Part shown: positions 1-64,000 of the stretch, in pieces
How positions within the stretch are numbered: position 1 is the stretch's first letter
Layout: the number at the start of each line of letters is the position of its first letter
Notes under the pieces: generated by a model
The model's input: the letters and a program-made list of their open reading frames with translations, nothing else
What the model was told of the DNA's origin: nothing
The model's database searches: none
Translations under genes and position numbers: made by a program
NCBI GenBank assembly: GCA_002433895.1
Contig: DJJA01000003.1
Location: forward strand, 575,745-639,744
From: Candidatus Gottesmanbacteria bacterium UBA6580
Lineage (GTDB): Bacteria > Patescibacteriota > Microgenomatia > UBA10105 > UBA927
Direction of reading: 5' to 3'
DNA length: 64,000 bases

Positions 1-86
1 CTCCCCGGGAGATCACTACGTTTCATAAAAATGTATACAGTCTGTACATCCGCGACAGTAATCTGAGTCCCGACTACAAAGCATCT

Positions 87-1076
87 ATGGAGCAGTTCCT
101 CGAGATGTACGAAACAGCATCTGGTGCTGAAAAAATTGACGGGATTATCGCGGTAGACACGCATGTATTGGTGGAAGTGCTCAAGATACTGGGACCCGAA
201 ACTATCGGGGGACGCGTGTTTTCAGCAGATATCGACAAGCGGTGTGACTGTCCACGTGCTGTGTATGAATTGGAAGACTATTCCACACGACCGGTAAATT
301 ATGTGCGAACGGAACGCAAAGATATTATCGGCACACTGCTACAGCAGTTGATGCAGAAAGCGCTCGGAGTTTCGCCATCTCAATATTGGGGAAAATTATT
401 CCAAATGTTCCTCACGGAAGTGGGAGAAAAACATGTACTGGCATATTTCATGGAACCTAATGCCCAAAAGGCGGCAGAGAGTTTCAATATGGCAGGCCGC
501 ATTATGACCGCATCAGAAACAGCGACGCTTCTTTCATACAAAGAGGGGCAAGGATGGGATTATCTCCACATCAGTAATAGCAACATGGCAGGAGCCAAAT
601 CCAATATGTTTGTAAGTGAAGAAGTCACCAAGGACGTGACGGTAAACGGCGATACGGTGACGACCAAACTCACCGTTGAGTATAAAAATCCATACAAAGG
701 CAGTGATTGCGGTCTGGAAAGCGGCGGGCTGTGTCTGAACGCACCTCTCCGGAATTGGGTACGCGTGTTTGTACCGATGGGGAGTAAGCTCGTCGAGAGC
801 AAGGGGGTGATTTCTCCCACCGATGGCAAAGCGAAACCAATGGATACCTTCACCGACTTGGGTAAAACCTATTTCGAAGGATTTTTGATCGTCAATCCGT
901 TGGGAACCGCGCGTATTGAGCTTACTTATACGTCTCCCGTAACGTCCCCGGACGGTAAATATCGATTACTCATCCAAAAACAACCAGGTACTGACGGACA
1001 GGAGTGGCTTATCCGTCTTGGCGGGAAAGACCGCAAAAAGATGACGCTCGATACCGACATAGAGGTTGTCCTCTAA
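87..1076 (+). CDS. Hypothetical protein, probably the C-terminal part of a larger gene; a DUF4012-like CPR family is possible but unverified
   Basis: 329 aa ORF. The same reading frame stays open from position 3 to the ATG at 87 and there is no SD, so the true start may lie upstream of the window. Confidence 0.4.
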   Translation: MEQFLEMYETASGAEKIDGIIAVDTHVLVEVLKILGPETIGGRVFSADIDKRCDCPRAVYELEDYSTRPVNYVRTERKDIIGTLLQQLMQKALGVSPSQYWGKLFQMFLTEVGEKHVLAYFMEPNAQKAAESFNMAGRIMTASETATLLSYKEGQGWDYLHISNSNMAGAKSNMFVSEEVTKDVTVNGDTVTTKLTVEYKNPYKGSDCGLESGGLCLNAPLRNWVRVFVPMGSKLVESKGVISPTDGKAKPMDTFTDLGKTYFEGFLIVNPLGTARIELTYTSPVTSPDGKYRLLIQKQPGTDGQEWLIRLGGKDRKKMTLDTDIEVVL

Positions 1077-1085
1077 CTATCTTTC

Positions 1086-1658
1086 ATGACTTCCGAACGG
1101 GTATACAAAGCGGAAGGAATAATCCTCAAGCGGAAAAATATCAGCGAAGCTGACCGTATCCTCACTATTTTTACCAAAGAATACGGTAAAATACGCGCAA
1201 TTGCGAAAGGTATCCGGAAAGTTTCGAGCCGCAGAGCTCCTCACCTGGAGGTGTTTACCCGCGTCCGGTTGGTGCTCCACCGCGGGAAAACATTCGAAAA
1301 TATTTCTGAGGTAGAGCCGGTTGCGATATACCAACCCCTTCGTGAGGATTTAACGCGTGTCAGCATGGCCTATTATTTGTGTGAGCTGGTCGATAGTTTG
1401 CTTCCGGAACATCAGGAGCACCGGGACATATTTTTGTTACTATCGGAAGCGCTGTCATCGTTAAGCGCTGAAGATGGGACACGCATATACGAACGCGGTA
1501 AAGCATTTACCCTGGAGACATTGTGGAGCTTAGGATTCTTGCCCCGTACCAAAACGCTCAATGGGGAAAAGCTACAGGCATTTATCGAGACCATTACCGA
1601 ACGAAGGCTCAAAAGTACCCATTTTGCCAAACAACTGATGAACGAGAAGCTCGCTTGA
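1086..1658 (+). CDS. recO: DNA repair protein RecO (short form)
   Basis: N-terminal OB-fold signature 'VYKAEGIILKRKNISEADRILTIFTKEYGKIRAIAKG' is typical of RecO. The 190 aa length fits reduced-genome RecO. Confidence 0.7.
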   Translation: MTSERVYKAEGIILKRKNISEADRILTIFTKEYGKIRAIAKGIRKVSSRRAPHLEVFTRVRLVLHRGKTFENISEVEPVAIYQPLREDLTRVSMAYYLCELVDSLLPEHQEHRDIFLLLSEALSSLSAEDGTRIYERGKAFTLETLWSLGFLPRTKTLNGEKLQAFIETITERRLKSTHFAKQLMNEKLA

Positions 1659-1694
1659 CAGGGGAAAAGTGAAAAAGGTATCCTTAAAGTACGA

Positions 1695-1836
1695 AAGGCG
1701 ATGATCCCGGGTGGCACCGGATGAGCCAAACATAAATGAAGCAGCTCCGCCGTTTTGGCGGGGAAGTAGGGTGGAACCGTCCTGAGGATATGTCAAAGGA
1801 CCCCTATCACAATTGTATTGTGGTGGGGGATTTTTT
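1695..1836 (+). promoter_or_regulatory. Glycine-specific T-box riboswitch leader (transcription attenuator) upstream of glyQS, with an ultrashort Stem I
   Basis: T-box sequence AGGGTGGAACCG at 1768-1779, including the 7 nt bulge UGGAACC (UGGA can pair tRNA-Gly UCCA). Antiterminator helices are GTAGGG/CCCTAT and GTCC/GGAC. The terminator is a 13 bp stem at 1801-1829 followed by T6 at 1831-1836, and it overlaps the 3' strand of the antiterminator. Stem III is CCGCC-GTTTT-GGCGG at 1747-1761. Hairpin CCGG-GTGGCA-CCGG at 1707-1720 carries the glycine codon GGC plus A in its loop, flanked by GATGA/ATGAG K-turn-like motifs. Confidence 0.65.
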
Positions 1837-1951
1837 ATGAGGTAAGGCGAGCGAATGAATTCATATTCATGAGCATACTGCCACATATGGTTTCGCGCGA
1901 AGCGCATATATAAAAAACGAAACCATAAAAGATAATGAGGAGGATCTACAT

Positions 1952-3328
1952 ATGGTTACCTTAGAACAAATAGCGAGTTTGTGTAAGCGGCGTGGGTTTG
2001 TCTATCCCACGAGCGATATTTATGGCGGCCTTACCAGCTCGTATGATTATGGCCCCATGGGAGCTGAGTTGCTCCGGAACATCAGAGCGCTATGGTGGAA
2101 AACATTTATTCATGAGCGCATTGATATGGTTGGCTTGGATTCACAAATATTGCTCCACCCGGAAACATGGGTCGCGAGCGGACACGTGGGCTCCTTCAAT
2201 GACCCGCTGGTAGAAGACAGTGTCACCAATAAACGGTACCGTGCCGACCACCTTATCGAAGCCTGGCTTACCGGTCACCCTGACCCGGCTATCACCGTAG
2301 AAGACATGACCATCGAACAAATGGCGGATTTTATTGAGACGCATGGGATCGCAAGTCCCGAGGGTAACCCGTTGTCGAAGCCGAAAAAGTTTAATTTGCT
2401 CTTTGAAACGAAGCTCGGTGTGGTGGAGGGCGAAAAGTCACTGCTCTATATGCGTGGGGAGACGGCTCAGGGGATATTTACTAATTTCCGGAATATTGTA
2501 GATTCCAGCAGAGTGCAGTTGCCGTTTGGAGTAGGTCAGATCGGTAAATCATTCCGTAATGAAATTACGACCGGGCAGTTTATTTTCCGGACGATTGAGT
2601 TAGAACAAGCGGAAATAGAGTACTTTTTTGACCCCAACGAGACCGACTGGCAAACGCTGCTTGATTCGTGGAAAGATGCGATGTGGAGCTTTGTGACGAC
2701 AAAAATGGGAGTATCTCCGGATCACCTGCAGTGGCGGAGGCATACCGACAAAGAGCGGAGCCACTATAGTAAAGATACTTTTGACCTGGATTATCAGTTT
2801 CCTTTTGGGTGGAAAGAATTATGGGGCATAGCGTACCGCACGGATTACGATCTGCGGGCGCAAGCAGAACATTCAGGCGTGGATTTGAGCTTTACCAATC
2901 CGCAAACCGGCAAAAAGATAATCCCGCACGTGATAGAGCCCGCGGTAGGAATTAACCGGTTATTCCTCATGGTGCTTGCGGACGCCTATACGCAGGAAGA
3001 AAAGCGGATCGTACTCAAACTGTCGCCCGCGTTATCACCGATCAAGGTGGCTGTATTTCCGTTGGTTGCCAATAAGCCAGACCTAGTCACGAAAGCACGA
3101 GCTGTCTATGAAGAGCTGAAAAAAACCCTCGTGGTTTCTTGGGACGACCGCGGCAATATCGGAAAGCGGTATTTGGCACAAGATGAGGTGGGCACCCCGT
3201 GGTGCGTCACCGTTGATTATGCTACCCTAGAAGATGGAACAGTAACTGTCCGTGACCGGGACACAACCCAACAGGAGCGGATAAAGGTTGCTGACCTTAC
3301 TGCCTACTTTCAGGCAAAATTACTATAA
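1952..3328 (+). CDS. glyQS: Glycine--tRNA ligase (class II, alpha2 type)
   Basis: 'CKRRGFVYPTSDIYGGL...YDYGPMGAEL' N-terminus and overall length match dimeric GlyRS. GAGGAGG SD lies 8 nt upstream. Confidence 0.85.
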   Translation: MVTLEQIASLCKRRGFVYPTSDIYGGLTSSYDYGPMGAELLRNIRALWWKTFIHERIDMVGLDSQILLHPETWVASGHVGSFNDPLVEDSVTNKRYRADHLIEAWLTGHPDPAITVEDMTIEQMADFIETHGIASPEGNPLSKPKKFNLLFETKLGVVEGEKSLLYMRGETAQGIFTNFRNIVDSSRVQLPFGVGQIGKSFRNEITTGQFIFRTIELEQAEIEYFFDPNETDWQTLLDSWKDAMWSFVTTKMGVSPDHLQWRRHTDKERSHYSKDTFDLDYQFPFGWKELWGIAYRTDYDLRAQAEHSGVDLSFTNPQTGKKIIPHVIEPAVGINRLFLMVLADAYTQEEKRIVLKLSPALSPIKVAVFPLVANKPDLVTKARAVYEELKKTLVVSWDDRGNIGKRYLAQDEVGTPWCVTVDYATLEDGTVTVRDRDTTQQERIKVADLTAYFQAKLL

Positions 3329-3340
3329 GGAGGTATACGT

Positions 3341-3820
3341 ATGAATGTACTCATGAAACACAAAATGAAATTACTGTACGGCGGGCTCGTGGTTTTGTTG
3401 CTCATCACGGGGATTATCGTGTACCGGGCAGTAGCTCCGGCTCCTGATCCAGTACCGGTAGAGGAAGAAGAGATAACCGAATTACTTCCAGAGGCGGATC
3501 CGTCGCTTGTGGTGGCGGCTGCTTTTTCGAAGACGAAAGACAATACGGTTGTTTTGAGTGTTGCTAATCTTGCGTCCAAGTACACCACGGTTGGTTATGA
3601 GCTTACCTACGACAGTCAGGGACTGATAAAAGGCGTGAATTCAGGGAGCAAGCCTGTTGAAGTAGCGGGTCAGGATGAATTTGAGCGAGAAGTGTATTTG
3701 GGAACATGTTCCCGAAATGTCTGTAAGCCGGATTTAGGGGTGAGTAAGGTCTCGATAGTGCTTGAATTTACTGACACTACCGGCAAAAAGAGCCAGTTTA
3801 GCAAAGAATTCGATCTTTAA
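3341..3820 (+). CDS. Hypothetical signal-anchored, Pro/Glu-rich small protein
   Basis: N-terminal TM segment 'LLYGGLVVLLLITGIIVY'. AAGGAGG SD. Confidence 0.5.
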   Translation: MNVLMKHKMKLLYGGLVVLLLITGIIVYRAVAPAPDPVPVEEEEITELLPEADPSLVVAAAFSKTKDNTVVLSVANLASKYTTVGYELTYDSQGLIKGVNSGSKPVEVAGQDEFEREVYLGTCSRNVCKPDLGVSKVSIVLEFTDTTGKKSQFSKEFDL

Positions 3821-4438
3821 TCACCGCGGCAAGCCAACGCTATTCATAATATGCGCTTCAGCGCCGTGTGCAGATGAATACCGCGCGATACTCAGTGATG
3901 TATTGGTAAACCCATATTCATTAACCTGTTCAAGCGGGATATCGAGAAAAACGGCAAAGAAATTCCTGATAAACGATCCGTGGGTAACAATGGCAATGTG
4001 TTTGCCTTCACAGTGCGTGAGCAGGTACCTGATGACCCTTTTTGACCGCGCCGAGACATCGTTAAGACTTTCTCCGTCAGGCGGACGGAACCGGGGATAT
4101 TGCCACATGCGGCCGAGCACTATTTGCGGGTACATGGCGCTTGCTGCTTCATACGATTTTCCTTCAAGAATGCCAAAATTCCGCTCGTGAAGCCCGGTCA
4201 ATTTCTTTAGCGGCGTATTGGCGTGATACCGCTGTATGGCTTGCGCTGTTTGGACGGCGCGTTTAAGCGGAGAAGTGACTACAAGGTCGAGATGGGTTGT
4301 TTTGAGGTAACGAGCAACATTGTCCGCCTGTTGCTTCCCGGCATCGTTAAGCGGGATATCGGAAATTCCCATTAATCGGCCATTTTTGTTCCAGTCTGTT
4401 TGTCCGTGCCGGACAACAAAAAAAGTCGTTGTGCTCAT
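3821..4438 (-). CDS. Histidine phosphatase family protein (phosphoglycerate mutase-like)
   Basis: The 'VVRHGQTDWN' RHG catalytic motif is near the N-terminus. Confidence 0.7.
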   Translation of the reverse strand: MSTTTFFVVRHGQTDWNKNGRLMGISDIPLNDAGKQQADNVARYLKTTHLDLVVTSPLKRAVQTAQAIQRYHANTPLKKLTGLHERNFGILEGKSYEAASAMYPQIVLGRMWQYPRFRPPDGESLNDVSARSKRVIRYLLTHCEGKHIAIVTHGSFIRNFFAVFLDIPLEQVNEYGFTNTSLSIARYSSAHGAEAHIMNSVGLPR

Positions 4439-4495
4439 AAACGTATTATACCTCGGCTACTGCTCTCGTATGGGAAAAATACTGTGAAATGCTAC

Positions 4496-4548
4496 TTGAC
4501 ATAGCGTGAAAAATGGGTAACTATGGATATTAGTGGGAAGAAGTGGTA
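4496..4548 (+). promoter_or_regulatory. dcw promoter region with a tandem array of TGGNN direct repeats (MraZ-box-like)
   Basis: -35 TTGACA at 4496-4501 and a -10-like TAACTAT about 16-17 bp downstream. Four repeats (TGGGT, TGGAT, TGGGA, TGGTA) start at 4514, 4524, 4534 and 4544, giving exact 10 bp phasing. Confidence 0.55.
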
Positions 4549-4558
4549 GATTTAAGGC

Positions 4559-4960
4559 ATGAATTTGTTTTTAGGGGAATATGACCATAGTTTAGACGAT
4601 CGGGCCAGAGTAACGCTCCCACGCAAGATCAGGTCAGAGATAGTGGGCGAGGAAATAGTACTTGCCAGGGGATATGAGGGATGTATTTTCGGATTTGATA
4701 AAGAGAGTTGGGAGAAAGAAGCGGGAAAGCACCTTGACACACCGGTAACTGATGAAAAAGGACGCCAGGTTCGCCGTTACTTGTTTGCGGGGGCACAGAA
4801 AGTGGAAATAGACAAACTAGGCCGCATTTTATTGCCAATCCAGCTCAAAGCACACGGCGCTATCGTCCGCGAAGTAAAAATCATTGGTGCCGGGGACCAT
4901 TTTGAGATATGGGATACCTCAAAATGGAATCAGTACGCTGCCAAGCTCGATACGGTATGA
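4559..4960 (+). CDS. mraZ: Transcriptional regulator MraZ
   Basis: 'FLGEYDHSLDDRARVTLP' and the duplicated DXXXR half-domains. First gene of the dcw cluster. Confidence 0.85.
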   Translation: MNLFLGEYDHSLDDRARVTLPRKIRSEIVGEEIVLARGYEGCIFGFDKESWEKEAGKHLDTPVTDEKGRQVRRYLFAGAQKVEIDKLGRILLPIQLKAHGAIVREVKIIGAGDHFEIWDTSKWNQYAAKLDTV

Positions 4961-5832
4961 GTGACACCCATGTATCCGTTTTACGGCAGGAGGCAATAGC
5001 CGCACTTGAAGTAGTGCCGGGGAAGAAATACATCGATGCGACAACAGGAGCTGGTGGACACAGCTTGGCGATTGTAAAAAAAGGAGGCGTACTGCTGGGT
5101 ATAGATCAGGACAAAGAAGCGCTGAGGATAGCGACACGCCGATTAGAACAAGAGCAGCTGAAGCCGGAAAACTGGACATTTACACAGGGAAATTTCCGCA
5201 ACATAGAAACGTTGGCGAATGCGCATGGTTTCAATTTGGTGAGCGGAATATTGTTTGATTTAGGTGTATCGAGTATGCAGTTAGATACACCGGAGCGGGG
5301 ATTTAGTTACAGGTTTACCGATGCTCCTCTGGATTTACGTATGGATACGTCCACTGGAGACACTGCTGCCCAATTGGTAAACCGGGTAACAGCTGAGGAA
5401 CTCTATGACATTTTTAGCTCGTATGGCGAAGAACAGCTGGCTCGGAAACTTGCTGATGCTGTTTACCGCGCCCGTTCGGTAAAACGGATAGTCACGGTCG
5501 GAGACCTCGTTGAAGTGGTGGCATCGGTGGTACCGGGTGAAAGCATGCGGTATGGGGTATTATCGAGAATTTTTCAGGGGTTACGAATTGCGGTCAACGA
5601 TGAATTATCGAGTTTAAAGCTGGGGTTAGAAGGGGCAAAACGGCTATTAGTACCAGGGGGTGTGTTGGCAGTCATCAGTTTTCATTCACTGGAAGATAGG
5701 ATAGTGAAGCAGTTTATGAGACAGGCTGGCTCGCAGGTCATAACAAAACATCCGATCCGGCCTGGAGAGCAGGAACAGGAAGTAAATAGACGTTCACGAA
5801 GCGCAAAATTACGGGTAGCCAAAAAACTATAA
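4957..5832 (+). CDS. rsmH: 16S rRNA (cytosine1402-N4)-methyltransferase RsmH
   Basis: 'HVSVLRQEAIAAL...YIDATTGAGGHS' SAM motif. The start ATG at 4957 overlaps the mraZ stop (ATGA). Confidence 0.85.
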   Translation: MSDTHVSVLRQEAIAALEVVPGKKYIDATTGAGGHSLAIVKKGGVLLGIDQDKEALRIATRRLEQEQLKPENWTFTQGNFRNIETLANAHGFNLVSGILFDLGVSSMQLDTPERGFSYRFTDAPLDLRMDTSTGDTAAQLVNRVTAEELYDIFSSYGEEQLARKLADAVYRARSVKRIVTVGDLVEVVASVVPGESMRYGVLSRIFQGLRIAVNDELSSLKLGLEGAKRLLVPGGVLAVISFHSLEDRIVKQFMRQAGSQVITKHPIRPGEQEQEVNRRSRSAKLRVAKKL

Positions 5833-5834
5833 CT

Positions 5835-6128
5835 ATGAAAAACATCGGTAAAATTATCGGCATCATGCTCCCCATTGCCGCATTGGTTATGATAGTTTTA
5901 CAGGTAGTAGTATCAAACGAATTGGCCGGATTAGGAAAACGGCTAGGAGAATTAGACCGGGAAGTCCGGATACAAGCTGACATAAATGAGGCGCTCAAAA
6001 CTGAGGTGGCTTCAGCTTCATCACTATTAACACTCAGGGAACGCGCAGAAAGCCTTGGCTTTGTGGAGCCTACGTCAAAACAGATTATGAACTTGACGCT
6101 CGAAGTGCCGGTGGCATTAGGGTTATAA
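5835..6128 (+). CDS. ftsL: Cell division protein FtsL-like (single TM plus coiled coil)
   Basis: 97 aa with an N-terminal TM helix and a coiled-coil region. It sits between rsmH and ftsI as in canonical dcw clusters. Confidence 0.5.
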   Translation: MKNIGKIIGIMLPIAALVMIVLQVVVSNELAGLGKRLGELDREVRIQADINEALKTEVASASSLLTLRERAESLGFVEPTSKQIMNLTLEVPVALGL

Positions 6129-6193
6129 AATCCTTCGTTTGGCTTACTGGCTGTGCCTCGAAGCAATGCCACGGAGTGTGTTAGGATACATTC

Positions 6194-7876
6194 ATGACCC
6201 CCTCTTGGCGCGCCTCTTTTCTTTTTACCGCTCTTGTTCTCGGGTTTTCCATGCTGATTCTGCGGCTTGTCTATTGGCAGATTATTTCTGCAGACCGCCT
6301 TGGCAAAGCCGCGGCGGGCCAGCATTTTGTCGAGCTTACCGTGCCTGCTTCCCGTGGTGAGCTTATGGACAGGGGAGGGAACCCGATTGTGGTTAATCAA
6401 CCGGCTTTTTTGGTCTATGGCGAACCAAGGAATATAAAAAACGTAACGGAGTTTTCAAAGATTGTCGCTGACGCGCTTTTGTTGGATAAAGACGAACTTG
6501 TGAACAAACTTTCACAACCAAATTTGGTATGGGTGCCGCTCGCCCATAAGGTAGAACTTCCTCAGGTACAGGCACTCCGCGCGTTGGATATTGCGGGGCT
6601 GGGGTTTGAGAAAGAGCCAAAGCGGTTTTATCCCGAGGCATCCATGGCTGCACATTTATTGGGGTTTGTGGGTTCCGATGTAAACGGCGCTGACGTCGGA
6701 TATTTTGGATTAGAGGGTTATTATGACCGCCAATTACGCGGTGTTGACGGAAGTATGCGGCTCGAAAAAGATGCACACGGAGCCCCTATCCTTATAGGAT
6801 CGGAAGAACGCTTACCTCCTGAAGACGGGCGGACACTAACGCTTCACATAGATAAAGCAGCACAGCAACTTGTTGAGCGCAGGTTAAAGGAAGGAATAAC
6901 ACGTTATGGGGCGAAAGAAGGCTCCGTAGTGGTCATGGACCCCCAAACGGGGGGAATTCTTGCTATGGCATCGTTTCCTAATTACGATCCGAGAAATTAC
7001 GCACAATTTGATAAGTCGTTGTACAAAAATCCAATAGTCGGTAGCTCATACGAGCCGGGAAGTACGTTTAAGGCGCTTATTATGGCTGCCGCTATTAATG
7101 AAAAATTGATAACACCCGATACTACAATGGACGAGACAGGGCCGGTGCAGATCGGTCCGTATATGATCAGGACGTGGAATAACGAATATAACGGCAAAAT
7201 ATCAATGACCGAAGTGTTGGAGCACTCATCCAATGTCGGTATGGTGTTTGTGGCACAAAAATTAGGCCGGGAAAAACTCCTTGCGGCCATCCGGAAATTC
7301 GGATTTGGAAAGCTTACGAATATTGATCTTGAAGACGAAGCGTCTCCCGAGCTCCGTCCGGATAAAGATTGGGCAGTCGTGGATGAGTATACGGCCTCGT
7401 TCGGTCAGGGTATCGCCGTCACCCCGATTCAGATGGTCCGCGCATTAGGGGCGCTCGCTAACGGGGGCAAAATGATGGAGCCGCACGTGGTAAAAGAAAT
7501 AAAAGACGCAAAAGGCAAAGTGACCACCGTGCAACCGAAAGTAGTGAACCAGGTGGTGAGTGCGGAAACTGCCCGTATTGTTACGGAAATGATGGTAGCA
7601 GCCGTGGATAATGGTGAGGCGAAATGGGCAAAACCAAAGGGATACCGGGTGGCAGGCAAGACTGGTACCGCGCAAATTCCTGTAGCAGGCCATTACGACG
7701 CCACAAAAACCATCGCATCATTTGTCGGTTTTGCTCCGGCAGATAAGCCCCGGTTCGTCATGCTCGTGACACTCCGGGAACCTACCTCTTCACCGTGGGG
7801 CTCCGAAACCGCCGCGCCACTGTTTTTTATTATCGCCCGGGATCTTTTTACCTATTGGGGTATTCCACCTCAGTAA
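6194..7876 (+). CDS. ftsI: Peptidoglycan D,D-transpeptidase FtsI / class B PBP
   Basis: N-terminal TM anchor, plus STFK (SXXK), SSN and KTGT active-site motifs. Confidence 0.85.
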   Translation: MTPSWRASFLFTALVLGFSMLILRLVYWQIISADRLGKAAAGQHFVELTVPASRGELMDRGGNPIVVNQPAFLVYGEPRNIKNVTEFSKIVADALLLDKDELVNKLSQPNLVWVPLAHKVELPQVQALRALDIAGLGFEKEPKRFYPEASMAAHLLGFVGSDVNGADVGYFGLEGYYDRQLRGVDGSMRLEKDAHGAPILIGSEERLPPEDGRTLTLHIDKAAQQLVERRLKEGITRYGAKEGSVVVMDPQTGGILAMASFPNYDPRNYAQFDKSLYKNPIVGSSYEPGSTFKALIMAAAINEKLITPDTTMDETGPVQIGPYMIRTWNNEYNGKISMTEVLEHSSNVGMVFVAQKLGREKLLAAIRKFGFGKLTNIDLEDEASPELRPDKDWAVVDEYTASFGQGIAVTPIQMVRALGALANGGKMMEPHVVKEIKDAKGKVTTVQPKVVNQVVSAETARIVTEMMVAAVDNGEAKWAKPKGYRVAGKTGTAQIPVAGHYDATKTIASFVGFAPADKPRFVMLVTLREPTSSPWGSETAAPLFFIIARDLFTYWGIPPQ

Positions 7877-7882
7877 CATAGA

Positions 7883-7917
7883 GCGCTGACCACTTTGGGA
7901 CAAAACCTACGGTTTTT
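7883..7917. repeat. 35 bp perfect direct repeat, copy 1 (GCGCTGACCACTTTGGGACAAAACCTACGGTTTTT)
   Basis: Identical 35-mer recurs at 7968-8002 with an 85 bp period. It lies in the ftsI-murE intergenic region and ends in a T-run. Confidence 0.8.
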
Positions 7918-7967
7918 TCCCAACGATTTTCCCTTCAAAGGAAGGATAATAGACCGGGCTTTCTCAG

Positions 7968-8002
7968 GCGCTGACCACTTTGGGACAAAACCTACGGTTT
8001 TT
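7968..8002. repeat. 35 bp perfect direct repeat, copy 2
   Basis: Exact match to 7883-7917. It sits just upstream of a TTGCTC-N18-TATAAT promoter (8031-8060) that abuts the murE ATG. Confidence 0.8.
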
Positions 8003-8066
8003 CGGATATTTCTTTCCGGGGCATGTCACTTTGCTCTTGTTAGCGTATTTTAGTTATAATAGACGC

Positions 8067-9245
8067 ATGCTACGAAGCCTCAAAGGGCTCTATCATCTAT
8101 TGGTGGCGATTGTCGCCAACATTTGGTTCCGGTTTCCCAGTCGGGACCTGACGGTCATCGGTATAACCGGCACGGATGGAAAAACTACGACCACGACGCT
8201 TATTTATGAAATTCTCCGTCAGGCGGGGGTAAAAGCGTCTTCTATTACATCGGTGCATGCCACTATAGCCGGGCGCGAGTACGATACGGGATTTCATGTG
8301 ACCACACCTTCTGCGTGGTGGGTACAAAAATATCTGCGGGAAGCGGTTGATCATGGCGATACCCATATGGTGCTTGAGGTGACCTCGCACGCCCTGTCGC
8401 AATCCCGGGTGTTTGGTGTGCAGTTTGAAGTAGGCGTTATTACGAACGTGACGCATGAACATCTCGACTGGCACTCGACATTTGAAAATTATCTCCGTAC
8501 AAAACTCACACTACTCCGCCAGGCAAAAATTGCGGTGGTAAACCGTGATGAAGCGGATTTGTACGTCGCGAGCCTGCCGTATTTATCATATAAGCGTTAT
8601 TTTACCTACGGTATCCGCCGGGATAGCATGGTCAACCCCATAACGTCAGTGCTCCGCCTGAAGTTACCTGGAGAATTTAACCGTTACAACGCGCTCGCAG
8701 CATTGGCCGCTTCTGAGGCATTAGGTATCGATAAACGTAAGGCAATAAAAACATTAAATAATTTTTCCGGCATTGTCGGAAGGATGGAAGTGATACAGAC
8801 AAAGCCGTTTACCGTTATTGTTGATTTTGCGCATACGCCGAACGCCCTGATGAAAGCACTCGCCGCGGCACGTACGATGACCAAAAAACGGTTGATCCAT
8901 GTCTTTGGCAGCGCGGGTCTTCGTGACCGGACAAAGCGGCCGCTCATGGGCGAAGCCTCTGCAGCGTTTGCTGACTGTATTGTGTTGACTGAGGAAGATT
9001 ACCGGACGGAGGATGTTAACCGTATTATTGATGCGATTATGGAGGGAATTCCGAAGGGGAAAGAAGTGTACCGCGAAACCGATCGGAAAACAGCACTCAT
9101 GACGGCAATTGGTATGGCAAAGCCAGGTGATCTGGTCATCGTGACCGGAAAAGGCCACGAAAAAAGTCTGTGCCGGGGTAGCCGCGAGTACCCGTGGAGC
9201 GATCAGAAGGAAATTAAAAAGATATTGCGAAAGGTACGGGTTTAA
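8067..9245 (+). CDS. murE: Mur ligase, MurE-like, lacking the canonical N-terminal UDP-binding domain and with a divergent 'DNPR' region
   Basis: P-loop 'GITGTDGKTTTT' lies only about 36 aa from the start. The C-terminal 'VTGKGHE' resembles MurE 'AGKGHE'. 'EEDYRTED' sits where DAP-type MurE has DNPR. Position after ftsI fits murE. Start chosen at ATG 8067; the ORF track's TTG at 7980 lies inside the repeat. Confidence 0.6.
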   Translation: MLRSLKGLYHLLVAIVANIWFRFPSRDLTVIGITGTDGKTTTTTLIYEILRQAGVKASSITSVHATIAGREYDTGFHVTTPSAWWVQKYLREAVDHGDTHMVLEVTSHALSQSRVFGVQFEVGVITNVTHEHLDWHSTFENYLRTKLTLLRQAKIAVVNRDEADLYVASLPYLSYKRYFTYGIRRDSMVNPITSVLRLKLPGEFNRYNALAALAASEALGIDKRKAIKTLNNFSGIVGRMEVIQTKPFTVIVDFAHTPNALMKALAAARTMTKKRLIHVFGSAGLRDRTKRPLMGEASAAFADCIVLTEEDYRTEDVNRIIDAIMEGIPKGKEVYRETDRKTALMTAIGMAKPGDLVIVTGKGHEKSLCRGSREYPWSDQKEIKKILRKVRV

Positions 9246-9251
9246 TAAAAT

Positions 9252-9965
9252 ATGCTCACCGCAAATAACTACGGGATCTACGAGTCATCACTTCTCACCT
9301 CAATAGCGATACGTCACGGATATTCAGCCAAGTCCCACGGGGACACGAGAGATCAGGCGGTGCTCGATAGTATTTTAGGCCGTGGCGGCTGGAGTTTTGG
9401 GCAATATGTGGGAGCCGAGCAGGTACACGGAAATGGCATTGCCCATGTCGATCATGTGCAGCCCGAAGTGCGCGCTGTAGACGGATTAGTGACGGGGAAA
9501 TCCGGATTAGTGCTCGGGGTGAAAACTGCTGACTGTGTGCCATTACTTTTGGCCGATCCAGACGCACGCATTGTCGCAGCGGTGCACGCCGGTTGGCGGG
9601 GGACAATCGCGGAAATAGCAATGAAAGCTGTCGCCGCGATGGTTGCAAAGGGTGCGAACCCGGCTGCGATCAGGGTATCTATCGGTCCGCATATCGGGGC
9701 GTGTTGTTATTCCGTTTCCAGTGACCGGGCGGCACGGTTTATAGAGTATTTTGGTGACCAGAGCGGCATTGTTACGAAAGAAGGTGATGGTTGGTATCTT
9801 GATTTGGGGAAAGCAAACGCGCATCTCCTGACAAAAATGGGAGTACATCCCGATTATATAGAAATAAATGAGTTGTGCACTTCCTGCCAATCTGACACAT
9901 TTTACTCTTATAGAAAACATAAAGATAACGGTTTCGGAGAGATGGTAAGTTTTATCAGCGTGTAG
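9252..9965 (+). CDS. pgeF: Peptidoglycan editing factor PgeF / YfiH laccase-domain protein
   Basis: 'TADCVPLLL' and 'HAGWRG' motifs of the DUF152/YfiH family. Confidence 0.75.
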   Translation: MLTANNYGIYESSLLTSIAIRHGYSAKSHGDTRDQAVLDSILGRGGWSFGQYVGAEQVHGNGIAHVDHVQPEVRAVDGLVTGKSGLVLGVKTADCVPLLLADPDARIVAAVHAGWRGTIAEIAMKAVAAMVAKGANPAAIRVSIGPHIGACCYSVSSDRAARFIEYFGDQSGIVTKEGDGWYLDLGKANAHLLTKMGVHPDYIEINELCTSCQSDTFYSYRKHKDNGFGEMVSFISV

Positions 9966-9970
9966 CACAT

Positions 9971-11398
9971 ATGAAACAATCCAGTGTCCCGTCAAAAAAA
10001 TCCACCAGACGTCACGCGCACCTTGTCGGGATCAAAGGTGTGGCCATGGCAGCGCTCGCGGTGTATCTATCCGAGGCTGGGTATAAAGTGACTGGTAGTG
10101 ATGTCCCGGAGCATTTCCCCACGCAAGATGAGCTGGAGCAAAAAGGTATCCCCGTAGAGGAGGGGTTTGATGCGTCGAGAGTTCAGGGGGTAAATAAACC
10201 GGATGTGCTGTATTACACGGGCGCGCACGGCGGAAGGGACAACGCTGAGGTGGCGGCGGCAAAAAGCGCCGGAGTACCCGTTTACCCGCACGGTCAGGGG
10301 TTAGGTAATATCATGGAAGGCAGCCGGGCGGTTGTCGTTGCGGGAAGTCATGGGAAAACAACCACCAGCGCTATGATAGCCGCGCTGCTGACACATGCGA
10401 AATTCCGCCCGAGTTATGCCATAGGGTGCGGTTCTATAGGCGGTTTGGGCGCGGCGGGGCATAAAGGCGAGAGTGGCTGGTTTATTGCTGAGGGGGATGA
10501 GTATATTACGGATCCTACCCACGACACTACCCCACGGTTCCACTGGTTAACACCCGAGATACTCGTGGTTACCAACATCGACTATGATCACCCGGATGCG
10601 TATGCCGATCTCCAAAAAGTGCAGGACGCGTTTGTGGCACTGCAGCAAAAATCCGGGATCACGATATATAATGCGGATGATAAAAACAGTGCGGTGTTGG
10701 CACGTTCCGGTAAAGTGACCTCATACGGTTTTTCCCCCAACGCCGAATACCGCATCGTGAGAGTTGCCGACGGACGGGAGCGGATGTTTTTTTCTCTTGA
10801 AGAGCGGGGGGTGTTACTCGGAGAATTTACCCTAAAAGTGCCAGGACGGCACAATGTGTTAAACGCGACCGCTGCGATGATCGCGTCGCATATCGCGGGG
10901 GTTGGTTGGGACGTGCTGCGGGAGGGTTTGCTGACATTCACGGGAACAAAGCGCCGGTTTGAGTGTCTTGGATTAGATGGCGGCGTCGTGTGGTACGATG
11001 ATTACGCGCATCATCCGACGGAAATTGCTGCGACATTGAAAGCCGCAAGGACATGGTATCCCGATTCACGGATTATCGCGGTTTTCCAGCCGCACACCTA
11101 CTCACGGACGAAATCATTGCTGAATGAATTTGGCCGGGCGTTTACGGATTGTGACACCGTGTTATTCACCGATATTTATGCTTCAGCACGGGAGCATGAC
11201 ACGCTAGGGATACATGGCAATACCCTGGTTTTTGAAACCGCGAAAAATCATCACGACGCGCATTTTGTAAAAGACAAAAACGCGGTTATAGAAAAGCTGA
11301 AAACACTTATAAAACCGGGAGATGTTGTGATATTTATGGGGGCAGGAGATATTTATAATTGGGAAGGTGAGATAATAGCATCGGTAACGAAAGGTTGA
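9971..11398 (+). CDS. murC: UDP-N-acetylmuramate--L-alanine ligase
   Basis: N-terminal 'HLVGIKGVAMAALAVYL' MurC-type Rossmann region and 'GSHGKTTTSAMIA' P-loop. Confidence 0.8.
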   Translation: MKQSSVPSKKSTRRHAHLVGIKGVAMAALAVYLSEAGYKVTGSDVPEHFPTQDELEQKGIPVEEGFDASRVQGVNKPDVLYYTGAHGGRDNAEVAAAKSAGVPVYPHGQGLGNIMEGSRAVVVAGSHGKTTTSAMIAALLTHAKFRPSYAIGCGSIGGLGAAGHKGESGWFIAEGDEYITDPTHDTTPRFHWLTPEILVVTNIDYDHPDAYADLQKVQDAFVALQQKSGITIYNADDKNSAVLARSGKVTSYGFSPNAEYRIVRVADGRERMFFSLEERGVLLGEFTLKVPGRHNVLNATAAMIASHIAGVGWDVLREGLLTFTGTKRRFECLGLDGGVVWYDDYAHHPTEIAATLKAARTWYPDSRIIAVFQPHTYSRTKSLLNEFGRAFTDCDTVLFTDIYASAREHDTLGIHGNTLVFETAKNHHDAHFVKDKNAVIEKLKTLIKPGDVVIFMGAGDIYNWEGEIIASVTKG

Positions 11399-11402
11399 TT
11401 AT

Positions 11403-12386
11403 ATGGAACAACTGTACAGAGCTAAACTAAAAGAAATACTCGGGGCGAAGCTGAAAGAACAGGAACCACTGGCGCCGTATACGACGTTTAAAATAGGAGG
11501 CCCCGCGGATTTTTTTTATGACGCGAAAACGAAAGATGAATTAGTGCTTGCCATCAAAGCCGCGCGCGAGGCTCAATCACCGTTTTTTATTCTCGGCGGA
11601 GGGACAAATATTCTTATCGGTGACCGTGGGATACGCGGACTGGTTATAAAAAATTCTACCCAGAATATCGCTATCCGTGGAGTGCGTGGTTCCATGGAGC
11701 CGGGCAGTAATAAACGAACTGTATTTGTAGAAGCGGATTCCGGCGTACCGATCAATAAACTCGTCCGGTTCACCATAGAAGAAGGCTTGTCGGGACTTGA
11801 AATGCAGTTAGGGCTTCCGGGAAGTGTCGGAGGCGCGGTATATATGAATTCCAAATGGACAAAGCCGGAAGGATATGTCGGCGATGCGGTGTATCAGGCG
11901 ACGATACTCACTCCCGATAACACCATAAAAGAAGTATCCAAAGAATATTTTGATTTTGCCTATGATTTCAGCACAATCCAAAAAACTGGTGACATTGTAT
12001 TGTCTGTAGTTTTCGCGCTGCTTCAGGATGATAAAGAGCGTTTGTGGGCTATAGCAAACTCAAGTATCGCGTACCGGAGAGGGTCGCAACCACAGGGGGT
12101 TTTTTCAGCGGGATGCACATTTAAAAATATTTCTAAAGTGCAGGCACTCACTGCGGCAACCCCCGGACTCACTACCTCCGCGGGATTTCTCGTTGATAAT
12201 GCCGGCTTGAAAGGGGCAACCGTTGGAGACGCGGAAATTTCTCCGGTACACGCAAATTTTATTGTCAACCGCCGTCATGCCAAGGCGTCTGACGTGGTAG
12301 AATTGATAGAACGGGCACGGACCGCGGTGAAAGACAAGTTCGGCGTCGTTTTGGAAGAAGAAATACGGAAAGTCGGAGAATTTTAA
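11403..12386 (+). CDS. murB: UDP-N-acetylenolpyruvoylglucosamine reductase
   Basis: 'APYTTFKIGGPADFF...FILGGGTNIL' FAD-binding MurB signature. Confidence 0.85.
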   Translation: MEQLYRAKLKEILGAKLKEQEPLAPYTTFKIGGPADFFYDAKTKDELVLAIKAAREAQSPFFILGGGTNILIGDRGIRGLVIKNSTQNIAIRGVRGSMEPGSNKRTVFVEADSGVPINKLVRFTIEEGLSGLEMQLGLPGSVGGAVYMNSKWTKPEGYVGDAVYQATILTPDNTIKEVSKEYFDFAYDFSTIQKTGDIVLSVVFALLQDDKERLWAIANSSIAYRRGSQPQGVFSAGCTFKNISKVQALTAATPGLTTSAGFLVDNAGLKGATVGDAEISPVHANFIVNRRHAKASDVVELIERARTAVKDKFGVVLEEEIRKVGEF

Positions 12387-12390
12387 CATT

Positions 12391-13731
12391 ATGGATACCT
12401 TTATCATAAAAGGCGGCGCGCCGCTTCATGGCAATATTCGGGTAAATGGGGCCAAGAATGTGGCGCTCAAAATCCTTATCGCGTCACTTCTTACCGACGA
12501 GGAAATTATTATCCATAACGTTCCTCATCTTAAAGATGTTTTTTCCCTGATAGAGGTATTAAAAAGTCTTGGCGTGAAAGCGGAGTTTGCCGAGCATGAC
12601 TTGCGGATAAAAAATGGCACGATGGCACAAAATCCTACCGTGCCTCTCGATATCGGTGCGAAACTACGGACTTCTTCAATGGTATTGGGGCCGTTACTCG
12701 CCCGTTACGGCAAAGCCGATGTGCCAAATCCGGGCGGTTGCCGTTTGGGGGCACGGCCGATTGACCGGCATATCGAAGGATTGCAGGATATGGGTGCGGT
12801 TATTTCGTATGATTCCGATGACGGGTTTTTTCACGCGCATGCTACCCGGCTTCATGGTGCGACGATACATTTTCCCAAAAATACGCATACCGGGACAGAA
12901 ACGATTATATTGGCCGCAGTACTCGCTGACGGCAAGACAATTATCGAAAACGCCGCGGAAGAAGTTGAAGTCGATGATCTTATCACCTGTCTCAATCTCA
13001 TGGGCGCCAACGTAAAAAGGGTAAGTCCAAGAGTGATCGAAATTACCGGGGTCACAAAACTTCACGGAGTGGAGTATACGATTATGCCGGATAGGAACGA
13101 AGAAGTGACGTTTGCGATAGCCGCGGCAATTACCGGAGGAGATATAACAGTAGACGCCTCTCAACCCAAGCACTTATCGGCGTTTTTGGATGTTTTTGCC
13201 CGTGCCGGTGGGAAATACGAAATATTGGATGCCACCCATACCCGGTATAGCCGGGGAGAAGTACTGAAGCCTACCGACGTTATCACTTTGCCTCATCCGG
13301 GATTTATGACGGACTGGCAAGCGCCATGGGCAGTGTTTATGACACAGGCAGGAGGTATTTCTACGATACATGAGGCGGTATTTGAAAGCCGCTTTTCGTA
13401 TGTTTCGGAGCTTCAGAAAATGGGTGCCGATATCGCATTTTATGATCCGGAAGTGGAAAACGCGCGGGAGTATTACAATTTTAATTGGGAAGACCGGAAA
13501 GAAGGATATCATCAGGGAATACGGATCAGTGGTCCGTCGAAACTCCACAACGCGGTGCTTTCGGTCGATGACATCAGGGCAGGCGCGTCATTAGTGCTGG
13601 CGGCACTTGTAGCAACGGGAGAAAGTTATCTCAATAACGTTGAGCTTATCGACCGGGGATACGAAGATTTGGAAGGGAGACTGGGGAGTATCGGAGCGAC
13701 GATACGGAGAAAGAAGGAGCCGGAAGTATGA
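12391..13731 (+). CDS. murA: UDP-N-acetylglucosamine 1-carboxyvinyltransferase
   Basis: 'IIKGGAPLHGNIRVNGAKNVALKIL' EPT-family N-terminus and 446 aa length. Confidence 0.85.
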   Translation: MDTFIIKGGAPLHGNIRVNGAKNVALKILIASLLTDEEIIIHNVPHLKDVFSLIEVLKSLGVKAEFAEHDLRIKNGTMAQNPTVPLDIGAKLRTSSMVLGPLLARYGKADVPNPGGCRLGARPIDRHIEGLQDMGAVISYDSDDGFFHAHATRLHGATIHFPKNTHTGTETIILAAVLADGKTIIENAAEEVEVDDLITCLNLMGANVKRVSPRVIEITGVTKLHGVEYTIMPDRNEEVTFAIAAAITGGDITVDASQPKHLSAFLDVFARAGGKYEILDATHTRYSRGEVLKPTDVITLPHPGFMTDWQAPWAVFMTQAGGISTIHEAVFESRFSYVSELQKMGADIAFYDPEVENAREYYNFNWEDRKEGYHQGIRISGPSKLHNAVLSVDDIRAGASLVLAALVATGESYLNNVELIDRGYEDLEGRLGSIGATIRRKKEPEV

Positions 13732-15038
13732 AAAAGGGGCTTATTGTTGTCGTGTTGGCTGCCGGTATCGGGAAGCGGTTTTGGCCATTTACGACCGACA
13801 AAAGCGTATTTCCCGCAGTCGACGAGCCGCTCATTTTTCATAATCTGAAAAAACTTGAAGCTGCCGGGTTTTCCCGTTTTTTGATAATCACCAATCCCGC
13901 AAATGACGCGCTTATTGCATCACGCCCGGTTCCCGTGGGCATTGAGACTGCCACGAGTATTCAAAAAGAACCGGGAGGTATGGCTGACGCATTGCTTTCC
14001 GCACGGCCGCTGCTCGAGGGTCATCCGATACTTGTCGTCAATGCTGAGGATCTCGTTGAGGACACACTCTATAAAGACATCGCTTCCGGTATCCGGAAGA
14101 GCGAGCCGTTTATCGTCGGAAAATATACCGAAAAATACTTTGACGGCGGCTACATTAAGCTTTCACAAAACAGGCTTATGAGCATTGTCGAAAAACCGGG
14201 TGAAGGCCAGGAACCCAGCAAATATATTAATCTTGTGTTCCATTTTTTTCCCGTCGCCGATATATTCCTTGACCGTCTGCGGTTGGTAAAAACTTCCCGT
14301 GATGACCGGTATGAAAAAGCGCTCGATATGTTTGCGAGTGAATTTGCGGTATCAGTCATTTCATATGATGGGCACTGGACCCCGTTTAAGTATCCATGGC
14401 ATGTGCTGGACGCGATGCAGTATTTACTTACCCACTCATTAACGTCCGGAAAGGGAAAGAATGTTGATATACATAACAATGTAAGTTTGGAGGGGACAGT
14501 GCGTATCGGCAATAATGTGAAGATTTTTGAAAATACAAAAATAGTCGGTCCTGTGTATATTGGCGATAACACGATTATCGGCAACAACAACATCATACGG
14601 GATACAGTTATCGGGAATAACTGTGTTACCGGATTTAACACCGACATCACGCGTAGTTATATAGGAGATAACTGTTGGTTTCACAGCAATTACATTGGGG
14701 ACAGCGTACTTGAAGGCGATGTCAGTATGGGATCGGGATCGGTGCTCGCGAATTTACGGTTAGATGAGGCCGAAATTTACTCGGTCATTTCCAACGAAAA
14801 GAAAAATACACAGCGTGCTAAGTTGGGCGCAATGATTGGCCGGAATGTACGGATAGGAGTGAATGCCAGCATTATGCCCGGGGTGAAAATCGGGGCGAAT
14901 TCGTTTGTGGGCGCGGGCGTCGTGTTGGATAAGGATATTCCGGAGGATTCGTTCTGTATGATGCAGCCGGGTTATGTCGTGAAAAAAAATAAAGTGAAAA
15001 TCTCCGGAGACAGAGCCGCGTACAAAGCAAAGTTATAA
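13728..15038 (+). CDS. Bifunctional-looking sugar-phosphate nucleotidyltransferase with C-terminal left-handed beta-helix (GlmU/RmlA-like)
   Basis: 'VVLAAGIGKRFWP' nucleotidyltransferase G-loop at the N-terminus, plus hexapeptide repeats (IGNNVKI, IGDNTIIGNNNII...) in the C-terminal half. ATGA overlap with murA. Confidence 0.65.
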   Translation: MKKGLIVVVLAAGIGKRFWPFTTDKSVFPAVDEPLIFHNLKKLEAAGFSRFLIITNPANDALIASRPVPVGIETATSIQKEPGGMADALLSARPLLEGHPILVVNAEDLVEDTLYKDIASGIRKSEPFIVGKYTEKYFDGGYIKLSQNRLMSIVEKPGEGQEPSKYINLVFHFFPVADIFLDRLRLVKTSRDDRYEKALDMFASEFAVSVISYDGHWTPFKYPWHVLDAMQYLLTHSLTSGKGKNVDIHNNVSLEGTVRIGNNVKIFENTKIVGPVYIGDNTIIGNNNIIRDTVIGNNCVTGFNTDITRSYIGDNCWFHSNYIGDSVLEGDVSMGSGSVLANLRLDEAEIYSVISNEKKNTQRAKLGAMIGRNVRIGVNASIMPGVKIGANSFVGAGVVLDKDIPEDSFCMMQPGYVVKKNKVKISGDRAAYKAKL

Positions 15039-15042
15039 CGAT

Positions 15043-15762
15043 ATGAAGCGCCGCACTATAATTATTCTCCATGGGTGGAATTTGTCGGGAGCACGGTTTA
15101 CGCCACTGGCCACCGAGTTTATAAAAATGGGACACACGGTGTATACCCCAGATTTCCCCGGATTTGGGAATGAGCCGGCACCAGCGGAGCCATGGCATGT
15201 CGTGGATTATGCAAAGTTTCTGAAAGCGTACATAAAAAAGCATAAAATAACGGATCCGATTTTAGTGGGCCACTCGTTTGGCGGTAGAGTCGCGCTTAAA
15301 TTTGTGGAGTTGTATCCTACTGGCGCGCGCGCGATGGTGCTCACGGGCACACCGGGATTTAGCCCCATACCTTCCAAGAAATTATTATTTTTCTTGGTTA
15401 TTTCAAAAATCGGCGGTATGCTTTTCGCGTTACCAATCCTCAATATGCTCGCTGACCGTGCCCGGAGGTTGTTGTATTATATTGCGGGAGCCAGGGAGTT
15501 TTTGCGCGCAGAAGGGCCGATGCGGCAAACGTTCAAATATATTGTTGCGGACGACCTCGTGGGGAGTATGACATCGGTGCGTATTCCATGTCTGTTGGTG
15601 TGGGGGGAGCATGATACGATTGTTCCGCTTGCTATCGCGAAACGTATGCATGAAACTATTCCTGGTTCAACGCTGACGGTAATACCGGAGGAAGGTCACG
15701 CGGTTCCTTTCAAGCAGGCGGGCGTGTTTGCCTCATACACCAAGAAATTTTTAGAAGTATAA
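15043..15762 (+). CDS. Alpha/beta hydrolase fold protein
   Basis: 'ILVGHSFGGRVAL' GxSxG nucleophile elbow. Confidence 0.7.
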   Translation: MKRRTIIILHGWNLSGARFTPLATEFIKMGHTVYTPDFPGFGNEPAPAEPWHVVDYAKFLKAYIKKHKITDPILVGHSFGGRVALKFVELYPTGARAMVLTGTPGFSPIPSKKLLFFLVISKIGGMLFALPILNMLADRARRLLYYIAGAREFLRAEGPMRQTFKYIVADDLVGSMTSVRIPCLLVWGEHDTIVPLAIAKRMHETIPGSTLTVIPEEGHAVPFKQAGVFASYTKKFLEV

Positions 15763-15766
15763 CGTT

Positions 15767-17368
15767 ATGGAGATATTAACAACGTTGGGGGTAGTAGGGT
15801 TTATTCTTCGTCTAAGCCATAAAATTACCGGTTTGCTCTTTCTTTGGTGGAGAAAAGAATACCGGTGGGACCGGATGCTGGTTCATTTGCGGACAAAACA
15901 GGGGGAAACGGTTCTGTTGGGCAAAACACATATTATCCTTATTGCTTTTGCATTGATGTGGGCGCTTGAGGGCATACAACATATTGTCTATATGCTCGTT
16001 GGATTAACGGCGTTTGCGCTTGGGTTTATGTATACCCGGAGTATACGTACGTGGCTTATCCCACCACTATCTCCTAAAGTAGTGTTGCTGTTTGTCGCGC
16101 TATGTGCCGTTATCCTGTTTTTGGCGTTGTGGTCTCCGCTTCCAATATTGATTGCACTGCTTATTGCTGACCTTTTGTTATTTCCGACAAGTTTGCTGAT
16201 AGTTGTTGGTATGTCGTTGCCAACCAAGGCATATCACTGGCTTCAGATAGCAAAAGCGGTGAAAGTGTTACGCGCACATGCGCCAATGACGGTCATTGGT
16301 ATAACCGGCAGTTATGGAAAAACATCAGTCAAAGACTATATATCGGCTATCCTGGGTTCGTCCAATAAGACCTTAAAAACCTCTGCGAGCAAAAACTCAC
16401 CGATCGGCATTGCGGAGGTCATACTACAATCCCTGAAATCTTCCCACACCCACTTTGTCGTGGAGATGGGCGCATACAAACGGGGTGAAATACGGGAGAT
16501 GTCGGCAATGGTGCGTCCTGAGATAGGGGTACTTACTGCGATAAATCCTCAACATCAGGATCTTTTCGGTTCCATAGAGACCACGATGAAAGCAAAATAT
16601 GAATTGCTTCAGGGCCTTGTCGGCAAAAAGATCGCGATAGTAAATCTTGATGATGCAAAAACAAGACAAATGGGCGCGTGGGCAAAGAAAGACGGATGCG
16701 ATGTGTGGGGCTGGTCGAGGCAGTCTACACTTCCGGAAAGTGTCGTCCCCGCGGCACACACATTCAGAGCCGGAAATATTGATGTCACCGATCACAGTGT
16801 TTCATTTGATTGCATTATTGGCCGCGAAAAGGCACATATTGAGGCGGCAGTTGTCGGCGAGCATCAGGTGGGAAATATATTGGCTGCAATTGCCGCCGCG
16901 GTAGCCGGGGGTATGAAGTTTAAAGATGCTGCGGCAGCAGTAAAAAATTTGCAGGCAGCGCCAAAAGTTATGGAGGTTATCCCGGGTATTCACGGATCGG
17001 TATTTATTGACGACACATTTAATAACAATCCTGACGCGGCCAAAGCTGCCATTCAATTCTTAGGGAGGAATAAAGGCAAAAAAATATTAGTGTTTCAGCC
17101 GATGATTGAGCTTGGTGCGTTTGCCGAAGCCTCACACGAGGCAGTGGGAGCGGAGGCTGCCCGGAATGCAGATGCCATATTTTTGACAAACGCGAATTTT
17201 TTCAGCGCATTTTCCCGGGGAGTAAAAAGTGTCGCGTCTGGCGTGCCATTATCGGTTGCGAAACCATCAGCAATCGCAGAATATATTACCAAACACGTGA
17301 AGAAAAATGATATGGTATTGTTTAAAGGTAAGGATGCGGAGCACGCACTGAAGCTCATAAAAGTGTGA
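15767..17368 (+). CDS. murF: MurF (UDP-MurNAc-tripeptide--D-Ala-D-Ala ligase) fused to an N-terminal polytopic membrane domain
   Basis: 'GITGSYGKTSVKDYI', 'KNSPIGIAEV' and 'EMGAYKRGEI' match MurF motifs. The first ~170 aa hold roughly 5 predicted TM helices instead of the usual soluble N-domain. Confidence 0.75.
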   Translation: MEILTTLGVVGFILRLSHKITGLLFLWWRKEYRWDRMLVHLRTKQGETVLLGKTHIILIAFALMWALEGIQHIVYMLVGLTAFALGFMYTRSIRTWLIPPLSPKVVLLFVALCAVILFLALWSPLPILIALLIADLLLFPTSLLIVVGMSLPTKAYHWLQIAKAVKVLRAHAPMTVIGITGSYGKTSVKDYISAILGSSNKTLKTSASKNSPIGIAEVILQSLKSSHTHFVVEMGAYKRGEIREMSAMVRPEIGVLTAINPQHQDLFGSIETTMKAKYELLQGLVGKKIAIVNLDDAKTRQMGAWAKKDGCDVWGWSRQSTLPESVVPAAHTFRAGNIDVTDHSVSFDCIIGREKAHIEAAVVGEHQVGNILAAIAAAVAGGMKFKDAAAAVKNLQAAPKVMEVIPGIHGSVFIDDTFNNNPDAAKAAIQFLGRNKGKKILVFQPMIELGAFAEASHEAVGAEAARNADAIFLTNANFFSAFSRGVKSVASGVPLSVAKPSAIAEYITKHVKKNDMVLFKGKDAEHALKLIKV

Positions 17369-18612
17369 GTATGATGAAATACTTCCGTAAGGTTATCTCT
17401 GCCTCTCTTTCCCCGAATACGGAAACTGATGATGTGGCCGCGGCAGTAGCAGCACTTTTTTCTCCCTGGCGATGGCACCAGGGCAGCGACATAAAGGCAG
17501 TCAAGCAATGGTTTACCGGTCATTTCCCCACCAAGCACGTCACACTGTATAACAGTGGCCGGTCAGCGCTCTATGCGATACTGCGGGCGTTCGGCATTGG
17601 TAAAGGAGACGAAGTGATCGTACAGGCATTCACATGTGTTGCGGTGCCCAACAGCGTACTGTGGGCGGGCGCAACACCGGTATACGCCGATATAGACGGG
17701 ACATATAATCTGGATCCTGTTGATCTCGAAAAACACATAACCCCCCGTACGAAAGCGGTTATTGTGCAGAATACCTTCGGTATACCGGCAAATATGGATG
17801 CGTTAGTTACCCTCACGAAAAAATATAAGTTATTGCTTATCGAAGATTGCGCACACGCGCTTGGCGCATTCTATAAAGGAAAGCGGGTGGGATCGTTTGG
17901 CGACGCGGCGTTTTTTAGCTTTGGGCGTGACAAAGTACTTTCCAGCGTGTGGGGTGGGGCAGCGATTATCCATAACGACTGCCGCGTGGTGGATGCCACG
18001 GCAAAAATCCATACATTCCACAGCCGGCTTCTGATGCCCAATGCTTCCTGGATAGTGCAGCAGCTGCTCCATCCTTTGGCGTTCGCGTTTATTATCCCTT
18101 GGTACAATTTGGGGATTGGCAAGCTTCTCCTCGTGTTCCTGCAACGGATGAATATGTTGTCATTTCCGGTATATCCTGAGGAAAAATCCGGTGGTCGGCC
18201 CAAAGGTTTTCCGGCACAATATCCAAATGCACTCGCGAAACTACTCCGGGTGCAGCTCCGGAAACTTGACCGCTATGGAAATATGAGACGGGATATAGCC
18301 CAAATATATGCCAAAAAATTTTCAGATTTGCCGCATAATGTGCCGTATATTCCGGGGTCAGGTTACTTACGGTACCCAGTGTGGGTAGACGCTCCGGAGC
18401 AGTTGCGGCTTAAAGCAAAAAAGCGCGGTATACTATTGGGGAATTGGTATCATAATGTGATTGATCCAATCGGAGTTATACTTGAAAAAGTAGGATACAC
18501 TCCCGGAAGCTGCCCCCGCTCAGAAGAGGCAGCTAAACATCTCCTCAACCTTCCTACCCGTATCACTGCCAGGGAAAGTAGCCAAATACTTGTGTTATTC
18601 CGTACAATATAA
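17365..18612 (+). CDS. DegT/DnrJ/EryC1/StrS-family PLP-dependent sugar aminotransferase
   Basis: 'LYNSGRSALYAIL...DEVIVQAFTCVAV' and 'FSFGRDKVLS' (PLP-lysine region). Confidence 0.7.
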   Translation: MSMMKYFRKVISASLSPNTETDDVAAAVAALFSPWRWHQGSDIKAVKQWFTGHFPTKHVTLYNSGRSALYAILRAFGIGKGDEVIVQAFTCVAVPNSVLWAGATPVYADIDGTYNLDPVDLEKHITPRTKAVIVQNTFGIPANMDALVTLTKKYKLLLIEDCAHALGAFYKGKRVGSFGDAAFFSFGRDKVLSSVWGGAAIIHNDCRVVDATAKIHTFHSRLLMPNASWIVQQLLHPLAFAFIIPWYNLGIGKLLLVFLQRMNMLSFPVYPEEKSGGRPKGFPAQYPNALAKLLRVQLRKLDRYGNMRRDIAQIYAKKFSDLPHNVPYIPGSGYLRYPVWVDAPEQLRLKAKKRGILLGNWYHNVIDPIGVILEKVGYTPGSCPRSEEAAKHLLNLPTRITARESSQILVLFRTI

Positions 18613-18615
18613 GGT

Positions 18616-19584
18616 ATGCAACTGAATTGGATTGACCTCGTTATCATCGCGTTTATCGCTTACGAGATTTACCGCGGATGGGAAAGCGGTTTTGCCGCGC
18701 TTCTGGCACATTTAGGGTCATTTTTGGCCTCATTGTGGCTTGCGGTCCGCTATCATGCCGTTGTCGGAAATTTCTTTGTCACAAAATTTGGGGTAGCTCC
18801 CTTGTGGAACGACGTCGTGGGATACGTCGTGATTGCATTAGCATCGCAGGCTGTGCTCGAAGAAATTTTTACATTAGCGGTCGGGAAGCTTCCCAAGAAG
18901 TTTCATACATCAAAAGTAAATCATTGGCTGGGCAGCGCGTTATCTTCGGTAAACGCATGTATTATTGTCGCTTTCTTTCTCTTGCTTATTCTTTCGCTGC
19001 CACTGCGGGGAACGGTGAAGCAGGATATACGGAACTCGACTATAGGTAGATGGTTTGTGGTGTTATCCGAACAGTATGGCGGAGAAGTGCAGTCTTCGCT
19101 TGAAGAGTTTGCGCGCGAGGCCCGGCGGTTTTTGACCGTTACGCCGGGAAGCCATGAGCGGCTGCCGGTCGATGTGCCGGAGCAGGGAATATCGTTTACT
19201 GTGGATCCAGCGACCGAAGCGCAAATGGTGACACTCGTAAATAAGGAACGCGCTGAAAATGGGCTTCCGGCACTTCAGATGGATCGCGATATTACCGAAG
19301 TATCGCGGGGCAAAAGCCGTGACATGTTTGAGCGGCGCTATTTTTCGCATTACGATCCGGATGGTAACAATGCGGCTGACAGGATGAATGACGCGGGTAT
19401 TTCGTATGCGGTAGTCGGAGAAAACCTGGCGTATGCCCCCAATCTTACCAGCGCGCATGAAGGCCTGATGAACAGTGAAGGGCACAGGGCAAACATTTTG
19501 GAAAGCAGATTTCGCCGGATTGGAATAGGCGTAATAGATGGTGGCTTTTACGGTAAAATGTTTACCCAGATTTTTGCAGATTAA
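18616..19584 (+). CDS. CvpA-family membrane domain fused to a CAP/SCP (cysteine-rich secretory protein-like) domain
   Basis: N-terminus 'IDLVIIAFIAYEIYRGWESGF' is CvpA-like with TM helices. The C-terminus 'HYDPDGNNAADR...GENLAY...GHRANIL' is CAP-like. Confidence 0.6.
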   Translation: MQLNWIDLVIIAFIAYEIYRGWESGFAALLAHLGSFLASLWLAVRYHAVVGNFFVTKFGVAPLWNDVVGYVVIALASQAVLEEIFTLAVGKLPKKFHTSKVNHWLGSALSSVNACIIVAFFLLLILSLPLRGTVKQDIRNSTIGRWFVVLSEQYGGEVQSSLEEFAREARRFLTVTPGSHERLPVDVPEQGISFTVDPATEAQMVTLVNKERAENGLPALQMDRDITEVSRGKSRDMFERRYFSHYDPDGNNAADRMNDAGISYAVVGENLAYAPNLTSAHEGLMNSEGHRANILESRFRRIGIGVIDGGFYGKMFTQIFAD

Positions 19585-19590
19585 ATTCCC

Positions 19591-20220
19591 ATGTTGGATA
19601 TTACTCCTCTTACCGTGGGACAGATGGCCACACATTGTTATGTGGTCACAGACCCCTCTACCCACGAGTGCGTAATTATTGACCCGGGTGACGACGCTGA
19701 ATATATAAGCGAGATGGTGAGCCGGCAAAACGCGCAACCCACGATGATTGTGGCGACGCATGGTCACTTTGATCATATTATGGCGGCGTTTGCGTTGCAG
19801 CTTGCTTACAAGATACCGGTTGCCATGCACCCTGAAGATATATTTCTGGTTGACCGGATGCGGAGCACCGCGCAGCATTTTTTGGGGCTTTCTGAAATTG
19901 ATCCTGAACCGTCTATTACGGTAGCGCTTGAGAACCGGAGCTCTGTCGCGGTGGGAAGGGAACAACTGGTTGTCGTGCATACCCCTGGACATACACCCGG
20001 AAGCATCTGTCTGTATGGAAAAAAGAATAACGTGTTGTTTTGCGGTGACACCATTTTTGATGAGGGTGCTATCGGAAGTGTTGATCACGCATACAGCAGC
20101 CGCGAAAGCATCCGGAAGTCGATTAAAAAAATACTCGCATATCCGGAGAGTACCAGATTGTTGCCCGGGCACGGAGAGGAAACCACGGTTGGCAGAGCGT
20201 CTGCCTTTCACGTACAATAG
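19591..20220 (+). CDS. MBL-fold metallo-hydrolase
   Basis: 'ATHGHFDH' HxHxDH metal-binding motif. Confidence 0.75.
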   Translation: MLDITPLTVGQMATHCYVVTDPSTHECVIIDPGDDAEYISEMVSRQNAQPTMIVATHGHFDHIMAAFALQLAYKIPVAMHPEDIFLVDRMRSTAQHFLGLSEIDPEPSITVALENRSSVAVGREQLVVVHTPGHTPGSICLYGKKNNVLFCGDTIFDEGAIGSVDHAYSSRESIRKSIKKILAYPESTRLLPGHGEETTVGRASAFHVQ

Positions 20221-20224
20221 CCGT

Positions 20225-21238
20225 ATGGCTTTGCGATTTGCCCCAATTGACGATCAATCTGGTTGGGAATTGTTTATACTCCGGAACGCGCCCGAGGCGC
20301 TTTTTCAAAGCTGGAGCTGGGGTGAAGTACAAAAACGCTTGGGATCCACGGTTACGCGATACGGGATTTTTGAAAAAGATACATTGATAGGCGTGATGCA
20401 GACCGTACTCGTACGTGCGCGCAGGGGGTCGTTTCTTCATGTGCGGCATGGTCCGGTCATTGAAAAGAGCGCGGTTCGGGCATGGAAACCCGCGATCGCA
20501 TTTTTATCGGCAGAGGCGAGAAAGTTAGGGTGTTGGTTTGTGCGGGTGAGTCCGTTACTTAGGGAAACTCCGGCGTCACGGGCACTCTTTGCTTCGCTTC
20601 ATGCAAGACCCGCGGCTATCCACCGTATGGATGGTGAATATTGTTGGGTGCTCGATCTGGATGCGTCTACGGATCAGTTGCTGAGCGCGATGCGTAAAAC
20701 CACACGCTACGAAATACGACGCGCTGAGCGTGAGCATGTCGAGGTATATAGCACACAGAACCCCAAATATCTTCAAGATTTCTTTTCGTTGTATGAGGCA
20801 ACCAGCTCACGGCATGGTTTTGTGCCGCATACCGGTATCCGTGAAGAGTTTGATGTGTTTGCTAAGCAAAAACAGGCAATGTTGTATGTGGGAAAATACG
20901 AGGGCAAACCACTGGCTTCGGCGATAATTTTATATTACGGCAATCAGGCGATCTATCATCACGGAGCGTCTGCATCGAACCGGGCGTCTGTTTCATATGC
21001 GATACAGTGGGAAGCTATACAGGACGCGAAAAAAAGAGGTATGAAAGTATACAATTTTTGGGGTATAGCTCCACAAGATAGCCCAAAGCACCCATGGAGA
21101 GGAATTACATTGTTCAAAACAGGTTTTGGGGGGCGTTTGGTCGAGTACACGCATGCACAGGACATACCCGTTTCGCCATGGTATATACTACCCCGTACGA
21201 TAGAAACGGTGAGAAGGTTGCTGAAAGGGTATGATTAG
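20225..21238 (+). CDS. FemAB-family aminoacyl-tRNA-dependent peptidoglycan branch transferase (FemX-like)
   Basis: 'FQSWSWGEVQKRLG', 'YHHGASASNRA' and 'YNFWGI' resemble FemX/FemAB motifs. Start ATG 20225 chosen because the ORF track's 19928 start lies inside the MBL gene. Confidence 0.6.
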   Translation: MALRFAPIDDQSGWELFILRNAPEALFQSWSWGEVQKRLGSTVTRYGIFEKDTLIGVMQTVLVRARRGSFLHVRHGPVIEKSAVRAWKPAIAFLSAEARKLGCWFVRVSPLLRETPASRALFASLHARPAAIHRMDGEYCWVLDLDASTDQLLSAMRKTTRYEIRRAEREHVEVYSTQNPKYLQDFFSLYEATSSRHGFVPHTGIREEFDVFAKQKQAMLYVGKYEGKPLASAIILYYGNQAIYHHGASASNRASVSYAIQWEAIQDAKKRGMKVYNFWGIAPQDSPKHPWRGITLFKTGFGGRLVEYTHAQDIPVSPWYILPRTIETVRRLLKGYD

Positions 21239-21319
21239 GTGGAGCCTTCTTTGCCGCCCGGCGGTTTGTGTTTTTACCGCTGACTTTCTATACTAGTGGG
21301 TGGAGGAAGCGCTATACGT

Positions 21320-21688
21320 ATGAGAAAAATACTGCATCAGCATCATATTTCGTTTAAAAACGCGTTTGGTGGACTGTGGTGGGCAGTGACGACGCAGCCG
21401 AATTTCCGTGTGCATTTGGTGCTTTCGGCAATTGCGTTGTACTTATGCTGGTTCCTCGGGGTGAGTAAAGTAGAAACATCCATTATCGTATTTACGATTA
21501 TTCTGGGATTAAGCGCAGAACTTATCAATACATCGCTTGAGGCGATGACGGATTTGATAACGCAAGAGTGGCGCAAGGAAGCAAAAATAGCAAAGGATGT
21601 TGCTGCCGGTATGATGCTTACTGTCGCGTTTGGAGCCATACTGGTCGCGTTATTAATATTGGGGCCAAAACTGGTGCTGCTTTTTTAA
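21320..21688 (+). CDS. dgkA: Diacylglycerol/undecaprenol kinase DgkA family
   Basis: Three TM helices and 'ELINTSLEAMTD'. GGAGG SD before ATG 21320. TTGTGT-N17-TATACT promoter at 21266-21294. Confidence 0.65.
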   Translation: MRKILHQHHISFKNAFGGLWWAVTTQPNFRVHLVLSAIALYLCWFLGVSKVETSIIVFTIILGLSAELINTSLEAMTDLITQEWRKEAKIAKDVAAGMMLTVAFGAILVALLILGPKLVLLF

Positions 21689-21700
21689 CATTATACATTT

Positions 21701-22735
21701 ATGCAATTACTTCTCGGCGTTGTTTTATTTTCGTGGCTGATCCATAGCGTGCTTTTTATTCCGTTTATCAAGTTATTGTATTCGCTCCGGCTACAGCGGT
21801 TAAAACAGGTGACCCGCGACATGTTTAATAAAAGGACCCCATTTTTTGATAAGTTTCATCATCACAAGGCGGGCACGCCGGTTGGCGGAGGATTGCTTAT
21901 TATCGCAATTACTACCATTTTGCTTCCCATTATGTTGCTGCTTATGTATTATTTCTGGATACCGATTACCTCAGTATATCCTTTGGGAAGCGAGGTAAAA
22001 ATACTGTTGTTTACTTTTATTTCATTCGGACTTTTGGGACTTTTGGATGACGCCAAAAAAACATTCGCCTGGGTCAAAAAGGGATTTTTTGGATTACGGC
22101 TGCGGCATAAACTTATATTGGAAATTATACTGGCGTGTATCGTGGGATTTTGGCTTGTGCATGATCTTAAAATAAACATTCTCCATATCCCGCTTTTGGG
22201 TGTGTTTCATCTCGGGTGGTGGTATATACCGTTTGCCGTATTTGTGATTATCGCGTTTGCTAACGCGTTTAATATTACTGACGGATTGGACGGGCTTTCC
22301 GCGGGGGTACTCGTTATCGCGTTGTTCGCGTTTTGGTTTTTGTCGGCATCAATTTTAGATACGGTGCTGTCGATATTTATCGCGTTATGGATTGGCGGTG
22401 TGCTCGCGTTTCTTTATTTTAACGTGCTGCCGTCACGGATCTTTTTGGGAGATGTGGGGGCATTGTCATTTGGCGCGACATTTGCTGTTGTCGGGCTCAT
22501 TCTTGGGAAAACTCCCGCATTGGTTATCATCGGAGGGATATTTGTGCTCGAAGTCACTTCCTCACTTATCCAACTGGTGGCAAAATCTGTGACGGGACGA
22601 AAGTTGTTTATGGCGGCGCCCCTGCATTTATGGCTCCAAGTAAAAGGCTGGCCAGAGTCAAAAATCGTTATGCGTTTTTGGATACTTGCGATAGTGCTTG
22701 CCATGTTTGGATTGTGGCTAGCGCTCCTCTATTAG
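21701..22735 (+). CDS. mraY: Phospho-N-acetylmuramoyl-pentapeptide transferase
   Basis: 'NAFNITDGLDGLSAG' MraY motif in a polytopic membrane protein. Confidence 0.85.
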   Translation: MQLLLGVVLFSWLIHSVLFIPFIKLLYSLRLQRLKQVTRDMFNKRTPFFDKFHHHKAGTPVGGGLLIIAITTILLPIMLLLMYYFWIPITSVYPLGSEVKILLFTFISFGLLGLLDDAKKTFAWVKKGFFGLRLRHKLILEIILACIVGFWLVHDLKINILHIPLLGVFHLGWWYIPFAVFVIIAFANAFNITDGLDGLSAGVLVIALFAFWFLSASILDTVLSIFIALWIGGVLAFLYFNVLPSRIFLGDVGALSFGATFAVVGLILGKTPALVIIGGIFVLEVTSSLIQLVAKSVTGRKLFMAAPLHLWLQVKGWPESKIVMRFWILAIVLAMFGLWLALLY

Positions 22736-22744
22736 CGGAGTACC

Positions 22745-23881
22745 ATGAATATTTCCACAATTTTTGCCCACGCCAAGACGAAAACAAACGGACTGCGGCA
22801 TATCAAAACTACAGGTGGTGTTGGTGACCGGTGGTTGCTTGCGGCAACTGTTATCTTGGCAACGGTAGGGATACTCATGGTTTACGACTCGTCGGTCGCG
22901 ATTGCGCTCCGGGATTTCGGTGATCCGTATTATTTCGTCCGTGAGCAGGTAAAGTGGTTGGTGTTGGGGTTTATCGGGTTTGCCATATTTTCAAGATTTC
23001 CGTACAGCGCGTTCCGGCAATTTGCGGTACCCATTCTCATAGGAACGCTGGTGTTGCTTTTAGCGGTATTTATACCCGGTTTCGGGGTGCACGCATTGGG
23101 TGCACGGAGATGGCTTAATTTTGGATTGTTTGTCGTGCAGCCTGCCGAAGTGGCGAAACTTGCTATGGTGATTTATTTATCGGCATGGTTTTCGACCAAA
23201 GAGAAAGGAAGACTTGCTGCCTTTTTGCTCCTTACCGGTATGGTCGTAGGGCTGGTACTGTTGGAGCCGGATATGGGCACTGCTACCACTATACTTCTTA
23301 CGGCGCTCTCACTTTATTTTCTTTCCGGCGCGCCCATAGGGCATTTTTTGGCTATTATTCCGGTATTGCTTGTTGGCCTCGGCGGACTTGCTATCGCCCA
23401 GCCGTATCGATTGCGCCGCGTGACGACGTTTTTAAATCCCGACCTTGATCCGCTGGGGTCTTCGTATCAGATACGCCAGATACTTTTGGCATTAGGCAGC
23501 GGAGGATTATTTGGCGTGGGGTTAGGCAAGTCACGGCAGAAGTACGAGTATCTTCCTGAGGCCAACACAGATTCGATATTCGCAATCCTCGGGGAAGAAA
23601 CAGGATTTATCGGCGCAACTATCGTCGTATTGCTGTTTCTTTTTTTGGTGTGGCGGTGTTTTAAAATCGCGCGGCGGATACAGGATCCGTTCGGAAAACT
23701 GCTTGCGCTGGGTGTCGGATCATGGATAGGGATACAGGCGTTTGTTAATATAGGATCTATGGTGGCTATCATCCCGCTTACCGGCGTACCGTTGCCGCTT
23801 ATTTCATATGGGGGATCGAATTTGATTATCACATTGAGCGCCTTGGGTATGGTCTACAACATAAGCAAAAAAAATACATGA
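22745..23881 (+). CDS. ftsW: SEDS-family peptidoglycan glycosyltransferase FtsW
   Basis: 'LPEANTDSIFAILGEETGFIGA' SEDS motif. Located between mraY and murG. Confidence 0.8.
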   Translation: MNISTIFAHAKTKTNGLRHIKTTGGVGDRWLLAATVILATVGILMVYDSSVAIALRDFGDPYYFVREQVKWLVLGFIGFAIFSRFPYSAFRQFAVPILIGTLVLLLAVFIPGFGVHALGARRWLNFGLFVVQPAEVAKLAMVIYLSAWFSTKEKGRLAAFLLLTGMVVGLVLLEPDMGTATTILLTALSLYFLSGAPIGHFLAIIPVLLVGLGGLAIAQPYRLRRVTTFLNPDLDPLGSSYQIRQILLALGSGGLFGVGLGKSRQKYEYLPEANTDSIFAILGEETGFIGATIVVLLFLFLVWRCFKIARRIQDPFGKLLALGVGSWIGIQAFVNIGSMVAIIPLTGVPLPLISYGGSNLIITLSALGMVYNISKKNT

Positions 23882-25020
23882 ATACCTCACTTCAAAAACG
23901 GGTAAAAGTGATCATGACCGGTGGGCACATTACGCCGGCGATGGCGACCATTGAAGAGTTGCTCGCGCGGTTTCCGGACTGGGAAATAGTGTTTATCGGC
24001 CGCAGTCAGGCGATTGAGGGTCAGCGCGCGCAAGCGGAAGAACAGCGGTTGATTACGGGCATGGGACTGCGGTTTGTGCCGCTTGTTACCGGAAGGCTGA
24101 AACGTGAAGGCGGAATTGGCGCGTTATTTTCATTGCTGAAGTTTCCGGTGGGATTAGTACAATCAGTTGCCATCGTCACTCGCGAGCGGCCGTCAATGAT
24201 TATTTCATTCGGCGGATACGTCGCGTTGCCGGTAGTGTTGGTAGCATGGGTACTTCGGATACCGGTCGTTACCCATGAGCAGACCACCCGGCCGGGGCTT
24301 GCGAACCGCATTATTTCCCGGTTTGCCACCAGAGTATGCATCAGTTTTCCTGAAAGCAATAAAGAGCTGGGTCTGGCGGGCAAAGTCGAGGTTACCGGCT
24401 TGCCGTTGCGGCAACAGGTGCTGCATCCTCCGAAAAAAAATCCGTTTCCGGTAACGCTTTCGCGTCCGTTGTTGCTGTTTTTGGGAGGAAGCACCGGTTC
24501 GGTTAGCGTGAATGAAAAAGTATATGAAGCACTGCCAAATTTACTTACCCGGTATACGATTATTCATCAGGTCGGAAAGATATCCGCGCAGGCGGCTCTG
24601 ACAAAACGGGATGTATTGCCGGATGATATGCAAAAGCATTATCTGCCGTATCCGTATTTATCTTCGGAGGAATATAGTTACGCACTGCATCATGCATCAT
24701 TGATTGTCGGTAGATCAGGGGCAAATACAGTGACTGAAATTGCTATTGCCGGGAAAGTTGCGGTGTGTATCCCGCTTCCATGGTCTGCAAATAATGAACA
24801 ATATTATAACGCGAAGTTCCTCAAAGATGCGGGAAGCGGTGTTATCCTCGAGCAGAAAAATTTAACCGCTGTTTCACTGGTGGATGTAATTAATCGCACT
24901 ATAAGTGAATTAAAAACGAGAGAAGCAAGTGCCCGTGAGTTGAGTAAAAAAATTCCGAGGGACTGCGCGGCGCGGTTTGTGAATGTTATCGCTAAAGAAA
25001 TATTTCCTCAACCGTCATGA
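23878..25020 (+). CDS. murG: UDP-GlcNAc--undecaprenyl-PP-MurNAc-pentapeptide GlcNAc transferase
   Basis: 'IMTGGHITPAMA' N-terminal G-loop, GT28 architecture and dcw context. Confidence 0.75.
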   Translation: MNTSLQKRVKVIMTGGHITPAMATIEELLARFPDWEIVFIGRSQAIEGQRAQAEEQRLITGMGLRFVPLVTGRLKREGGIGALFSLLKFPVGLVQSVAIVTRERPSMIISFGGYVALPVVLVAWVLRIPVVTHEQTTRPGLANRIISRFATRVCISFPESNKELGLAGKVEVTGLPLRQQVLHPPKKNPFPVTLSRPLLLFLGGSTGSVSVNEKVYEALPNLLTRYTIIHQVGKISAQAALTKRDVLPDDMQKHYLPYPYLSSEEYSYALHHASLIVGRSGANTVTEIAIAGKVAVCIPLPWSANNEQYYNAKFLKDAGSGVILEQKNLTAVSLVDVINRTISELKTREASARELSKKIPRDCAARFVNVIAKEIFPQPS

Positions 25021-25721
25021 CATCACGACTTCATGCATATACGGTAAAACGCCTGATGAGGATAGTGGTGAGCGTACTGCTTCTCATCGCTCTTACCGGT
25101 TTGCTATCGTGGCTTACTGTGCGGGCGTTTACTATCCAAAATATTGTGGTGGACGCGCCACTCATGTCCATAGAGCTTGATAAAAAGCGGTTCGGAAAAA
25201 ACCTGTTGTTTTTGCCGACAAGCAAACTCCGTGAAGAGTTATTGGAAAATTACCCACTTCTTTCTGACGTGCGGTTTGAAAAAAAATATCCGGGGACGCT
25301 GATTGTGCATCTGATACGGCGGGAAACATTCGCGGTATTAGTGTCGGAGGGGGTGAGTTACGCGATAGATGCACATGGATTGGTATTGGGGGGTACAGAG
25401 AGTAATGAAACCAGATACCCGGTGTTAACGTTCCGTTGCGGGGCGTTGGCTATAGGTAGCACAGTGCCATGTAAAGGGGTGCGGGCGAGTTTGGATTTTT
25501 TGAATAATCTCAATGTGTCGGAATTCCCGGCGCGTATGCAGGAGAAGGATAGCGTATCGATACACGCCATACGCGGTGATACAAACATATTTCTTCCTCA
25601 AACAGGTGACCTGAGTGCCAAAGCAGATACTTTACAAACAATTACGGAGGGGTTTAGAATAAAAGGTACACTGCCCACCGTGATTGATCTCCGTTTTGAA
25701 AAGCCGATCATCACGAACTAA
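25017..25721 (+). CDS. ftsQ: Cell division protein FtsQ/DivIB (POTRA)
   Basis: Single N-terminal TM helix followed by a POTRA-like region. It sits directly upstream of ftsA. Confidence 0.65.
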   Translation: MTSRLHAYTVKRLMRIVVSVLLLIALTGLLSWLTVRAFTIQNIVVDAPLMSIELDKKRFGKNLLFLPTSKLREELLENYPLLSDVRFEKKYPGTLIVHLIRRETFAVLVSEGVSYAIDAHGLVLGGTESNETRYPVLTFRCGALAIGSTVPCKGVRASLDFLNNLNVSEFPARMQEKDSVSIHAIRGDTNIFLPQTGDLSAKADTLQTITEGFRIKGTLPTVIDLRFEKPIITN

Positions 25722-25741
25722 TAACTCAAAAGAAAGCTTTT

Positions 25742-27040
25742 ATGGCACGCGATCGTATCCTCTCCGCAATTGATATCGGCTCTTCTAAAATTGTTACGCT
25801 CATTGCCGCGATAACTGAAGAAAATGAGGCACGGATTATTGGCGTATCAACAGCCCCAAGCAAAGGCCTCCGGAAAAGCCAGGTTGTAAATATCGAAGAG
25901 GCGACTGAGGCAATATCGTCCTCATTAGAGGCAGCGGAGCGCATGGCAGGAGTTTCGGTCGCTCAGGCTTTTGTCAGTGTCGGAGGAGCACATATCGCCT
26001 CGCTAAACTCCCATGGGGTGGTCGCGGTTGCCGAGCCTGAAAAAGAAATTACTTCGTTTGATGTAAAACGCGTGATAGATGCCGCCAAAGCGGTGCAATT
26101 ACCCACCTCCCGCGAAATCCTGCACGTTTTGCCGAGAGGGTATAGTGTCGATGGGCAGGAAGGAATAGTTGATCCTGTCGGGATGAGCGGTGTGCGGCTT
26201 GAAGTGGAGACGCATTTGGTAACCGGCGGGGCGACAGCGATACGGAACCTGCATAAATGTGTAAGCGAGCTGGGTGTTGAAGTTTCCGGCATTGCATTTG
26301 GCGGTTTAGCTGCGGCTACCGCAACCCTTTCCGATACGGAAAAAGAGTTGGGCGTTGTGCTCGTCGATATCGGTGGGGGAACAACCGATGTGGCAATCTT
26401 TGTCGAAGGCGCGCTTTCATACTCTTCTGTCATTCCTGTAGGGGCTATCAATATCACGAAAGACTTGGCGGCTGGGCTCCGCATATCGCTAGAGAGCGCT
26501 GAAAAGATTAAATTGCGATTGGGGCAATTGCCCAAATCGCCGATAACTATCGACGAAGAAAAGCCCAAAGGAAAAGGCGAAAAGGACGACGAAATAGATG
26601 TGTCTGATTTAGGGCTTCCCGAAGGCATGCGTTCTATTTCAAGAAAAACTTTGATCGAAGGAATTATTAAGCCGCGCTTAAATGAAATATTTACCATGGT
26701 GGGGCTTGAAATCAAGCGCAGTGGCTTTGGCGGGATGACACCTTCCGGCGTTGTCATGACCGGCGGTGGCGCGTTGACGGTAGGTGCAGTGGAGGCAGCG
26801 CGGCGCAATCTCGCTATGCCCGTGCACGTGGGGATGCCACAGCGGGTTACCGGGCTTATTGACGAGATTATGACTCCATCCTATGCTGCGGGTGTCGGAT
26901 TACTGCTTTGGGGAAATTCGACAGGAAAATCAGAATCCTCCAGTTCACTTTTTTCCGGCATCGGGAAGATGGGTGGAGCCGCCCAAGTCAAAGGACTTGC
27001 TGGAAAGGTTGTCGATCTGGTAAAGTCATTCTTGCCCTAA
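25742..27040 (+). CDS. ftsA: Cell division protein FtsA
   Basis: 'ILSAIDIGSSKIVTLIA' actin-like ATPase N-terminus and 432 aa length. Confidence 0.85.
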   Translation: MARDRILSAIDIGSSKIVTLIAAITEENEARIIGVSTAPSKGLRKSQVVNIEEATEAISSSLEAAERMAGVSVAQAFVSVGGAHIASLNSHGVVAVAEPEKEITSFDVKRVIDAAKAVQLPTSREILHVLPRGYSVDGQEGIVDPVGMSGVRLEVETHLVTGGATAIRNLHKCVSELGVEVSGIAFGGLAAATATLSDTEKELGVVLVDIGGGTTDVAIFVEGALSYSSVIPVGAINITKDLAAGLRISLESAEKIKLRLGQLPKSPITIDEEKPKGKGEKDDEIDVSDLGLPEGMRSISRKTLIEGIIKPRLNEIFTMVGLEIKRSGFGGMTPSGVVMTGGGALTVGAVEAARRNLAMPVHVGMPQRVTGLIDEIMTPSYAAGVGLLLWGNSTGKSESSSSLFSGIGKMGGAAQVKGLAGKVVDLVKSFLP

Positions 27041-27096
27041 TTAAAGAACGCGCACTGCCCCTCAGACTTGCCCCTGATGGTATTATCGAATAATAA

Positions 27097-28281
27097 TTGT
27101 TATCTATGTTGATAAAACCTGATCTCGCGAGATTTGCCAAAATAAAAGTTGTCGGTATCGGCGGCGGCGGCAGCAATGCGGTCAACTCCATGATCATCAA
27201 CAACCAGATCAATGGCGTTGATTTCATTTCGGTCAACACGGATGCGCAGGCGTTGTTGCTTTCCCAAGCGCAGAGCAAAATCCAAATCGGGGAAAATCTT
27301 ACGCGCGGATTGGGAGCCGGTGGCAGTCCTGATGTCGGGCGCCAGGCAGCCGAAGAATCCAGGGAAAAGATAGCAGAATATCTGCGTGACAGCGATATGG
27401 TGTTTTTAACCTGCGGAGAAGGTGGCGGTACGGGAACAGGCGCGACGCCGGTATTTGCTGAAATTGCCAAAGAATTGGGCGCGCTTACCGTCGCGGTGGT
27501 CACCAAGCCATTTCATTTTGAAGGCACGCGCCGTATGGTATCTGCAGAAGAAGGGATCGCAAATCTTAAGGATAAAGTAGATACCCTTATCGTTATCCCC
27601 AATCAGCGGCTACTTGAAGTGATTGATAAAAAAATGACGCTGGTAGAAGCGTTCCGGGTGACTGACTCGGTGCTTGGACAAGGAGTGCAGGGTATATCCG
27701 ATCTTATTACCATGCCGGGACTAATTAACGTCGACTTTGCTGACGTACGGGCGATTATGACCAATGCTGGCAGCGCCCTGATGGGTATCGGTACCGGGGT
27801 AGGTGAGAACAGAGCCGCAACGGCTGCCCGCACCGCAGTAGCATCGCCGCTTTTGGAAACAACGATCGAAGGAGCGAAGGGTGTGCTGTTTAATATCATC
27901 GGAGGTAACGACCTCACTATGGCAGAGGTAGATGAAGCAGCCAAACTGATTTCGTCCGCGGTTGACCCCGATGCCAACATCATATTTGGCGCAATTATCG
28001 ATGAAAAACTGGTCGATCAGATCAAGATTACGGTGATCGCGACCGGATTTGATGAAACTAAAAAACGCCTCCGCGAAATGACCGGACGTCCAGCAGCATC
28101 AACCGATACCCGTTATGGCTATCCGCGGCAGGCTGCATCATTTACGAAACCAGTACAACCATCACCCATCGAACAACCTGTAGCCCAACAGCCACCGGTT
28201 TCGTTTACTCCACCCGCGGAAGAAAATCCGCCGGAAGAAGATGAGTTTGACATCCCCGCATTCCTACGGCAGCGGAGTTAG
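27097..28281 (+). CDS. ftsZ: Cell division GTPase FtsZ
   Basis: '[15 protein letters not shown]' and '[18 protein letters not shown]' tubulin signature. Confidence 0.9.
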
Positions 28282-28489
28282 TCTCGATTGCTTCAAAAAT
28301 CTGCGTTTCAAGTCTTAACTTTTAATGCGTTGTATATATCTTCAGTTAAGACCGAACACTATGAATTTCTTCAGCAAATACGCATCAAACTGTATTACTT
28401 TTGAAGTAATATACTATTGTCTGGCCAATTAATTTTTCACAACTAGTTTTTGTCCGCAACTAAAGAATACTTACGCGCGTTTTATACTT

Positions 28490-29419
28490 TTATCTACTTT
28501 TTAAAGGTGCAAAGTCGGTTAATATTACGTGCTCGCGAAAAGGCAGTTCTTTATTAAACATTAGAAATGCGATTTCATTAACCCACCCTAACTCTTTCCT
28601 TTCTTTTAAAGTATATACGGCGGATACGTTTGCAATGAGCGCGACAACGCGCCCGTTTTCAGCTGCTTGCTTGGTTTTTGTGCTTTTTTGATAGATGTGC
28701 GCTAAGTCTTTGCCTAATAGGCCTTGAATGTAATTTTCCGCAGTGTCGTGATTTTTAGAGTCTAGCCACCTACTGCCTTGTTCGTACTTCGATGACAGGT
28801 CTAGTGCGACAATACCCCCGAAATACTGTCCTTCAGGTAATTTTAGTAATTGCTTAATAGCATCCTCAGTCCTTTGAATTGAAAGAGATATGAAGTCGCC
28901 AGTTATTCGTTTGCATTCTATTGCGTATTTTCGATTATTTGTTTCTAAGTGAATATCTGGGTTGGTAAAAAAGTATATTGTTTTTAACCCTTTGCTAAAT
29001 AATCTTGCAGTCAATAACAGCTCAAACTGATAGTTTCTAGCGGTACTATTTGCAGAGGTTTCGTGTGACGTGAAGTTGGGACCTGTTAGGATGTGCGCTA
29101 ATTTTCGTTCAATTTCAGCTTTGTGACCATTATTAATGGTTAAATGAAGAAAACAAATGTTTTCGAGTATAAATACGATTTCACGTAATTCCTTTAATGC
29201 AAAGCCACATTTTGCGTGATCAAACTTCTTCAGAAAATTATCGTATGTCCCGTCCTTAATCGCTTTGCTTAGTTGTGTTACTAGATTGATATAAAAATAT
29301 AGTCGCCCTCTTTTAGCTTTATCTAAAAGTGATATTGAATTTAAAAAGGGTTCAATGCTTTTAGTTTTTTCAATTAAAGTGTCGTAGCTGATGGTCATAT
29401 TTTCCGTTTGATTATACAC
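28490..29419 (-). CDS. Hypothetical protein with a candidate PD-(D/E)xK nuclease core; encoded in an AT-rich island
   Basis: 'YQFELLLTARL...IYFFTNPDIHLETNNRKYAIECKRI' gives an E...PD...ExK arrangement. GC is well below neighbours. No other recognisable domain. Confidence 0.4.
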   Translation of the reverse strand: MYNQTENMTISYDTLIEKTKSIEPFLNSISLLDKAKRGRLYFYINLVTQLSKAIKDGTYDNFLKKFDHAKCGFALKELREIVFILENICFLHLTINNGHKAEIERKLAHILTGPNFTSHETSANSTARNYQFELLLTARLFSKGLKTIYFFTNPDIHLETNNRKYAIECKRITGDFISLSIQRTEDAIKQLLKLPEGQYFGGIVALDLSSKYEQGSRWLDSKNHDTAENYIQGLLGKDLAHIYQKSTKTKQAAENGRVVALIANVSAVYTLKERKELGWVNEIAFLMFNKELPFREHVILTDFAPLKSR

Positions 29420-29545
29420 TTTAGATTAGTCATAAACATGTCGCACAACCGAGCATTTATGACGTTTTTGGAGTTAAAAGTAGATTGTGAGTATTAGTTT
29501 AGGCCTATAATTTAGTATTTATGTTGTTATAGTGATATAATCGGC

Positions 29546-29860
29546 ATGGTTATGACAAGGCAAGGAATACATATTAAAGAGCACGTCTCGCACGCCGACA
29601 TTTTACAAGCGGCTGGTTTAGAGCCAGAAAATACACGTCCAGTCCGCACAGCTGTCGTGCATATTCATCTTAGGAGACCATCTGCCCGTATGAAGCAAAT
29701 AATGGAGTCACTAGACAGCATGGTGGGAGGGCATAAAATAAGACACAAAGGTACAACTTGGAAAGTAGCCTCAACTGAGAGTATTGCGCCTACCGAACAT
29801 AAAGGTCATACAAAAAATAGGGGTGCTGCATTTGAGTATTTTCTTGAAGAAGAAGTTTGA
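29546..29860 (+). CDS. Hypothetical small basic protein
   Basis: 104 aa ORF. Extended -10 TGATATAAT (29533-29541) lies immediately upstream of the ATG, so the mRNA is probably leaderless. Confidence 0.35.
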   Translation: MVMTRQGIHIKEHVSHADILQAAGLEPENTRPVRTAVVHIHLRRPSARMKQIMESLDSMVGGHKIRHKGTTWKVASTESIAPTEHKGHTKNRGAAFEYFLEEEV

Positions 29861-30139
29861 CCTAGGATACTGGCGCACCCCGTTCTTCATTGATTTTGAT
29901 TGTCTCCACTGGTGTATTCAACCTGAAGACTTAAAAACGCATTGATATTTTTGAAGCAATTGGGGAGGGGTTGAGGCAAAAAGATAATCCTGTCCTATAA
30001 ATCCCCGCATTTCTATGGCAGAGGAGTTAAACGAGCACAAACGCCATCTTTGATTTGCTTCGGGTTTGATAACGGGGGTTAGAGCAGCCAAGTCCCAGTT
30101 TTTTGTTATTTGAAATTTGTATGGTAAAATACCGAAATC

Positions 30140-30481
30140 ATGAAAATTAAGACAGTATCTGCTAAAGGCGAACGCTTGGTTGAGGATGGTCAGGGGGCGC
30201 TCCGTAGGTTTAAGAGAAAGACAGGACAACACCTAAGCGTGTTTGGTGCAGGTCCAGGGATTATGGGCTATGCTGAAACTTCACTTAACCCGACTGCTCA
30301 TGGAGATGGAGCTCATGTCAGCGACAGGGATGACGTGGTGTTCATTGAAAATTTATACGAAAGACCAGTCAGAACGAAGCCAGGAAAAACCTTCAGCCTA
30401 TTTGGAACGGGTGAAATACAAGTAGAAGATACTCAGCCAAAGCCTCGCCAACGAGTACTTAGACTTAAGATATCAGCATAA
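30140..30481 (+). CDS. Hypothetical small protein, paralog family member B
   Basis: 113 aa. Its N-terminus 'MKIKTVSAKGERLVEDGQGALRRF' shares the pattern x-KG-x(6-9)-(G/Q)G(T)A-x-RF with ORFs 30610 and 31144. Confidence 0.4.
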   Translation: MKIKTVSAKGERLVEDGQGALRRFKRKTGQHLSVFGAGPGIMGYAETSLNPTAHGDGAHVSDRDDVVFIENLYERPVRTKPGKTFSLFGTGEIQVEDTQPKPRQRVLRLKISA

Positions 30482-30609
30482 TCCAATATCACTATTGTGA
30501 TTTCGGTTGTCGCTTGTTATATTCTTCCTGAAGACTTAATAGATGCATGGTTTGGGAGATTGAACTGTCCTATAAATCCCCGTCGTCTTAAGGCAGCGGA
30601 GTTAACGAT

Positions 30610-30945
30610 GTGACCACAATCCACAAGGATGTATACAAAGGGAGCAAGACTCTCTCTATAGATATTTCCGTTGAACAAGGCACCGCAACAATCCGTTTTG
30701 GCACGCGCGAACCACGATGGTTATATTGGAGACAAGCAGGTGAAACTACCGCGGTTTTTAAGGAAGCTGATGTGTTGCTTACCGAGACGTCTCGCCGGTT
30801 AAGAAAATCTATTATTCTCCGTTTTGATACCGCAAATACTCACTTAAAACAATGGATTTTGGCACACGAAGATGAGCTTGGGTTTGATGAAGTGGTACCT
30901 CGCACGAGCCGTGCATACCGGGTGACAGTCCAGAAGATATATTGA
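30610..30945 (+). CDS. Hypothetical small protein, paralog family member C (GTG start)
   Basis: 111 aa with 'YKGSKTLSIDISVEQGTATIRF'. GGAG lies 13 nt upstream. Its upstream ~100 bp duplicates the module found before ORF 30140. Confidence 0.4.
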   Translation: MTTIHKDVYKGSKTLSIDISVEQGTATIRFGTREPRWLYWRQAGETTAVFKEADVLLTETSRRLRKSIILRFDTANTHLKQWILAHEDELGFDEVVPRTSRAYRVTVQKIY

Positions 30946-30995
30946 TGTATCTTGCTGCGTCATTATTTGGGGAAGTTTGCCAACTGTTTGTCTGA

Positions 30996-31181
30996 ATGTC
31001 TCGCCGGTTAAGAAAATCTATTATCCATTGGTTTGTCTCTCACCGCGTTTTTCGCATATCGTATGTTGAGGCCATTATTGTGAAAGAATGGATGATAAGA
31101 GTTGATTTCCAAATTAATACCGCATCTGTTATGATGTTGAGCTATGACAACGGTCATCAGGTTAAAGGGGAGAAATGGTGA
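30996..31181 (+). pseudogene. Duplicated fragment of the 30610 gene
   Basis: An exact 27 bp repeat GTCTCGCCGGTTAAGAAAATCTATTAT occurs at 30788-30814 and 30998-31024. The encoded 'SRRLRKSII' matches the internal 'TSRRLRKSIILRF' of ORF 30610. Confidence 0.4.
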
Positions 31182-31497
31182 GACAGAAAAAGTGATTGGT
31201 ACCGCATTCAATTTCCGTGTTATCGGAAAAAATGGACGGACCACGCCGTCACTTCGGGCGACAATGCTTGGCAATATCGAAGCAGATCCGGAGCATTTCG
31301 CTGTGGCGGAAGTGACATTTGGAGCTCATATTGAAGGGTTCTTGCCGAAGAAGCGGGGCACTGCAGGGAACAGCCGTATTTCAGGCTGGATTGACGATGC
31401 GTCACAGCATATCACCTTGCGTGTGAAAGATTCTAGACGCCCGATTGTGTACCGTGGAAGGAGATACCAGGAAGCAACGCTATTTGAACGGGACTGA
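31144..31497 (+). CDS. Hypothetical small protein, paralog family member D
   Basis: 117 aa. 'MTTVIRLKGRNGETEKVIGTAFNFRV' follows the same N-terminal pattern as B and C. Confidence 0.4.
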   Translation: MTTVIRLKGRNGETEKVIGTAFNFRVIGKNGRTTPSLRATMLGNIEADPEHFAVAEVTFGAHIEGFLPKKRGTAGNSRISGWIDDASQHITLRVKDSRRPIVYRGRRYQEATLFERD

Positions 31498-31546
31498 CGA
31501 TCAAAACATCATGCTACGGGAATAGTGTAGTATACGTTTTGTACGT

Positions 31547-32206
31547 ATGCATATCGACATCCTGAAACGTCTCCCCCGAAGAACCATATCACTTCATATT
31601 AATCATGACGGAGCGCTTGAAGTACGCGCCCCAAAGTATGTCCCTGAATTTATTATTCAACGCTTTGTCGCCTCCAAAGCGGGTTGGATAGAAAAAACGA
31701 GGCGAAAACTGGCATCATTGCCCAAAACTACAAAATCCACCTATACAGAAGGATCGGTGTTCCGGCTAGGGGGAAAAGAATATACGCTTCATGTCACTGA
31801 CGGTAACGCCATTGTGTTGACTCCGACAAAGTTATTTTTCCCAAGGAAGTTTATGTCACGGGCACGCTATCACATGGAGGTTTTTTGCAGAAAATTTGCA
31901 AAGCTTTTTTTGACTGAGCGGCTCAATCATTACGCGGAAAAAATGAGCGTTTCATATAAGCGGGTTTCTATCAGGGATACCTCCAGCCGTTGGGGATCCT
32001 GCTCAAGTTCCGGCACGATCAGTTTTTCATACCGGTTGGTGCTCGCTGAGCTGTACATTATTGATTATGTGGTTATCCACGAACTTGCCCATGTAACATT
32101 TCATCATCACCGGCCGTCATTTTGGGCACATGTCGCTTCGTATTACCCTGATTATGTAACTGCCCGGACATGGTTACGGCGGGAAGGGCACACCCTCAAA
32201 ATATAG
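31547..32206 (+). CDS. YgjP/DUF45-family (M48/WLM-like) zinc metallohydrolase
   Basis: C-terminal 'YVVIHELAHVTFHHH' HExxH-type motif and ~220 aa size are typical of DUF45. Confidence 0.65.
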   Translation: MHIDILKRLPRRTISLHINHDGALEVRAPKYVPEFIIQRFVASKAGWIEKTRRKLASLPKTTKSTYTEGSVFRLGGKEYTLHVTDGNAIVLTPTKLFFPRKFMSRARYHMEVFCRKFAKLFLTERLNHYAEKMSVSYKRVSIRDTSSRWGSCSSSGTISFSYRLVLAELYIIDYVVIHELAHVTFHHHRPSFWAHVASYYPDYVTARTWLRREGHTLKI

Positions 32207-32265
32207 CCTGCCCCTTGTCGGTATGGTGGTATCTCCATATACTCAATAAAGATTGGAGCATATTT

Positions 32266-32448
32266 ATGAACAAAAAATCAGTAGGAGTGTTCACACTGGT
32301 TATCCTCGGGATGTATTTTATTTTTTTCCATTCATCGCCATTCCCGTTTAGCCATGACGCGATCGGTTTGCCGCCATTTCATACCGTACACACTATTTTT
32401 GGTGTTGTTCTGCTCGTTGGAGCCGTATTTGTCTGGAAAAAGAAATAA
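32266..32448 (+). CDS. Small two-TM membrane protein
   Basis: 60 aa with two hydrophobic helices. GGAG SD lies 10 nt upstream of ATG 32266. Confidence 0.35.
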   Translation: MNKKSVGVFTLVILGMYFIFFHSSPFPFSHDAIGLPPFHTVHTIFGVVLLVGAVFVWKKK

Positions 32449-32472
32449 GCTTTGTTCCGCTTGTGGCAACCG

Positions 32473-32799
32473 CTATTTTAACCAGTAGGGGAGGCGGACG
32501 CCGTAGGTTTTTAGTTTTTGGGTGACTTCATCATCTTCCGGAGCCGGATGATACATGCTTGCTCTGCCGTATCGGCGTTGGGAAGCGCTTCTCACACGGG
32601 CAAGGGTTTCGATCTGCAGCTCAATATCCCGTATCACCGCAGGGTCCGAAGCGCGTACGGTAAGGGTGGTTTCTTTGTCCTGATACCTGATGCTGATGTC
32701 TTCGGAAAGATGCCAAATTTTCAGCCACCCGAGTAAGCCGCGGCTTTCTTTCACTGACCCTTTTTTGATTTGCCATTGCCCAATTCTTCTATATGTCAT
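32473..32799 (-). CDS. Hypothetical protein
   Basis: 108 aa ORF with no overlapping alternative ORF and no recognisable motif. Confidence 0.35.
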   Translation of the reverse strand: MTYRRIGQWQIKKGSVKESRGLLGWLKIWHLSEDISIRYQDKETTLTVRASDPAVIRDIELQIETLARVRSASQRRYGRASMYHPAPEDDEVTQKLKTYGVRLPYWLK

Positions 32800-32864
32800 G
32801 AGGTGAGGAGTATAGAGGGGGGGAAAACGGCGAAAGTCAATGTGTGTCCGCGGTCAAGGTGATG

Positions 32865-34100
32865 TTAGGAGATTTTCTTTTGATCCCAGAAGTATGAAAA
32901 AGTGAACAGAGTGATAATATAGCCCAGGTGTGACTGCAGGAAGTACCGGGAAAAATACCACGCCATAAGGGTGCCGAACGCCATAAAAAACAACACATTT
33001 TTTTCTTCTTTACTGCCGCGTTTCGTGTGTAGCCAATACAGCAGGAAAGAGACCGTGTAGGCGATAATTTGAATGATCCAAAAAGGGAATGTGCTGTAGA
33101 GTGATTTCACTACTCCCAGTTTTGGGAGCACGGGGCTAAAGCCGATGCCTTCTATGGGATGGATAAATTGTTGTGCCCGCGGGTCGGTCGTCACATACAG
33201 CACCAGACTTTTTATCAGTGCTTCCGCGTGCCACACGAAGAACGGAAGATAGATGGCACCTGCCGTGAGTATAGTAGACAGGAGAAACTGCCGGAATGCT
33301 TTGGCTGGTTGTTGTTTCCATAACCAGTAGGCAAAAAAAGGCGCCGCGACCCATGCGGTTTGCTTGGTGCCCATGGCGAGACCGAGGAGTATGCCCGATA
33401 TGATAAATGACTTTTTTTCTGCTGCAAACAGTGCCCATAGGAGGAGGGCGAGCACCATCACATCATTGGTGCCCTCAGGGATAAACGTTGTAAGGAGCGG
33501 GTTGAGTGCTCCGAATATGAGAAACAGCAGCGTTTTTTCCGAGATGCCGAATTTCCAAAACGCGAGGACAAATAGCGACGCGTAAGCCAAAAGATACACG
33601 ACTCTGATGTCAGACCAGGCAAAGAGTTGTGCAAATACCCGGTACTGCGCCGCCGAAACCAGTAAAAGGAACGGGGGGTGGATATTATTAAAAAGCGCGG
33701 GATTTGTTTTGTTTCCCATCTCATCTATGTATGGCCATTTCGCTAAATCGGATTTGTCGTATGGCGTGCTGTAGGGGTTGAGGCCGAGGAGTAGATATCT
33801 TCCTGCAATTTCTGCCTGCATCGCTGAGTCATTGACGAAATTTTGAGGTAATGTCCGGTGCCGTTCTTGCATATTTGAGATAGTCGGGATGACTGTTGCC
33901 AAGACCGCAAACGCGATGGTCAGCAATAGGCGGAGGTGCAGCGATCGTGCCGGGCGCAGCATGCTTACCATGAGGTAGCAGATGGAGACAAGCGTAAGCC
34001 CCGCGAGGAATATTTCGGTGTGAAGGATGCCTAGCCCCCATCGGTTGATAACAAGGAATACGGCTGAGGAAAAAAGTATCCCTAACACATCCAGACTCAT
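32865..34100 (-). CDS. Polytopic membrane protein, GT-C-like glycosyltransferase (DUF2029/PMT-like)
   Basis: About 11 predicted TM helices, an aromatic-rich periplasmic loop, and general similarity to mannosyltransferase-like GT-C proteins. Confidence 0.5.
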   Translation of the reverse strand: MSLDVLGILFSSAVFLVINRWGLGILHTEIFLAGLTLVSICYLMVSMLRPARSLHLRLLLTIAFAVLATVIPTISNMQERHRTLPQNFVNDSAMQAEIAGRYLLLGLNPYSTPYDKSDLAKWPYIDEMGNKTNPALFNNIHPPFLLLVSAAQYRVFAQLFAWSDIRVVYLLAYASLFVLAFWKFGISEKTLLFLIFGALNPLLTTFIPEGTNDVMVLALLLWALFAAEKKSFIISGILLGLAMGTKQTAWVAAPFFAYWLWKQQPAKAFRQFLLSTILTAGAIYLPFFVWHAEALIKSLVLYVTTDPRAQQFIHPIEGIGFSPVLPKLGVVKSLYSTFPFWIIQIIAYTVSFLLYWLHTKRGSKEEKNVLFFMAFGTLMAWYFSRYFLQSHLGYIITLFTFSYFWDQKKIS

Positions 34101-34235
34101 ACGTCGATCGTAGCATATCGTCTGTTACTTCACCATGGCGCCGGGAAGTGTATGCAGGGGGCAATCTCATTGATTTTCGCGTGGCAAAGACCTATAATAC
34201 AATTCCGCGTTTCAAGTAGAGAGCGTTACGTTCGT

Positions 34236-36248
34236 ATGAAAAACGAATCACGTGTATCTTATAGTGATCATCAGAAGCAGATTGCCCCCCGCGGCGTGGA
34301 GAGTAATAGCCTCCGAGAAACGTTAAAAACCCCTGAGTGTTTTGCGTCAAAACCCCGCATTTTAGCGTTCATGGGAGCCTCCGGTTCAGGGAAAGATTTA
34401 GCCATTGAAATTCTTACGTCGCTGCCTGGCCGCCGCAGTGTTGCACAAAAATTGGAGCTATCGGAGCCAGTGTCGATACGAGTTGTGCCTAAATTAACCG
34501 ACCGTCCGCCCCGGAAGTCCGAGGTATCCAAAATCCCGATCAGTCCGGAAGAATTTACACAATTTAAAGAGCGGGGCCAGCTGATCGGGGAATATGAACT
34601 CAGAAGCAACGGATGCCGGTATGCGTATAGGATAGATGACCTTGTACAAACATGTAAGGAACAATTCCTTGTCGCCGAACCAAGCATTCTCCACATTCTC
34701 GAGTTAAAGCAAAAATTTGGCGATCAGATACACTGCACGTTTTTAACATCTTCCCGTGAATACCGTGAGCAATTATTGCGGCGGCGCGGAAGTGAGTCGG
34801 AAGAGGAAATCAAAAAACGCTTAGACGAAGGCGATGGGCAAACATTTGTAGCGCTGCTGCTTGCGGGAAAGCCGGTCGATTTCATTGAGCAGTTTGTCGC
34901 TCCCGATATATCCCAAAATTTTCAGACACTGATAAATAGTGATCCGCAAACATGGGAAACCGAGGGTAAACTTACGGCATTGCGGGAAAAAGTAGGAGCT
35001 GAATTAGTCGATATTTTGGAGGGTGCTATAGCCAACAAAGGAAAAGTAGTCGATGAGCTTATCAACATTGACCGTTTCAAGACCTTTATTGATGACATTG
35101 TGATACTGGATGACAAATTTGTCACAGAAAATCCTTACCAAGCGGGGCTTTTTTCTGAGTCTATTATCGATACCGCGACCCGTATGCTGCTTAATTCTGA
35201 AAACAAAGTATATAGCGCCGATCAGACTGCGAAAGCCAATGTGATATGTAACCTTCTAGTACCCGAAGCAGCTAAATCGGTAGAAACGGTTTTGGGGGTG
35301 CGGTACAAAGATATTTTTGACGTGATTATGGCAAACCAGGAAGACCGGAAATTGTATATCATGGGAACCAAAGAAGAGCCAATTGAAGCGCGTTGGGTTT
35401 CGTATTACGAAGACCGGAACAGAGTGTTTGGTCTCATCCTCCGTAATCCGGAAAAACCGGGCTCGTTCGTCAGTTTCCGCGCGATAAAGCCGGATGAAAG
35501 TGATGAGGCACTCATTACATTCCATATCGATTTGTCGAGTATCGAGCGTCCGACAGACAGGCGCGTGGCTCAAATGGCGTTTATGTTACAGGCACTCAAA
35601 ATATGTGAAGCCATCGGTATAGAAAATTTTCACTACGCAGAGCATTTTGACATGGTCGATGAAAATGATAATGTCATCGGTATAATTCCGCGGGCGGTCG
35701 CCCATGAAGAAGGCATGCACATACACCGGGCGTCATCCGTGATGGTATGGCGATGGAAAACAGACGAGGCAACAAAAAACAAAGTGAAACAGTTGCTTAT
35801 GGTGCGGCGCAGTAAACACAAAAAAGTAAATCCCGGCGTCTGGCAGGCGGCACCCAGCGGTCATTTGCTCCCCGGAGAAACATACGCAGAGGCAGCCAGG
35901 CGCGAGCTTCGTGAAGAAATGGGAGCTGATTTCGCAAAGGGTGTATCGGTTATTCATCCGCTAATGCCTATCCGTGTGTATTCAGATATGTCCAACACCT
36001 TGCAGCCACAAAAAGAAAATTTTTATGTCTTTATGGCGCAGGTCGACGAAAAAGCATCACACGCGCTCAGCCCGAATTATGAAGCAGAACAAGCGGTATG
36101 GATGGATATAGATACCATACGGAAAATGATGCTTGAAAATCCGCAACAGTTTCGTGACGCGTTCCGTGTTTCTTTTGACGCGATCAACTGGGATGCGGTT
36201 ACCGCTGACAGCGTGCAACTTGCCGCTGGTCAACAGTACGCGAAATAA
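34236..36248 (+). CDS. Multidomain protein: N-terminal guanylate-kinase-like P-loop domain, central unknown region, C-terminal Nudix hydrolase
   Basis: 'FMGASGSGKD' P-loop plus 'VPKLTDRPPRKSEV...ISPEEF...YAY' resembles GMP kinase. The Nudix box is 'GHLLPGETYAEAARRELREEMGA'. The TTGATT-N17-TATAAT promoter (34170-34198) lies inside the longer track ORF, so ATG 34236 was chosen. Confidence 0.65.
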   Translation: MKNESRVSYSDHQKQIAPRGVESNSLRETLKTPECFASKPRILAFMGASGSGKDLAIEILTSLPGRRSVAQKLELSEPVSIRVVPKLTDRPPRKSEVSKIPISPEEFTQFKERGQLIGEYELRSNGCRYAYRIDDLVQTCKEQFLVAEPSILHILELKQKFGDQIHCTFLTSSREYREQLLRRRGSESEEEIKKRLDEGDGQTFVALLLAGKPVDFIEQFVAPDISQNFQTLINSDPQTWETEGKLTALREKVGAELVDILEGAIANKGKVVDELINIDRFKTFIDDIVILDDKFVTENPYQAGLFSESIIDTATRMLLNSENKVYSADQTAKANVICNLLVPEAAKSVETVLGVRYKDIFDVIMANQEDRKLYIMGTKEEPIEARWVSYYEDRNRVFGLILRNPEKPGSFVSFRAIKPDESDEALITFHIDLSSIERPTDRRVAQMAFMLQALKICEAIGIENFHYAEHFDMVDENDNVIGIIPRAVAHEEGMHIHRASSVMVWRWKTDEATKNKVKQLLMVRRSKHKKVNPGVWQAAPSGHLLPGETYAEAARRELREEMGADFAKGVSVIHPLMPIRVYSDMSNTLQPQKENFYVFMAQVDEKASHALSPNYEAEQAVWMDIDTIRKMMLENPQQFRDAFRVSFDAINWDAVTADSVQLAAGQQYAK

Positions 36249-36260
36249 TACAACAGAGGA

Positions 36261-36620
36261 GTGGTGCACTTTTTACCGTGGTATACTATTTGTATGTTGA
36301 TGCAGCTTCTTGTCAACGCACTCGCTTTTTATATTACTGCCTATATCATGCCCGGAATTGAAATAAGCGGTTGGGTGGCGCTTTTTGTAATTTCGGTGGT
36401 GTGGGGGATACTTACCGTTGTCATAAAGCCAATATTGCTATTACTCACGTTACCTATCAACGTCCTGACGTTAGGGTTGTTTACAATCGTCATCAATGCT
36501 ATTTTGCTGCTCATCACAAGTAGTATTGTGCCAGGGTTTACGATTGATGGATTTGGTACCGCGGTACTTGCCGTTATTGTGTTGTCTATTGTGAGCTCGT
36601 TTTTGAATTCCCTCAGGTAA
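36261..36620 (+). CDS. DUF360 / phage-holin-4_2-family small membrane protein
   Basis: Four TM helices and the 'LTLGLFTIVINAILLLITSSIVPGFTIDGF' motif are characteristic of this family. Confidence 0.6.
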   Translation: MVHFLPWYTICMLMQLLVNALAFYITAYIMPGIEISGWVALFVISVVWGILTVVIKPILLLLTLPINVLTLGLFTIVINAILLLITSSIVPGFTIDGFGTAVLAVIVLSIVSSFLNSLR

Positions 36621-36734
36621 GAACCGATTGGCCAGTGACGTGCCAAGTCATTTGTGAGCAGTTCTTTTCCGTATCTCATAAAAAGTGAGATGCATTACAT
36701 GCAATGAATTTACATGAGCATATACTGAGCATAT

Positions 36735-37454
36735 ATGAAATACATAATTTCCATACTTCTTGTCGTTGTGGGATTTTTCGTAACAATTCTTGCCCTCTTA
36801 GGCGTTGTGCCGGGACTTTCAGCACTCATCGGCGCTAGCCCGAAAGATTTGGGGATTCGTTACACTCAAGAGGATTCTATCGCAGCAAGGCAAAAGAGCG
36901 GAGGAACAGAAATTATTTCACTACCGAGTGGTTCGACTGCTGCAGATGATTTCCGGTTGGAAGGAAAAAAACCCATCCGATTTACTATGGATAGCACCGA
37001 GCTCACCGCTCATTCCAATAACCGTCCGTGGAAAAATTATCCGGTGCACAATATTCAGATTAAAATACATAAAGACGGATCAATCGAAAGTTCCGCCACA
37101 CTTATTATCGAAAAAGCGATCCCGTATGCAATGGCACTCGGGTATTCCGAACAGCAAATTCGCGAGGCAATGAGCAAATATGCCTTACCGCCATTTGCCG
37201 TTCCGATTTATGTATTAGGTAAAGGTTCGGTTCATAATAATTCGGTAAGTGTGGATGCGAGTACCGTGCGTATCGGCGCTATACCGATTCCCGGAGATAT
37301 TGTTACTCAAGTAAACCGACAGGCCGAATCCGTGCTCAATGACGTCATAAAAAAACATGCTGACGCATTCCAAGCTGATGATGTTTCCTTTGCCGACGGG
37401 GTGATGACCTTTTCCGGCGCGGTCCCTGAACGGGAATATGTGATCACGGAATAG
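36735..37454 (+). CDS. Hypothetical signal-anchored protein
   Basis: N-terminal TM helix and 239 aa length. No recognised domain. Confidence 0.45.
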   Translation: MKYIISILLVVVGFFVTILALLGVVPGLSALIGASPKDLGIRYTQEDSIAARQKSGGTEIISLPSGSTAADDFRLEGKKPIRFTMDSTELTAHSNNRPWKNYPVHNIQIKIHKDGSIESSATLIIEKAIPYAMALGYSEQQIREAMSKYALPPFAVPIYVLGKGSVHNNSVSVDASTVRIGAIPIPGDIVTQVNRQAESVLNDVIKKHADAFQADDVSFADGVMTFSGAVPEREYVITE

Positions 37455-37482
37455 ACATATTTTTCTGTTATACTCTCACAGT

Positions 37483-38712
37483 ATGGGGCAAGTTATTAAC
37501 CGTCTCAGATCGCTTCCGTTTCCGCTGCGACTAATTATCACCTGTGTGGTGGGTCTGATGGTATATTTTATCATCGGGCGGTTTCGTGACGCGCGGGCAG
37601 AGGAGAGTTATCGCGTCGGCAAGGGAGAAGTTATTGAGTCGATCGTCATAAGCGGGAACGCAAACGCCGCAGACAACGCAAAAGTTTTTTCTCCCACAAC
37701 GGGTATTGTTGAAGAATTGTATGTTAAGAACGGTGATTCGGTGACCGCAGGAACAGAGCTTCTTAAGGTGAAAAGTACGGCAATGGAAAATGAAAAAGCG
37801 GCGATGTTGGCACAATATCAAACCGCCGTTGCTAGTCTCAATACTGCACGGCAAACGAAAATAACTTCCCAATCAAGTTTGGAATCCGCAAGAACACTTG
37901 TTATCAATACCTCTCTTGCCAAACAACAGATGGATGAACGGCGTAATGAGGGTGGGGTCAATCCTTCTACGGGAGAAGCGTATAAACAGGATGAAATTGA
38001 CGGTATTATTTCCGCGTATGAAAGCGCAAAAATTGCGTTTGCCGCCGCCGAAAAGAAATACCTCGATGCCGACGCATCTATTGCGGCCGCACAAAGCACC
38101 CTGAATGCCGCGCTCCTTGAATATCAGGCGTCGTTAAACGGTGTTATCAAAGCGCCCATTGCGGGTGTGGTCGCGAATCTTGCGGTAGATACGGGGGATT
38201 ATGTCCGTGCAAAATTTACTAACCCCACTAGTGCCTCGGAGGGAGAACCAGTGCTTCGAATTCTTGCCGATGGTGCAGTGACCATTATGGTGAAACTCAA
38301 CGAAATCGATATAGCAAAAGTTGCTACGGGACAACACGCAAGCGTACGTTTTGACGCATTTCCCGAAAAAGAGTTCCCCGCGAGCGTCGTGCGGGTAGAT
38401 ACCGTAGGCGAGAACGAAAATGCCGTCGTAACCTACAAAGCATATGTGGCGCTTGGCGAAGCCGATGACGATCGTGTGCGTCCGAGCATGACGGCAACCG
38501 TGGTCATAGAAACCGATCGTTTGCGCGATGTGCTGGTTGTCCCCAATAGCGCGCTCACCCGAACGGAACAGGGCAAGGTCGCCGTCCGCCGCGTGCAGGG
38601 GAATGGTGCGGTGACGGTCCCCGTAACCGTCGGCAAGAAAAACGGCTCGATCACGCAAATACTCGACGGGGTCAATGAAGGGGATATGATTCTTATTCCG
38701 TCCGCCGAATAA
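37483..38712 (+). CDS. HlyD/MacA-family periplasmic adaptor (membrane fusion protein)
   Basis: N-terminal TM helix, lipoyl-like 'GIVEELYVKNGDSVTAGTELLKV', a long coiled-coil region, and 'IKAPIAGVVANLAVDTGDYV' beta-barrel motif. Confidence 0.75.
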   Translation: MGQVINRLRSLPFPLRLIITCVVGLMVYFIIGRFRDARAEESYRVGKGEVIESIVISGNANAADNAKVFSPTTGIVEELYVKNGDSVTAGTELLKVKSTAMENEKAAMLAQYQTAVASLNTARQTKITSQSSLESARTLVINTSLAKQQMDERRNEGGVNPSTGEAYKQDEIDGIISAYESAKIAFAAAEKKYLDADASIAAAQSTLNAALLEYQASLNGVIKAPIAGVVANLAVDTGDYVRAKFTNPTSASEGEPVLRILADGAVTIMVKLNEIDIAKVATGQHASVRFDAFPEKEFPASVVRVDTVGENENAVVTYKAYVALGEADDDRVRPSMTATVVIETDRLRDVLVVPNSALTRTEQGKVAVRRVQGNGAVTVPVTVGKKNGSITQILDGVNEGDMILIPSAE

Positions 38713-38721
38713 TCTCAAGGT

Positions 38722-39990
38722 ATGAAAAACAAGCTTGACACGTATTCCCTTGCGTTGTCCGTCGGTTATTTCCTTGCCGTTCGGGATATCAGGCGCGCGA
38801 GTATTTGGACTACGTTACTCATCACGTTTGTCATGATGCTCACCTTCCTCAACCTTGTAGTTGTTCGGGGTATTCTGGTCGGTCTTACCGAGGGTTCGGT
38901 ACGATCCTATCGGGAACGCTATACGGGAGATGTGTTGCTTGGTACGTTGGACAAAAAACAATACATAGAAGACAGTCATTTGCCGCGTGAAATAGCGGAA
39001 CAACTTCCTCAGGTGCGTGCCGTAAGTGCACGGTATGTCGTACCGGGAACCATTGAAGCTGACTACAAAACGGTCGTTCGCCGGGATGAGGGAGCGGATA
39101 AAGCAAATGCCGTTATGGTGGGCATAGACCCGGGACGTGAGGACGCATTGACGAATTTGTCACGACAGGTGGTAAGCGGCAGATATCTCACCTCGGATGA
39201 TCACGACGCGGTATTAGTGGGCGTGTCGCTTCTTACGAAATATCAATCTGCAGCGGGGACCGGGACAGCGTCCTTGAAAACGGCGGACGTGGGAACCCAA
39301 ATTCGGCTCACCGTGAATGGGATAGTCAAAGAAGTCACCATTGTCGGCGTAGTGAAAGCAAAAGTGACAAATGTAGATAGTCGTGTTTTTATGCTCGATC
39401 GCGAACTGCGTCTTTTGATGGGTAGAGATGATTTTAATGTAAATGAAATCGCTATCCGGGCAAACGGAAAAAGTTCCGAAAAAGAGATTGCGGCAATACT
39501 TTTGGGAAACGGGATTGATGCGCAGGCGAAAGTGCAGACATGGCAGGAAGCGCAACCGCAATTTATACGGGACATTTCCGCAACATTCGCACTGCTGGGG
39601 GATTTGATTGGCAGTATCGGACTCGCCGTAGCATCCATCACCATATTTATCGTGATATTCGTTAATGCCATAACGCGCCGAAAGTTTATCGGTATTCTCA
39701 AAGGAATCGGGGTCAATTCACTTGCGATCCAATGTTCCTACGTGTTTCAATCAATATTTTATGCGCTTTCGGGATCACTGCTGGGTCTTGTTGTAGTGTA
39801 TGGACTTATGGTGCCGTATTTTGCGGATAATCCCATAAACTTTCCGTTTTCGGACGGCATATTCGTGGCTGACGTTCCGGGGGTATTACTTCGCGTCGTC
39901 GTACTATTCTTTGCGACTATCGCCGCGGGATACATACCCGCACGCATTGTCGTAAAACAAAATACGCTCGACGCAATATTAGGAAGATAA
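38722..39990 (+). CDS. ABC transporter permease, FtsX/MacB-like
   Basis: One N-terminal TM helix, a large periplasmic domain, then three C-terminal TM helices (FtsX fold). It is flanked by the adaptor and an ATPase. Confidence 0.7.
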   Translation: MKNKLDTYSLALSVGYFLAVRDIRRASIWTTLLITFVMMLTFLNLVVVRGILVGLTEGSVRSYRERYTGDVLLGTLDKKQYIEDSHLPREIAEQLPQVRAVSARYVVPGTIEADYKTVVRRDEGADKANAVMVGIDPGREDALTNLSRQVVSGRYLTSDDHDAVLVGVSLLTKYQSAAGTGTASLKTADVGTQIRLTVNGIVKEVTIVGVVKAKVTNVDSRVFMLDRELRLLMGRDDFNVNEIAIRANGKSSEKEIAAILLGNGIDAQAKVQTWQEAQPQFIRDISATFALLGDLIGSIGLAVASITIFIVIFVNAITRRKFIGILKGIGVNSLAIQCSYVFQSIFYALSGSLLGLVVVYGLMVPYFADNPINFPFSDGIFVADVPGVLLRVVVLFFATIAAGYIPARIVVKQNTLDAILGR

Positions 39991-39992
39991 TT

Positions 39993-40685
39993 ATGATTCA
40001 GGCAATACATCTCATAAAGCAATACAAAGCCGGGACGGGGAGTATCACGGTTTTAAACGACATATCATTGTCAGTATCGCGCGGGGAATTTCTCGCGATT
40101 ACGGGAAGATCGGGTTCGGGCAAAAGTACGCTGCTCTATCAGCTGAGTCTGCTGGATACGCCCACGAGCGGTAAAGTGGTTCTTGATAACCAGGACACCA
40201 CAGGATTTACCGACGATCAGCGCGTCAATTACCGGCTACGTGAACTCGGGTATGTTTTTCAGGATTATGCGCTTATTCCTTCGCTTACCGCCGCAGAAAA
40301 TATCATGGCGCCGCTTTTGATGTTGGGACGCTCATCTTCCGAGGCGTATGTGATCGCCTCTGAGGTGTTAGCTGAAGTGGGGCTTGCTGATAAACGAGAT
40401 AATTTGCCGAGTCAACTATCGGGCGGGCAACAACAACGGGTGAGTATCGCTCGGGCCATAGCCCATAAACCGAAAATAATTTTTGCGGATGAACCGACCG
40501 CGAATTTGGACAGTGAAACATCGGAGCAGGTGCTTCAGACTTTTCTGCGGATTCATAAGCAGGGACAAACGATCGTTATGGTGACGCATGAAGAAGAATA
40601 TACGCACCTGACGGATCGCGTCATTACGCTTTCTGACGGGCAAATTATTAAAACTAAAAAATCCCGATCTCCGCGAGGAAAGTAG
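39993..40685 (+). CDS. ABC transporter ATP-binding protein (MacB/LolD-like)
   Basis: Walker A 'GRSGSGKST', signature '[14 protein letters not shown]' and Walker B 'IIFADEPT'. Confidence 0.85.
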
Positions 40686-40717
40686 CGGAACATGGTGTTT
40701 ATTCTTTCTCCGACCGC

Positions 40718-41002
40718 TTGTTTCGTGGCGTTGATTTTGTTATACTTGCCCATGGAAATGCGTTTGATCCCGGCTATCACCGGGAAAGGCAGGGAAAAGA
40801 AACCCGCATTGGCGGGATGTAGACTTCCCCGGGTACGCCCGTAATAGCAAAAAGAAGGGTAAATAGAAAGAGCGTAACGAGTAAATAGAAGTATTTTCTA
40901 TTTTCTGTTAACTTTTGACTATTTACTAAATTAAGGTGGTACCACGATCGGCACGAAGCTGACTCGTCCTTTATAGTAATATAGATAAGGACGGGTTTTT
41001 TT
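40718..41002 (+). promoter_or_regulatory. Isoleucine-specific T-box riboswitch leader (transcription attenuator) upstream of ileS, with an ultrashort Stem I
   Basis: Promoter TTGTTT-N17-TATACT at 40718-40746. Hairpin CCCGG-CTATCA-CCGGG at 40769-40784 carries the Ile codon ATC (40776-40778) plus A in its loop. T-box sequence AAATTAAGGTGGTACCACG at 40928-40946 includes the bulge UGGUACC (UGGU pairs tRNA-Ile ACCA). Antiterminator helices are AAGG/CCTT and ACGA/TCGT. The terminator is CGTCCTT...AAGGACG at 40965-40993 followed by T7 at 40996-41002, and it overlaps the antiterminator 3' strand. Confidence 0.65.
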
Positions 41003-41066
41003 GTGGCAGTTGACGGATTTGCCGTGTTACTGCCACATATGGCGAGAACTGAAAAGAAGTACCATT

Positions 41067-43904
41067 ATGGCAAAATTACAACAGGATAATTTTCAAGAAA
41101 AGCTTGATGTTCCCAAAAGTGAGCACGAAGTCCTGGCATTTTGGGATGAGACGAATGCGTTTGAGCGCTCAGTAAGCGAACGGCCTGCTGATAAGCAGTA
41201 CGTTTTTTATGATGGCCCGCCGTTTGCCACCGGACTGCCGCACTATGGCCATATTTTGGCTTCTACCATAAAAGATGTTATTCCCCGGTATTGGACCATG
41301 AAAGGCTATCGGGTAAGCCGCGTATGGGGGTGGGATTGTCACGGGATACCAATAGAAAACATGGTGGAAAAAGAGCTGGGACTCGTCGGCGGGAAAAAAG
41401 GCATCGAAGCCATGGGGATAGGAAAGTTTAACGACGCGTGCCGGGCGGCGATATTCCGTTTTGATAAAGAATGGGAAAAAGTGATCCACCGGATCGGACG
41501 ATGGGTTGATTTTAAGCACTCGTATAAGACCATGGATGCGACGTATATGGAGTCCGTCTGGTGGGCGTTTAAACAGCTGTACGACAAGGGACTTATATAC
41601 GAAGGGCGCAAGGTAATTTTGTACTGCCCGAGGTGCGCGACCCCACTTTCCAACTTTGAGATTGCCATGGATAACAGCTACAAGGACATGAATGGTCCGA
41701 GTACGATTTATAAATACAAAGTAACAAACGAGCCGGACACCTTTTTACTCGCCTGGTCGACGACGCCCTGGAATAAGCTCGCTACCCCGGCGCTTGCGGT
41801 AAACCCGACCATGAAATACGTGAAGGTTAAACAAAAAGGCGAGCAGTATATCCTCGCCAAAAGCACGGTTGGCATGCTCGACAACGAGCCGTACGAGGTG
41901 GTCGGGGAGTATATCGGTACTGATTTGGAAAAACTCACATTTGAGCTTCATTATGATTTTTATCCCCGGCGTGACGGAGAGCGCGCGGGTGTCGTGGTTG
42001 CAGACGAGTATGTCGCTGACGCCGAAGGCACAGGCATCGTGACACTGGCCGTATACGGGGAAGATGACTACCGGGTGATGACGAAGCATCATATCCAGCC
42101 CGTGGAGCATGTGGATAGCGAAGGAAAGCTCAAGCCGGAAGTCACTCCCTGGGCAGGGATGTTTATGCTCAAAGTAAATCCACTCGTCAATGAAGACCTG
42201 CAAAAACGTGGATTAGTGTACCGCAATGAGGACCGGCTCCACAGTGTCCCCGTGTGTTACCGCTGTGAAACACGGCTATATCACGCGCCGGTGCCGGCGT
42301 GGTTTATCAATGTTGCCAAGATTAAAAATGATCTGATTACGCAAAATGAACACATCAATTGGTATCCGGATCACCTGAAGCATGGACGTTTCGGGAAGGG
42401 ACTTGAGACTGCTCCTGATTGGAATATTTCCCGTTCCCGTTATTGGGGGACGCCAATGCCAATCTGGGTAGACACAAAAACCGCGAAAATGCGCATTGTC
42501 GGATCACTCGAAGAACTCCGTACGTGGGCAGTAGATCAGGATAGCGCTCGCAAACTTACCGATATCCATCGTGAGTTTTTGGATGACCTGGAAGTATGGG
42601 TAGATGATGAAAAAACGGTGAAAGGGAAGCGGATCCCGGAAGTATTTGATTGTTGGGTAGAGAGCGGGAGCATGCCGTATGCCTCCATTCACTATCCGTT
42701 TGAGCATAAAAAAGAATTTGAGCAGTCGCACCCGGCGCAGTTTATTGCTGAATACATAGCGCAAACACGCGCGTGGTTTTATACCCTGCACGTGATGTCC
42801 GTAGGATTATTTGGTACCCACACATTTGAAAACGCGGTGACTACCGGCACAATTCTTGCAGAAGATGGCGCCAAAATGAGCAAGAGCAAGAAAAATTATC
42901 CGGATCCCACGCTGCTTTTTGAAAAATACGGTGTTGACGCGCTGCGGTTTTACCTCATGGGATCGGTCGTGATGAAGGCGGAAAATGTGAACTTTTCTGA
43001 AGAAGGCGTGAAAGAGATATACCAAAAAGTGGTATCGACTACGTGGAACGTATTTAGCTTTTATAAATTATATGTAAAAGGTGCGCCACCCGCCACTGCT
43101 CCGAAGCCAACGCATGTCATGGATAAATGGATATTGAGCAAGCTCAATACGCTTATCATCGATGTGACCGGGGCAATGGACGGCTACGATACGACGCATA
43201 CCTGCCGGTTGCTGGTTTCGTTTATCACCGACCTCTCTACGTGGTACCTCCGGAGAAGCCGTGACCGGATACAAGCCGATGAGACAGGACAACAGGTGTT
43301 TGGTTGGGTGCTATCCTGCCTTATCCGTCTTATGGCACCGATCACTCCGTTTATTACTGAGCGTATGTATCAAAATATGGAAACGACGGGCAACTCAATC
43401 CATCTCGCCGAGTGGCCGGTTGCCGATGAAAGCCTCATCGATACCACGCTGGATACCCATATGGCATTTGTGAGAACTGTCGCGGAGCTTGGGAATGCGA
43501 AACGTAAAGAGCTGGGTATACCGGTGCGCCAGCCGCTTAATAAAATAACGGTTGCTACCGCAAATAACGCGCCGTCTGACGAATGGCTATCGGTTGCTCT
43601 CGAGGAACTGAACATAAAAACTTGTGTGGTGGTCAAAACAGACAAAGAAACATCAGTAGAACTCGATACTACGATCACCCCGGAGCTTCAGGCAGAGGGT
43701 GACGCGCGTAAGCTCATCCGTGAAATCCAAGTGCTCCGGAAAGAAAAGGGTTGTAAGATAGATGAATACGTGTCGCTCGTGTTACCGGAAAGTTACAAAT
43801 CACTTGAAACTTTGCTGCCTCAGATAAAACAAGCTACACTGGCAAGTACAATCACATGGGGCGATCAACTTTCCATCGATACACACAAGACGGGCACCAA
43901 GTAG
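41067..43904 (+). CDS. ileS: Isoleucine--tRNA ligase
   Basis: 'PPFATGLPHYGHIL' HIGH motif, 'KMSKSKKN' KMSKS motif, and 945 aa length. Confidence 0.9.
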   Translation: MAKLQQDNFQEKLDVPKSEHEVLAFWDETNAFERSVSERPADKQYVFYDGPPFATGLPHYGHILASTIKDVIPRYWTMKGYRVSRVWGWDCHGIPIENMVEKELGLVGGKKGIEAMGIGKFNDACRAAIFRFDKEWEKVIHRIGRWVDFKHSYKTMDATYMESVWWAFKQLYDKGLIYEGRKVILYCPRCATPLSNFEIAMDNSYKDMNGPSTIYKYKVTNEPDTFLLAWSTTPWNKLATPALAVNPTMKYVKVKQKGEQYILAKSTVGMLDNEPYEVVGEYIGTDLEKLTFELHYDFYPRRDGERAGVVVADEYVADAEGTGIVTLAVYGEDDYRVMTKHHIQPVEHVDSEGKLKPEVTPWAGMFMLKVNPLVNEDLQKRGLVYRNEDRLHSVPVCYRCETRLYHAPVPAWFINVAKIKNDLITQNEHINWYPDHLKHGRFGKGLETAPDWNISRSRYWGTPMPIWVDTKTAKMRIVGSLEELRTWAVDQDSARKLTDIHREFLDDLEVWVDDEKTVKGKRIPEVFDCWVESGSMPYASIHYPFEHKKEFEQSHPAQFIAEYIAQTRAWFYTLHVMSVGLFGTHTFENAVTTGTILAEDGAKMSKSKKNYPDPTLLFEKYGVDALRFYLMGSVVMKAENVNFSEEGVKEIYQKVVSTTWNVFSFYKLYVKGAPPATAPKPTHVMDKWILSKLNTLIIDVTGAMDGYDTTHTCRLLVSFITDLSTWYLRRSRDRIQADETGQQVFGWVLSCLIRLMAPITPFITERMYQNMETTGNSIHLAEWPVADESLIDTTLDTHMAFVRTVAELGNAKRKELGIPVRQPLNKITVATANNAPSDEWLSVALEELNIKTCVVVKTDKETSVELDTTITPELQAEGDARKLIREIQVLRKEKGCKIDEYVSLVLPESYKSLETLLPQIKQATLASTITWGDQLSIDTHKTGTK

Positions 43905-43909
43905 ATTGG

Positions 43910-44962
43910 GTGATACTCGTGACACTGTTGCTCTTGGGACTGGTGGGCTTATTTGTGTTGCTTACCACCAATACCGGACTGTTTTGGCAGCAGCTGTTTT
44001 TTCTCGTCATTGGCGCGTTTATTATTTGGGCGTTTTCGTCGCTTGACCCTATTATCCTCTGGTGGTTCGCGCCGTATGGCTATGTGTTATCGATTATGTT
44101 ACTTATGGCTTCCTATCTGGGGGACCCGATCAGAGGGTCGTCGCGCTGGATTGTGATCGGAAACGCGCAACTACAGCCATCGGAAATCGTAAAGCCGCTC
44201 GTGATCCTTGCGTTCGCAAGAGCGATCGTGACGTATTCACCCCGCTCCTGGCGGTGGTTGGTGACACACGGAGTGCTTTTTGTCATCCCATTCCTCCTCG
44301 TATTCCGCCAACCGGACTTGGGTACTTCTCTCGTGTATGCGTCATCGTGGCTCGCCATGATGGTAGCGGGAGGCTTCCCGCTCATTCTTTTTGTGCTCGG
44401 CGGGATTGTGGGGACGCTTGGTTTTCCGCTTTTTTGGCGGGCGTTGGCGGAATACCAGAAGGCACGGATTTACACGTTTTTAAACCCCGCAATCGACCCG
44501 CAGGGGGCAGGGTACAATGCCTTGCAGGCTATGATCGCGGTGGGGAGTGGCCAGTGGTTCGGTCGCGGGTTGGGCATGGGTACCCAGAGCCATTTACGGT
44601 TTTTGCCTGAATATCATACGGATTTTATATTCGCGACGCTGGTCGAGGAGCTGGGATTTGTGGGTGGCGCGGTGTTGTTATCACTTTATGGTGTGTTATT
44701 GTGGCAGCTGATACGGCCTTATATTCGGGGCAATATCGGTAATCCATTCGTATTTTTTTATACCATTGGCCTTTTTGGCATATTGCTCACGCAGGTAGTG
44801 ATTAATGCCGGCATGAATATGGGTATTATCCCGGTTACCGGCATTACGTTGCCCTTTGTTTCCTATGGTGGAAGCTCGATATTATCTCTTTGTATGGCGT
44901 TCGGACTGCTTCTCGCGCTCCGCCGAAAAGGCACTGGAGAAGGGAGCATTGCAATTGGATAG
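43910..44962 (+). CDS. rodA: SEDS-family peptidoglycan glycosyltransferase RodA-like (second SEDS copy in the window)
   Basis: Polytopic membrane protein with 'LPEYHTDFIFATLVEELGFVGG' SEDS motif. GTG 43910 chosen just after the ileS stop; the ORF track's ATG 43856 would overlap ileS by 49 bp. Confidence 0.65.
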   Translation: MILVTLLLLGLVGLFVLLTTNTGLFWQQLFFLVIGAFIIWAFSSLDPIILWWFAPYGYVLSIMLLMASYLGDPIRGSSRWIVIGNAQLQPSEIVKPLVILAFARAIVTYSPRSWRWLVTHGVLFVIPFLLVFRQPDLGTSLVYASSWLAMMVAGGFPLILFVLGGIVGTLGFPLFWRALAEYQKARIYTFLNPAIDPQGAGYNALQAMIAVGSGQWFGRGLGMGTQSHLRFLPEYHTDFIFATLVEELGFVGGAVLLSLYGVLLWQLIRPYIRGNIGNPFVFFYTIGLFGILLTQVVINAGMNMGIIPVTGITLPFVSYGGSSILSLCMAFGLLLALRRKGTGEGSIAIG

Positions 44963-44986
44963 CCCAAAGCTATATAATATGAACCT

Positions 44987-45301
44987 ATGTTCGCTATTGT
45001 AAGAGTCGGCAATAAACAGTTTAAAGTAGCTCCCAAAGACGTGATTACCGTCGATAACATGGCGGGTAATGTCGGGGACACGGTAGAACTTCCGGATGTA
45101 TTGCTCGTGCAGGGAGAAAAATCGGTAAGCGTTGGAAAACCCTTGGTGAAGGGTGCCAAAGTAACCGCGAAGATCATTGCACACAAAAAAGGTGAAAAAA
45201 TTGAAATCCGCAGATTTAAATCAAAAGTACGGTATCGCCGGGCACGCGGGTTCCGCGCACAGTTGACCAATCTTGAGATCGTGGGTATTACCCAGGCATG
45301 A
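44987..45301 (+). CDS. rplU: 50S ribosomal protein L21
   Basis: 'MFAIVRVGNKQFKV' bL21 N-terminus. TTGCAA-N18-TATAAT promoter lies 8 nt upstream of the ATG. Confidence 0.9.
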   Translation: MFAIVRVGNKQFKVAPKDVITVDNMAGNVGDTVELPDVLLVQGEKSVSVGKPLVKGAKVTAKIIAHKKGEKIEIRRFKSKVRYRRARGFRAQLTNLEIVGITQA

Positions 45302-46446
45302 AACGAACCGCTTTTATTTTTGGAAGAACTCCACAACTTTCGTTTTTAGAACTTCAGTCTTTTTACCCAAAAGCTACCAGTCCGACCGAAGGTGTGGGTA
45401 TGGTGGAATCTGCAGTAGATGCTGACGCGGTAGTCCACATGTTGGGTGGCACGGTAAAAATTGTCGATGTGCAGTCAGAAGCGGCCGAGCTTAGTACGGA
45501 ATTGTTTTTTTCGGCACTATTGCCGTATGCCAAAAGCGGTCACATAACTTTTGGGATAAGCGCGTACGGCCGGGCGCACGTGTCAAATACACAGCTTGCT
45601 GTCCTCAAAAAAGAATTTACCCAGCGGGGCGTATCAGCCCGGTACATCGAAACCAAACGTCATGAAGCGCTTTCAAGCGTCGTTATCGCCAAGCAGGAAG
45701 TGGTGGAGCTTGTGGTAATCGGGCTACCGGGCACAAACCTCATCGGCGTGACGTTGGTCGTGCAGGACTTTGAGGACTGGAACAAGCGGGATTTTGGCCG
45801 GCCGGCTCCTGACGCGAAGGCGGGTATGTTGCCGCCCAAGGTAGCACGGATGATTGTAAATATCGCGCTCCCTCACGGGGTACCGGATCATCACCCGATG
45901 GTGCTTGACCCGTTTTGTGGCGTGGGAACCGTACTAGGAGAAGCGTTGCTCCGCGGTGCAAATGTAACCGGGAGTGATTTGTCAGAGGCCGCGGTCGCAA
46001 ATTCCAAAAAAAATCTGGAGTGGTTGCGCCGTGAATATCCGGTTGTAGCGCCGCTTTATATGAGTGTGATGGTGGCGGACGCGACACATGTAAGCGAGTT
46101 CCTTACGCCGCAAAGTGTCGATGCTATCGTGACCGAGCCATATATGGGTGAGACGGTCGAAGCGAAAGATATCGCAAAACTGACGCCCGAACGCGTCAAA
46201 AATATCCTGAAAGGATTAGAGAAACTGTATATCGGAGCGCTCAAAGAATGGGCAAATATTTTGAAGCCTCAGGCAAGAATTGTTATGGCGATGCCGGCAT
46301 ACGACACGGGGCGCGGAGTGTTGCGCGTGAAAAAAGTTGTTGACAGATGTGAAAGCCTCGGATATACTCTCCTCACTGAACCTATAGAGTACGGTCGGCC
46401 TAAAGCCATCGTACGAAGAGAATTTTATATCTTTCAAAAAGGTTAA
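45298..46446 (+). CDS. Class I SAM-dependent RNA methyltransferase with an N-terminal THUMP-like domain (Trm14/RlmL-like)
   Basis: 'PPKVARMIVNIA' and 'DPFCGVGTVLGEA' (motif I). It sits between rplU and rpmA. Confidence 0.55.
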   Translation: MKRTAFIFGRTPQLSFLELQSFYPKATSPTEGVGMVESAVDADAVVHMLGGTVKIVDVQSEAAELSTELFFSALLPYAKSGHITFGISAYGRAHVSNTQLAVLKKEFTQRGVSARYIETKRHEALSSVVIAKQEVVELVVIGLPGTNLIGVTLVVQDFEDWNKRDFGRPAPDAKAGMLPPKVARMIVNIALPHGVPDHHPMVLDPFCGVGTVLGEALLRGANVTGSDLSEAAVANSKKNLEWLRREYPVVAPLYMSVMVADATHVSEFLTPQSVDAIVTEPYMGETVEAKDIAKLTPERVKNILKGLEKLYIGALKEWANILKPQARIVMAMPAYDTGRGVLRVKKVVDRCESLGYTLLTEPIEYGRPKAIVRREFYIFQKG

Positions 46447-46470
46447 GAGTACATTCGTTCATTTGAAATT

Positions 46471-46728
46471 ATGGCACACGTAAAAGCAGGTGGAACAGCA
46501 AAAGGGAATAAAGACTCCGTTTCGAAGCGCTTAGGCGTGAAGGTCTATGGCGGTCAGCAGGCACTCGCTGGCAATGTCATCGTCCGGCAAAAAGGGACAA
46601 AATTCTATCCGGGAACTGGCACAGATATGGGGAAAGATTTCACCATATTTGCGACAGTCGCAGGAGTAGTAACTTTTATCACGAAACGTGGTAAGCGGTA
46701 CGTGTCGGTCTTGCCCACGCACGCATAA
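46471..46728 (+). CDS. rpmA: 50S ribosomal protein L27
   Basis: '[16 protein letters not shown]' bL27 N-terminus with no N-terminal propeptide. Confidence 0.9.
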
Positions 46729-46731
46729 AAA

Positions 46732-47547
46732 ATGGCAGACACCCAACAGATACTCCATTTAGACTTAGATTTGCTTCAGCCAAATCCGCTGCAACCCCGC
46801 GGAATTATCGCTCCTGATTTGCTTGCTGATCTCGTCGATTCCATCAAAGAACATGGGATTATCGAGCCGCTCGTAGTCGCCAAAACTCCGGCCGGATATC
46901 AGATTATCGCTGGAGAGCGCCGGTGGCGAGCGTCAAAGATTGCCGGACTCACCACGGTTCCCGTATTAATTAAAGAAACATCCGCCAAGGGAATGTTGGA
47001 AATGGCGCTCGTCGAAAACGTACAGCGCGTTGACCTTAACCCTATCGACCGTGCATTAGCATTTCAACGCTTGATCGAGGAGTTTGGATTGTCTGTGACA
47101 CTAATTGCCAAACGGATTGGAAAGAGCGAATCGTATGTTTCAAATACGATGCGGTTACTCGCACTTCCTGACGCGATAAAAGACGGATTGGTTTCCGGCG
47201 CTATTAGCGAAGGGCATGCGCGGGCTATTGCGGGGCTCAACGACGTCAAGCTCATGGTAGATGCATACAAGACAATACTTTCTGAGAGCGCCTCGGTACG
47301 GAGAGCGGAAGACCTTGCCCGTCGTCTGAAAGCCAAGACTGACCAGCAACCATCACATAAAATTGAACGTATCCACAGTGATGAGCTGGATGCTATCGCC
47401 AAGGATTTGGCGCAAGCAGTAAACGGATTGGTCAAAATTACGCAGTCCAAGGTAGAGGCACGGTTGGTATTTGTTATCCGTGGCAATCTGGAAACAACCA
47501 GTCACTCCCTTAAGCTCGTGCATGAGCGGCTGGCAGGTAAAAAATAG
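46732..47547 (+). CDS. parB: ParB/Spo0J-like partition protein
   Basis: 'LQPNPLQPRG' and 'IAGERRWRA' ParB box motifs. No parA is adjacent. Confidence 0.75.
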   Translation: MADTQQILHLDLDLLQPNPLQPRGIIAPDLLADLVDSIKEHGIIEPLVVAKTPAGYQIIAGERRWRASKIAGLTTVPVLIKETSAKGMLEMALVENVQRVDLNPIDRALAFQRLIEEFGLSVTLIAKRIGKSESYVSNTMRLLALPDAIKDGLVSGAISEGHARAIAGLNDVKLMVDAYKTILSESASVRRAEDLARRLKAKTDQQPSHKIERIHSDELDAIAKDLAQAVNGLVKITQSKVEARLVFVIRGNLETTSHSLKLVHERLAGKK

Positions 47548-47589
47548 GCTTCAGCATTCCTTCGTTGTGAGTACGATTCCATTTTGTGG

Positions 47590-48150
47590 TTAGAAATCGT
47601 ACGTGGGGATCGGTATCAGACCGGCACTTGAGGTTGGCCAATACCGAAGAAATGCTTTGCCGATAAAATCATACTTTGAGACAGGTCCAAACTCACGCGA
47701 ATCAGAACTCCCTGGCCGGTTATCGCCGCTGACGAAATAATATTCTGGGGGTACGGTAATTTCTACCCCTTCCTGTAAGAATGACCCGCCAAAGACCGGC
47801 TTGTTATATTCGTACCGCTCTTCCAGCAATTGGCCGTTGATATAAAATTTTTGATTTTTGAGCATAACCGTTTCACCCGGTAGCCCAATAACCCGTTTGA
47901 TGTAATCAATATCTTTGTTAGTCGGGGATTTAAAGATGACGATATCCCCCCGTTTCGGCTCGGTCATTTTGTAAATGATTTTATTGGTAAGAATATAGTC
48001 GCCGTTTTGAAAATTGGGCTCCATCGAATGTCCGCTGACCTCTTGGGGCGACATGACAAAGAGATAGATCATCACCATGACCGCTGCGATAGCGACAATC
48101 CCCTGAAGAAAATCAAATAACGCCGCGAGCGCTTTTCCGATAAATTTCAT
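47590..48150 (-). CDS. lepB: Signal peptidase I
   Basis: 'VSGHSMEPNF' Ser box, 'YIKRVIGLPGE' Lys box and 'GDNR' motif. Start placed at the ATG with a GAGGA SD (48150); the longer track ORF has no SD. Confidence 0.8.
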   Translation of the reverse strand: MKFIGKALAALFDFLQGIVAIAAVMVMIYLFVMSPQEVSGHSMEPNFQNGDYILTNKIIYKMTEPKRGDIVIFKSPTNKDIDYIKRVIGLPGETVMLKNQKFYINGQLLEERYEYNKPVFGGSFLQEGVEITVPPEYYFVSGDNRPGSSDSREFGPVSKYDFIGKAFLRYWPTSSAGLIPIPTYDF

Positions 48151-48349
48151 ATCTATCCTCAGTGTAGAGCACACTATGAGGGTGGTCAAGCGGTGGAAAA
48201 GAAGATATAATGGAGCTCGTATCAGGTAAGCCAAGTAGACTGAAGTAGTAGGGTAAATTGTCGCAAGGGTGTGAGCTGCGATTGAGCCCTTTGCGACACA
48301 GTATAGGAAAGAAAGTTGGAAAAGGAAACGCATGTTTCCTTTCCAAGAG

Positions 48350-48426
48350 GGACCCGTAGCTCAGCTGGCTAGAGCGTTTCATTGACATTGAAAAGGTCAG
48401 AGGTTCAAGTCCTCTCGGGTCCACCA
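48350..48426 (+). tRNA. tRNA-Val (anticodon GAC)
   Basis: Cloverleaf: acceptor GGACCCG/CGGGTCC, D-arm GCTCAGCTGGCTAGAGC, anticodon stem TTTCA/TGAAA with loop TTGACAT, T-arm GAGGTTCAAGTCCTC, encoded CCA. Confidence 0.85.
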
Positions 48427-48519
48427 TATCAGGGATATAATCCCATAACACTCCGTGACGTGGATTACTCGTCCTATAGTTTGATTTTCCTGAGGTTTTA
48501 GTGTATATTTACGGGTCGT

Positions 48520-48951
48520 ATGGCAAGAATTGAGCAATTGAACGAGCAGGAAAAAGCAGCGCTGCGAGACATGATCAAACGGGCGGACAGATCACGTGAT
48601 GTGACGAAATTTTCTTTGATGCTTTTAGAAGCTGCTAAACAGTTCCGCAAAAATCCGTTCCGGTTTGTGGAAGAGGAAATGCGTAAGCTCGATAGCGGAT
48701 TGTACCTCGTGGCGCAGCCAATGACTCCCCAATTACGATCGCAGTATATCGCTTCTATGCCGTATACCGGTAAACAGGAGTATCCTTTTGGATTAGGGTT
48801 GCTTTTGGGAACAGAGCAAGGTTGGCATGCGCGGTTGCGCGTATTGATGGTATCTCCTCAACAAAATAGTATCAATTTAGATTCCGCGGGATTTATGGGA
48901 CCTCGACCCGGAACTCGGTTTGCGCGATCACTTCGGTTCAGAGAGAGTTAA
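48520..48951 (+). CDS. Hypothetical protein
   Basis: 143 aa ORF with no recognised motif. Confidence 0.4.
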   Translation: MARIEQLNEQEKAALRDMIKRADRSRDVTKFSLMLLEAAKQFRKNPFRFVEEEMRKLDSGLYLVAQPMTPQLRSQYIASMPYTGKQEYPFGLGLLLGTEQGWHARLRVLMVSPQQNSINLDSAGFMGPRPGTRFARSLRFRES

Positions 48952-49013
48952 CGGCATCCTGCTTTTTTGATTTTTTTCCCACGAAGATTATAATCACCTG
49001 TAGGTTTACGGGT

Positions 49014-49679
49014 ATGAAAAAAATAATTACGACGTTGTTATCTGGCCTCGTAGGAAGGAAAAAAGCCGTGCGTATCGTGGGCATTTTGCTACTCCTTGCC
49101 GGGATTATCTACAACCTCACGCTTCAACAAGACTCCGTATTCCCATCAGAAACAACCACTCAGATTTCCCCAACGTCTATAGCAGCGAGTCCTTCCGCAA
49201 CTCCAGTGGCTGGTCACAGTGGGAAATTGGTAACCGTCGTGAGTGTCGTCGACGGCGATACCATAAAGATAGAAGGCGGTGAGGTGGTGCGCTATATCGG
49301 CATGAACACCCCCGAAACCGTAGCGCCACGGCGTCCGGTAGAATGCTTCGGGAAAGAGGCAAGCGCGAAAAACAAAGAACTCGTGCAGGGAAAGACGGTG
49401 GAACTCGAAAAAGATATATCAGAGCGTGACACTTATGGTAGGCTGCTCCGGTATGTATGGATCGGTGACATGCTGCTCAATGAATATCTCGTCCGCGAAG
49501 GGTTTGCCCAGGTGAGTACCTATCCACCGGACGTAAAATATGCAGAGCGGCTGCTTGCTGCTCAGCGGCTGGCAGTTGAAGAAAAGAAAGGGATGTGGGG
49601 CGGCGAATGCACGCCTATTGTTCCTACGGTTTCTCCGACGCCTATGGTGAGCACCCCGTCCGCGACGCCCACGCTCTAA
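49014..49679 (+). CDS. Membrane-anchored thermonuclease (staphylococcal nuclease-like, SNase fold)
   Basis: 'VVDGDTIKI...VRYIGMNTPE...YGRLLRYVW' SNase motifs, an N-terminal TM helix and a Ser/Thr/Pro-rich C-terminus. Confidence 0.75.
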   Translation: MKKIITTLLSGLVGRKKAVRIVGILLLLAGIIYNLTLQQDSVFPSETTTQISPTSIAASPSATPVAGHSGKLVTVVSVVDGDTIKIEGGEVVRYIGMNTPETVAPRRPVECFGKEASAKNKELVQGKTVELEKDISERDTYGRLLRYVWIGDMLLNEYLVREGFAQVSTYPPDVKYAERLLAAQRLAVEEKKGMWGGECTPIVPTVSPTPMVSTPSATPTL

Positions 49680-49698
49680 TTTATACTTTCAATACGCG

Positions 49699-49983
49699 GT
49701 GTACCAGAGTACAATGCCTCAAATGAGACAACGATCGTCGAGGCGCAGCCGTCCACCTGAAAGTTTATATCATTCATTGTTGCTCACCGTCCTGTATCAT
49801 CCGAAGCGTGAGCAGGAGCCAACGACGAGATTGTATTGCTCCAATTGCGAACGGATTTTTTTTGAAGGGGTTGTACGCACTCGGCGAGATAGAATTCGGT
49901 TTAAGATTGCCGAAGATGTCGCGATAGAACACAAATTTATGGGGCATGAAGTCGTTTATGTCCGTCCCGAGCGGTTGTTATAA
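49699..49983 (+). CDS. Hypothetical small protein
   Basis: ORF only. Possible CxxC pair in 'YCSNCERIFF'. Confidence 0.25.
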   Translation: MYQSTMPQMRQRSSRRSRPPESLYHSLLLTVLYHPKREQEPTTRLYCSNCERIFFEGVVRTRRDRIRFKIAEDVAIEHKFMGHEVVYVRPERLL

Positions 49984-50603
49984 TGGTATTTACTCCTATG
50001 ACTCTACCCGGGTATCTTGCACGCCACCCCAAAACACACCTCATTTTTGATTTTGACGAAACACTGTTTTGGCTCGTGCTGGATTGGGATAGATTTTTTG
50101 AGGCGATGGAAAAAGAGCTCGCGCCCCTCGATCGCACATTATATGACGATTTAGCGGCGCAAAAGCGATCTTTGACCGGGACATTGAACGCGTATGTGGA
50201 AACATACGGTATAAAAGCAAAGCAGATTATTACCAACATGTCAGTGCGGTTTGAAGAGGCACATCTTCAGGATGTGATACCAAACCCAGCACTTGTCGAT
50301 TTTGTTTCCGCTCATCGAGATAAATACCGTATGTCTATCTGGACGAGTAATACCAGCAGGATTGTGGAAAAAGTGCTGGAGGAGCACAAGCTGTCCGGCG
50401 TGTTCTCGCGGGTTGCGAGCCAGTTGGAAGTTATGATGCTCAAGCCCTATGGTGACGGGTTCCGTTATCTAGCGCAATCAGGTGTGCCAAAGAATAGGTA
50501 CCTCATGATTGGCAACAGTAAAGCCGATGCGGAAGCGGCAAAAGCCGTCGGCATCGACTATTTCCACGTCGATTATTTTACGAAAAAAACCCAGGCTGAC
50601 TAA
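49983..50603 (+). CDS. HAD-superfamily hydrolase
   Basis: 'LIFDFDETLF' DxDxT motif I and 'IGNSKADAEAA' motif IV-like. Confidence 0.65.
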   Translation: MVFTPMTLPGYLARHPKTHLIFDFDETLFWLVLDWDRFFEAMEKELAPLDRTLYDDLAAQKRSLTGTLNAYVETYGIKAKQIITNMSVRFEEAHLQDVIPNPALVDFVSAHRDKYRMSIWTSNTSRIVEKVLEEHKLSGVFSRVASQLEVMMLKPYGDGFRYLAQSGVPKNRYLMIGNSKADAEAAKAVGIDYFHVDYFTKKTQAD

Positions 50604-50604
50604 A

Positions 50605-50826
50605 TTAGTGGACTATTTCGCGTCCGGATCTTGCCCATTCTGGGGTGCGAGGGCTTCTCCGTATGTCCTGAACTTCTTGGAAAAGACGGGTTTTGAGTTC
50701 CTGAACCGGAATACCGAGTGCTGTTGCTTCGACAGCAAGTCGCTCTTCACGAAGTGCGCGGTTGTGGCGTTTTCTGCCGCTTGCACGCATGAGTCCTGGT
50801 TGTATTTTCGTTGGTGCACCTTTCAT
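50605..50826 (-). CDS. Hypothetical small basic protein with a strong SD
   Basis: 73 aa. The reverse-strand upstream reads CAAGGAGGAATTCTT-ATG, an AAGGAGG SD 7 nt before the start. Confidence 0.4.
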   Translation of the reverse strand: MKGAPTKIQPGLMRASGRKRHNRALREERLAVEATALGIPVQELKTRLFQEVQDIRRSPRTPEWARSGREIVH

Positions 50827-50927
50827 AAGAATTCCTCCTTGCGGGCAGCTAGGGTTTGTATATTAGACGGATTATACAGGAGCGCTAATTTGCGTCAATA
50901 GTTGAATTAGTTTGGTATACTGATGCC

Positions 50928-51566
50928 GTGATTTACGAGCGGCAACCTATCGATCGCACCAACCTCACCGGTTTTTTGGGAGAGACAGCAGCATACCGCG
51001 CGATATTTAACTCCGTGCATCCACCGTTACCCGAAGAATTGCACATGCTCCGTGATACCGTCGGGGCGAAGTTTCTTTACCAGCTTGGTCAAATCCATGC
51101 GCCACTTTACGTGGTAAATGATGCATTTGCCATGCCGGTGAGCAATTTCCAGGGAGGTGTGTCACTGTGGAGGCCAAAATACCTCATGTCGTATTTTGTG
51201 AGTATGTTTGATAAAAAGCTCATGGTGATGCAGACATGGCGGGCAGTGCGACCCGAGCGGGTAGGCGTACCGAGGGCTGCACAAATAGATTTTCTGCAGA
51301 TTGCTGATTTACTGACCGGACGAAATAGCCAAAAATTGTATCCACGCAGACAATCGTTGGAGAACTTGGCGTATACGGGTATGCATTCTGAAGGCGCCGC
51401 GTTTTTGGGAAAACTGCGTAGTCTAATCACTTCGATATCAGGCGATTGCCGTGTGTTTCTCGTGCCTGCAGATCAGCAACGGGAGCGCATCGCGCGCATG
51501 GCATTCCGCGACTACCCAAATGTAGAAATACAAGAAGTTTCGGAAAAACGGCAACGCCCCCGTTAG
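50928..51566 (+). CDS. Hypothetical protein
   Basis: 212 aa ORF with no recognised motif. Confidence 0.4.
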   Translation: MIYERQPIDRTNLTGFLGETAAYRAIFNSVHPPLPEELHMLRDTVGAKFLYQLGQIHAPLYVVNDAFAMPVSNFQGGVSLWRPKYLMSYFVSMFDKKLMVMQTWRAVRPERVGVPRAAQIDFLQIADLLTGRNSQKLYPRRQSLENLAYTGMHSEGAAFLGKLRSLITSISGDCRVFLVPADQQRERIARMAFRDYPNVEIQEVSEKRQRPR

Positions 51567-51586
51567 TCTGTACCCCCATCATCTCA

Positions 51587-51607
51587 AGCCCACATCGGGA
51601 GTGTGCT
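51587..51607. repeat. REP-like palindromic hairpin, copy 1 (AGCCCACATCGGGAGTGTGCT, imperfect)
   Basis: Same 21-mer as 52302-52322 with one mismatch. It lies immediately after the transposase stop. Confidence 0.7.
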
Positions 51608-52282
51608 CTAGTTTTGTTCGATGAGCAAGCGCTTTATGATGTGCAGATTGCGTTGATAGTCAGCGCTATCCTTCAAAAAAGTAATATAGTTATGGGGTGT
51701 TTGGAACGATAAAAGAATTTGTTGCGGATCGGTAAATGTTTGCTTTGTTGAAGTGTACTCATTCAGAGAAGACCATTGATAGTTCATAAGTTTATGGAAT
51801 GTTGAAACCACTCCGTTGCTATAGGGATTTAAGTGTATATATCTGGATACGTGGAGAAGCTGTTCATCTGAGGTTATGTGAACGGCTTTGAATTGGCCCT
51901 GAAATAAGGGGCCAACTCTTTTGTAACGGGTATTAAAATATTTTGTATAGCTATCAGAAATCCGTCGGATATACTCCGATACTCCACCATCAATCTCCTG
52001 ACGCAAAAGAAAATGAAAGTGATTGGGCATAAATACATAACTTATAACGGTGACAATTCGCTCGTGAGATTTTAGGCCTTCTAAGTACTCGTGTTTTAGA
52101 TTATTGGTCAGTTGAATATATTTCGAGAATTTAAGACGCGGATTATCATATAAATAATACTCACAAATGTTTTTTAAACGTTCGTAACATCTTTCATCAC
52201 TAAAAATTGAACGTTTTTCTACCCCTCTATTGTAGACGTGGTAATAGTGAGCGTTTATAAATGGTATTAGCCGTTGAGGCAT
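51608..52282 (-). CDS. IS200/IS605-family Y1 (HUH) transposase, REP-associated tyrosine transposase (RAYT)-like
   Basis: 'HYHVYNRGV' and 'MPNHFHFLL' HUH motif, with a downstream Tyr-containing helix 'SRYIHLNPY'. It is flanked on both sides by the same palindromic repeat. AT-rich. Confidence 0.75.
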   Translation of the reverse strand: MPQRLIPFINAHYYHVYNRGVEKRSIFSDERCYERLKNICEYYLYDNPRLKFSKYIQLTNNLKHEYLEGLKSHERIVTVISYVFMPNHFHFLLRQEIDGGVSEYIRRISDSYTKYFNTRYKRVGPLFQGQFKAVHITSDEQLLHVSRYIHLNPYSNGVVSTFHKLMNYQWSSLNEYTSTKQTFTDPQQILLSFQTPHNYITFLKDSADYQRNLHIIKRLLIEQN

Positions 52283-52301
52283 AAATATTTCGCTTTTACT
52301 A

Positions 52302-52322
52302 AGCCCACATCGGGAGTGGGCT
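52302..52322. repeat. REP-like palindromic hairpin, copy 2 (AGCCCAC-ATCGGGA-GTGGGCT)
   Basis: Perfect 7 bp stem with a 7 nt loop, 20 bp upstream of the RAYT start. Confidence 0.75.
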
Positions 52323-52328
52323 TAAAGG

Positions 52329-54311
52329 TTAGTTGTCCCGCAGGATGTCATTATGCTTATGGCTCATGTCGAAGCGGAGTTTGAAGTGTTTTTTAGATAG
52401 ATCATGGCGATCATATTCTTTCCATTTAGATGAGCCGTCCTCAAATAGCTGTACCACGACGATTTTATAAGAATTTTTCCACCACCATTTCTTGTTGGGT
52501 AAGACACTGAGAGTGTAGGCCTCTTTGTGTGGCTCCAGTATGGTAATTTGCCCTTCGGAATCTTCAAACTTATTTCCATCTTTATCGATGAGCGTGGCGC
52601 GCGCGCCATCAACGATAATAAGAAGCGCCGTTATTCCTTTAGCGGGTTTTATTTGCTGGTTATCTTGTTTCATGCGAGTAAGCGGTTGAGGGTGCAAAGA
52701 TCCGTTTATGAAGTCGATAATTGTACGTATTCCAAGCGTGTTGGTGACAAGCTCTGTGTGATCCAATGGAAGTATAAAATTTTGTGCGTCGGGTAGCTGA
52801 CTACTTTCTAAAAGTACGGTTCCATCGCCATCACGAAAAAATTTGTTTTTTGTAGGTTTCCCATCCCACCAATTTCCCAATCGTTGATCTGCACGGTTTG
52901 GTGGTAATACTTCCAGTGAGCTCAATGTCTCATAACCCGTTCCACTAAGGGTTCCGACGGTTGTTCCGTAATAGGGATAAGATAATGAAGTTGGGAGCCA
53001 ATTATTTCTAATTTTCATATCAGAAATAGGCGTTAGCGCACCACTCAGTGACCGTAGATAATCAAAAGTCGGTAGAATGTTTTGTAGGGATAATACAAGA
53101 TTATTTATCATTTCCCGAGCCGACCAACCTTTACGAAGCGAGCACCCGACCTTCATGACGGTAAAACCGAGTCTGATCGCAGCATCATCTGTCCATATTT
53201 CGCCACCTGCCCAGGCAGGATAAGCGAGAACAGAGCCTTTGTGCGGAGATCCTACAGTGAGCAATTTGTTGATGTGACTATTCGTTTGTGAAGATTCCAG
53301 ATAGGCGCGGGCAACTAATCCTCCATAGCTATGCCCAATGACATTAATTAGTTCGTTTTCGTCCGTATTGCGCTGAATATACTCATTTACCTGCGTAGCT
53401 GTCTGAACGGCTGTTTTTCTCCAGTCATAGTAATAGGCTAGAGGCACAAAACCTTCACCTCGGAGGGTATTGATAAGACTTTGGTATACGTCTGCATTGG
53501 CAATTTTCCAGGGGCTCCAACTTTCCGAATAATTGGATGATTTGCAGTTCAGTAACGCATCTTTATTCCAGCTTCCTCCCATGCCGTGAAGTACAAGCAC
53601 CTTTTTGGGTAATTCGGGGGTTGGTGTATTTGTTGGTGTTGGGCTTGGTGTCGGCGTCGATGTTGGAGTGGGTGTAGGCGTCGGAGTTGGTGTCGCTGTA
53701 GGTGTCGGTGTGGGCGTCGAAGTAGGCTCGTAGGTAGAGAGTTCAAAGTTTGCAAGTTCGTAATCACCATTTCCTTGTAATGACACCCATATTCTAGAGA
53801 TATCGAAATTTGCTGATGTTAATAGTGAATGCAGTTCGTTTCCATCCTCATTTACTACTAAATTAGTGTTGCTTAATGGAGATACTAGTATTTTAAAATG
53901 ATGTCTCCCTAAGGTGTGATCCCAATTTACAATTTTTTCTCTTCCAGTTGAGTCGTGAATTTGCATGGATGAATTCCATAGCCCTGCAATTTTCCAGTGT
54001 CCAAAGCTGTCTCCTATTCCTACTCCCCAAGACTGGTTACTAGCTTCTTTGTTTACGATAACGTCAATATCGATTTGAAATGTTTGATTACCATTTATGT
54101 AATAAGAAATTTCGCTCCATGTTGTTGAGTTAGCACCTGTAATGCCATTTGTTGAAGGTAAGGGAGGGGAATCCGTAGTTGGTTTCCAAATGGTACTATA
54201 TCCGCCAAGAAATGTATCTGAAAAAATGAGAGCGGCATTAGCTCTTGTCGGTATAGAAAGAGCTATAAGAACAGCTAAAACTGAACTTAAAACGGGCAGG
54301 ACTTTTTTCAT
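52329..54311 (-). CDS. Secreted LCAT/PGAP1-like alpha/beta-hydrolase (lipase/acyltransferase) with a Thr-Pro-rich linker
   Basis: Signal peptide 'VLAVLIALSIPTRANA', (TP)n linker 'PTSTPTPTPTATPTPTPTPTPTSTPTPSPTPTNTPTP', 'YYYDWRKT' (LCAT-family YDWR) and 'VIGHSYGG' GxSxG. Low-GC gene. Confidence 0.6.
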   Translation of the reverse strand: MKKVLPVLSSVLAVLIALSIPTRANAALIFSDTFLGGYSTIWKPTTDSPPLPSTNGITGANSTTWSEISYYINGNQTFQIDIDVIVNKEASNQSWGVGIGDSFGHWKIAGLWNSSMQIHDSTGREKIVNWDHTLGRHHFKILVSPLSNTNLVVNEDGNELHSLLTSANFDISRIWVSLQGNGDYELANFELSTYEPTSTPTPTPTATPTPTPTPTPTSTPTPSPTPTNTPTPELPKKVLVLHGMGGSWNKDALLNCKSSNYSESWSPWKIANADVYQSLINTLRGEGFVPLAYYYDWRKTAVQTATQVNEYIQRNTDENELINVIGHSYGGLVARAYLESSQTNSHINKLLTVGSPHKGSVLAYPAWAGGEIWTDDAAIRLGFTVMKVGCSLRKGWSAREMINNLVLSLQNILPTFDYLRSLSGALTPISDMKIRNNWLPTSLSYPYYGTTVGTLSGTGYETLSSLEVLPPNRADQRLGNWWDGKPTKNKFFRDGDGTVLLESSQLPDAQNFILPLDHTELVTNTLGIRTIIDFINGSLHPQPLTRMKQDNQQIKPAKGITALLIIVDGARATLIDKDGNKFEDSEGQITILEPHKEAYTLSVLPNKKWWWKNSYKIVVVQLFEDGSSKWKEYDRHDLSKKHFKLRFDMSHKHNDILRDN

Positions 54312-54459
54312 TAGAAGCCCTTAATAAATACTTATAATAAAAACCATACATCAATACATATTATTTGTATGTATGACACCTAACGAGATGGAGTTATGAT
54401 ACACTTACTTGAATTTTACTAACGATTTAATACAAGAATTTATTGATATTTAAAAGTTA

Positions 54460-55365
54460 ATGAAAGCATTTGCTTGTCCGGTTTGTGTTAGTCAAGTTAA
54501 CAACCCCTTTTTATTGGTTAAGGGTTTTTCGACTTATAAATGTAGTAAGTGTAGTTTTGTTTATATTTACCCAAGACCTTCGCAAATGTCCCTGAAGAAG
54601 TATTACTCAAATTTTGATTATAAAAATATCCCTTTCGTAGAGAAAAGAATTAAGGAAGACTCACAAATTAGCCTAGGTTTTATCAATCCCTATAAAGGCT
54701 CTAGAAATACGTTATTAGACTTGGGGTGTGGAAGGGGGTATTTTTTATTGGAGGCAAAGTCAAAAGGCTGGAAAGTTAAAGGTGTTGATGTATCTTTTAA
54801 TGAAGTTGAATACGCTACAAAAAGACTACACCTAAATGTTGTTAGGTCAGATATTATAAAATATAAAGATATAAACAAGTACGATTTGATCACTCTTAGT
54901 CAGGTGATTGAGCATATTAGAAATCCTAATGAGCTTATAAAAAAAACAAAATCATTACTTGCTAAAAATGGTTTGTTATATATCGCAACCCCCAATATTA
55001 ACAGTGCATCAGCCATGATTCATGGTATAAATTTTGAACATTTTATTCCGCCAGAGCATCTTAATTACTTCAACAATCAATCGTTAAAATATTTGTTGGA
55101 AGCTAATGGTTTCCGGATACTTAGATGGGAAACATGGGGATATCCAGAAAACATTTCTGGTATAGTTAAGCGGTTGTTAAAGCGTAACGTCAAAAATAGT
55201 CCAAAAGTAGATAATTTAAACAAAGTAAACGAAGATCAAGTATTTATAAGCATGAAGAATGTTAAGAAATTTGTATTCGATAAGGTTTTTTGTACTTTGA
55301 CTTATAAATCTTTAGATATATTTAACTTGGGTATTAATCTACATATCCTTGCTCAAAAGATATAA
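54460..55365 (+). CDS. Class I SAM-dependent methyltransferase with an N-terminal Cys4 zinc-ribbon
   Basis: 'CPVC...CSKC' followed by 'LLDLGCGRGYF' motif I. Very AT-rich. Confidence 0.65.
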   Translation: MKAFACPVCVSQVNNPFLLVKGFSTYKCSKCSFVYIYPRPSQMSLKKYYSNFDYKNIPFVEKRIKEDSQISLGFINPYKGSRNTLLDLGCGRGYFLLEAKSKGWKVKGVDVSFNEVEYATKRLHLNVVRSDIIKYKDINKYDLITLSQVIEHIRNPNELIKKTKSLLAKNGLLYIATPNINSASAMIHGINFEHFIPPEHLNYFNNQSLKYLLEANGFRILRWETWGYPENISGIVKRLLKRNVKNSPKVDNLNKVNEDQVFISMKNVKKFVFDKVFCTLTYKSLDIFNLGINLHILAQKI

Positions 55366-55367
55366 TT

Positions 55368-56078
55368 ATGCTCTCTGTTCTTATTATTTGTAGGAAAATT
55401 GATGATTTGTTGCTTAAGACAATCAAGAGTGTTGAACCACTACAGCCTCAGGTAATTGTCGATGTTTCCGTCGATCAAAAAAAGGCACTCGGGAAAAGGA
55501 AAAACGGTTTAATCAAAAACGCACCTTCCGAATGGGTTTTAGTGCTTGATACCGACGAAGTTGTTTCAAAATCTCTGCTTCATGAGGTAGGTGAAATTGT
55601 CCGAAAAAATTCTTCTGAATTTCATGGTTACCAGATACCATATCAAAATTATGCCTTTGGTAAAGCGCTGGGTTACGGAGGAGAGAAGTATGGCAAAGTC
55701 AGATTGTTTCGAAAGCGATATGGTCATGTAACACAGCTGCCAATTCATGAAGAAGTCGTCATTGACGGCAAAATCGGCAAGCTAAAAGGAGTTATCCATC
55801 ACTACTCCTATGTTTCGCTGCCGCAAGTGCTGCGGAAGTTCACGAAATACGCGTGGCAGATGGCGGGCGAAAAACAGAAAGCCCATGAGCAAGTGACCAT
55901 CAAAAAATTATTCCTCTATGGCTTGCACATGGTGTGGGCGCGCGCGATTAAAGATCACGGATGGCGTGATGGCTGGCAGGGGGTAGTGCTTGCGCTATGC
56001 TTCGGGTACATGGAAACACTCATGTATTGGATGTTGATTGTACGAAACCTGATCCCGCCCGCCACAAAACAATCGTGA
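55368..56078 (+). CDS. Glycosyltransferase family 2 (small, Kdo/core-type)
   Basis: 'VLVLDTDEVV' DxD motif and about 236 aa. Confidence 0.55.
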   Translation: MLSVLIICRKIDDLLLKTIKSVEPLQPQVIVDVSVDQKKALGKRKNGLIKNAPSEWVLVLDTDEVVSKSLLHEVGEIVRKNSSEFHGYQIPYQNYAFGKALGYGGEKYGKVRLFRKRYGHVTQLPIHEEVVIDGKIGKLKGVIHHYSYVSLPQVLRKFTKYAWQMAGEKQKAHEQVTIKKLFLYGLHMVWARAIKDHGWRDGWQGVVLALCFGYMETLMYWMLIVRNLIPPATKQS

Positions 56079-57112
56079 ACCAAAAACGGATAGCATTTAT
56101 AGACATCGCCCGTGGGTTCGCCATTCTCGCCGTTATCGCCGTGCATACCGGATTTCTCCCTCTCCAACACCAACTCCTCCCGCTAATCACTCCCTGGATG
56201 CTTCCAGTATTTGCGGTGTTGCACGGGTGGCTTGCGAAAGACACGCACTCATTTGCCGACGTGGCCGTTAAGAGATTACGGTCGCTTATTGTTCCATACT
56301 GTATCGCTGGTTTTGTTTCTTATGCGTTATGGCTAGGGCTCCGTTGGTATGCAGTGGATACGGTGCTGTTTGTGCCATGGGACATGGCCTTGCGTCAATT
56401 ATTTTTGGGGACAAGCCTGGTATTTAATGGCCCGCTATGGTTCTTGCCTGCCTTTTTTATCGCCACAGTAATATTTGAAATCAACAGAGCAACCTTTACG
56501 AAGGGTGGCATCGCGAAGGCATTACTTTTAGCAGCAACATTGACGTTTTTTTCATTTACAGTAAACCCTACGAAAAGCCATGTGGTGTTTTCATACGACC
56601 TGTCGTTGCTGTTGGCATCTTTCATGCTTGTGGGTGAACGGTTACGAGCGGTACATTGGGAGAAAATACAAATGGGCACCTGGATTGCCGTTGGAGTTGG
56701 TTTTGTGGCGTTGAGTATTTTTAATGGCACCATCGATATGTTTGGCCGTGAGTTTGGTAATCCATGGCTCTATTTACTGTCAGCCCACATCGGGAGTGGG
56801 CTTGTAATCGGGGTGGCGCAGCGTATGGCTGAAAGGAAGTGGTGGGTCACTGGGGCGCTGGCGGTGATAGGGCGGCACTCGCTTCTTGTTTTGGTGACAC
56901 ATTGGCCGATGATGCAGTGGCTGACGTTCGTCCTGACCATCTTGGGTCTGGTGCCTGTGCTGGGAGGCACTCCTACGTATATGTCATTTTCGTATGATCA
57001 TCCGAGCGCCATCGTGTTTACCCTTATCGAGCTGCCCCTGTTGGCGCTCTATATGGCCGTACCCCTTCTCATATTACCCGTAGCGGGTAGGCTCCGCCGT
57101 GCATATTTGTAG
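56075..57112 (+). CDS. Acyltransferase family 3 (OatA-like) integral membrane protein
   Basis: 'RIAFIDIARGFAILAV' N-terminal motif and roughly 10 TM helices. GTG 56075 gives a GTGA overlap with the upstream GT2 stop. A REP copy lies inside it at 56782-56802. Confidence 0.6.
   Translation: MNQKRIAFIDIARGFAILAVIAVHTGFLPLQHQLLPLITPWMLPVFAVLHGWLAKDTHSFADVAVKRLRSLIVPYCIAGFVSYALWLGLRWYAVDTVLFVPWDMALRQLFLGTSLVFNGPLWFLPAFFIATVIFEINRATFTKGGIAKALLLAATLTFFSFTVNPTKSHVVFSYDLSLLLASFMLVGERLRAVHWEKIQMGTWIAVGVGFVALSIFNGTIDMFGREFGNPWLYLLSAHIGSGLVIGVAQRMAERKWWVTGALAVIGRHSLLVLVTHWPMMQWLTFVLTILGLVPVLGGTPTYMSFSYDHPSAIVFTLIELPLLALYMAVPLLILPVAGRLRRAYL
56782..56802. repeat. REP-like palindromic hairpin, copy 3, embedded in frame in the acyltransferase CDS
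   Basis: Exact AGCCCACATCGGGAGTGGGCT, translating as 'SAHIGSGL' within ORF 56075-57112. Confidence 0.75.
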
Positions 57113-57945
57113 TGGTTTGGTACAATAAGCGGGAAGCGACGCGAGCCAAGGCCTGGCCAGGTATGAACCAACACAAGACTGCATTTATCATCATCGCGTA
57201 TCACCCAAAGCTACCAGAGCTTCAACGGTTGCTTGGGCAGCTTAAAAAATATCCGACTATTATTATCGATAACGGAGGCACGCTTACACTTGATGATGTC
57301 GGTCGCGCTACCTTACTTTCCCAGCAGAAAAATCTCGGCTACGGTGCTGCGGCAAATATCGGCATTCATCACGCGAGCGGCATCGGGGCGAAATGGTTTG
57401 TTATCCTCAATCAAGATATTTTGTTTTCCGACAATTCAGCCTCCCAGCTCGTCAGCCTGCTTCGGAAACTGACCCCATGCGTCGCCGGACCGTTCGCCGC
57501 GGGGCTGGATCAGAGTAGGTGGACAACCATACTGCCATCAGACCGCACGGACTATCTCACCGGTTCCTGTATCGCAATACACGAGCGGATTGTCGGGAAA
57601 ATCGGCTATTTTTACGAACCATATTTTCTCTATTACGAAGACGCGGATTACTGTGTGCGTGCCAGAAACGCGGGGTATCCACTTACCCGGGTGACGATCC
57701 CGGGCATGGCGCACGAGGAAACGGCCTCGCTGGGGCGTGGTTCCCGGCTCCATCAGTATTATTTAGCCCGCAATCACATGTTGTTTGTACGGCGCCTCGC
57801 GCCGACGCCAGTGAAATTTTATGAGTTTTTCCGGCTACTAAAAACAATTACAGAACATATGACACGCCGCGAAAAAAGTGCGCTCATTGGCTTGCGGGAC
57901 TTCGCAATTGGCAGGTTTGGGATGCGTACAGGGAGGTGGGTATGA
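57112..57945 (+). CDS. Glycosyltransferase family 2 (rhamnosyltransferase-like)
   Basis: 'AFIIIAYHP' and 'YYEDADYC' DxD region. Start is uncertain (GTG 57112 or ATG 57163). Confidence 0.6.
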   Translation: MVWYNKREATRAKAWPGMNQHKTAFIIIAYHPKLPELQRLLGQLKKYPTIIIDNGGTLTLDDVGRATLLSQQKNLGYGAAANIGIHHASGIGAKWFVILNQDILFSDNSASQLVSLLRKLTPCVAGPFAAGLDQSRWTTILPSDRTDYLTGSCIAIHERIVGKIGYFYEPYFLYYEDADYCVRARNAGYPLTRVTIPGMAHEETASLGRGSRLHQYYLARNHMLFVRRLAPTPVKFYEFFRLLKTITEHMTRREKSALIGLRDFAIGRFGMRTGRWV

Positions 57946-59039
57946 AGATCGGTATAGATGGCGGGGCACTCTCTATCACCGATGACCGGCTTAAAGTCGG
58001 GGTCTACCGGGTTGCGTATAACCTGATAAAAGATATACCACGTAGTGATAATAAAAATAGTTATAGGGTATACAGCTTCAGTAGAGGAGGGGAGCGAGCG
58101 CCATTGCCACGGCGGAAAAATGTTGAGTTTGTGCAGTTGTTGCGCCCCGGATTTCAAAAAATATGGCAACCCGTAGAACTTATGAAGGATCCCGTAGACG
58201 TATACCTGGGAATTTCACAATCTTTGCCTTTTACATTGTACGACATCAAGAAAATTGGATTTATTTATGATGTTGGGTTTCTTGATCATCCGGAGTTTTA
58301 TCGTGACTCATTTTATGCGCTTTCGCTCCAAACCGCGTCGCTTATCAAACACGCTCATCATATTATTACTATTTCCCAGGCGTCAGCCGACAGCATCATG
58401 TCCCGTTATCATGTGCCGAAAGAGAAGCTTACGGTTGCATACCTGGGGGTAGAAAAACAATTCCATCCCTCTGGCAAAAAACATCATCGGAAAAACCCAT
58501 ACTTTCTTTTCGTCGGTTCGCTCAAGCCCGGCAAAAATGTGCCGATGATGCTGCGTGCGTTTTCTAAGTTTTTGGCATCAAGTAGCATCGAGTATGATTT
58601 TCTCTTGGTGGGCAGTGACTACTGGCTCGATCCGGGGATTTCCGCGACCATTAATTCATTGGGGTTGCACCGCAATGTACACATCGTGGGGTTTGCAGAC
58701 GATGTGACGCTCTCAGAGTATTATCGTGGCGCAACCGCACTCATGAGCGTTTCGCTTATCGAAGGCTTCGGATTGCCGGTGGTGGAAGCAATGGCTTCGG
58801 GTTGTCCGGTGATCGGTTCGACTATCGGGTCGCTGCCGGAGGTGGTGGGTTCGGCCGGCATGCTTGTCGATCCGGACAACGAAGATGAACTTGTCGGAGC
58901 ACTGCTTTTTGTTTCCACCGACAAGATAAAACGGGAACAGATGAAAGAAAAAGGGCGTGCGCGTGCCAAACTCTTTTCCTGGGATTTGTTTGCAAAGAAA
59001 GTGTCGGCTGTCATTACATCCGTGTCTCCCCGTCCATGA
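57936..59039 (+). CDS. Glycosyltransferase family 4 (GT-B, Glycos_transf_1)
   Basis: '[12 protein letters not shown]' and '[18 protein letters not shown]' E-X7-E region. Confidence 0.75.
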
Positions 59040-60172
59040 AGCATCCAAATGTCGCTATTGTTCGCGGTAAATTTCTAAACCGGTATGAAATGCAGGCATT
59101 TACGCCGCTCATCCGGGATTACCGTATTACGGCATATAGTTCGCTGACGCCGCTGCATGACCAGTTCGCTTTTCCTCTCATAAAACTTCCGAGTCCCATG
59201 GATTTACCCAACGTTCCATACAAGATGCCGATCCTCAACCGCCTTATGATAGATGCACACTATCTCGTGGGGCTTGAAGCGAGGCTCCGGAATGCTGACC
59301 TTGTGCATACTGCGGAAACGTATTTCCACTTTACCCAACAGTGCCTGAACGCGAAAGCACGCGGGTGGGTACGGAAAGTGGTTGCGACCGTGTGGGAAAC
59401 AATTCCCCATAACAACGAAGGAATTTGGGGCAGAGCTGGCTTCAAAGACCGGGCTCGGCGGGAGCTCGACCACATGCTCGCGGTAACCAACAAGGCTAAA
59501 ACAGCGCTTGTTACCGAGGGGGCAGATCCGGCGCGTATCAGTGTGGTTGGCGCGTCTGTCGATACTCACGTGTTTCATCCGGGGCATGCGCGCGCCACAG
59601 ACATGCCCCGTCTTCGCATACTTTTTTGCGGCCGGTTAGAACCGGAAAAAGGAGTGCTTGATCTTATTGCGGCAGCACGGTTACTGGGCGCTGATCCGGC
59701 GCTCGCGCACACCATCGTTGATCTCCATATCGTTGGCACAGGTTCTGCTCATGGCGCGGTTTTATCCGGAACCCGCCAACTGAGAAAAAATTGGCACTCT
59801 ACCGTTGAGAGTGCTACGTATGATCAAATGCCCGCCATCTACCGACAGGCGGATATTTTTGTCGCTCCAAGTAAGCCTACCAAGGCGTGGGAGGAGCAGT
59901 TCGGCATGGCGCTCTTGGAAGCACAGGCAAGCGGCCTCCCTATCGTTACCACCACAAGCGGGGGAATTCCGGAAAACACCGGTAACTCGGCGGTACTCGT
60001 TCCACCGGGGGATATACACGCCCTGACCTTCGCGATAAAGGATTATGTGCTGCATCCGCGGAAACGGGCGGCATTTGCGCGCCGCGCCCGTGAGCGCGCG
60101 GTTGCTATCCACGACGTACGGGTGGGTGCCCGTAAATTAGCAAGCGTATACGAGCGGGTACTCAGTAGGTAA
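59036..60172 (+). CDS. Glycosyltransferase family 4 (GT-B)
   Basis: '[20 protein letters not shown]' GT4 C-terminal motif. Confidence 0.75.
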
Positions 60173-61301
60173 ACAGGTAATACAATGTCCCGATGCCGTT
60201 TAGCAGGCTGAGCGCCAGGATAAGCAGCGGCAGGATGCTCCGGAGGAGGTGGTGTGTATAGATGCGCTCAATGATACTCGTTAGACCCACGGCAAGGAGC
60301 GGTAAGGTGCTCACAAACATCCTGCCACTCACGCTCGCCCCCTGCCACCACGTGCTCCAGCTTGCCACCAAGTACACCTGTAAACAAAAAATAAGAAGAT
60401 AGATTTTCCGTTGCTTATCGTATTGCGGACGTTTAGTATCGTGAAGCAGTAAACCGAAAAACCCGATTGCGGCTATTGGCGTCCACAGAAACAAACCGCT
60501 AGAGATGCCAAATAATACTCCCACAATATGCGGCCGCAACAGATCAAACGTTTCCCCTCCCGCGATATAAGGATTAGCAACTGAACCATAAAGTGATACC
60601 CAAGCCGCCAATTGGGGGAGAAAGCCAAGTGCCGCTCCGAAGATAAATAGGCGCCAGTTTACCTGTCGCCAGAAGGGGATGAGGGCGAGGATATAGATCG
60701 CATCCTGATTTCGAATAGAGGCAAGAAACGCGAGGCTTATGCCTCCCGCGAACCAGTGAGGTTTTTTGGCGGTGATGACCGATAGGTATACAACCGCGGC
60801 AAAAAACGAAAGGGCGTGAGAATTCACCGGATCAACCGCTCCGTAAAACAATAAGTTGCTCGCTCCCGCTACCGCGAGCACGGTAAGTATCCGTACCGGT
60901 GGCGGGGAAGGGAGAAACCTTAGGAGCAGTACGAGTCCAAACAAGGCGGCGAGAACAGAGGTGATGCCTGCCGCGAGCTGATAAGGCAAACTCCATCCGT
61001 CCCCCCGCACGATCTGATGTACCGTGATATAGAGTGGTGCCCAGATAACCGCGGGACCGATACTGTATTTATTGCCGGCATAACCCAAGGGCGTGTTGGG
61101 CTGGGAAACCCGGCTGTCGGCATATTCATTGGTAAAGTCTATGTCATGATCAACGACGACCGATCGGAGCCAGGAAAAATAAAACACGCCGTCGCCGTAT
61201 ACCGTTTTTTGTAAATGCCACGCGTGGGAAAAAAACGCGACAATATACGCGGCTGCGATAAGCGCGACAGCCAGTCGGAGCTTCATTACGGTATGATACA
61301 A
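60162..61301 (-). CDS. Polytopic membrane protein, GT-C-like (ArnT/PMT-type) glycosyltransferase
   Basis: About 10 TM helices. 'DHDIDFTNEY' lies in the first loop, which is where GT-C catalytic Asp residues typically sit. Confidence 0.5.
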   Translation of the reverse strand: MYHTVMKLRLAVALIAAAYIVAFFSHAWHLQKTVYGDGVFYFSWLRSVVVDHDIDFTNEYADSRVSQPNTPLGYAGNKYSIGPAVIWAPLYITVHQIVRGDGWSLPYQLAAGITSVLAALFGLVLLLRFLPSPPPVRILTVLAVAGASNLLFYGAVDPVNSHALSFFAAVVYLSVITAKKPHWFAGGISLAFLASIRNQDAIYILALIPFWRQVNWRLFIFGAALGFLPQLAAWVSLYGSVANPYIAGGETFDLLRPHIVGVLFGISSGLFLWTPIAAIGFFGLLLHDTKRPQYDKQRKIYLLIFCLQVYLVASWSTWWQGASVSGRMFVSTLPLLAVGLTSIIERIYTHHLLRSILPLLILALSLLNGIGTLYYLFTY

Positions 61302-61313
61302 TGAAACCGTACT

Positions 61314-62060
61314 ATGGGTATATCAGTGGTTGTGTTGACACAGAATAACGCCGACACCCTGGAACAGACGCTTCAAAGTGTGTCGTTTTGTGATGAAATC
61401 CTGGTTATTGATGACCACTCTACCGATGAAACAGTGACCATCGCCAAACAGCACAATGCCGCCGTTTACACCAGGGCGCTTGACGGTGATTTTGCGTCAC
61501 AGCGTAATTTTGGATTATCCAAAGCGAAACATGAATGGGTATTGTTTGTCGACTCCGACGAGACCGTATCTCCCGCGTTGCGGGAAGAAATAATGGAAGC
61601 TATCCAAAACGTCGATGTCAACGGCTTTTTTTTGCGGAGACAGGATATTTTATGGGGTCGGGAGTTGCAGCATGGGGAAACAGAAAAAGTGCGGTTACTC
61701 AGGCTGGCGAGGGTCGGGAAAGGGAAGTGGCAGCGGCCGGTGCATGAAGTATGGCAAGTAGCCGGCGCGGTTGGTACGCTTACGCATCCACTTCACCATA
61801 CGCCCCACCCTCATGTCGCGCACTTTTTGGCAGATATAAATACGTACTCTACCATAAACGCGCAGTATTTTTTTACGCGTAAAACCCCTGCGTCGGTGTT
61901 TCATATCGTCGCCTATCCCGCCGCGAAATTTATACAAAACTATATCATGCGCCGGGGATTTATGGACGGGATGCCGGGTATCGTTGTTGCCCTCATGATG
62001 AGCTTTCATTCATTTTTGACCCGCGCAAAATTATGGCAACTGTACCAAAAGCACGGTTAA
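61314..62060 (+). CDS. Glycosyltransferase family 2
   Basis: 'VVVLTQNNADTL...ILVIDDHSTD' and 'FVDSDE' DxD. Confidence 0.7.
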   Translation: MGISVVVLTQNNADTLEQTLQSVSFCDEILVIDDHSTDETVTIAKQHNAAVYTRALDGDFASQRNFGLSKAKHEWVLFVDSDETVSPALREEIMEAIQNVDVNGFFLRRQDILWGRELQHGETEKVRLLRLARVGKGKWQRPVHEVWQVAGAVGTLTHPLHHTPHPHVAHFLADINTYSTINAQYFFTRKTPASVFHIVAYPAAKFIQNYIMRRGFMDGMPGIVVALMMSFHSFLTRAKLWQLYQKHG

Positions 62061-63115
62061 CTGCCGGTCTTATCCTCTTGGTGATAGTGTTTGTTGCGGC
62101 GCACGCTGTTTTTTCCGTATTTCGTATCGTGACGACCACTGCTCCCGATTTTTTTTATTATTATCAGGCGTCGCAGTCGTTTATATCGCACATCGAAAAT
62201 CCGCTGCACTTACTCCCGCCCGCTTCTCTGCTCGTCTACGCGCCGCTTGCGGTATTGCCGTATCCGCTTGTCCAGGGCGCATGGATTATCGTCAGCGTCG
62301 CGTGTCTGGTATTTGTAGTGTGGCAGCTGGGTGCGCTTGTGGGAGTGACATCATGGCAGCACCTCTCCCTCATGGGCGTACTTGCGTATGCAATGTTTCC
62401 CACACGGTTTACGTTGGGTATGGGACAGGTAAATCTGATTGCCCTTGCGTTTGTCGTGTACGCCGTTTCCCTCGTGAGAAAAAATCAGGTGGTGTTGCCC
62501 GGTATATTATTTGCGTATGCCATGCTCCTCAAGCCGGAGCTAGTGTTGTTGCTTCCGGTGATGGTATGGGCACGGAAGTGGCCGCTTCTCGTTATCATCA
62601 GCGGGGTGCTGATAATCACCGAATTTGTGGCGAGGGGTCTGGTGTATGAGGGTGCTCAATATATAGGAATTGAGTCGTTATTTGAAAGTTTTATCCGCGG
62701 ATGGGCAAGCGCCGGGGTGTACTATAACCAGGGACTGTCGGGTTTATTGGTCCGCGCTGGATTTATCCAACCATGGGTATATGGAATACTTTCGGTATTT
62801 GTGCTTATTATCACTTTGATCGCGCGGATAAAGCGGCCGTTACCCTTTGAGGCATTGCTGTGGAGTAGTTTGCCTGTCCTTATCCTCGTTGAGCCAATTG
62901 CGTGGCAGCACCATTTGGTGTTTTTGTTGCCAACGCTTTTTTGGTTGTGGATGGGAACTACTGATCGTGTCCGCAGAGCCGCACTTATCGTGAGTTTCGT
63001 ACTGATAGGTTGGAATTTTGCTACTCTCGGGTTTCTTGATACTATGCCATTAGGGTGGCTTGTGGCGTCACACGCCACGGTGGGGGTTATCATGCTGTGG
63101 GTGTTAACCCTTTGA
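62033..63115 (+). CDS. Polytopic membrane protein, GT87/DUF2029-like (GT-C)
   Basis: About 9 TM helices with a 'DFFYYY' aromatic motif in the first loop. Confidence 0.45.
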   Translation: MATVPKARLTAGLILLVIVFVAAHAVFSVFRIVTTTAPDFFYYYQASQSFISHIENPLHLLPPASLLVYAPLAVLPYPLVQGAWIIVSVACLVFVVWQLGALVGVTSWQHLSLMGVLAYAMFPTRFTLGMGQVNLIALAFVVYAVSLVRKNQVVLPGILFAYAMLLKPELVLLLPVMVWARKWPLLVIISGVLIITEFVARGLVYEGAQYIGIESLFESFIRGWASAGVYYNQGLSGLLVRAGFIQPWVYGILSVFVLIITLIARIKRPLPFEALLWSSLPVLILVEPIAWQHHLVFLLPTLFWLWMGTTDRVRRAALIVSFVLIGWNFATLGFLDTMPLGWLVASHATVGVIMLWVLTL

Positions 63116-63120
63116 TATTT

Positions 63121-64000
63121 ATGCCGTTTGCTTTGTGGATATTGGTAGCAGGGTTTATAGGCGGACAACTTACCGCTTTACCATTGTTTGCCGGCGCGCG
63201 GCTATCACTTCTGGATGCCGCGGTTATCGGCGTATTGTTGTACGGTGTGAGCCAAACGGGAAAAAAACGGTTTATTCCGCGCCTTTGGATGCCGATTATC
63301 GGATTTAGTGTGGTGGCATTGGTTTCGTTGGGTGTTACCGTCGGTTCGGTACCGTTGTACGTGGTGGGCGGCGGCTTGCTGTATATCATCCGGTGGGTGA
63401 GCTTTGCGGCGCTCTACTGGGTAGCGGCGAGCAGACTGATACGCGTTACTACCTGGCAAACGTTGTTGGTTGGTTCGGGCGTCGTGATGGCGCTTCTCGG
63501 ATTAGTGCAGTATATGTGGTATCCGGATTTGCGTAACCTTGCCTATCTCGGGTGGGATCCGCATTACCAGCGGCTATTCAGTACGTTACTTGATCCTAAT
63601 TTTACGGGTATTATTTTGGCGTTTACCGCACTCACGTTGCTTTCTTGGTGCACGCAAAAAAAATGGAATATGTGGCGGCTGAGTGGCGTGATGGTGACAC
63701 TAACCTCCCTCATACTCACCTACTCACGAAGCAGTCTCATCGCATTTTTTGTCGGGCTGGTAGTCTGGGGAATATACACGAAACGGAAAGCATTGGTCGG
63801 CGGTCTGATGGTGCTGGTCGCTATCGCGCTGTTGGTATTGCCGGGCACCGGGGAAGGAAGAAATTTGTTCCGTACCGTTTCGACCTACGCAAGAATCGGG
63901 AGTATGGAGCGGGCGATTTCACTTATTCACGAAAAGCCATTGACCGGTCACGGGTTTAATATATTACGGTTTGTAGCGCGTGACCGGAGTTGGATAGATG
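63121..64000 (+). CDS. O-antigen ligase/polymerase-like (Wzy_C) membrane protein, 3'-truncated by the window edge
   Basis: 'LTSLILTYSRSSLIAFFVGL' Wzy_C core motif. No stop codon is reached before position 64000. Confidence 0.6.
   Translation, partial: MPFALWILVAGFIGGQLTALPLFAGARLSLLDAAVIGVLLYGVSQTGKKRFIPRLWMPIIGFSVVALVSLGVTVGSVPLYVVGGGLLYIIRWVSFAALYWVAASRLIRVTTWQTLLVGSGVVMALLGLVQYMWYPDLRNLAYLGWDPHYQRLFSTLLDPNFTGIILAFTALTLLSWCTQKKWNMWRLSGVMVTLTSLILTYSRSSLIAFFVGLVVWGIYTKRKALVGGLMVLVAIALLVLPGTGEGRNLFRTVSTYARIGSMERAISLIHEKPLTGHGFNILRFVARDRSWID

Follow-up and report, generated by a model that had tools for sequence, protein, structure and literature searches.

Transcriptional T-box riboswitches are currently held to require a platform in Stem I that rapidly captures the elbow of the tRNA, and a truncated Stem I is held to depend on Stem II, without which it binds tRNA barely detectably (PMC7583486). 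A leader in the stretch of DNA analyzed here (64,000 nucleotides; the window) raises the question of whether a T-box can work with neither. The sequence places this leader at positions 1693–1836 of the + strand, 5′ of a gene for a dimeric-type glycyl-tRNA synthetase (GlyRS), and a first-pass annotation had read it as an ultrashort-Stem-I T-box upstream of glyQS, with a GGC codon in the apical loop and a transcription terminator. Our comparative analysis, based on 44 covarying homologous leaders, supports this interpretation: the glyQS leader is very probably a glycine-specific T-box riboswitch that acts by transcription attenuation and is built on a doubly reduced scaffold.

The leader sits on the + strand between recO, identified by a match to TIGR00613 and ending at 1658, and glyQS, which starts at 1952; a DUF4012 gene, a histidine phosphatase gene and mraZ are further neighbors. 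The glyQS product is a glycine–tRNA ligase of the dimeric type with 458 amino acids (NCBIfam NF003211, 584 bits; cut-off 312) and comprises the Pfam domains tRNA-synt_2b and HGTP_anticodon. The exact GlyRS of the window is also present on contigs of sludge and bioreactor metagenomes. From 5′ to 3′, the locus contains the following features:

1655–1684, + strand: sigma-70-like promoter, with −35 TTGACA at 1655–1660, an 18-nt spacer and −10 TATCCT at 1679–1684
1697–1727, + strand: ultrashort Stem I of 31 nt, with a K-turn base, a 4-bp helix and an apical loop
1713–1716, + strand: specifier codon GGC (Gly) at 1713–1715 with the 3′ purine A1716; U1712 lies 5′ of the codon
1728–1744, + strand: single-stranded linker of 17 nt, ending in the purine-rich AAGCAG 5′ of Stem III
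1745–1763, + strand: Stem III, 7 bp (CUCCGCC/GGCGGGG) with a GUUUU loop, −13.1 kcal/mol
1764–1782, + strand: T-box sequence AAGUAGGGUGGAACCGUCC, AANNNGGGUGGNACCGCG-like, the 5′ strand of the antiterminator, aligned to the Rfam consensus
1764–1807, + strand: antiterminator, with helices A1 (GUAGGG 1766–1771/CCCUAU 1802–1807) and A2 (GUCC(U) 1779–1783/(A)GGAC 1797–1801)
1801–1836, + strand: intrinsic terminator, a 13-bp stem at 1801–1829 with a 3-nt loop, followed by A and U6 (1830–1836)
1887–1926, + strand: spacer hairpin, AUGGUUUCG ... CGAAACCAU, within the 115-nt stretch from the terminator to the start codon
1937–3328, + strand: Shine-Dalgarno sequence GAGGAGG (1937–1943) and glyQS, the putatively regulated gene (CDS 1952–3328)

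The first-pass annotation had located the T-box sequence, the UGGA bulge, the antiterminator, the 13-bp terminator, the 4-bp GUGGCA hairpin and its kink-turn-like flanks correctly, in motif as well as in coordinates. In a consensus scan, the promoter matches 10 of 12 positions. Its −35 element overlaps the recO stop codon, and TTGACA followed by TAGACT occurs at the equivalent position in five related loci (L001, L002, L004, L005 and L006). Judging from this arrangement, transcription would start near 1691–1693, immediately 5′ of Stem I. At the other end of the locus, the pairing of the 1887–1926 hairpin is kept in L001 through a CG to GC swap; L004 and L005 do not have the 115-nt spacer, and their ATG directly follows the terminator. 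This hairpin is at most a candidate part of the switch.

Stem I reads, from 5′ to 3′, GGC / GAU-GA / U-C-CCGG / [GUGGCA] / CCGG-A-U / GA / GCC. Its base has the features of a K-turn: a C-stem (GGC 1697–1699/GCC 1725–1727), a GAU bulge (1700–1702) and tandem G·A pairs (1703–1704 with 1723–1724), so that GAUGA (1700–1704) and UGA (1722–1724) flank the hairpin. Above them, the window has U·U and C·A mismatches, or else a bulged C, below a 4-bp helix (CCGG 1707–1710/CCGG 1717–1720) that closes the loop GUGGCA (1711–1716). The GA..GA positions are invariant in an alignment of 25 leaders, and the position beside the tandem G·A is mostly a non-Watson-Crick pair in the homologs, which is typical of K-turns. 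A K-turn is thus predicted at the base of Stem I. Some leaders, which we refer to as type B (L007, L015, L027, L030 and others), have no K-turn flanks and retain the GGC loop and the T-box.

The specifier is the most uniform part of this hairpin. The codon is GGC in all 42 leaders whose apical loop could be extracted automatically; relative to the codon, position +1 is A in 41, position −1 is U in 40 and position +2 is A in 30 of them. Two further leaders outside this set carry GGC-bearing loops, CUUUGGCAA and CCUUGGCAA, farther upstream. Apical loops range from 5 to 9 nt across the homologs, the commonest being GUGGCA-like hexaloops in the relatives of the window and CUUUGGCAA in Chloroflexi. 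On its 3′ side, the hairpin presents codon, A, a stem of 4–6 nt, GA and the C-stem in the same order as a canonical Stem I does, and its 5′ half GCGAUGA is the start of the Rfam T-box consensus. Thus, the hairpin corresponds to a canonical Stem I minus everything above the Specifier Loop. The distal elbow-binding platform (AG bulge and distal loop, which form interdigitated T-loops) is missing, Stem I stopping at the specifier loop, and the same holds for all 44 leaders.

The 17-nt linker that follows is too short for a Stem II or a IIA/B pseudoknot, and both are missing. In the Rfam alignment, its AAGC-G falls on the conserved 'AAGuG' positions that precede Stem III. The sequence AGGGTGGAACCG at 1768–1779 has no second exact match in the 64-kb window; allowing at most one mismatch, there are three occurrences against 0.82 expected by chance. 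The antiterminator carries the 7-nt bulge UGGAACC (1772–1778) and competes with the terminator for the common segment 1801–1807. The terminator is the more stable of the two, at −19.5 against −11.7 kcal/mol. When folding of the growing RNA was followed, the minimum-free-energy structure of transcripts ending at 1808–1812 consisted of Stem I, Stem III and the bulged antiterminator, and in transcripts reaching 1830 the terminator fold replaced the antiterminator. The folding proposed by the first-pass annotation is therefore reproduced, with the antiterminator at 1808–1812 and the terminator from 1830 onward. In these models, the weaker antiterminator would need a ligand to persist, which is standard T-box logic. 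In the full-length minimum-energy fold, the 5′ strand of Stem I pairs with the freed T-box sequence. We rejected this long-range pairing as a conserved feature and attribute it to a chance similarity of CGGGUGGCACCG to AGGGUGGAACCG, since this similarity is confined to the window, L001 and L002.

To place the leader among its relatives, we collected 80 genomic loci of the closest GlyRS relatives (63–82% identity). They comprise metagenome-assembled genomes (MAGs) of Patescibacteria (Woesebacteria, Roizmanbacteria, Pacebacteria/Paceibacterota and 'Patescibacteria group') and Chloroflexi (Anaerolineae, Ardenticatenaceae, Promineifilaceae, Caldilineaceae, Bellilinea and Leptofilum), where the taxon labels of many third-party MAGs are implausible (e.g. 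'uncultured Gammaproteobacteria'). Collinearity with the window extends over several genes in L006, from a Patescibacteria group bacterium (82–90% amino acid identity), in L002, from a Candidatus Woesebacteria (75–80%), and in L004 and L005. The sequence AGGGUGGAACC occurs 5′ of glyQS in about half of the 80 loci, nearly always together with a short hairpin that has UGGCA in its loop. A covariance model built from 25 glyQS leaders (R1) gives matches of 32–100 bits in the window and at 43 of the 80 loci, always immediately 5′ of glyQS. The same leader, which the first-pass annotation had suggested looking for in related genomes, is thus present there. The remaining 37 loci, which have no R1 match, show just a promoter and a short untranslated region, with no leader. 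Control by the leader is thus dispensable.

Several lines of evidence, together strong, support the modeled structure. In the alignment of the 44 leaders, which was fitted to R1 and favors the modeled structure, standard pairs occupy 91.9% of cells, compared with 39–45% when the partners are slid by 1–3 columns. Changes on both sides affect 21 of 25 pairs and 288 cells, against 85 ± 8 cells in shuffled alignments. The observed values were attained by none of 500 shuffles for four of the five measures, and by 10 of 500 for the number of pairs changed on both sides. All five helices covary, namely the C-stem of the K-turn, the Stem I helix, Stem III, A1 and A2. Among the 44 leaders, the Stem I helices are 86–90% paired with compensatory changes at 8/8 pairs, Stem III has such changes at 6/6 modeled pairs, and A1 and A2 are paired in 98% and 92.5% of cases, respectively. 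The T-box sequence itself is invariant in the 25- and 44-leader alignments, 42 of the 44 bulges read UGGA and the other two UGGG, and a terminator with a U-tract follows nearly all homologous leaders. RNAalifold, applied to a plain MAFFT alignment, recovered the same Stem I and antiterminator helices, with compensatory changes in 16 of 20 pairs. To avoid circularity, we built a second covariance model; this model (R2), seeded with 16 Chloroflexi-labeled leaders and no window or candidate phyla radiation (CPR) sequence, gave 1693–1809 as its best match in the window (31.8 bits, E ~2e-6 over 238 kb) and also found 24 other non-Chloroflexi leaders at E ~1e-3 or better.

These comparisons also refine the taxonomic setting. 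The first-pass annotation had assigned the window to a CPR-type lineage, and the collinearity with Patescibacteria and Woesebacteria MAGs at 75–90% amino acid identity agrees with this assignment. The design is not restricted to such lineages, since at least 18 Chloroflexi-labeled genomes (Anaerolineae, Ardenticatenaceae, Promineifilaceae and Caldilineaceae) share it. The short glycine leader is thus common to Patescibacteria and Chloroflexi and not specific to the CPR.

The general T-box model of Rfam does not register this design. RF00230 gave no match at gathering score in the 64-kb window, where the only Rfam match was a tRNA-Val, and no T-box match at E ≤ 10 on a 401-nt slice; at gathering score, no canonical T-box was found in 40 related loci examined. 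On a 155-nt slice, the model yielded a 5′-truncated match of 17.2 bits (gathering score 93; E = 0.038) that covers model positions 104–219, i.e. the end of the linker, Stem III and the antiterminator, with nothing at positions 1–103. About 100 Stem I positions of the model have no counterpart in this leader, which explains the score below threshold. The first-pass annotation had named the lack of a significant Rfam T-box hit as refuting its reading. Such a hit is indeed absent, and yet Stem III and the antiterminator align in part, which is the outcome that a missing Stem I predicts; as the missing Stem I was already part of the hypothesis, this criterion was poorly chosen. Weak Rfam matches to NsiR1, mir-9465 and the C/D-box sR38 were discarded, as they reflect only the terminator hairpin or the K-turn-like GAUGA..UGA boxes.

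A second leader in the same window, which first came to our attention as a weak R1 match, provides an internal control for the specifier:

~40760–41003: ileS leader, 5′ of an IleRS gene (TIGR00392, 776 bits)

This leader scores 32 bits with the Rfam T-box model, with the interior of Stem I deleted. Its Stem I (40766–40790), GAUCCCGG[CUAUCA]CCGGGAAAGGC, is strikingly similar to that of glyQS, GAUCCCGG[GUGGCA]CCGGAUGAGCC. An apical-loop AUC followed by A is present in 7/7 ileS leaders (the window and six metagenome relatives), the bulge is UGGU, and the base before the codon is not conserved. In the ileS leader of the window, Rfam aligns the elements AGUAGA and CGGGUACGCCCG to Stem II/IIA-B. The ileS leaders retain Stem II (AGUAGA S-turn) and the pseudoknot element CGGGUAAGCCCG, like the actinobacterial class, and they end in terminators. 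We considered CCCG[CAUUGG]CGGG (40804–40817) as an alternative ileS specifier loop and rejected it, because alignment with the relatives assigns it to Stem II.

The two leaders allow codon and bulge to be compared. The first-pass annotation had expected both to covary with the tRNA, and we examined this across families because GGC and, apart from the two UGGG bulges, UGGA are invariant within the glycine set. The glyQS leaders combine GGC + A with UGGA, and the ileS leaders combine AUC + A with UGGU. The discriminator of tRNA-Ile is A73. Accordingly, UGGU fits tRNA-Ile, and UGGA fits U73 of tRNA-Gly, the latter taken from E. coli and not from the host. Codon and bulge base thus change together with the identity of the synthetase. 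Neither the window nor any of the 130 fetched loci contains a gene for tRNA-Gly, or for tRNA-Ile of these genomes; the cognate anticodon loop and discriminator were therefore assumed from general bacterial tRNA-Gly. On this basis, the loop core UGGCA is complementary to tRNA positions 33–37, and the loop sequence UUGGCAA is the exact reverse complement of the E. coli tRNA-Gly(GCC) anticodon loop UUGCCAA.

How does this leader relate to characterized T-boxes? It shares with the canonical glycine T-boxes (Bacillus subtilis, Geobacillus kaustophilus and Oceanobacillus iheyensis glyQS/glyQ; RF00230) the specifier GGC + A, the K-turn at the base of Stem I, the GlyRS gene as target, Stem III with flanking purines, the UGGAACC bulge and the antiterminator/terminator switch. 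Both are also without Stem II or IIA/B and have a flexible single-stranded linker instead; glycine T-boxes naturally do without Stem II because the GGC:GCC duplex is strong (PMC7583486). Unlike the canonical form, the window leader has no S-turn/GAA side of an internal Specifier Loop, no AG bulge and no distal loop. Its type of specifier lies in an apical loop of 5–9 nt and is preceded by a conserved U, whereas canonical glycine T-boxes have a conserved 5′-GAA-3′ before the codon. The whole sensor, from Stem I to the terminator, spans only ~140 nt and reaches 17 bits against the gathering score of 93.

An apical-loop specifier is an accepted layout for a short Stem I (PMC7583486), known from the ultrashort-Stem-I ileS T-boxes of actinobacteria (Mycobacterium smegmatis and M. 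tuberculosis; Sherwood et al, 2015, as cited in PMC7583486), which, as here, have the specifier above a K-turn and no elbow platform. These T-boxes are isoleucine-specific and translational, acting by sequestration of the Shine-Dalgarno sequence, whereas the glyQS leader is directed to glycine and ends in an intrinsic terminator. Moreover, they need a Stem II S-turn and a IIA/B pseudoknot to hold the codon–anticodon duplex, all of which the glyQS leader is without. The likeness to actinobacterial ileS leaders drawn by the first-pass annotation is therefore apt for the short Stem I with its apical loop and does not extend to Stem II and IIA/B. The absence of Stem II and IIA/B is more unusual than the short Stem I, which is shared with the actinobacterial ileS T-boxes. 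The ileS leader of the window (40760–41003) matches the actinobacterial class more closely than the glyQS leader does, yet it bears a terminator.

In the searchable literature, we found no report of T-boxes in Patescibacteria, the candidate phyla radiation or Parcubacteria, and nothing on a short-Stem-I transcriptional T-box in Anaerolinea. Glycine T-boxes of Chloroflexi are mentioned there in general terms only (Herpetosiphon), and TBDB contains some class-I matches with a truncated Stem I, without a description of them. A transcriptional glycine T-box that is without both elbow platform and Stem II is likewise undescribed in this literature; an earlier mention in Sherwood 2015/2018 or Vitreschak 2008 is possible.

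Five features, as read from the sequence, assign the glyQS leader to the T-box mechanism class: the T-box sequence with its bulge, the terminator/antiterminator switch, the gene-matched specifier, the K-turn and Stem III. From this anatomy, its conservation and covariation, and the way in which codon and bulge follow the synthetase, we infer tRNA binding, charge sensing and readthrough as follows. Transcription would begin a few bases 5′ of the K-turn hairpin Stem I. In its hexaloop GUGGCA, the GCC anticodon of tRNA-Gly would recognize GGC together with the purine that follows it. Past the 17-nt linker, Stem III and the T-box sequence would form the discriminator. If the tRNA is uncharged, its 3′ UCCA would pair with the UGGA of the bulge and stabilize the antiterminator, and the polymerase would read into glyQS; with charged tRNA, or with none, the 13-bp terminator, as the more stable fold, would form and transcription would stop at the U-tract. 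As the leader has no elbow platform and no Stem II or IIA/B, the tRNA would be gripped at essentially two sites, its anticodon and its 3′ end. Some observations weigh against this reading: the Rfam score far below threshold, the mismatches or bulged C above the K-turn in the window, the pairing of the Stem I 5′ strand with the T-box sequence in the full-length fold, and the 37 loci that have no leader. Without the elbow and Stem II contacts, binding by the truncated Stem I might be too weak or too slow during transcription.

Two elaborations of the same T-box address this problem. In one, which we regard as possible rather than probable, an extended loop–loop kiss strengthens the anticodon contact, with UGGCA (CPR type) or UUGGCAA (Chloroflexi type) pairing with 5–7 nucleotides of the anticodon loop. 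This would explain the preference for U at −1 (40/42), A at +1 (41/42) and A at +2 (30/42), as well as the full complementarity of UUGGCAA to the E. coli tRNA-Gly(GCC) loop UUGCCAA. In canonical glycine T-boxes, the codon is preceded by GAA and not by U. Rough duplex energies point in the same direction (−6.8 to −7.9 kcal/mol for the extended pairing versus −4.3 kcal/mol for the codon alone), although they take no account of loop geometry. tRNA-Ile carries t6A37, and the missing conservation of the −1 base in the ileS leaders fits the kiss if t6A37 cannot pair. On the other hand, the host tRNA-Gly is absent from the window and the fetched loci, 18 of the UUUGGCAA loops belong to Chloroflexi related to one another and do not count as independent observations, and U33 and position 37 are normally occupied in the U-turn and in stacking. 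In solved T-box complexes, furthermore, the conserved 3′ purine stacks and does not pair (PMC7583486). The other elaboration, a T-box that depends on a protein partner such as an L7Ae/YbxF-type K-turn-binding protein or another RNA chaperone, is unlikely. It would account for the invariant GA..GA of the K-turn in 25 leaders and for the very low published affinity of a truncated Stem I alone, but no candidate gene is linked to the leader, the neighbors being recO, DUF4012, histidine phosphatase and mraZ, and the type B leaders keep the GGC loop and the T-box without K-turn flanks.

Readings that abandon tRNA-dependent attenuation fit the data far less well, and we consider both very improbable. 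The drastically short Stem I, the low Rfam score and the complete loss of the leader in many relatives are what one would expect of a decayed T-box remnant in a reduced genome, in which the hairpin has ceased to read tRNA and attenuation by the terminator is constitutive or under some other control. However, the GGC of the apical loop is unchanged in 44 diverged leaders that span two phyla, within a stem that covaries, the UGGNACC bulge and the antiterminator/terminator overlap are intact, and the ileS counterpart pairs AUC with UGGU. A translational T-box that sequesters the Shine-Dalgarno sequence, as in actinobacterial ileS, could be considered because the short-Stem-I T-boxes characterized so far are translational; in L005, moreover, 7 nt separate the 3′ terminator strand GGGAGGGA from the downstream ATG, and this strand could double as a sequestered Shine-Dalgarno sequence. 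In the window, by contrast, the competing helix is a 13-bp GC-rich stem directly followed by U6, and the real Shine-Dalgarno sequence (1937–1943) is located 100 nt 3′ of the terminator, outside this helix, so that there is no platform for its sequestration; U-tracts also follow almost all homologs. We therefore retain transcription attenuation by a glycine-specific T-box as the preferred reading.

Extending this reading, we tentatively propose a natural class of 'two-point' T-boxes of ~90–140 nt, in which a kiss of 5–7 bp with the whole anticodon loop of tRNA-Gly would compensate for the missing elbow contact and Stem II, and in which the decision would still be fast enough to act co-transcriptionally. 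It may represent the smallest known architecture of a tRNA-sensing riboswitch, shared by Chloroflexi and Patescibacteria through common ancestry or because glyQS was transferred along with its leader.

A conserved and widespread class without platform and Stem II would show that a T-box can rely on anticodon and 3′-end contacts alone, at any rate with the GC-rich glycine codon. Structural studies and the engineering of tRNA sensors would also gain a natural scaffold of very small size. Rfam-based annotation misses the whole class, with no gathering-score match in 40 related loci and the window. The glyQS and ileS leaders place tRNA-sensing riboswitches in the Patescibacteria (CPR) and link them to versions in Chloroflexi, and they bear on how the supply of aminoacyl-tRNA is regulated in the reduced genomes of the CPR.

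The spacer of 115 nt that separates the terminator of the predicted glycine T-box leader from the Shine-Dalgarno sequence of glyQS contains two features:

1837-1845, + strand: three-codon mini-ORF (AUG AGG UAA), directly 3' of the terminator U-tract
1887-1926, + strand: hairpin AUGGUUUCG...CGAAACCAU; inner part, GCGC-GAA-GCGC

Among the loci encoding the closest GlyRS relatives, L001 retains the hairpin, in which a compensatory substitution has replaced CG by GC; in L004 and L005, the spacer is absent entirely and the ATG lies directly 3' of the terminator. The mini-ORF occupies the position at which these two loci carry the real glyQS start codon, and is perhaps what remains of a start site that the spacer insertion displaced. 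In L005 (L005:2120-2200), the terminator's 3' strand, GGGAGGGA, lies 7 nt upstream of the glyQS ATG, and therefore the same helix could serve to stop transcription and also to mask the ribosome-binding site. Another homologous glyQS leader, L028:2679-2767, apparently lacks Stem III too. Only 24 nt separate its Stem I from the T-box, and the leader measures ~87 nt up to the antiterminator. It appears to be a still smaller form of the short glyQS design. Many third-party-assembled MAGs, including those with the loci L001, L003, L004, L008, L009 and L012, bear the title 'uncultured Gammaproteobacteria' or 'Pseudomonadales'. In GlyRS, recO-glyQS synteny and leaders, they are of Patescibacteria or Chloroflexi type, and the record titles look unreliable.

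Comparing elements within the glyQS leader, we found that the Stem I hairpin CGGGUGGCACCG (1708-1719) is identical to the T-box AGGGUGGAACCG (1768-1779) at 10 of 12 positions. In the full-length minimum-energy fold, the released T-box region pairs with the 5' strand of Stem I. This likeness is probably coincidental, because it is restricted to the window, L001 and L002.

The window contains a second T-box leader, located upstream of an IleRS gene:

40760-41003, + strand: second T-box leader, upstream of the IleRS CDS (41067-43904)
40930-40947, + strand: its T-box sequence, AAUUAAGGUGGUACCACG
~40962-41003, + strand: its terminator with a U-run

The ileS leader scores 32 bits with the Rfam T-box model (gathering score 93). 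Its short Stem I, GAUCCCGG[CUAUCA]CCGGG, carries AUC (40776-40778) followed by A; the leader also features Stem II, CGGGUACGCCCG as a IIA/B-like element, and an unusually long insertion in Stem III. It is an actinobacterial-type ileS decoding module combined with a transcription terminator, hosted by a CPR genome. Except for the loop, the glyQS (1700-1724) and ileS (40763-40787) leaders have near-identical Stem I modules, which share the pattern GAUCCCGG-NN-codon-A-CCGG. The two modules look like copies of a single module in which the codon has been exchanged.

Follow-up and report, generated by a model that had tools for sequence, protein, structure and literature searches.

The stretch of DNA that we analysed (hereafter the window, 64,000 nt) comes from Candidatus Gottesmanbacteria (CPR), and it probably carries a cassette array that arose by integration at the 3' end of ftsZ through dedicated tyrosine integrases. 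We hold this integration model as a whole with good confidence, including the view of 28282 to approximately 32859 as a hypervariable integration hotspot 3' of ftsZ. The analysis itself showed the repeats, the coding-constrained divergence of their copies, the linkage of integrase and ftsZ in relatives, the reshuffling of cassettes and the fold of the encoded nuclease. Because copies of the ftsZ tail recur downstream of the gene and integrases are linked to ftsZ in relatives, we interpret the window as holding an integrase-less tandem array at an ftsZ 3' att site.

The ftsZ gene itself (27097 to 28281, + strand, 394-aa ORF, with FtsZ relatives found among genome contigs) was full length in the window despite the array. 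Its last 30 nt (ATCCCCGCATTCCTACGGCAGCGGAGTTAG, 28252 to 28281, + strand) encode the working tail IPAFLRQRS* and form core copy 1, on the attL side. Direct copies of these 30 nt recurred at 30001 to 30030 and 30576 to 30605 (both + strand), so that the core pattern gave three matches in the window against none expected. Core copy 2 encodes IPAFLWQRS* and is a displaced ftsZ tail with an in-frame TAA before it. Core copy 3, recognized by pattern match and by reading of the sequence, encodes IPVVLRQRS* and is partly decayed. A conserved arm of ~50-110 nt preceded each displaced copy. Core positions 1-8 were near-invariant across 34 cores, and the ATCCCCGC block (28252 to 28259) is the probable crossover region, judging from sequence. 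The drop in GC after ftsZ, described in the initial annotation of this DNA, was confirmed: GC was 0.35 at 28282 to 29545 and 0.425 at 28282 to 32859, compared with 0.478 for the entire window, and the region is compositionally foreign. The repeats of the ftsZ tail and the integrase link had been missed in that annotation.

The direct-repeat pattern of the ftsZ tail was also present at 14 other loci. When 80 ftsZ loci were first surveyed, the window, L004 and L010 alone had tail copies, and all of these were downstream of ftsZ and directly oriented. Further arrays were found later (L087, L092, L104, L108, L127, L198, and L241). A 17-nt pattern gave 118 metagenome matches, most by chance, of which nine survived an extension filter; two more true loci, L127 and L198, came up through protein matches. 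L003 and L005, both Gottesmanbacteria, had ftsZ without a downstream tail copy and represent unoccupied sites. Differences between 20 tail copies and the resident tails were synonymous in 81 cases and nonsynonymous in 40, where the fraction of synonymous sites is 0.24 (p = 3e-23). The reading frame IPAFLRQ[RK][SN]* was kept in the copies, and the identical peptide was encoded by 11 of the 20. Since the copies differ mainly at synonymous positions, they have served as the working end of ftsZ.

The closest genome carried a tyrosine integrase (PF00589, 3.2e-32) 130 nt 3' of ftsZ. All five members of this integrase family that we looked up (63-100% identical) were on the ftsZ strand, 130-185 nt beyond the gene, and the family has 334 relatives at E ≤ 1e-20. 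A 72% identical copy at L127 was located 70 nt beyond a P arm and core, and an integrase was likewise seen beside the att site in L002/L222, L227, L228, L230, and L232. Each integrase element in relatives ended with a direct ftsZ-tail copy 5.0-9.4 kb away. An integrase homolog was absent from the 64-kb window, and we therefore filed the array as a non-autonomous derivative. The cargo of related islands included HepT/MNT, Fic, Zeta, HicA, NYN, KAP NTPase and Phage_CRI Rep, and such cargo is typical of islands elsewhere.

The arms on either side of the core showed the arrangement of a recombination site. The P' arm of cassette 1 (28282 to 28352, + strand, inverted repeats I9 and I25) contains P-arm motifs in inverted form (ATTGCTTCAAAAAT, GCGTTTCAAGTCTT), and up to 28316 it was homologous to the spacer between ftsZ and integrase in L002/L222. 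The P arm of cassette 1 (29886 to 30000, + strand, from a 15-unit alignment) is of a long form, with a weak promoter-like stretch followed by GAAGACTTAAAAACGCA ... TTGAAGCAAT ... CCTGTCCTATAA, and was ~70% conserved in L004. The P arm of cassette 2 (30495 to 30575, + strand) is of a short form with the promoter-like hexamers TTGTGA-17-TATATT, and its region showed 84% homology to L241 6919-7456. Across species, the conservation of P arms was equal to that of coding sequence. The only inverted symmetry was that of the P arm with the P' arm on either side of the core; the reconstituted attP gave a hairpin fold (z = -3.65), and L001 held a natural P-core-P' junction that joined two cassettes. The 9-bp inverted repeat GTCTTAACT/AGTTAAGAC, which the initial annotation had placed at the boundary after ftsZ, was present at 28312 to 28320 and 28344 to 28352, inside the P' arm and thus within a conserved recombination-site arm. 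Taken alone it did not exceed chance, with 17 such repeats in the window against ~10 in shuffled sequences (maximum 17), and we rejected it as a stand-alone signal. We also rejected a candidate fourth, decayed repeat unit 5' of ORF D (31052 to 31144), whose score was equalled or exceeded by 66 of 300 shuffles.

The repeat units start with a promoter-like -35 and an extended -10, by which the P arms may act as promoters, and the GGAG of core copy 3 is located 8 nt upstream of the GTG start of ORF C, where it can provide this next gene with a ribosome-binding site. Both features would also fit a reading of the units as a regulatory RNA or a terminator/attenuator that resembles the ftsZ end, or as ftsZ 3' ends duplicated locally. 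We consider this reading very improbable. RNAalifold on 15 repeat units gave a consensus of -0.15 kcal/mol with 0 covarying pairs, and for lack of a consensus structure the structured-RNA reading was dropped. The sole Rfam match, for the region and the whole window, was a tRNA at 48350. Homology breakpoints between strains fell exactly at the cores, integrase genes adjoin cores, and the divergence pattern is that of copies translated as FtsZ tails, all of which argue against RNA or local duplication.

Under the integration model, the chromosomal att site of a dedicated Candidatus Gottesmanbacteria tyrosine integrase family would be the final ~30 nt of ftsZ. The incoming element would bring an ftsZ tail of its own, flanked by a P arm and a P' arm. 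Crossover within the invariant ATCCCCGC block would make the copy on the element the new working ftsZ end and displace the old tail beyond the far end of the element. After repeated insertion and subsequent deletions, tandem cassettes would remain, each closed by a P arm and an ftsZ-tail copy. The cassettes in the window would be non-autonomous and would move only with integrase supplied in trans.

Cassette 1 consists of the 309-aa gene and ORF A, and cassette 2 of ORF B; from ORF C onward, after the last core copy, the sequence may be old flank with later insertions. ORF A (29546 to 29860, + strand, 104 aa as called, probably 102 aa from 29552) showed a pN/pS of 0.054 (16 synonymous and 3 nonsynonymous differences), ORF B (30140 to 30481, + strand, 113 aa) a pN/pS of 0.117, and ORF C (30610 to 30945, + strand, 111 aa) a pN/pS of 0.047. 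These three ORFs are under purifying selection. The exact protein of ORF D (31144 to 31497, + strand, 117 aa) was found on 10 contigs, and a search for a diverged homolog gave none. ORFs A-D had no match in Pfam, PADLOC or PHROGs, and a single-sequence AF2 model of ORF A (pLDDT 45) was unusable. A duplicated fragment of ORF C (30998 to 31035, + strand, direct repeat D3), 87% identical to 30789 to 30826, is a rearrangement scar. As the initial annotation had stated, a YgjP-type gene follows the small ORFs (31547 to 32206, + strand, PF01863, 3.5e-56). This gene, the 108-aa gene p108 (32473 to 32799, - strand) and a 92-aa ORF (within 31547 to 32799) all belong to the variable locus. We found no closing P arm or core for the ORF C-ORF D-YgjP segment; in L241 the YgjP gene comes after a P arm and core. 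Synteny of L222 with the window restarted only at 32860, where 32860 to 36616 gave a 78% alignment with L222 16415-20171, and the conserved chromosomal flank begins with a GT87 glycosyltransferase gene (32865 to 34100, - strand, Pfam GT87). A def gene of housekeeping appearance came after a core copy in L004 and L178, which blurs the boundary between cassette and flank.

The initial annotation had read the 309-aa nuclease-like protein and ORFs A-D as a single undescribed defence or toxin module. This is very unlikely on present evidence, although the foreign composition, the conserved motif and fold of the nuclease, the purifying selection that marks the genes as real, and the toxin-antitoxin and defence-type genes of comparable islands elsewhere are all in its favour. 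All four small ORFs that it listed are present, but of these just ORF A is divergently oriented to the 309-aa gene; ORFs B-D are located beyond repeat boundaries. The genes are separated by att-type repeats and assort independently in L001, L241 and L198, which largely refutes a single module. ORF A accompanied the 309-aa gene both in the window and on L001, but in L198 its homolog (67% identical) adjoined a p108-family gene instead. L241 has a 91% identical ORF B protein with its own P arm and core, beside a histidine phosphatase. In L222 a 65% identical ORF C homolog adjoined p108-like and GT87 genes. On L001, a single 7.5-kb short-read contig in which a chimeric join at the repeats is conceivable, ORF C flanked the 309-aa/ORF A unit on its opposite side, and neither ORF B nor ORF D was present. 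Since cassette order and partners vary between strains and species, the array is not one co-functional defence module. A check of neighbourhood conservation, which had been proposed for the nuclease, also went against the module, as its homologs had unrelated neighbours and no conserved neighbour gene was found.

Whether the cassettes still move bears on a different alternative, in which the array is a fossil of larger, integrase-bearing elements that have since lost the integrase and most genes, the cassettes are immobile, and strain differences come from homologous recombination between the ~100-nt repeats or from deletion. We give this a substantial chance, short of even. The window has no integrase, its arrangement recurred unchanged on 22 contigs of several samples, none with signs of excision, core 3 is decayed, and the ORF C fragment is a scar. 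The P' arm of cassette 1 moreover matches the arm next to the integrase in L222-type elements, which would be expected of a deletion derivative. The missing integrase, the unchanged arrangement, the decayed core 3 and the unclosed segment from ORF C to YgjP also weigh against the integration model, and no circle junction or other recombination product was seen. One sample (SRR1506987/ERZ936873) contained the integrase-type locus as well as that of the window. Against a fossil, the cassette genes are under purifying selection and the P arms are conserved across species like coding sequence. The ORF B cassette and its arm also showed 84% nucleotide identity between species whose ftsZ genes are 81% identical, yet their neighbours differ. 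We infer that the cassettes may be mobile at present. A bolder reading, which we hold to be less likely than not, is that Gottesmanbacteria possess a new type of integron-like gene-capture platform, with the 3' end of the essential ftsZ gene as primary att site and a dedicated ftsZ-adjacent tyrosine integrase family that shuffles cassettes of 1-2 genes in trans between positions and genomes. The dcw/ftsZ transcript would then serve to express captured genes, together with a promoter in every P arm, and this P-arm promoter would drive the integrase only in the excised circle, where the arms adjoin each other.

Among known systems, ICESt1 and ICESt3 of Streptococcus thermophilus, together with integrase-less derivatives (CIMEs), accrete site-specifically at a protein gene, in the 3' end of fda. 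The system described here shares with them a tyrosine integrase, a conserved gene whose 3' end holds the att site and is restored by the element, units flanked by direct repeats, and tandem arrays that include integrase-less units. It differs from ICESt1/ICESt3 in its target (ftsZ, at the codons of the conserved C-terminal peptide), in its CPR host, in its tiny units of 0.5-1.7 kb with one or two genes, and in the rolling-circle Rep (Phage_CRI) carried by autonomous relatives. No conjugation genes were among the Pfam families listed for the genes of the autonomous relatives. Like integrons, the system has arrays of small cassettes in strain-variable order, each closed by a recombination-site repeat, and the first cassette can be expressed from the resident upstream transcript. 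Unlike integron cassettes, those here have genes on both strands, sometimes two, and the primary site is inside an essential gene. We rejected an integron proper, as the window has no IntI or other recombinase next to ftsZ and the repeat units lack attC-type hairpins. Prochlorococcus tycheposons use seven tRNA genes, according to the abstract (bioRxiv 10.1101/2020.12.28.424599). The likeness to them consists in a streamlined genome and small cargo elements whose integration and excision at fixed sites give hypervariable islands; the site here is the end of a protein-coding gene under codon-level constraint. The dusA-specific integrases and genomic islands use the dusA 5' end as their site (PMC4482086). 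As there, an integrase family is bound to one conserved protein-coding gene in many genomes, but here the site is the ftsZ 3' end, the host is CPR and the units are tandem mini-cassettes.

The kind of mobile-element island is thus known, and the target (ftsZ) and the lineage are new; in the literature searched we found no description of ftsZ as an integration site. Little has been described of mobile elements in CPR/Patescibacteria and of where their flexible genes come from, and the system here is concrete and testable. It offers an integrase family bound to the codons of the FtsZ C-terminal peptide and a defined att architecture, and arrays of small cassettes explain the hypervariable locus beside the division operon. 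Because the element must supply a translatable replacement of the FtsZ tail, it leaves an unusual codon-level signature, which is usable for finding such elements elsewhere.

The 309-aa protein (28490 to 29419, - strand) is cargo of cassette 1. The E..PD..ExK motif that had been noted in this ORF was present and conserved in homologs, and its true start is probably M17, where the homologs begin. E120, R128, E133, D155, and K170 were invariant in 45 diverse homologs, in which E168 was the consensus residue; in 8 close homologs E133, D155, E168, and K170 were invariant. Structure prediction, suggested earlier as a check, gave a confident AF2 model (pLDDT 88, pTM 0.88) with an N-terminal helical bundle and a predicted PD-(D/E)xK (restriction-endonuclease-like) alpha-beta-beta-beta-alpha-beta core, in which E133 is in H122-142, D155 just before E156-160, and E168/K170 in E163-171. 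The best structural neighbours were restriction endonucleases, and the matches were weak. Mrr, type II restriction endonucleases and HamA dominated these matches; they have the same core with E, D and ExK in canonical elements, and the 309-aa protein is set apart from them by its N-terminal helical bundle and the additional invariant residues E120 and R128. The protein is most likely a Mg-dependent DNA endonuclease. No DNA methyltransferase, as in type II restriction-modification, was next to the nuclease in the window cassette, and the most plausible role that we infer is a solitary restriction-like or addiction function.

The protein and its family had no match among Pfam, NCBIfam, PADLOC and PHROGs profiles, and a PDB sequence profile search gave none. 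No relatives were found in a phage collection, a plasmid collection or viral contigs, and a word-indexed search with the 45-sequence profile gave no additional homologs. The earlier statement that no named defence system matches was upheld by PADLOC, whose sole match in the region (NDT_II-A, E = 0.0032, to the N-terminal helices of the 309-aa protein) was not above noise and which gave scattered single matches only in 45 family members. The gene showed a pN/pS of 0.074. Its family comprised 1713 unannotated relatives at E ≤ 1e-3 (~1700 clusters at 50% identity), and we flag this large nuclease-fold family for biochemistry. On L001, a Methyltransf_21 gene was located in a different cassette from the 309-aa gene.

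The final 30 nt of ftsZ (28252-28281, ATCCCCGCATTCCTACGGCAGCGGAGTTAG), which encode IPAFLRQRS*, were repeated in direct orientation at 30001-30030 and 30576-30605, giving three matches to the core pattern in the window against 0 expected. An in-frame TAA and a longer conserved arm lay before each of the two downstream cores; the arm begins around CCTGAAGACTTAA and terminates in CTGTCCTATAA. The initial annotation, which proposed the AT-rich island after ftsZ as a candidate undescribed nuclease and small-ORF module, missed these repeats, and they divide the island into units: 28282-30030, with a 309-aa gene and the small ORF A; 30031-30605, with ORF B; and 30606 onward, with ORF C and the rest. 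The features it listed were all found, and it had correctly placed the 309-aa ORF (28490-29419, minus strand), ORFs A-D and the YgjP-like gene after them (PF01863, 3.5e-56). The GC drop that it described was also present, from ~0.51 within ftsZ to 0.35 across 28282-29545, with a mean through 32859 of 0.425 versus 0.478 for the whole window. The 9-bp inverted repeat that it reported exists at 28312-28320/28344-28352 and is ordinary by itself, with 17 comparable repeats in the window and ~10 in shuffled sequence.

By its FtsZ relatives, the window belongs to Candidatus Gottesmanbacteria, a lineage of the CPR/Patescibacteria. We surveyed 80 ftsZ loci with their flanks, searching each for copies of its own ftsZ tail. 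Such copies were found downstream only, in direct orientation only, and only in the window and two loci of relatives (L004 and L010). A metagenome pattern scan with context look-ups showed further arrays at L087, L092, L104, L108, L127, L198 and L241. No tail copy was found downstream of ftsZ in L003 and L005, and because of this their ftsZ sites appear unoccupied.

In the closest genome (L002/L222), whose FtsZ is 97% identical to that of the window, a 340-aa Phage_integrase protein (PF00589, 3.2e-32; PHROG integrase, 2.4e-45) begins 130 nt past the ftsZ stop. At E<=1e-20 this integrase had 334 relatives; all of the best 120 were at least 61% identical and ~338 aa long. All five members looked up on long contigs (63-100% identical) shared the strand of ftsZ and lay 130-185 nt beyond it. 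A sixth, in L127 (72% identical), lay 70 nt past an internal arm-plus-core unit and is the third in its array. Each integrase locus ended 5.0-9.4 kb further on with a direct ftsZ-tail copy. The cargo of these autonomous elements included a Phage_CRI rolling-circle Rep, HicA, Zeta toxin, TerB_N, KAP NTPase, NYN and similar genes, with no morphogenesis gene among the Pfam families listed. The Phage_CRI (PF05144) replication protein was beside the integrase in L222 (9872-15185) and also in L227 and L232, which suggests that the autonomous ftsZ-targeting elements of these CPR bacteria are small integrative replicons resembling plasmids or inoviruses. The integrase-bearing Gottesmanbacteria genome and the window-type genome, whose array lacks an integrase (L225 and L236), co-occurred in one bioreactor sludge sample (ERZ936873/SRR1506987).

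To describe the attachment-site architecture, 15 units from eleven loci including the window were aligned over ~140 nt. The units comprised, in order, a promoter-like TTGACT followed after ~17-18 nt by TGTTACATT, which may act as a promoter, then GAAGACTTAAAAATGYATTGA, a variable stretch, GATTGAAGCTAA, CCTGTCCTATAA and the core. The invariance of CCTGTCCTATAA is partly by construction, as the block was in the search pattern for nine units; the units of the window, L001 and L004 were found independently of that pattern. At the integrase loci, the sequence after the core contained TTAGCTTCAA and TGCATTTTTAAGTCTTC, the reverse complements of motifs in the P arm of the aligned units. This P' arm is kept in the window at 28282-28320, where it holds the left half of the 9-bp inverted repeat. 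Because it carries inverted P-arm motifs, the ends of the first cassette (309-aa gene and ORF A) are ~38-nt imperfect inverted repeats, and when linked the way they would be in an excised circle they gave a single-stranded DNA fold of -28.7 kcal/mol (z = -3.65). The units were also considered as RNA, and this was dropped: their consensus RNA fold was -0.15 kcal/mol with no covariation, and the repeat units had no Rfam match. Given these results, we read the units as putative protein-binding att arms. The sole Rfam gathering-threshold match in the window was a tRNA at 48350-48423 (plus strand), unrelated to the island. The 3' part of a 234-aa gene upstream of ftsA (25590-25707) aligned locally, with gaps, to the long P-arm unit (for example CAATTACGGAGGGGTTTAGAATAAAAGGTA versus CAATTGGGGAGGGGTTGAGGCAAAAAGATA), with a score of 66 compared with 52.5 for the ftsZ end itself and at most 52 in shuffles; the match could reflect chance or an old scar.

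For 20 downstream copies, we counted the single-step differences from the resident ftsZ tails. There were 81 synonymous and 40 nonsynonymous differences, with synonymous sites making up just 24% (binomial p = 3e-23), and 11 of the 20 copies encoded the exact resident peptide despite 3-7 nucleotide changes. This synonymous excess indicates that the copies evolved while translated as the FtsZ C-terminus, as expected if, at each integration, the tail brought in by the element takes the place of the older one, which is displaced. Core positions 1-8 (ATCCCCGC) were nearly invariant across 34 cores and are the likely crossover segment. In the proposed mechanism, the integrase would recombine the ftsZ 3' end with an attP consisting of the P arm, ATCCCCGC, FLRQRS* codons supplied by the element and the P' arm. 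The element's tail would become the working ftsZ end, and the displaced old tail would come to lie at the distal junction, following the P arm. Integrase-less arrays would arise by serial events and internal deletions; they might be mobilised in trans and could be active at present. The GGAG in the tail could be used as a ribosome-binding site by the first gene past the core: the GTG of ORF C lies 8 nt past the GGAG of a tail core, and the next gene begins 4 nt past the ftsZ stop in L004 and L241.

The nuclease and small ORFs, taken together in the initial annotation, are split by the ftsZ-tail repeats, and comparison with L001, L241 and L198 shows that the cassettes are independent and their genes real. 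On L001, a single short-read contig ~96% identical to the window, the 309-aa/ORF A unit was present with both flanking cores, between a 326-aa gene and a 2.7-kb block (hexapeptide transferase, Methyltransf_21 and others). ORF C was on the opposite side of the unit, ORFs B and D were not on this short-read contig, and the homology breakpoints with the window coincided with cores. In L241 (81% nucleotide identity in ftsZ), ORF B (protein 91% identical) and a histidine phosphatase occupied one cassette, and ORF B retained its own arm and core. In L198, an ORF A homolog (67% identical) adjoined a gene of the ~108-aa family rather than the nuclease. The pN/pS values were 0.074 for the 309-aa gene, 0.054 for ORF A, 0.047 for ORF C and 0.117 for ORF B; ORF D had near-identical copies only. 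ORF C may be original flank, not cargo, since its homolog in L222 (65% identical) adjoins p108-like and GT87 genes. Synteny with L222 was restored only from 32860, so the YgjP gene, a 92-aa ORF and the ~108-aa gene are also inside the variable locus. A 38-nt fragment of ORF C (30789-30826) was duplicated just downstream at 30998-31035 (87% identity), which indicates a rearrangement or insertion importing the ORF D-YgjP segment. The same arrangement as in the window was seen on 22 contigs drawn from several samples, and no product of recombination was seen.

The 309-aa protein had 7 relatives by word-indexed search and 1713 clusters at E<=1e-3 by full HMM scan, nearly all ~300 aa. Its AF2 model (pLDDT 88, pTM 0.88) showed an N-terminal helical bundle (12-112), followed by helix 122-142 (E133), strands 147-150, 156-160 (D155 just before) and 163-171 (E168, K170), helix 176-192 and strand 201-207. 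E120, R128, E133, D155 and K170 were invariant across 45 diverse members. The model thus agrees with the initial annotation in predicting a canonical PD-(D/E)xK core. That annotation could name no defence system, and the protein likewise had no PADLOC match, nor any in Pfam, NCBIfam, PHROG or PDB sequences. Foldseek matches were weak (best E 0.04 in PDB, 0.007 in BFVD), though mostly to restriction endonucleases, Mrr, HamA and resolvases. The conserved neighbourhood expected of a module was not seen, as the neighbours of the homologs were unrelated to one another, and no homolog was found in the phage or plasmid collections. We read the protein as a putative solitary nuclease borne as cargo; any restriction-like or addiction function is speculative. 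The listed GTG start gives 309 aa and gene callers elsewhere gave 302 or 318 aa; as homologs align from M17 (MTISYDTL), the real length is probably ~293 aa.

The ftsZ array is a known kind of element. ICESt/CIME elements at fda show the same integrase-driven accretion at a gene 3' end, with non-autonomous derivatives. As with the dusA integrases (PMC4482086), the integrase family is tied to one gene, and tycheposons (bioRxiv 10.1101/2020.12.28.424599) show similar island building in streamlined genomes. Integrons were ruled out: in contrast to them, the array has no attC hairpins and the 64-kb window no IntI. The literature search turned up no description of ftsZ as an att site. The novel points are that the elements target the codons for the conserved C-terminal peptide of FtsZ, that the host belongs to the CPR and that the cassettes are very small, along with the integrase family.

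Other small genes recurred at these loci. The ~108-aa family (MxYRxxxxWxI...LTVRxS...GVxLPxWLK) was at the ftsZ locus in five genomes (window 32473-32799, minus strand; L001 3816-4142; L198 1208-1534; L222 16031-16372; L003 11347-11652), with two paralogs in L001 and the pairing with an ORF A homolog in L198. It had no Pfam or PHROG match and might act in element maintenance or as a directionality factor. A small coiled-coil gene (MITDADVTKLKKTFATKDDLK...), which has a TTGACT/TACATT promoter of its own, lay directly 3' of ftsZ-tail cores, in three copies in L087 (1134-1448, 3343-3717 and 7544-7813) and just past a core copy in L191; its sole match was a weak one to a PHROG of unknown function. 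A peptide-deformylase-like gene, recognised by sequence inspection, was directly past the core in L004 (11159-11701) and L178 (~1931 onward). Since the L004 gene lies between the real ftsZ stop, 4 nt before it, and arm-plus-core units further downstream, this may be a housekeeping-type gene inside a cassette.

Follow-up and report, generated by a model that had tools for sequence, protein, structure and literature searches.

The leader upstream of the isoleucyl-tRNA synthetase gene ileS spans positions 40759-41002 of the window, by which we mean the whole stretch of 64,000 nucleotides analysed here. It probably represents a T-box riboswitch for tRNA-Ile in which the decoding half of the Class III T-boxes is joined to a transcription attenuator; we infer this function from sequence, structure and homology. 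The decoding architecture as such is already known. What differs is the terminator platform and the host, a lineage of Candidatus Gottesmanbacteria (Patescibacteria, CPR) which the NCBI taxonomy places within the Microgenomates group of the Patescibacteria. Both the combination of Class III decoding with a terminator and its occurrence in this host are undescribed in the accessible literature. The term 'T-box riboswitch' was not found paired with any CPR group name in the literature searched; Sherwood et al. 2015 may list some terminator-coupled ultrashort examples.

The regulated gene and its promoter are as follows.

40718..40746, + strand: promoter, read from the sequence (-35 box TTGTTT at 40718-23, 17-nt spacer, -10 box TATACT at 40741-46)
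41067..43904, + strand: ileS, isoleucyl-tRNA synthetase of 945 aa (NCBIfam TIGR00392), the regulated gene

The ileS product reaches 776 bits against TIGR00392 (cutoff 621). Its start codon is an ATG at 41067, and the gene 5' of the leader terminates at 40685. The promoter TTGTTT-N17-TATACT of the original prediction is present, and a TG at 40738-39 turns its -10 region into an extended -10 box (TG-n-TATACT). Likewise, about 15 of the 17 related leaders carry TGnTATACT or TGnTATAAT at 18-25 nt 5' of their hairpin. A simple consensus promoter scan of the window does not list the ileS promoter because its -35 box is weak. Given the distance of the extended -10 box from the hairpin, the transcript should begin only a few nt before the C-stem, leaving no space for a hidden long Stem I.

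The 5' part of the leader is built from the following elements.

40759..40791, + strand: Stem I, ultrashort, from the MFE fold and covariation across 17 leaders
40759-61 / 40789-91, + strand: C-stem of Stem I (UGC / GCA), 2 of 3 pairs changed on both sides among the 17 leaders
40762-67 / 40786-88, + strand: internal loop of Stem I (GUUUGA / AAG), a degenerate K-turn position
40768-85, + strand: specifier hairpin of 6 bp, i.e. CCCGG-CUAUCA-CCGGG (40769-40784) plus an added U-A pair
40792..40829, + strand: Stem II, lower and upper helices covarying
40792-96 / 40825-29, + strand: lower helix of Stem II (GGGAA / UUCCC), 5 of 5 pairs covarying
40797-802 / 40817-24, + strand: S-turn-type internal loop of Stem II (AAGAAA / AUGUAGAC)
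40803-07 / 40812-16, + strand: upper helix of Stem II (CCCGC / GCGGG, loop AUUG), 5 of 5 pairs covarying
40830-41, + strand: Stem IIA hairpin CGGG-UACG-CCCG, almost unchanging in 16 of 17 leaders
40842-48, + strand: F-box-like UAAUAGC, directly 3' of Stem IIA, conserved
40849-57, + strand: purine-rich linker AAAAAGAAG, of which AAGAAG is conserved
40858-40927, + strand: Stem III, long and AU-rich, -20.5 kcal/mol when folded alone

The specifier hairpin is thus the one originally predicted, extended by one pair. Its apical loop CUAUCA (40774-79) is 6 nt long and carries AUC at 40776-78 followed by A at 40779. The claim that ileS and the glycyl leader share one loop register is borne out, both CUAUCA and GUGGCA having the codon as their third to fifth nt and A as the sixth. 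AUC lies within the apical loop of all 17 related ileS leaders and is followed by A in 15 of them; these loops vary between 5 and 8 nt and the stem sequences differ (CCCGG/CCGGG, GUCUGA/UCAGAC, GUCCG/CGGAC, UUUGG/CCAAA, GGGAG/CUCC and others); all six pairs of the hairpin are changed on both sides. Whereas many relatives, and also the glyS leader of the same window, show a canonical GA/GA at the K-turn position, this position is degenerate in the ileS leader. A distal double T-loop (IDTM) platform is absent, Stem I consisting of the 6-bp hairpin on a 3-bp C-stem.

The roughly 140 nt that separate Stem I from the T-box had been proposed to hold Stem II and the IIA/B pseudoknot. This proved right for Stem II with its S-turn and for the Stem IIA hairpin, and the interval also contains Stem III. 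For the IIB pseudoknot pairing, a comparison by eye of loop and linker bases gave no consistent covariation. The internal loop sequences RAAGAA (5' side) and AGUAGA (3' side) of Stem II are kept in all relatives and constitute the S-turn signature, which is also present in the Rfam consensus; there, the GUA of Stem II aligns with the AGUA of the model, but with a low posterior probability. The Stem IIA region is aligned to the model's Stem IIA / CCGUUA with a posterior probability of ~1. Owing to its near-invariance it is uninformative for covariation, and one leader (L014) has neither Stem IIA nor the F-box-like element. Stem III is missing in most relatives, whose linker measures only 17-20 nt.

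The comparative evidence is derived from an IleRS protein scan of reference genomes, which yielded 37 loci. The nearest relatives come from Candidatus Gottesmanbacteria and 'Patescibacteria group' assemblies (92% and ~82% identity). Several near relatives bear titles such as 'uncultured Gammaproteobacteria' and, by their similarity to the window, look like mislabelled bins. AGGUGGUACC occurs upstream of ileS in 15 of the 37 loci, and all 16 leaders (these 15 and the window) show a short hairpin with AUC in the terminal loop and differing stem sequences. MAFFT alone lost register owing to loops of 6, 7 and 8 nt and a variable Stem II. Hence a covariance model, R1, comprising the C-stem, the specifier hairpin, Stem II lower and upper helices and Stem IIA was built from eight compact leaders. 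R1 finds all 16 leaders and one more (L030), giving 17; the IleRS proteins of these genomes are between 92% and ~30% identical to that of the window. In the window it has a single match (40757-40848, 103.5 bits, E ~4e-20). In four leaders (L009, L012, L023 and L037) its Stem I call was discarded, being an inserted extra hairpin with the AUC hairpin located just upstream.

In the alignment of the 17 leaders 93.8% of cells pair; shuffling the columns gives 69%, and displacing the partners by one column 48-55%. Changes on both sides are seen for 19 of 23 pairs, including the 6 of the specifier hairpin and 10 of Stem II, whereby these counts were taken on an alignment fitted to R1's own structure, which favours that structure. 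The slide control and the raw sequences lead to the same conclusion.

With the gathering score Rfam reports only tRNA over the window. Using permissive filters, RF00230 aligns to 40783-40974 with 35.7 bits (E = 2.3e-6 local, 2.7e-4 for the whole window), below its gathering threshold of 93 bits. A Firmicute control, the ileS leader of a Lachnospiraceae, scores 45.5 bits and thus also falls under 93, while the relatives reach 26-44 bits; the sub-threshold score is therefore no rejection, and the Rfam search suggested originally leaves the assignment standing. The alignment deletes 69 Stem I model positions. Its placement of Stem I at 40783-40815 was rejected because of low posterior probability and because these bases belong to the covarying Stem II. 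A further match, GGTGGTACC at 5526, lies inside the coding ORF 4909-5832 and was dismissed as a chance match. That the pattern exceeds chance, as had been argued from two matched codon-gene pairs, agrees with the RF00230 E value of 2.7e-4, the R1 score and the AUC loop in 17 of 17 leaders. The design moreover turned out to be typical of the lineage, as expected, being common to the 17 ileS leaders and to 6 leaders of related glyS genes.

The 3' part of the leader and the adjoining spacer contain the following elements.

40928-40946, + strand: T-box sequence AAATTAAGGTGGTACCACG, with UGGU at 40937-40940
40928..40971, + strand: T-box and antiterminator, aligned by Rfam RF00230 with a posterior probability of ~1
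40933-36 / 40968-71, + strand: antiterminator helix A1 (AAGG / CCUU)
40937-43, + strand: antiterminator bulge UGGUACC of 7 nt, between A1 and A2
40944-47 / 40964-67, + strand: antiterminator helix A2 (ACGA / UCGU), with the apical extension CGGC/GCUG
40963..40995, + strand: terminator-like hairpin (CUCGUCCUU at 40963-71 / AAGGACGGG at 40987-95), followed by U7 at 40996-41002
41003..41066, + strand: spacer of ~64 nt from the terminator to the start codon, with a hairpin (GUGGCAG 41003-09 / CUGCCAC 41030-36)

Every element of the original prediction sits at its given coordinates. The near-consensus T-box with its UGGU bulge was found as predicted; the consensus AGGGUGGNACCGCG is matched by AAGGUGGUACCACG at 40933-40946. 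Also the exclusive pair of folds ending in T7 is confirmed. The stretch 40964-71, which provides the 3' strands of both A2 and A1, also serves in the 5' strand of the terminator, and this sharing makes the antiterminator and terminator folds mutually exclusive. The terminator state is predicted at -20.4 kcal/mol, the best fold with an enforced antiterminator at -10.6 kcal/mol. This gap corresponds to the usual T-box arrangement, in which the terminator would form by default and the antiterminator would need the tRNA. U7 ends 65 nt before the ileS ATG, and hence the hairpin cannot mask the ribosome-binding site of ileS, which is preceded by a weak SD-like AAGAAG.

A hairpin flush with a U-rich tract is found in 15 of 15 readable related leaders, with varying stem sequences and the pairing kept; the tract is a U5-U7 run in 14 of them and UUAUUUU in L012. 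It lies 64-116 nt 5' of the start codon in the window, L001, L003, L004 and L023, so that the hairpin could not mask their ribosome-binding sites either. In five others (L002, L006, L008, L012 and L033) the post-terminator spacer is absent and AUG abuts the U-run. As the AAGGA(G) of the hairpin's 3' strand is thereby ~11-12 nt 5' of AUG, i.e. at Shine-Dalgarno distance, these five leaders could control both transcription and translation.

On the level of the whole window, a strict terminator test (hairpin of <= -9 kcal/mol flush against >=6 U) gives 11 sites compared to a mean of 2.75 in shuffles, an excess of about fourfold, and the T-box terminators of ileS and glyS are both among the 11. 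A loose scan of the window showed no enrichment (22 found, 22.3 expected from shuffles) and missed the ileS terminator, its loops being limited to 8 nt. As the loose scan is flat, general use of intrinsic terminators in the host genome is indicated by the strict test only. Judged by the predicted folds, the ileS platform bears every computational mark of an intrinsic terminator.

tRNA-Ile usually carries the discriminator A73 and tRNA-Gly U73. The bulge UGGU of the ileS leader fits A73 and the bulge UGGA of the glyS leader fits U73, the host tRNA bases being assumed. The 64-kb window contains a tRNA-Val gene and no tRNA-Ile gene, for which reason the GAU anticodon and A73 of the host tRNA are assumptions here. 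At the sequence level AUC codon, UGGU bulge and IleRS gene appear mutually consistent. The same seems to hold independently for the second leader with GGC, UGGA and GlyRS.

To cover a wider sample, metagenome contigs were scanned with a gene-independent pattern (3' S-turn, lower Stem II, Stem IIA, F-box). The scan gave at least 120 loci; R1 matched with 114 hits in 113 of those listed. Leaders of high GC content (>=0.58) read GGC-GUUGA-UCCGG-CCAUCA-CCGGG-GA-GCC, with a canonical K-turn and generally no U-run, and their Stem I is almost identical to that of the window's ileS leader. Judged by GC content and sequence, they presumably represent the actinobacterial translational class. Counting the apical-AUC leaders in which a T-box core was found, U-runs are distributed as follows.

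GC <0.50: U-run in 27, none in 2 (among the matches listed)
GC 0.50-0.58: U-run in 3, none in 2 (among the matches listed)
GC >=0.58: U-run in 1, none in 36 (among the matches listed)

By chance, an estimated ~20% of 115-nt stretches at 30% T hold a run of five T. The automated hairpin picker is noisy: it called spurious hairpins in L103, L041 and L061 and mis-sorted L002, L006, L012 and L014, which are four more genome leaders with U-rich tracts. It follows from this comparison that the decoding module is common to both GC classes and that the type of platform tracks the lineage. The same scan also caught long-Stem-I leaders of valS (L087, L064, L097 and others) with AGAGA bulge, distal loops and a GAAGUCG internal loop. 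In low-GC contigs, apical-loop leaders with Stem II and a U-run were additionally seen before three other genes, namely aspS (L103, loop CAAACA, bulge UGGC), valS (L041) and an archaeal-type PEP carboxylase (L101).

Based on these elements the leader probably works as follows. Transcription would start a few nt 5' of 40759, and the nascent RNA would fold the short Stem I and display AUC plus A in the 6-nt apical loop. The S-turn of Stem II would dock on the specifier, and the anticodon stem-loop of tRNA-Ile(GAU) would thereby be held between Stems I and II; this clamp, proposed because the solved actinobacterial complexes are homologous, would substitute for the absent elbow-binding platform. 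The Stem IIA element, the purine linker and Stem III would then place the T-box bulge. With uncharged tRNA, ACCA-3' would pair with UGGU and stabilise the weak antiterminator, leading to read-through into ileS. With the tRNA charged or absent, the hairpin 40963-40995, more stable by ~10 kcal/mol, would form and transcription would stop at U7.

An alternative is a translational (or dual) switch, in which the hairpin 40963-40995 mainly sequesters the SD-like AAGGA, while the U-tract either belongs to the translation initiation region or is there incidentally. The five leaders with AUG right after the U-tract and AAGGA(G) at ~11-12 nt would suit such a mechanism, and the published class with the same decoding module is described as translational. 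In the window, however, 65 nt separate the end of the hairpin from the ATG and AAGGA is ~75 nt away, L001, L003, L004 and L023 are likewise distant (64-116 nt) with the U-run kept, and the U-run is nearly absent from the high-GC, presumably translational leaders. We therefore consider translational control of ileS by this hairpin unlikely. Regulation could also have been lost, leaving a decaying T-box relic. The score under the Rfam gathering threshold and the degenerate K-turn position would be in line with such decay, as would the loss of the leader in two near relatives at the glyS locus. Decay is nevertheless hard to reconcile with compensatory changes that keep every helix in 17 genomes over IleRS identities from 92% to ~30%, and codon, UGGU bulge, S-turn motifs, promoter and terminator are conserved as well, which makes a relic very improbable.

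Finally, there might be a long Stem I of the canonical type elsewhere in the leader, with its specifier in an internal loop, the AUC hairpin then being a sub-element or a coincidence. The only hint in this direction is the global Rfam alignment with its 'Stem I' downstream of the hairpin, but exactly this part of the alignment carries the 69 deletions and the low posterior probability and covers the bases of Stem II. Between the end of the upstream gene at 40685 and the C-stem the promoter leaves few transcribed nt, and the genuine long-Stem-I leaders of valS look quite different. Such an alternative Stem I had been named in the original prediction as worth seeking; none was found, the conserved promoter lying 18-25 nt upstream of the hairpin, and we give this explanation next to no credence. 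A tRNA-Ile-sensing T-box acting by transcription attenuation thus remains the preferred reading.

The architecture had originally been called unusual. It is not new, however, but equals the published Class III decoding module. Class III T-boxes, of which Nocardia farcinica ileS is the type, possess a short Stem I without platform, whose apical loop of five or six nt presents the specifier, and require Stem II (PMC10482949). In co-crystal structures the anticodon stem-loop is seen clamped between Stems I and II (PMC7583486, PMC10482949; PDB 6UFM and 6UFG as cited there). The ultrashort ileS T-box of Actinobacteria is likewise already published (PMC10482949; PMC7583486; 10.1101/2023.02.28.530422), and the class is described as translational and actinobacterial, with an SD sequestrator and no U-tract; its coupling to a terminator counts as atypical in the literature covered. 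In TBDB a short-Stem-I model was applied to Actinobacteria and to those sequences whose Stem I the class I model had marked as truncated (PMC7778990). Furthermore, according to a kinetic argument, T-boxes of the transcriptional type capture tRNA quickly enough only by means of the elbow contact (PMC7583486), which makes termination control by an ultrashort design less expected.

The window leader resembles the actinobacterial Class III ileS leaders (N. farcinica, Mycobacterium tuberculosis, M. smegmatis) in its short Stem I without double T-loop platform and, compared by published description, in the apical loop of five or six nt that carries AUC and, next to it, A. Both further share the S-turn Stem II, the Stem IIA hairpin followed by an F-box-like sequence, the UGGU bulge and ileS as regulated gene. 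In contrast to Class III, the window leader has a hairpin with U7 at 65 nt 5' of the start codon, its host belongs to the Patescibacteria (Gottesmanbacteria) instead of the Actinobacteria, its K-turn position is degenerate and its Stem III is a long AU-rich insertion, which is absent in most of its own relatives too. With Class I (Bacillus subtilis tyrS; RF00230) it has in common the T-box sequence and the 7-nt bulge, the competition of antiterminator and terminator for one strand, a terminator ending in a U-tract, and Stem II with the Stem IIA hairpin; positive control by uncharged tRNA would probably be shared as well. Unlike Class I, and unlike the valS leaders of L087, L064, L097 and others, it lacks the canonical Stem I features, reflected in the 69 deleted model positions.

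The second leader of the window belongs to a different gene than initially assumed.

1657-1838: glyS leader, upstream of glyS, which encodes a dimeric-type GlyRS

The companion gene had been named glyQS and is actually of the dimeric glyS type. Its leader consists of a clean K-turn (GGC-GAUGA ... UGA-GCC), a 4-bp specifier hairpin with the apical loop GUGGCA, a short single-stranded linker, Stem III, GGGUGGAACC and a strong terminator, in this order; it has neither an elbow-binding platform nor Stem II, and R1 gave no match to it. Six relatives (GlyRS identity 71-91%) keep this design with GGC, and compensatory changes are evident in the hairpin (CUCAA/UUGAG, CUUGG/CCAAG, CCCG/CGGG, UGCA/UGCA). 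L160 and L164, close relatives at the glyS locus, have no leader at all. Like the Class II leader of B. subtilis glyQS, the glyS leader reads GGC, lacks Stem II and IIA/B and contains a single-stranded linker, Stem III, the UGGA bulge and a terminator. Yet B. subtilis glyQS has a long Stem I with an elbow-binding platform, whereas the window glyS leader has a K-turn and a 4-bp hairpin with apical GGC. According to its sequence elements, a glycine T-box without platform and without Stem II would fall outside the four published classes. It is nonetheless in keeping with a published rule which restricts the need for Stem II to A-U-rich codons. The glyS leader is conserved and more unusual than the ileS leader.

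We see about even chances that low-GC uncultured lineages including Patescibacteria hold a T-box family which has no elbow platform, acts by termination and serves several amino acids. Its members apparently comprise Ile and Gly in the window as well as Asn/Asp, Val and an Asp-linked PEP carboxylase in metagenome contigs. If true, tRNA sensing during transcription would require neither the tRNA-elbow contact nor the Stem II clamp, contrary to the kinetic argument. Terminator-joined ultrashort T-boxes would directly test the long-Stem-I rule, and the glycine version, with neither platform nor Stem II in a leader of ~120-180 nt, would test it harder. The ileS and glyS leaders offer compact natural constructs for in vitro transcription and binding assays. 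For the Patescibacteria, in which gene regulation is almost unstudied, it would mean that at least two aminoacyl-tRNA synthetase genes are under the control of RNA sensors. The family thresholds and phylum-restricted searches in current use would overlook such leaders.

A structured post-terminator spacer is common to both leaders of the window. Within the ileS spacer the 13-mer CUGCCACAUAUGG is located at 41030-42, and its only other exact occurrence is in the glyS leader at 1878-1890.

The leader upstream of the dimeric glyS-type GlyRS gene, judged from its sequence, is a conserved minimal T-box. Its elements and two of the ileS leader are located in the window as follows:

1657-1951, + strand: T-box leader of glyS, conserved in six relatives (L158, L159, L161, L162, L163 and L165)
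about 1698-1733, + strand: K-turn of the glyS leader, GGC-GAUGA...UGA-GCC
about 1803-1836, + strand: strong terminator of the glyS leader
1839-1890: structured spacer of the glyS leader
40858-40927: Stem III of the ileS leader, a 70-nt AU-rich hairpin
41003-41042: structured spacer of the ileS leader

The glyS specifier, GGC plus A, is found inside the apical loop GUGGCA, closed by a 4-bp hairpin. This specifier hairpin shows covariation in the six relatives; in two other glyS relatives, L160 and L164, the leader is missing altogether. Stem III is present and followed by GGGUGGAACC with UGGA. Stem II, the IIA/B element and an elbow-binding platform are all absent from the glyS leader of the window. 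Since both the platform and Stem II are missing, it matches none of the published T-box Classes I-IV.

A structured spacer separates the start codon from the T-box terminator, and it is common to leaders of both genes, ileS and glyS, from different genomes. It consists of a long hairpin that includes a tandem GA motif (…UAACGA, a 6-bp hairpin with loop UCNU, GAGUUUAG…) and ends with GCCACAUAUGG. Among the relatives it is located at 2928-2979 in L003, 1331-1378 in L004, 613-663 in L159 and 595-646 in L161. Compensatory changes in the hairpin were seen by eye among these leaders, and Rfam gave no match for the spacer. The exact 13-mer CUGCCACAUAUGG is confined to the two leaders of the window.

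The ileS relatives vary in their stems. Most of them (L001, L002, L004, L005, L006, L008, L013, L034 and L037) do not have Stem III, leaving a linker of only 17-20 nt with a conserved AAGAAG between Stem IIA and the T-box. In L014 the Stem IIA element is missing too. In four leaders (L009, L012, L023 and L037) the specifier hairpin is followed by an inserted extra hairpin of 5-6 bp, and only then by the 3’ strand of the C-stem, the basal helix of Stem I; the base of Stem I thereby becomes a three-way junction.

Expression platforms differ as well. In L002, L006, L008, L012 and L033 the AUG start codon comes immediately after the terminator U-tract, which places the AAGGA(G) of the terminator 3’ strand at Shine-Dalgarno distance. 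Based on this arrangement, one hairpin may act as terminator and sequestrator at once. L005, L034 and L037 have another design, in which a downstream GUGGUACC with U6-7 folds back to pair with GGUACCAC of the T-box itself, GGUACC being a palindrome. What the terminator sequesters is thus the very bulge that binds the tRNA, and not the antiterminator 3’ strand.

According to a published statement, ileS is the target of all ultrashort T-boxes. Low-GC metagenome contigs, however, carry apical-loop T-boxes of the ultrashort type, with Stem II and U-runs, upstream of other genes:

L103, match 4115-4144: AspRS downstream, loop CAAACA, bulge UGGC
L041, reverse strand: ValRS downstream, loop UUUACGUCG
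L101, match 4429-4458: archaeal-type PEP carboxylase downstream, loop CCCGACA

These three leaders go against the published rule, with specifiers assigned by eye only. The ValRS of L041 has a HAD-type hydrolase domain inserted at residues about 241-425.

A weak Rfam match to CRISPR-DR20 within the ileS coding region (window 42220-42297, - strand, 27.1 bits, E = 0.18) is almost certainly due to chance. Thirteen loci (L002-L005, L009-L012, L014, L019, L023, L030 and L034) are titled ‘uncultured Gammaproteobacteria’ or ‘Pseudomonadales’. Their IleRS show 31-82% identity to that of the Gottesmanbacteria window, and most have the same leader; the assemblies are probably mislabelled bins.

Follow-up and report, generated by a model that had tools for sequence, protein, structure and literature searches.

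Class 2 Y1 enzymes, which carry a Y---NP motif, are already known from many phyla and are the best-documented domesticated transposases. Patescibacteria have small genomes that contain few mobile elements. Subclass 2.1 of Quentin et al. is recognized by the motifs NH[YF]H, FQ and Y[IV]HLNP and an SS tail, with a median length of 238 amino acids (Table 1, PMC6006769), and comprises group 1 of Bertels et al. (PMC5581495) and most of the TIRYT proteins of Di Nocera et al. (PMC3733652). Subclass 2.1 and the TIRYT proteins are listed in the literature as being without canonical REPs (PMC6006769, PMC3733652), and no REP-like structures were found for subclass 2.1 by Quentin et al. (PMC6006769). The RAYTs were described as having low copy numbers, vertical transmission and a housekeeping-like behaviour (PMC5581495).

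Here, we examined a Y1 gene and its flanking repeats in a 64-kb stretch of DNA from a Patescibacteria genome, referred to as the window, and in related loci, which are designated by L numbers. The features of the module, and a third copy of its repeat, are as follows.

51608 to 52282, minus strand: Y1 HUH tyrosine transposase-like gene of the RAYT/TIRYT type, 224 amino acids (from Pfam, NCBIfam, family alignment A1, AF2 and Foldseek)
51587 to 51607, no strand assigned: hp1, the downstream flanking hairpin AGCCCAC-ATCGGGA-GTGTGCT, with one arm mismatched; the perfect form is found at the same place in L002 and L003
52300 to 52324 (core 52302 to 52322), no strand assigned: hp2, the upstream flanking hairpin, with a perfect stem of 9 bp
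56782 to 56802, plus strand: hp3, a third exact copy of the 21-mer, in frame in an Acyl_transf_3 gene, where it encodes (S)AHIGSG(L)

The locus is likely to represent a REPtron- or TIRtron-like module, that is, a single-copy, vertically inherited class 2 Y1 HUH gene with one cognate short palindrome on each side. Judging from its sequence, the enzyme would be of the RAYT/TIRYT type and closest to subclass 2.1 of Quentin and group 1 of Bertels.

The first-pass annotation had described a minus-strand Y1 protein of 224 amino acids with a HUH motif and a tyrosine-containing helix, all of which were recovered. The ORF was intact as a HUH/Y1 enzyme gene with the motifs AHYYHVYNRGV, FMPNHFHFLL and HVSRYIHLNPY; the HUH motif residues were H88 and H90 (PNHFH), and the putative catalytic Tyr148 was located within YIHLNP, in a predicted helix (139 to 155) of an AF2 model with a pLDDT of 92.3. 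The first motif had been quoted as HYHVYNRGV, with one Y dropped. Further motifs were FQGQF and WSS, and the residues N18-R19-G20, H88, H90 and R147-Y148-I149-H150-L151-N152-P153 were invariant across the alignment of 31 homologues. The C-terminus of the model consisted of one long helix (196 to 222).

The protein scored 36.6 bits to the Pfam Y1_Tnp domain (PF01797), above the gathering cut-off of 23. It scored 49.2 bits to the NCBIfam model REP_Tyr_transpos, below the equivalog cut-off of 80, and gave no match to the NCBIfam model transpos_IS200 (NF033573) at E ≤ 1. All 31 aligned family members matched REP_Tyr_transpos, whereas the IS200 model gave weak matches in just 3 of the 31, at 0.0086 or worse. 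A search of solved structures with the family profile identified E. coli TnpA_REP (4er8) as the best match (6e-5), covering both the HUH and the Y motifs, whereas the match to IS200-type TnpA was weaker (7e-3) and covered the HUH region alone; no match was obtained when the solved structures were searched with the single sequence, 4er8 being reached by the family profile only. The top Foldseek match of the AF2 model was also 4er8 (E 2e-7, TMt 0.72), ahead of the IS608 and ISDra2 TnpA structures (about 6e-5 to 1e-4). The Y---Q tyrosine motif of class 1 was absent, and YIHLNP was found instead. The sequence and the model thus support an assignment to class 2 (Y---NP), the REP-associated type, rather than to the IS200 TnpA proteins. 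The "REP-associated type" proposed previously for the enzyme is borne out by YIHLNP, by 4er8 as the best match in both profile and fold, and by the unmatched IS200 model. The resemblance to the REPtron of E. coli (TnpA_REP, 4ER8, REP/BIME) lies in this match and in the Y---NP motif, although the identity to E. coli TnpA_REP is only 16% and the score is below the equivalog cut-off.

In a motif-level comparison with Table 1 of Quentin et al. (PMC6006769), NHFH, FQ, YIHLNP and WSS and the length of 224 amino acids fit the signature of subclass 2.1. The TIRtron/TIRYT systems (PMC3733652; subclass 2.1, PMC6006769; RAYT group 1, PMC5581495) share with the module the signature NH[YF]H / FQ / Y[IV]HLNP / SS, a length near 230 amino acids, a low copy number with divergent paralogues, and a pair of repeats flanking the gene; some of the described TIRs are self-complementary, and some occur in small families. 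They differ in that their flanks are long TIRs, whereas those in the window are short hairpins. The module also lacks a C-terminal HTH detectable with Pfam and the TIRYT motif GGGGWSAS, which was not present near the Y1 gene, the nearest sites being at 45074 and 57469. Furthermore, those studies hardly covered Patescibacteria, the phylum of the host.

The 21-mer AGCCCACATCGGGAGTG(G/T)GCT brackets the Y1 gene at 51587-51607 and 52302-52322, as had been reported in the first-pass annotation, and a third copy was found at 56782-56802, with all three in one orientation. No match was found in any of 100 dinucleotide shuffles (mean 0.00). Each flanking repeat had been described as a 7-bp stem with a 7-nt loop, which holds for the arrangement as stated, but a C/T mismatch leaves 6 of 7 pairs in hp1, and the stem of hp2 is 9 bp long (TAAGCCCAC/GTGGGCTTA, 52300-52324). 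The single-stranded DNA fold of hp1 (-2.1 kcal/mol, z 0.09) was no better than that of shuffled sequences, whereas hp2 folded at -9.4 kcal/mol (z -4.3), and hp3 was of moderate stability (-7.1 kcal/mol, z -3.2). About 30 perfect 7-bp hairpins were counted in the window, which is about the chance frequency, and the signal therefore lies in the repetition of this one hairpin. A relaxed stem search of the window identified nothing convincing beyond the three copies of the 21-mer. A hairpin at 14604-14624 with the same ATCGGGA loop was dismissed as a coincidence due to Ile-Gly codons in a hexapeptide-repeat gene.

The downstream copy, hp1, is immediately adjacent to the Y1 stop codon (TAG) and is located 20 nt past the stop codon of a convergent gene for a protein of 212 amino acids. 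The core of hp2 is located 19 nt upstream of the Y1 start codon (17 nt for the extended stem) and 6 nt past the stop codon of a co-oriented lipase-like gene (4 nt for the extended stem). The 5' flanks of the three copies read CTCA, ACTA and GTC on the plus strand and CTAG, TTTA and TACA on the minus strand. A GT[AG]G foot was absent from all three copies, and the GTAG-like tetranucleotide that the first-pass annotation had named as a feature to look for 5' of the hairpins was accordingly not found at the copies in the window. In lacking the GTAG guide tetranucleotide and in having a perfect stem of 7 to 9 bp without a bulge, the hairpins in the window differ from those of the REPtron.

REP/RAYT systems had been considered to belong mainly to Proteobacteria, and an occurrence in this genome to be unusual. 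This did not hold: a search for homologues of the protein returned 7678, and among the 120 listed, the few source names were all Patescibacteria/CPR except one (Armatimonadetes). The best homologue apart from the strains with the same locus was 57% identical, among the proteins scored. To compare the flanks, 80 homologous loci were taken from species-representative genomes, of which 72 were testable for the 200 nt on either side of the gene. The same perfect hairpin was present in both flanks of the Y1 gene at 41 of the 72 Patescibacteria loci, as compared to 3 of 679 ORFs taken from these loci as controls, and shared flanking hairpins were thus about 130 times more common at Y1 genes. The upstream copy was typically located about 40 nt from the start codon, and the downstream copy 0 to 30 nt past the stop codon.

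The sequence of the hairpin varied from genome to genome, tracking the Y1 lineage. The hairpins of the closest relatives were homologous to that of the window, with compensatory changes in the arms, as seen on the gene-sense strand:

Window: AGCCCAC-TCCCGAT-GTGGGCT
L093: AGCTTTACAC-TCCCGAA-GTGTAAAGCT
L092: CTTCACAC-TTCCGAT-GTGTGAA
L089 and L090: CTTTACAC-ATCCGAT-GTGTAAAG

The 23-nt hairpin was identical in L089 and L090, despite a protein identity of 74%. No fixed flanking motif was found across 47 relatives, while an outer stem of AGC...GCT or TAGCYT recurred in many of them. We also noted asymmetric flanking units in direct orientation in many relatives, a geometry that resembles IS200 elements and not inverted REPs. 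These comparisons support the interpretation that the two hairpins in the window are cognate flanking repeats of the Y1 enzyme, in an arrangement that recurs throughout the family with lineage-specific hairpins. The earlier description of "REPs flanking their RAYT" can be retained for the cognate palindromes on both sides of the gene (41/72 vs. 3/679), but the GTAG foot of a REP is missing.

It is extremely improbable that the hairpins are ordinary terminators or mRNA-stabilizing stem-loops of the neighbouring genes that are functionally unrelated to the Y1 protein. Their positions would suit such a role, since hp1 is situated where two genes converge, with TAGTTTTGTT after it, and hp2 is found 6 nt past the stop codon of the lipase-like gene. 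However, a terminator scan called neither hairpin, the excess at Y1 genes over control ORFs is about 130-fold, the hairpin follows the Y1 lineage and not the neighbouring genes, and an exact copy (hp3) is found well inside a coding sequence.

The cognate hairpin was also observed inside the Y1 coding sequence in nine loci (L042, L058, L060, L063, L065, L066, L071, L074 and L076), at two recurrent positions relative to the start codon (about +145 to +180 nt and +450 to +505 nt). The proteins in these loci were 34% to 37% identical to the protein in the window, and several of the records were labelled Saccharibacteria. REPs inside tnpA_REP genes have been described for subclass 2.4, which the in-gene hairpins of these distant homologues recall.

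The number of copies bears on whether this is a genuine high-copy REP/RAYT system, in which the genome would contain many intergenic REPs, dispersed and mobilized by the enzyme, with the 21-mer among them. All three copies in the 64-kb window are within 5.2 kb, and the sole extra copy is in coding sequence; the REPtron has hundreds of copies. The 21-mer gave no matches in genome contigs or viral contigs and one in metagenome contigs, none of which included the genome of the window. The single match (L001) belonged to an unrelated organism, where it shortly precedes a cheR-cheB-cheY-cheD cluster, and was rejected as a chance match.

In the relatives, at least one distal extra copy of the hairpin was found in 12 of 46 loci, amounting to 20 copies in 669 kb, or about 1 per 33 kb near the Y1 gene, and 19 of the 20 were intergenic. 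An element of about 106 nt with two hairpins, similar to a REPIN, occurred five times within 6 kb of intergenic DNA around the Y1 gene in L022:

L022, 24-888, 3343-3448, 4277-4382 and 5515-5620: two-hairpin element, with two cognate hairpins 61 to 71 nt apart and inverted

As in REPINs (PMC3116915), the paired inverted hairpins of this relative are about 60 to 70 nt apart and repeated in intergenic DNA near the Y1 gene, whereas those in the window are single, with no doublets. The distal copies in 12 of 46 loci and the elements in L022 indicate that limited dispersal of the hairpin occurs in this Y1 family.

These dispersed and mostly intergenic copies, together with a RAYT-type enzyme and palindromes on either side, are what a high-copy REP/RAYT system would show. 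We nevertheless regard this explanation as rather unlikely for the window, given the three clustered copies, the missing GTAG foot, a subclass 2.1 signature that belongs to the group reported to be without REPs (PMC6006769), and the presence of just the two flanking copies in most of the 20-kb homologous loci. In the genome of the window, the hairpin appears to be a low-copy element, with two flanking copies and one in a nearby gene, and not a high-copy REP family.

The reading as a module with a vertically inherited gene was examined from the neighbourhood. In L089 and L090, the Y1 gene was present at one shared locus (Maf..NDK), and the identity between the two Y1 proteins (74%) was in the range of that of the neighbours, NDK (74%), Maf (67%) and MreB (78%). 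In the window, L093 and L092, the Y1 gene was located directly downstream of the gene for the lipase-like alpha/beta-hydrolase, which was 63% (L093) and 57% (L092) identical to that of the window. In L085 and L086, the lipase-like gene was more similar to that of the window (81% and 74%), but the Y1 gene was absent, and in L086 the whole unit was cleanly missing, with 73 nt in place of positions 51541-52366 of the window. The absence from L085 and L086 could suggest a recent insertion in the lineage of the window, which was rejected in view of the presence of the Y1 gene at this site in the more distant L093 and L092. We favour an ancestral presence followed by two losses, since this is more parsimonious than three gains at an identical site. 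Remnants of the hairpin at the deletion junctions in L085 and L086 were not significant, as 191 and 45 of 2000 shuffled sequences, respectively, scored at least as high.

There was no second copy of the Y1 gene in the 64-kb window, and the Y1 paralogues within one MAG were 52% to 66% identical, which is not IS-like. The Y1 gene is thus single-copy in the window, has kept its position across relatives, is inherited vertically and diverges as fast as the genes around it. A single-copy gene that is bracketed by cognate palindromes and inherited vertically is also what characterizes the REPtron.

With the IS200/IS605 TnpA elements (IS608, ISDra2), the module shares the HUH/Y1 fold, the hairpins just inside both ends, a unit of about 0.7 kb and the direct orientation of the ends. 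It is nonetheless unlikely that the 736 bp form an autonomous insertion sequence of the IS200 kind, which would excise and insert as single-stranded DNA and have the hairpins as its subterminal left and right ends. The unit is compact, with the hairpins close up to the gene, direct orientation predominates among the longer flanking repeats in the relatives and is also seen in the window, and the whole unit is cleanly missing from L086, but the enzyme has Y---NP and not the Y---Q of IS200, the IS200 NCBIfam model was unmatched, and tnpB is lacking. Nor is the unit multi-copy within the window, and neither the window nor the protein candidates that were scored contained a near-identical second copy. 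The position of the module is stable across a genera-level divergence and is kept where the lipase-like neighbour is only 57% to 63% identical, which fits an ancestral presence and a loss in L085 and L086, and the Y1 gene diverges like its housekeeping neighbours.

The lipase-like protein (52329-54311, minus strand, 660 amino acids) has matches to PGAP1, LCAT and Palm_thioest, a hydrophobic, putatively signal-peptide-like N-terminus and a long Pro/Thr linker. In three lineages, namely the window, L093 and L092, its gene is conserved as the neighbour upstream of the Y1 gene. Together with genes for a methyltransferase and a protein of 236 amino acids, it makes up a low-GC block at 52-56 kb. The first-pass annotation had the Y1 element mark the start of this block, which is correct as a position but not as anything more, since the lipase-methyltransferase-acyltransferase block was present in the same order in L085 and L086, which lack the Y1 gene; the module therefore did not bring in the low-GC block. 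In L084, a segment of 927 bp (3008-3934) with a different methyltransferase of 282 amino acids was found in place of positions 51577-55354 of the window, which comprise the Y1 module together with the genes for the lipase-like protein and a methyltransferase of 301 amino acids. The flanking DNA was 96.6% to 98.6% identical. The left breakpoint of this swap was 10 nt before hp1.

Two other repeats were noted elsewhere in the window. A 35-nt exact direct repeat, GCGCTGACCACTTTGGGACAAAACCTACGGTTTTT, was found at 7883-7917 and 7968-8002, 85 nt apart, and each copy ends in a T-run. A 41-nt motif (…ATCCCCGCATTTCTATGGCAGAGGAGTTAA) was present three times (28241-28281, 29990-30030 and 30565-30605), where the GC content of the window's first half is lowest. 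Small ORFs follow at least copies two and three, and the motif might act as a common promoter or leader.

Changes at the hairpins themselves were seen in a sister strain, which was represented by two independent assemblies (L002 and L003) and in which the Y1 gene differed from that of the window at 4 of 675 nt (99.4% identity). At the upstream hairpin (2221-2241 in L002 and 35-55 in L003, corresponding to 52302-52322 in the window), the 7-nt loop was inverted and the 3' flank was changed (TAG vs. CAAG), while the downstream hairpin was in the perfect form. As a consequence of the loop inversion, the flanking hairpins are mutually inverted in L002 and L003 but direct in the window, a further difference from the REPtron. 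Perfect palindromes are known to undergo loop inversion, for which the Y1 enzyme is not necessarily needed.

The third copy, hp3, is located 4.5 kb from the Y1 gene within the Acyl_transf_3 gene (56075-57112, with the true start at the GTG codon at 56075). It was considered as an in-frame REP insertion, which was ruled out: 13 acyltransferase homologues aligned across hp3 without an indel, and A263 and G266 were invariant. For the same reasons, we take hp3 to be native coding sequence. The 21-mer was also matched to different extents in related loci without the Y1 gene:

L084, acyltransferase 98% identical in amino acid sequence, Y1 gene absent at the locus: 21 of 21 positions of the 21-mer
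L085, acyltransferase 74% identical, Y1 gene absent at the locus: 20 of 21 positions
L086, acyltransferase 67% identical, Y1 gene absent at the locus: 12 of 21 positions, no hairpin

It was also noted that hp2 and hp3 have TTTACT in common, 1 to 3 nt upstream. The sequences suggest a link between hp3 and the Y1 module: the exact identity over 21 nt with the flanks of the Y1 gene is not due to chance and therefore points to a copying event between the two places. Judging from the distribution in the loci above, this event must have occurred, in either direction, no later than in the ancestor shared by the window and L085.

A second case within a housekeeping coding sequence was observed in L016, where a cognate hairpin with an inverted loop was present at position 17841 in a gene for an RsmI-like protein (ORF 17395-18066, Pfam TP_methylase), 7.7 kb from the Y1 gene. 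One might imagine a vertically inherited, Patescibacteria-wide system for editing single-stranded DNA, which would write the hairpin into host sequences, or capture it from them, with the length unchanged, as in hp3 and the RsmI-like gene of L016. By way of such in-gene sites, it might remodel the adjacent strain-variable surface-glycan cassette. We consider this scenario highly doubtful.

For the single-copy module with its cognate palindromes, a mechanism can be outlined on the model of E. coli TnpA_REP and IS608 TnpA. The Y1 protein would bind the hairpin in single-stranded DNA, for example at the replication fork, and cleavage next to the hairpin would be carried out by Tyr148 and a metal bound by the HUH motif, possibly with rejoining of the strands. 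In the same way, the co-evolution of protein and hairpin would be maintained, and copies of the hairpin may be spread or rearranged now and then.

The locus is best filed as a module of a known kind that is common in Patescibacteria, where the enzyme in the window represents a Patescibacteria-wide branch closest to subclass 2.1. In the window and the 80 related loci, an enzyme similar to subclass 2.1 is regularly bracketed by a hairpin that co-evolves with it, and is inherited like a housekeeping gene in Patescibacteria. In the literature, subclass 2.1 had been described as being without hairpin partners. In addition, part of a conserved host gene has exactly the sequence of the cognate hairpin here, and the module offers a compact, sequence-defined pair of protein and DNA for biochemical work.
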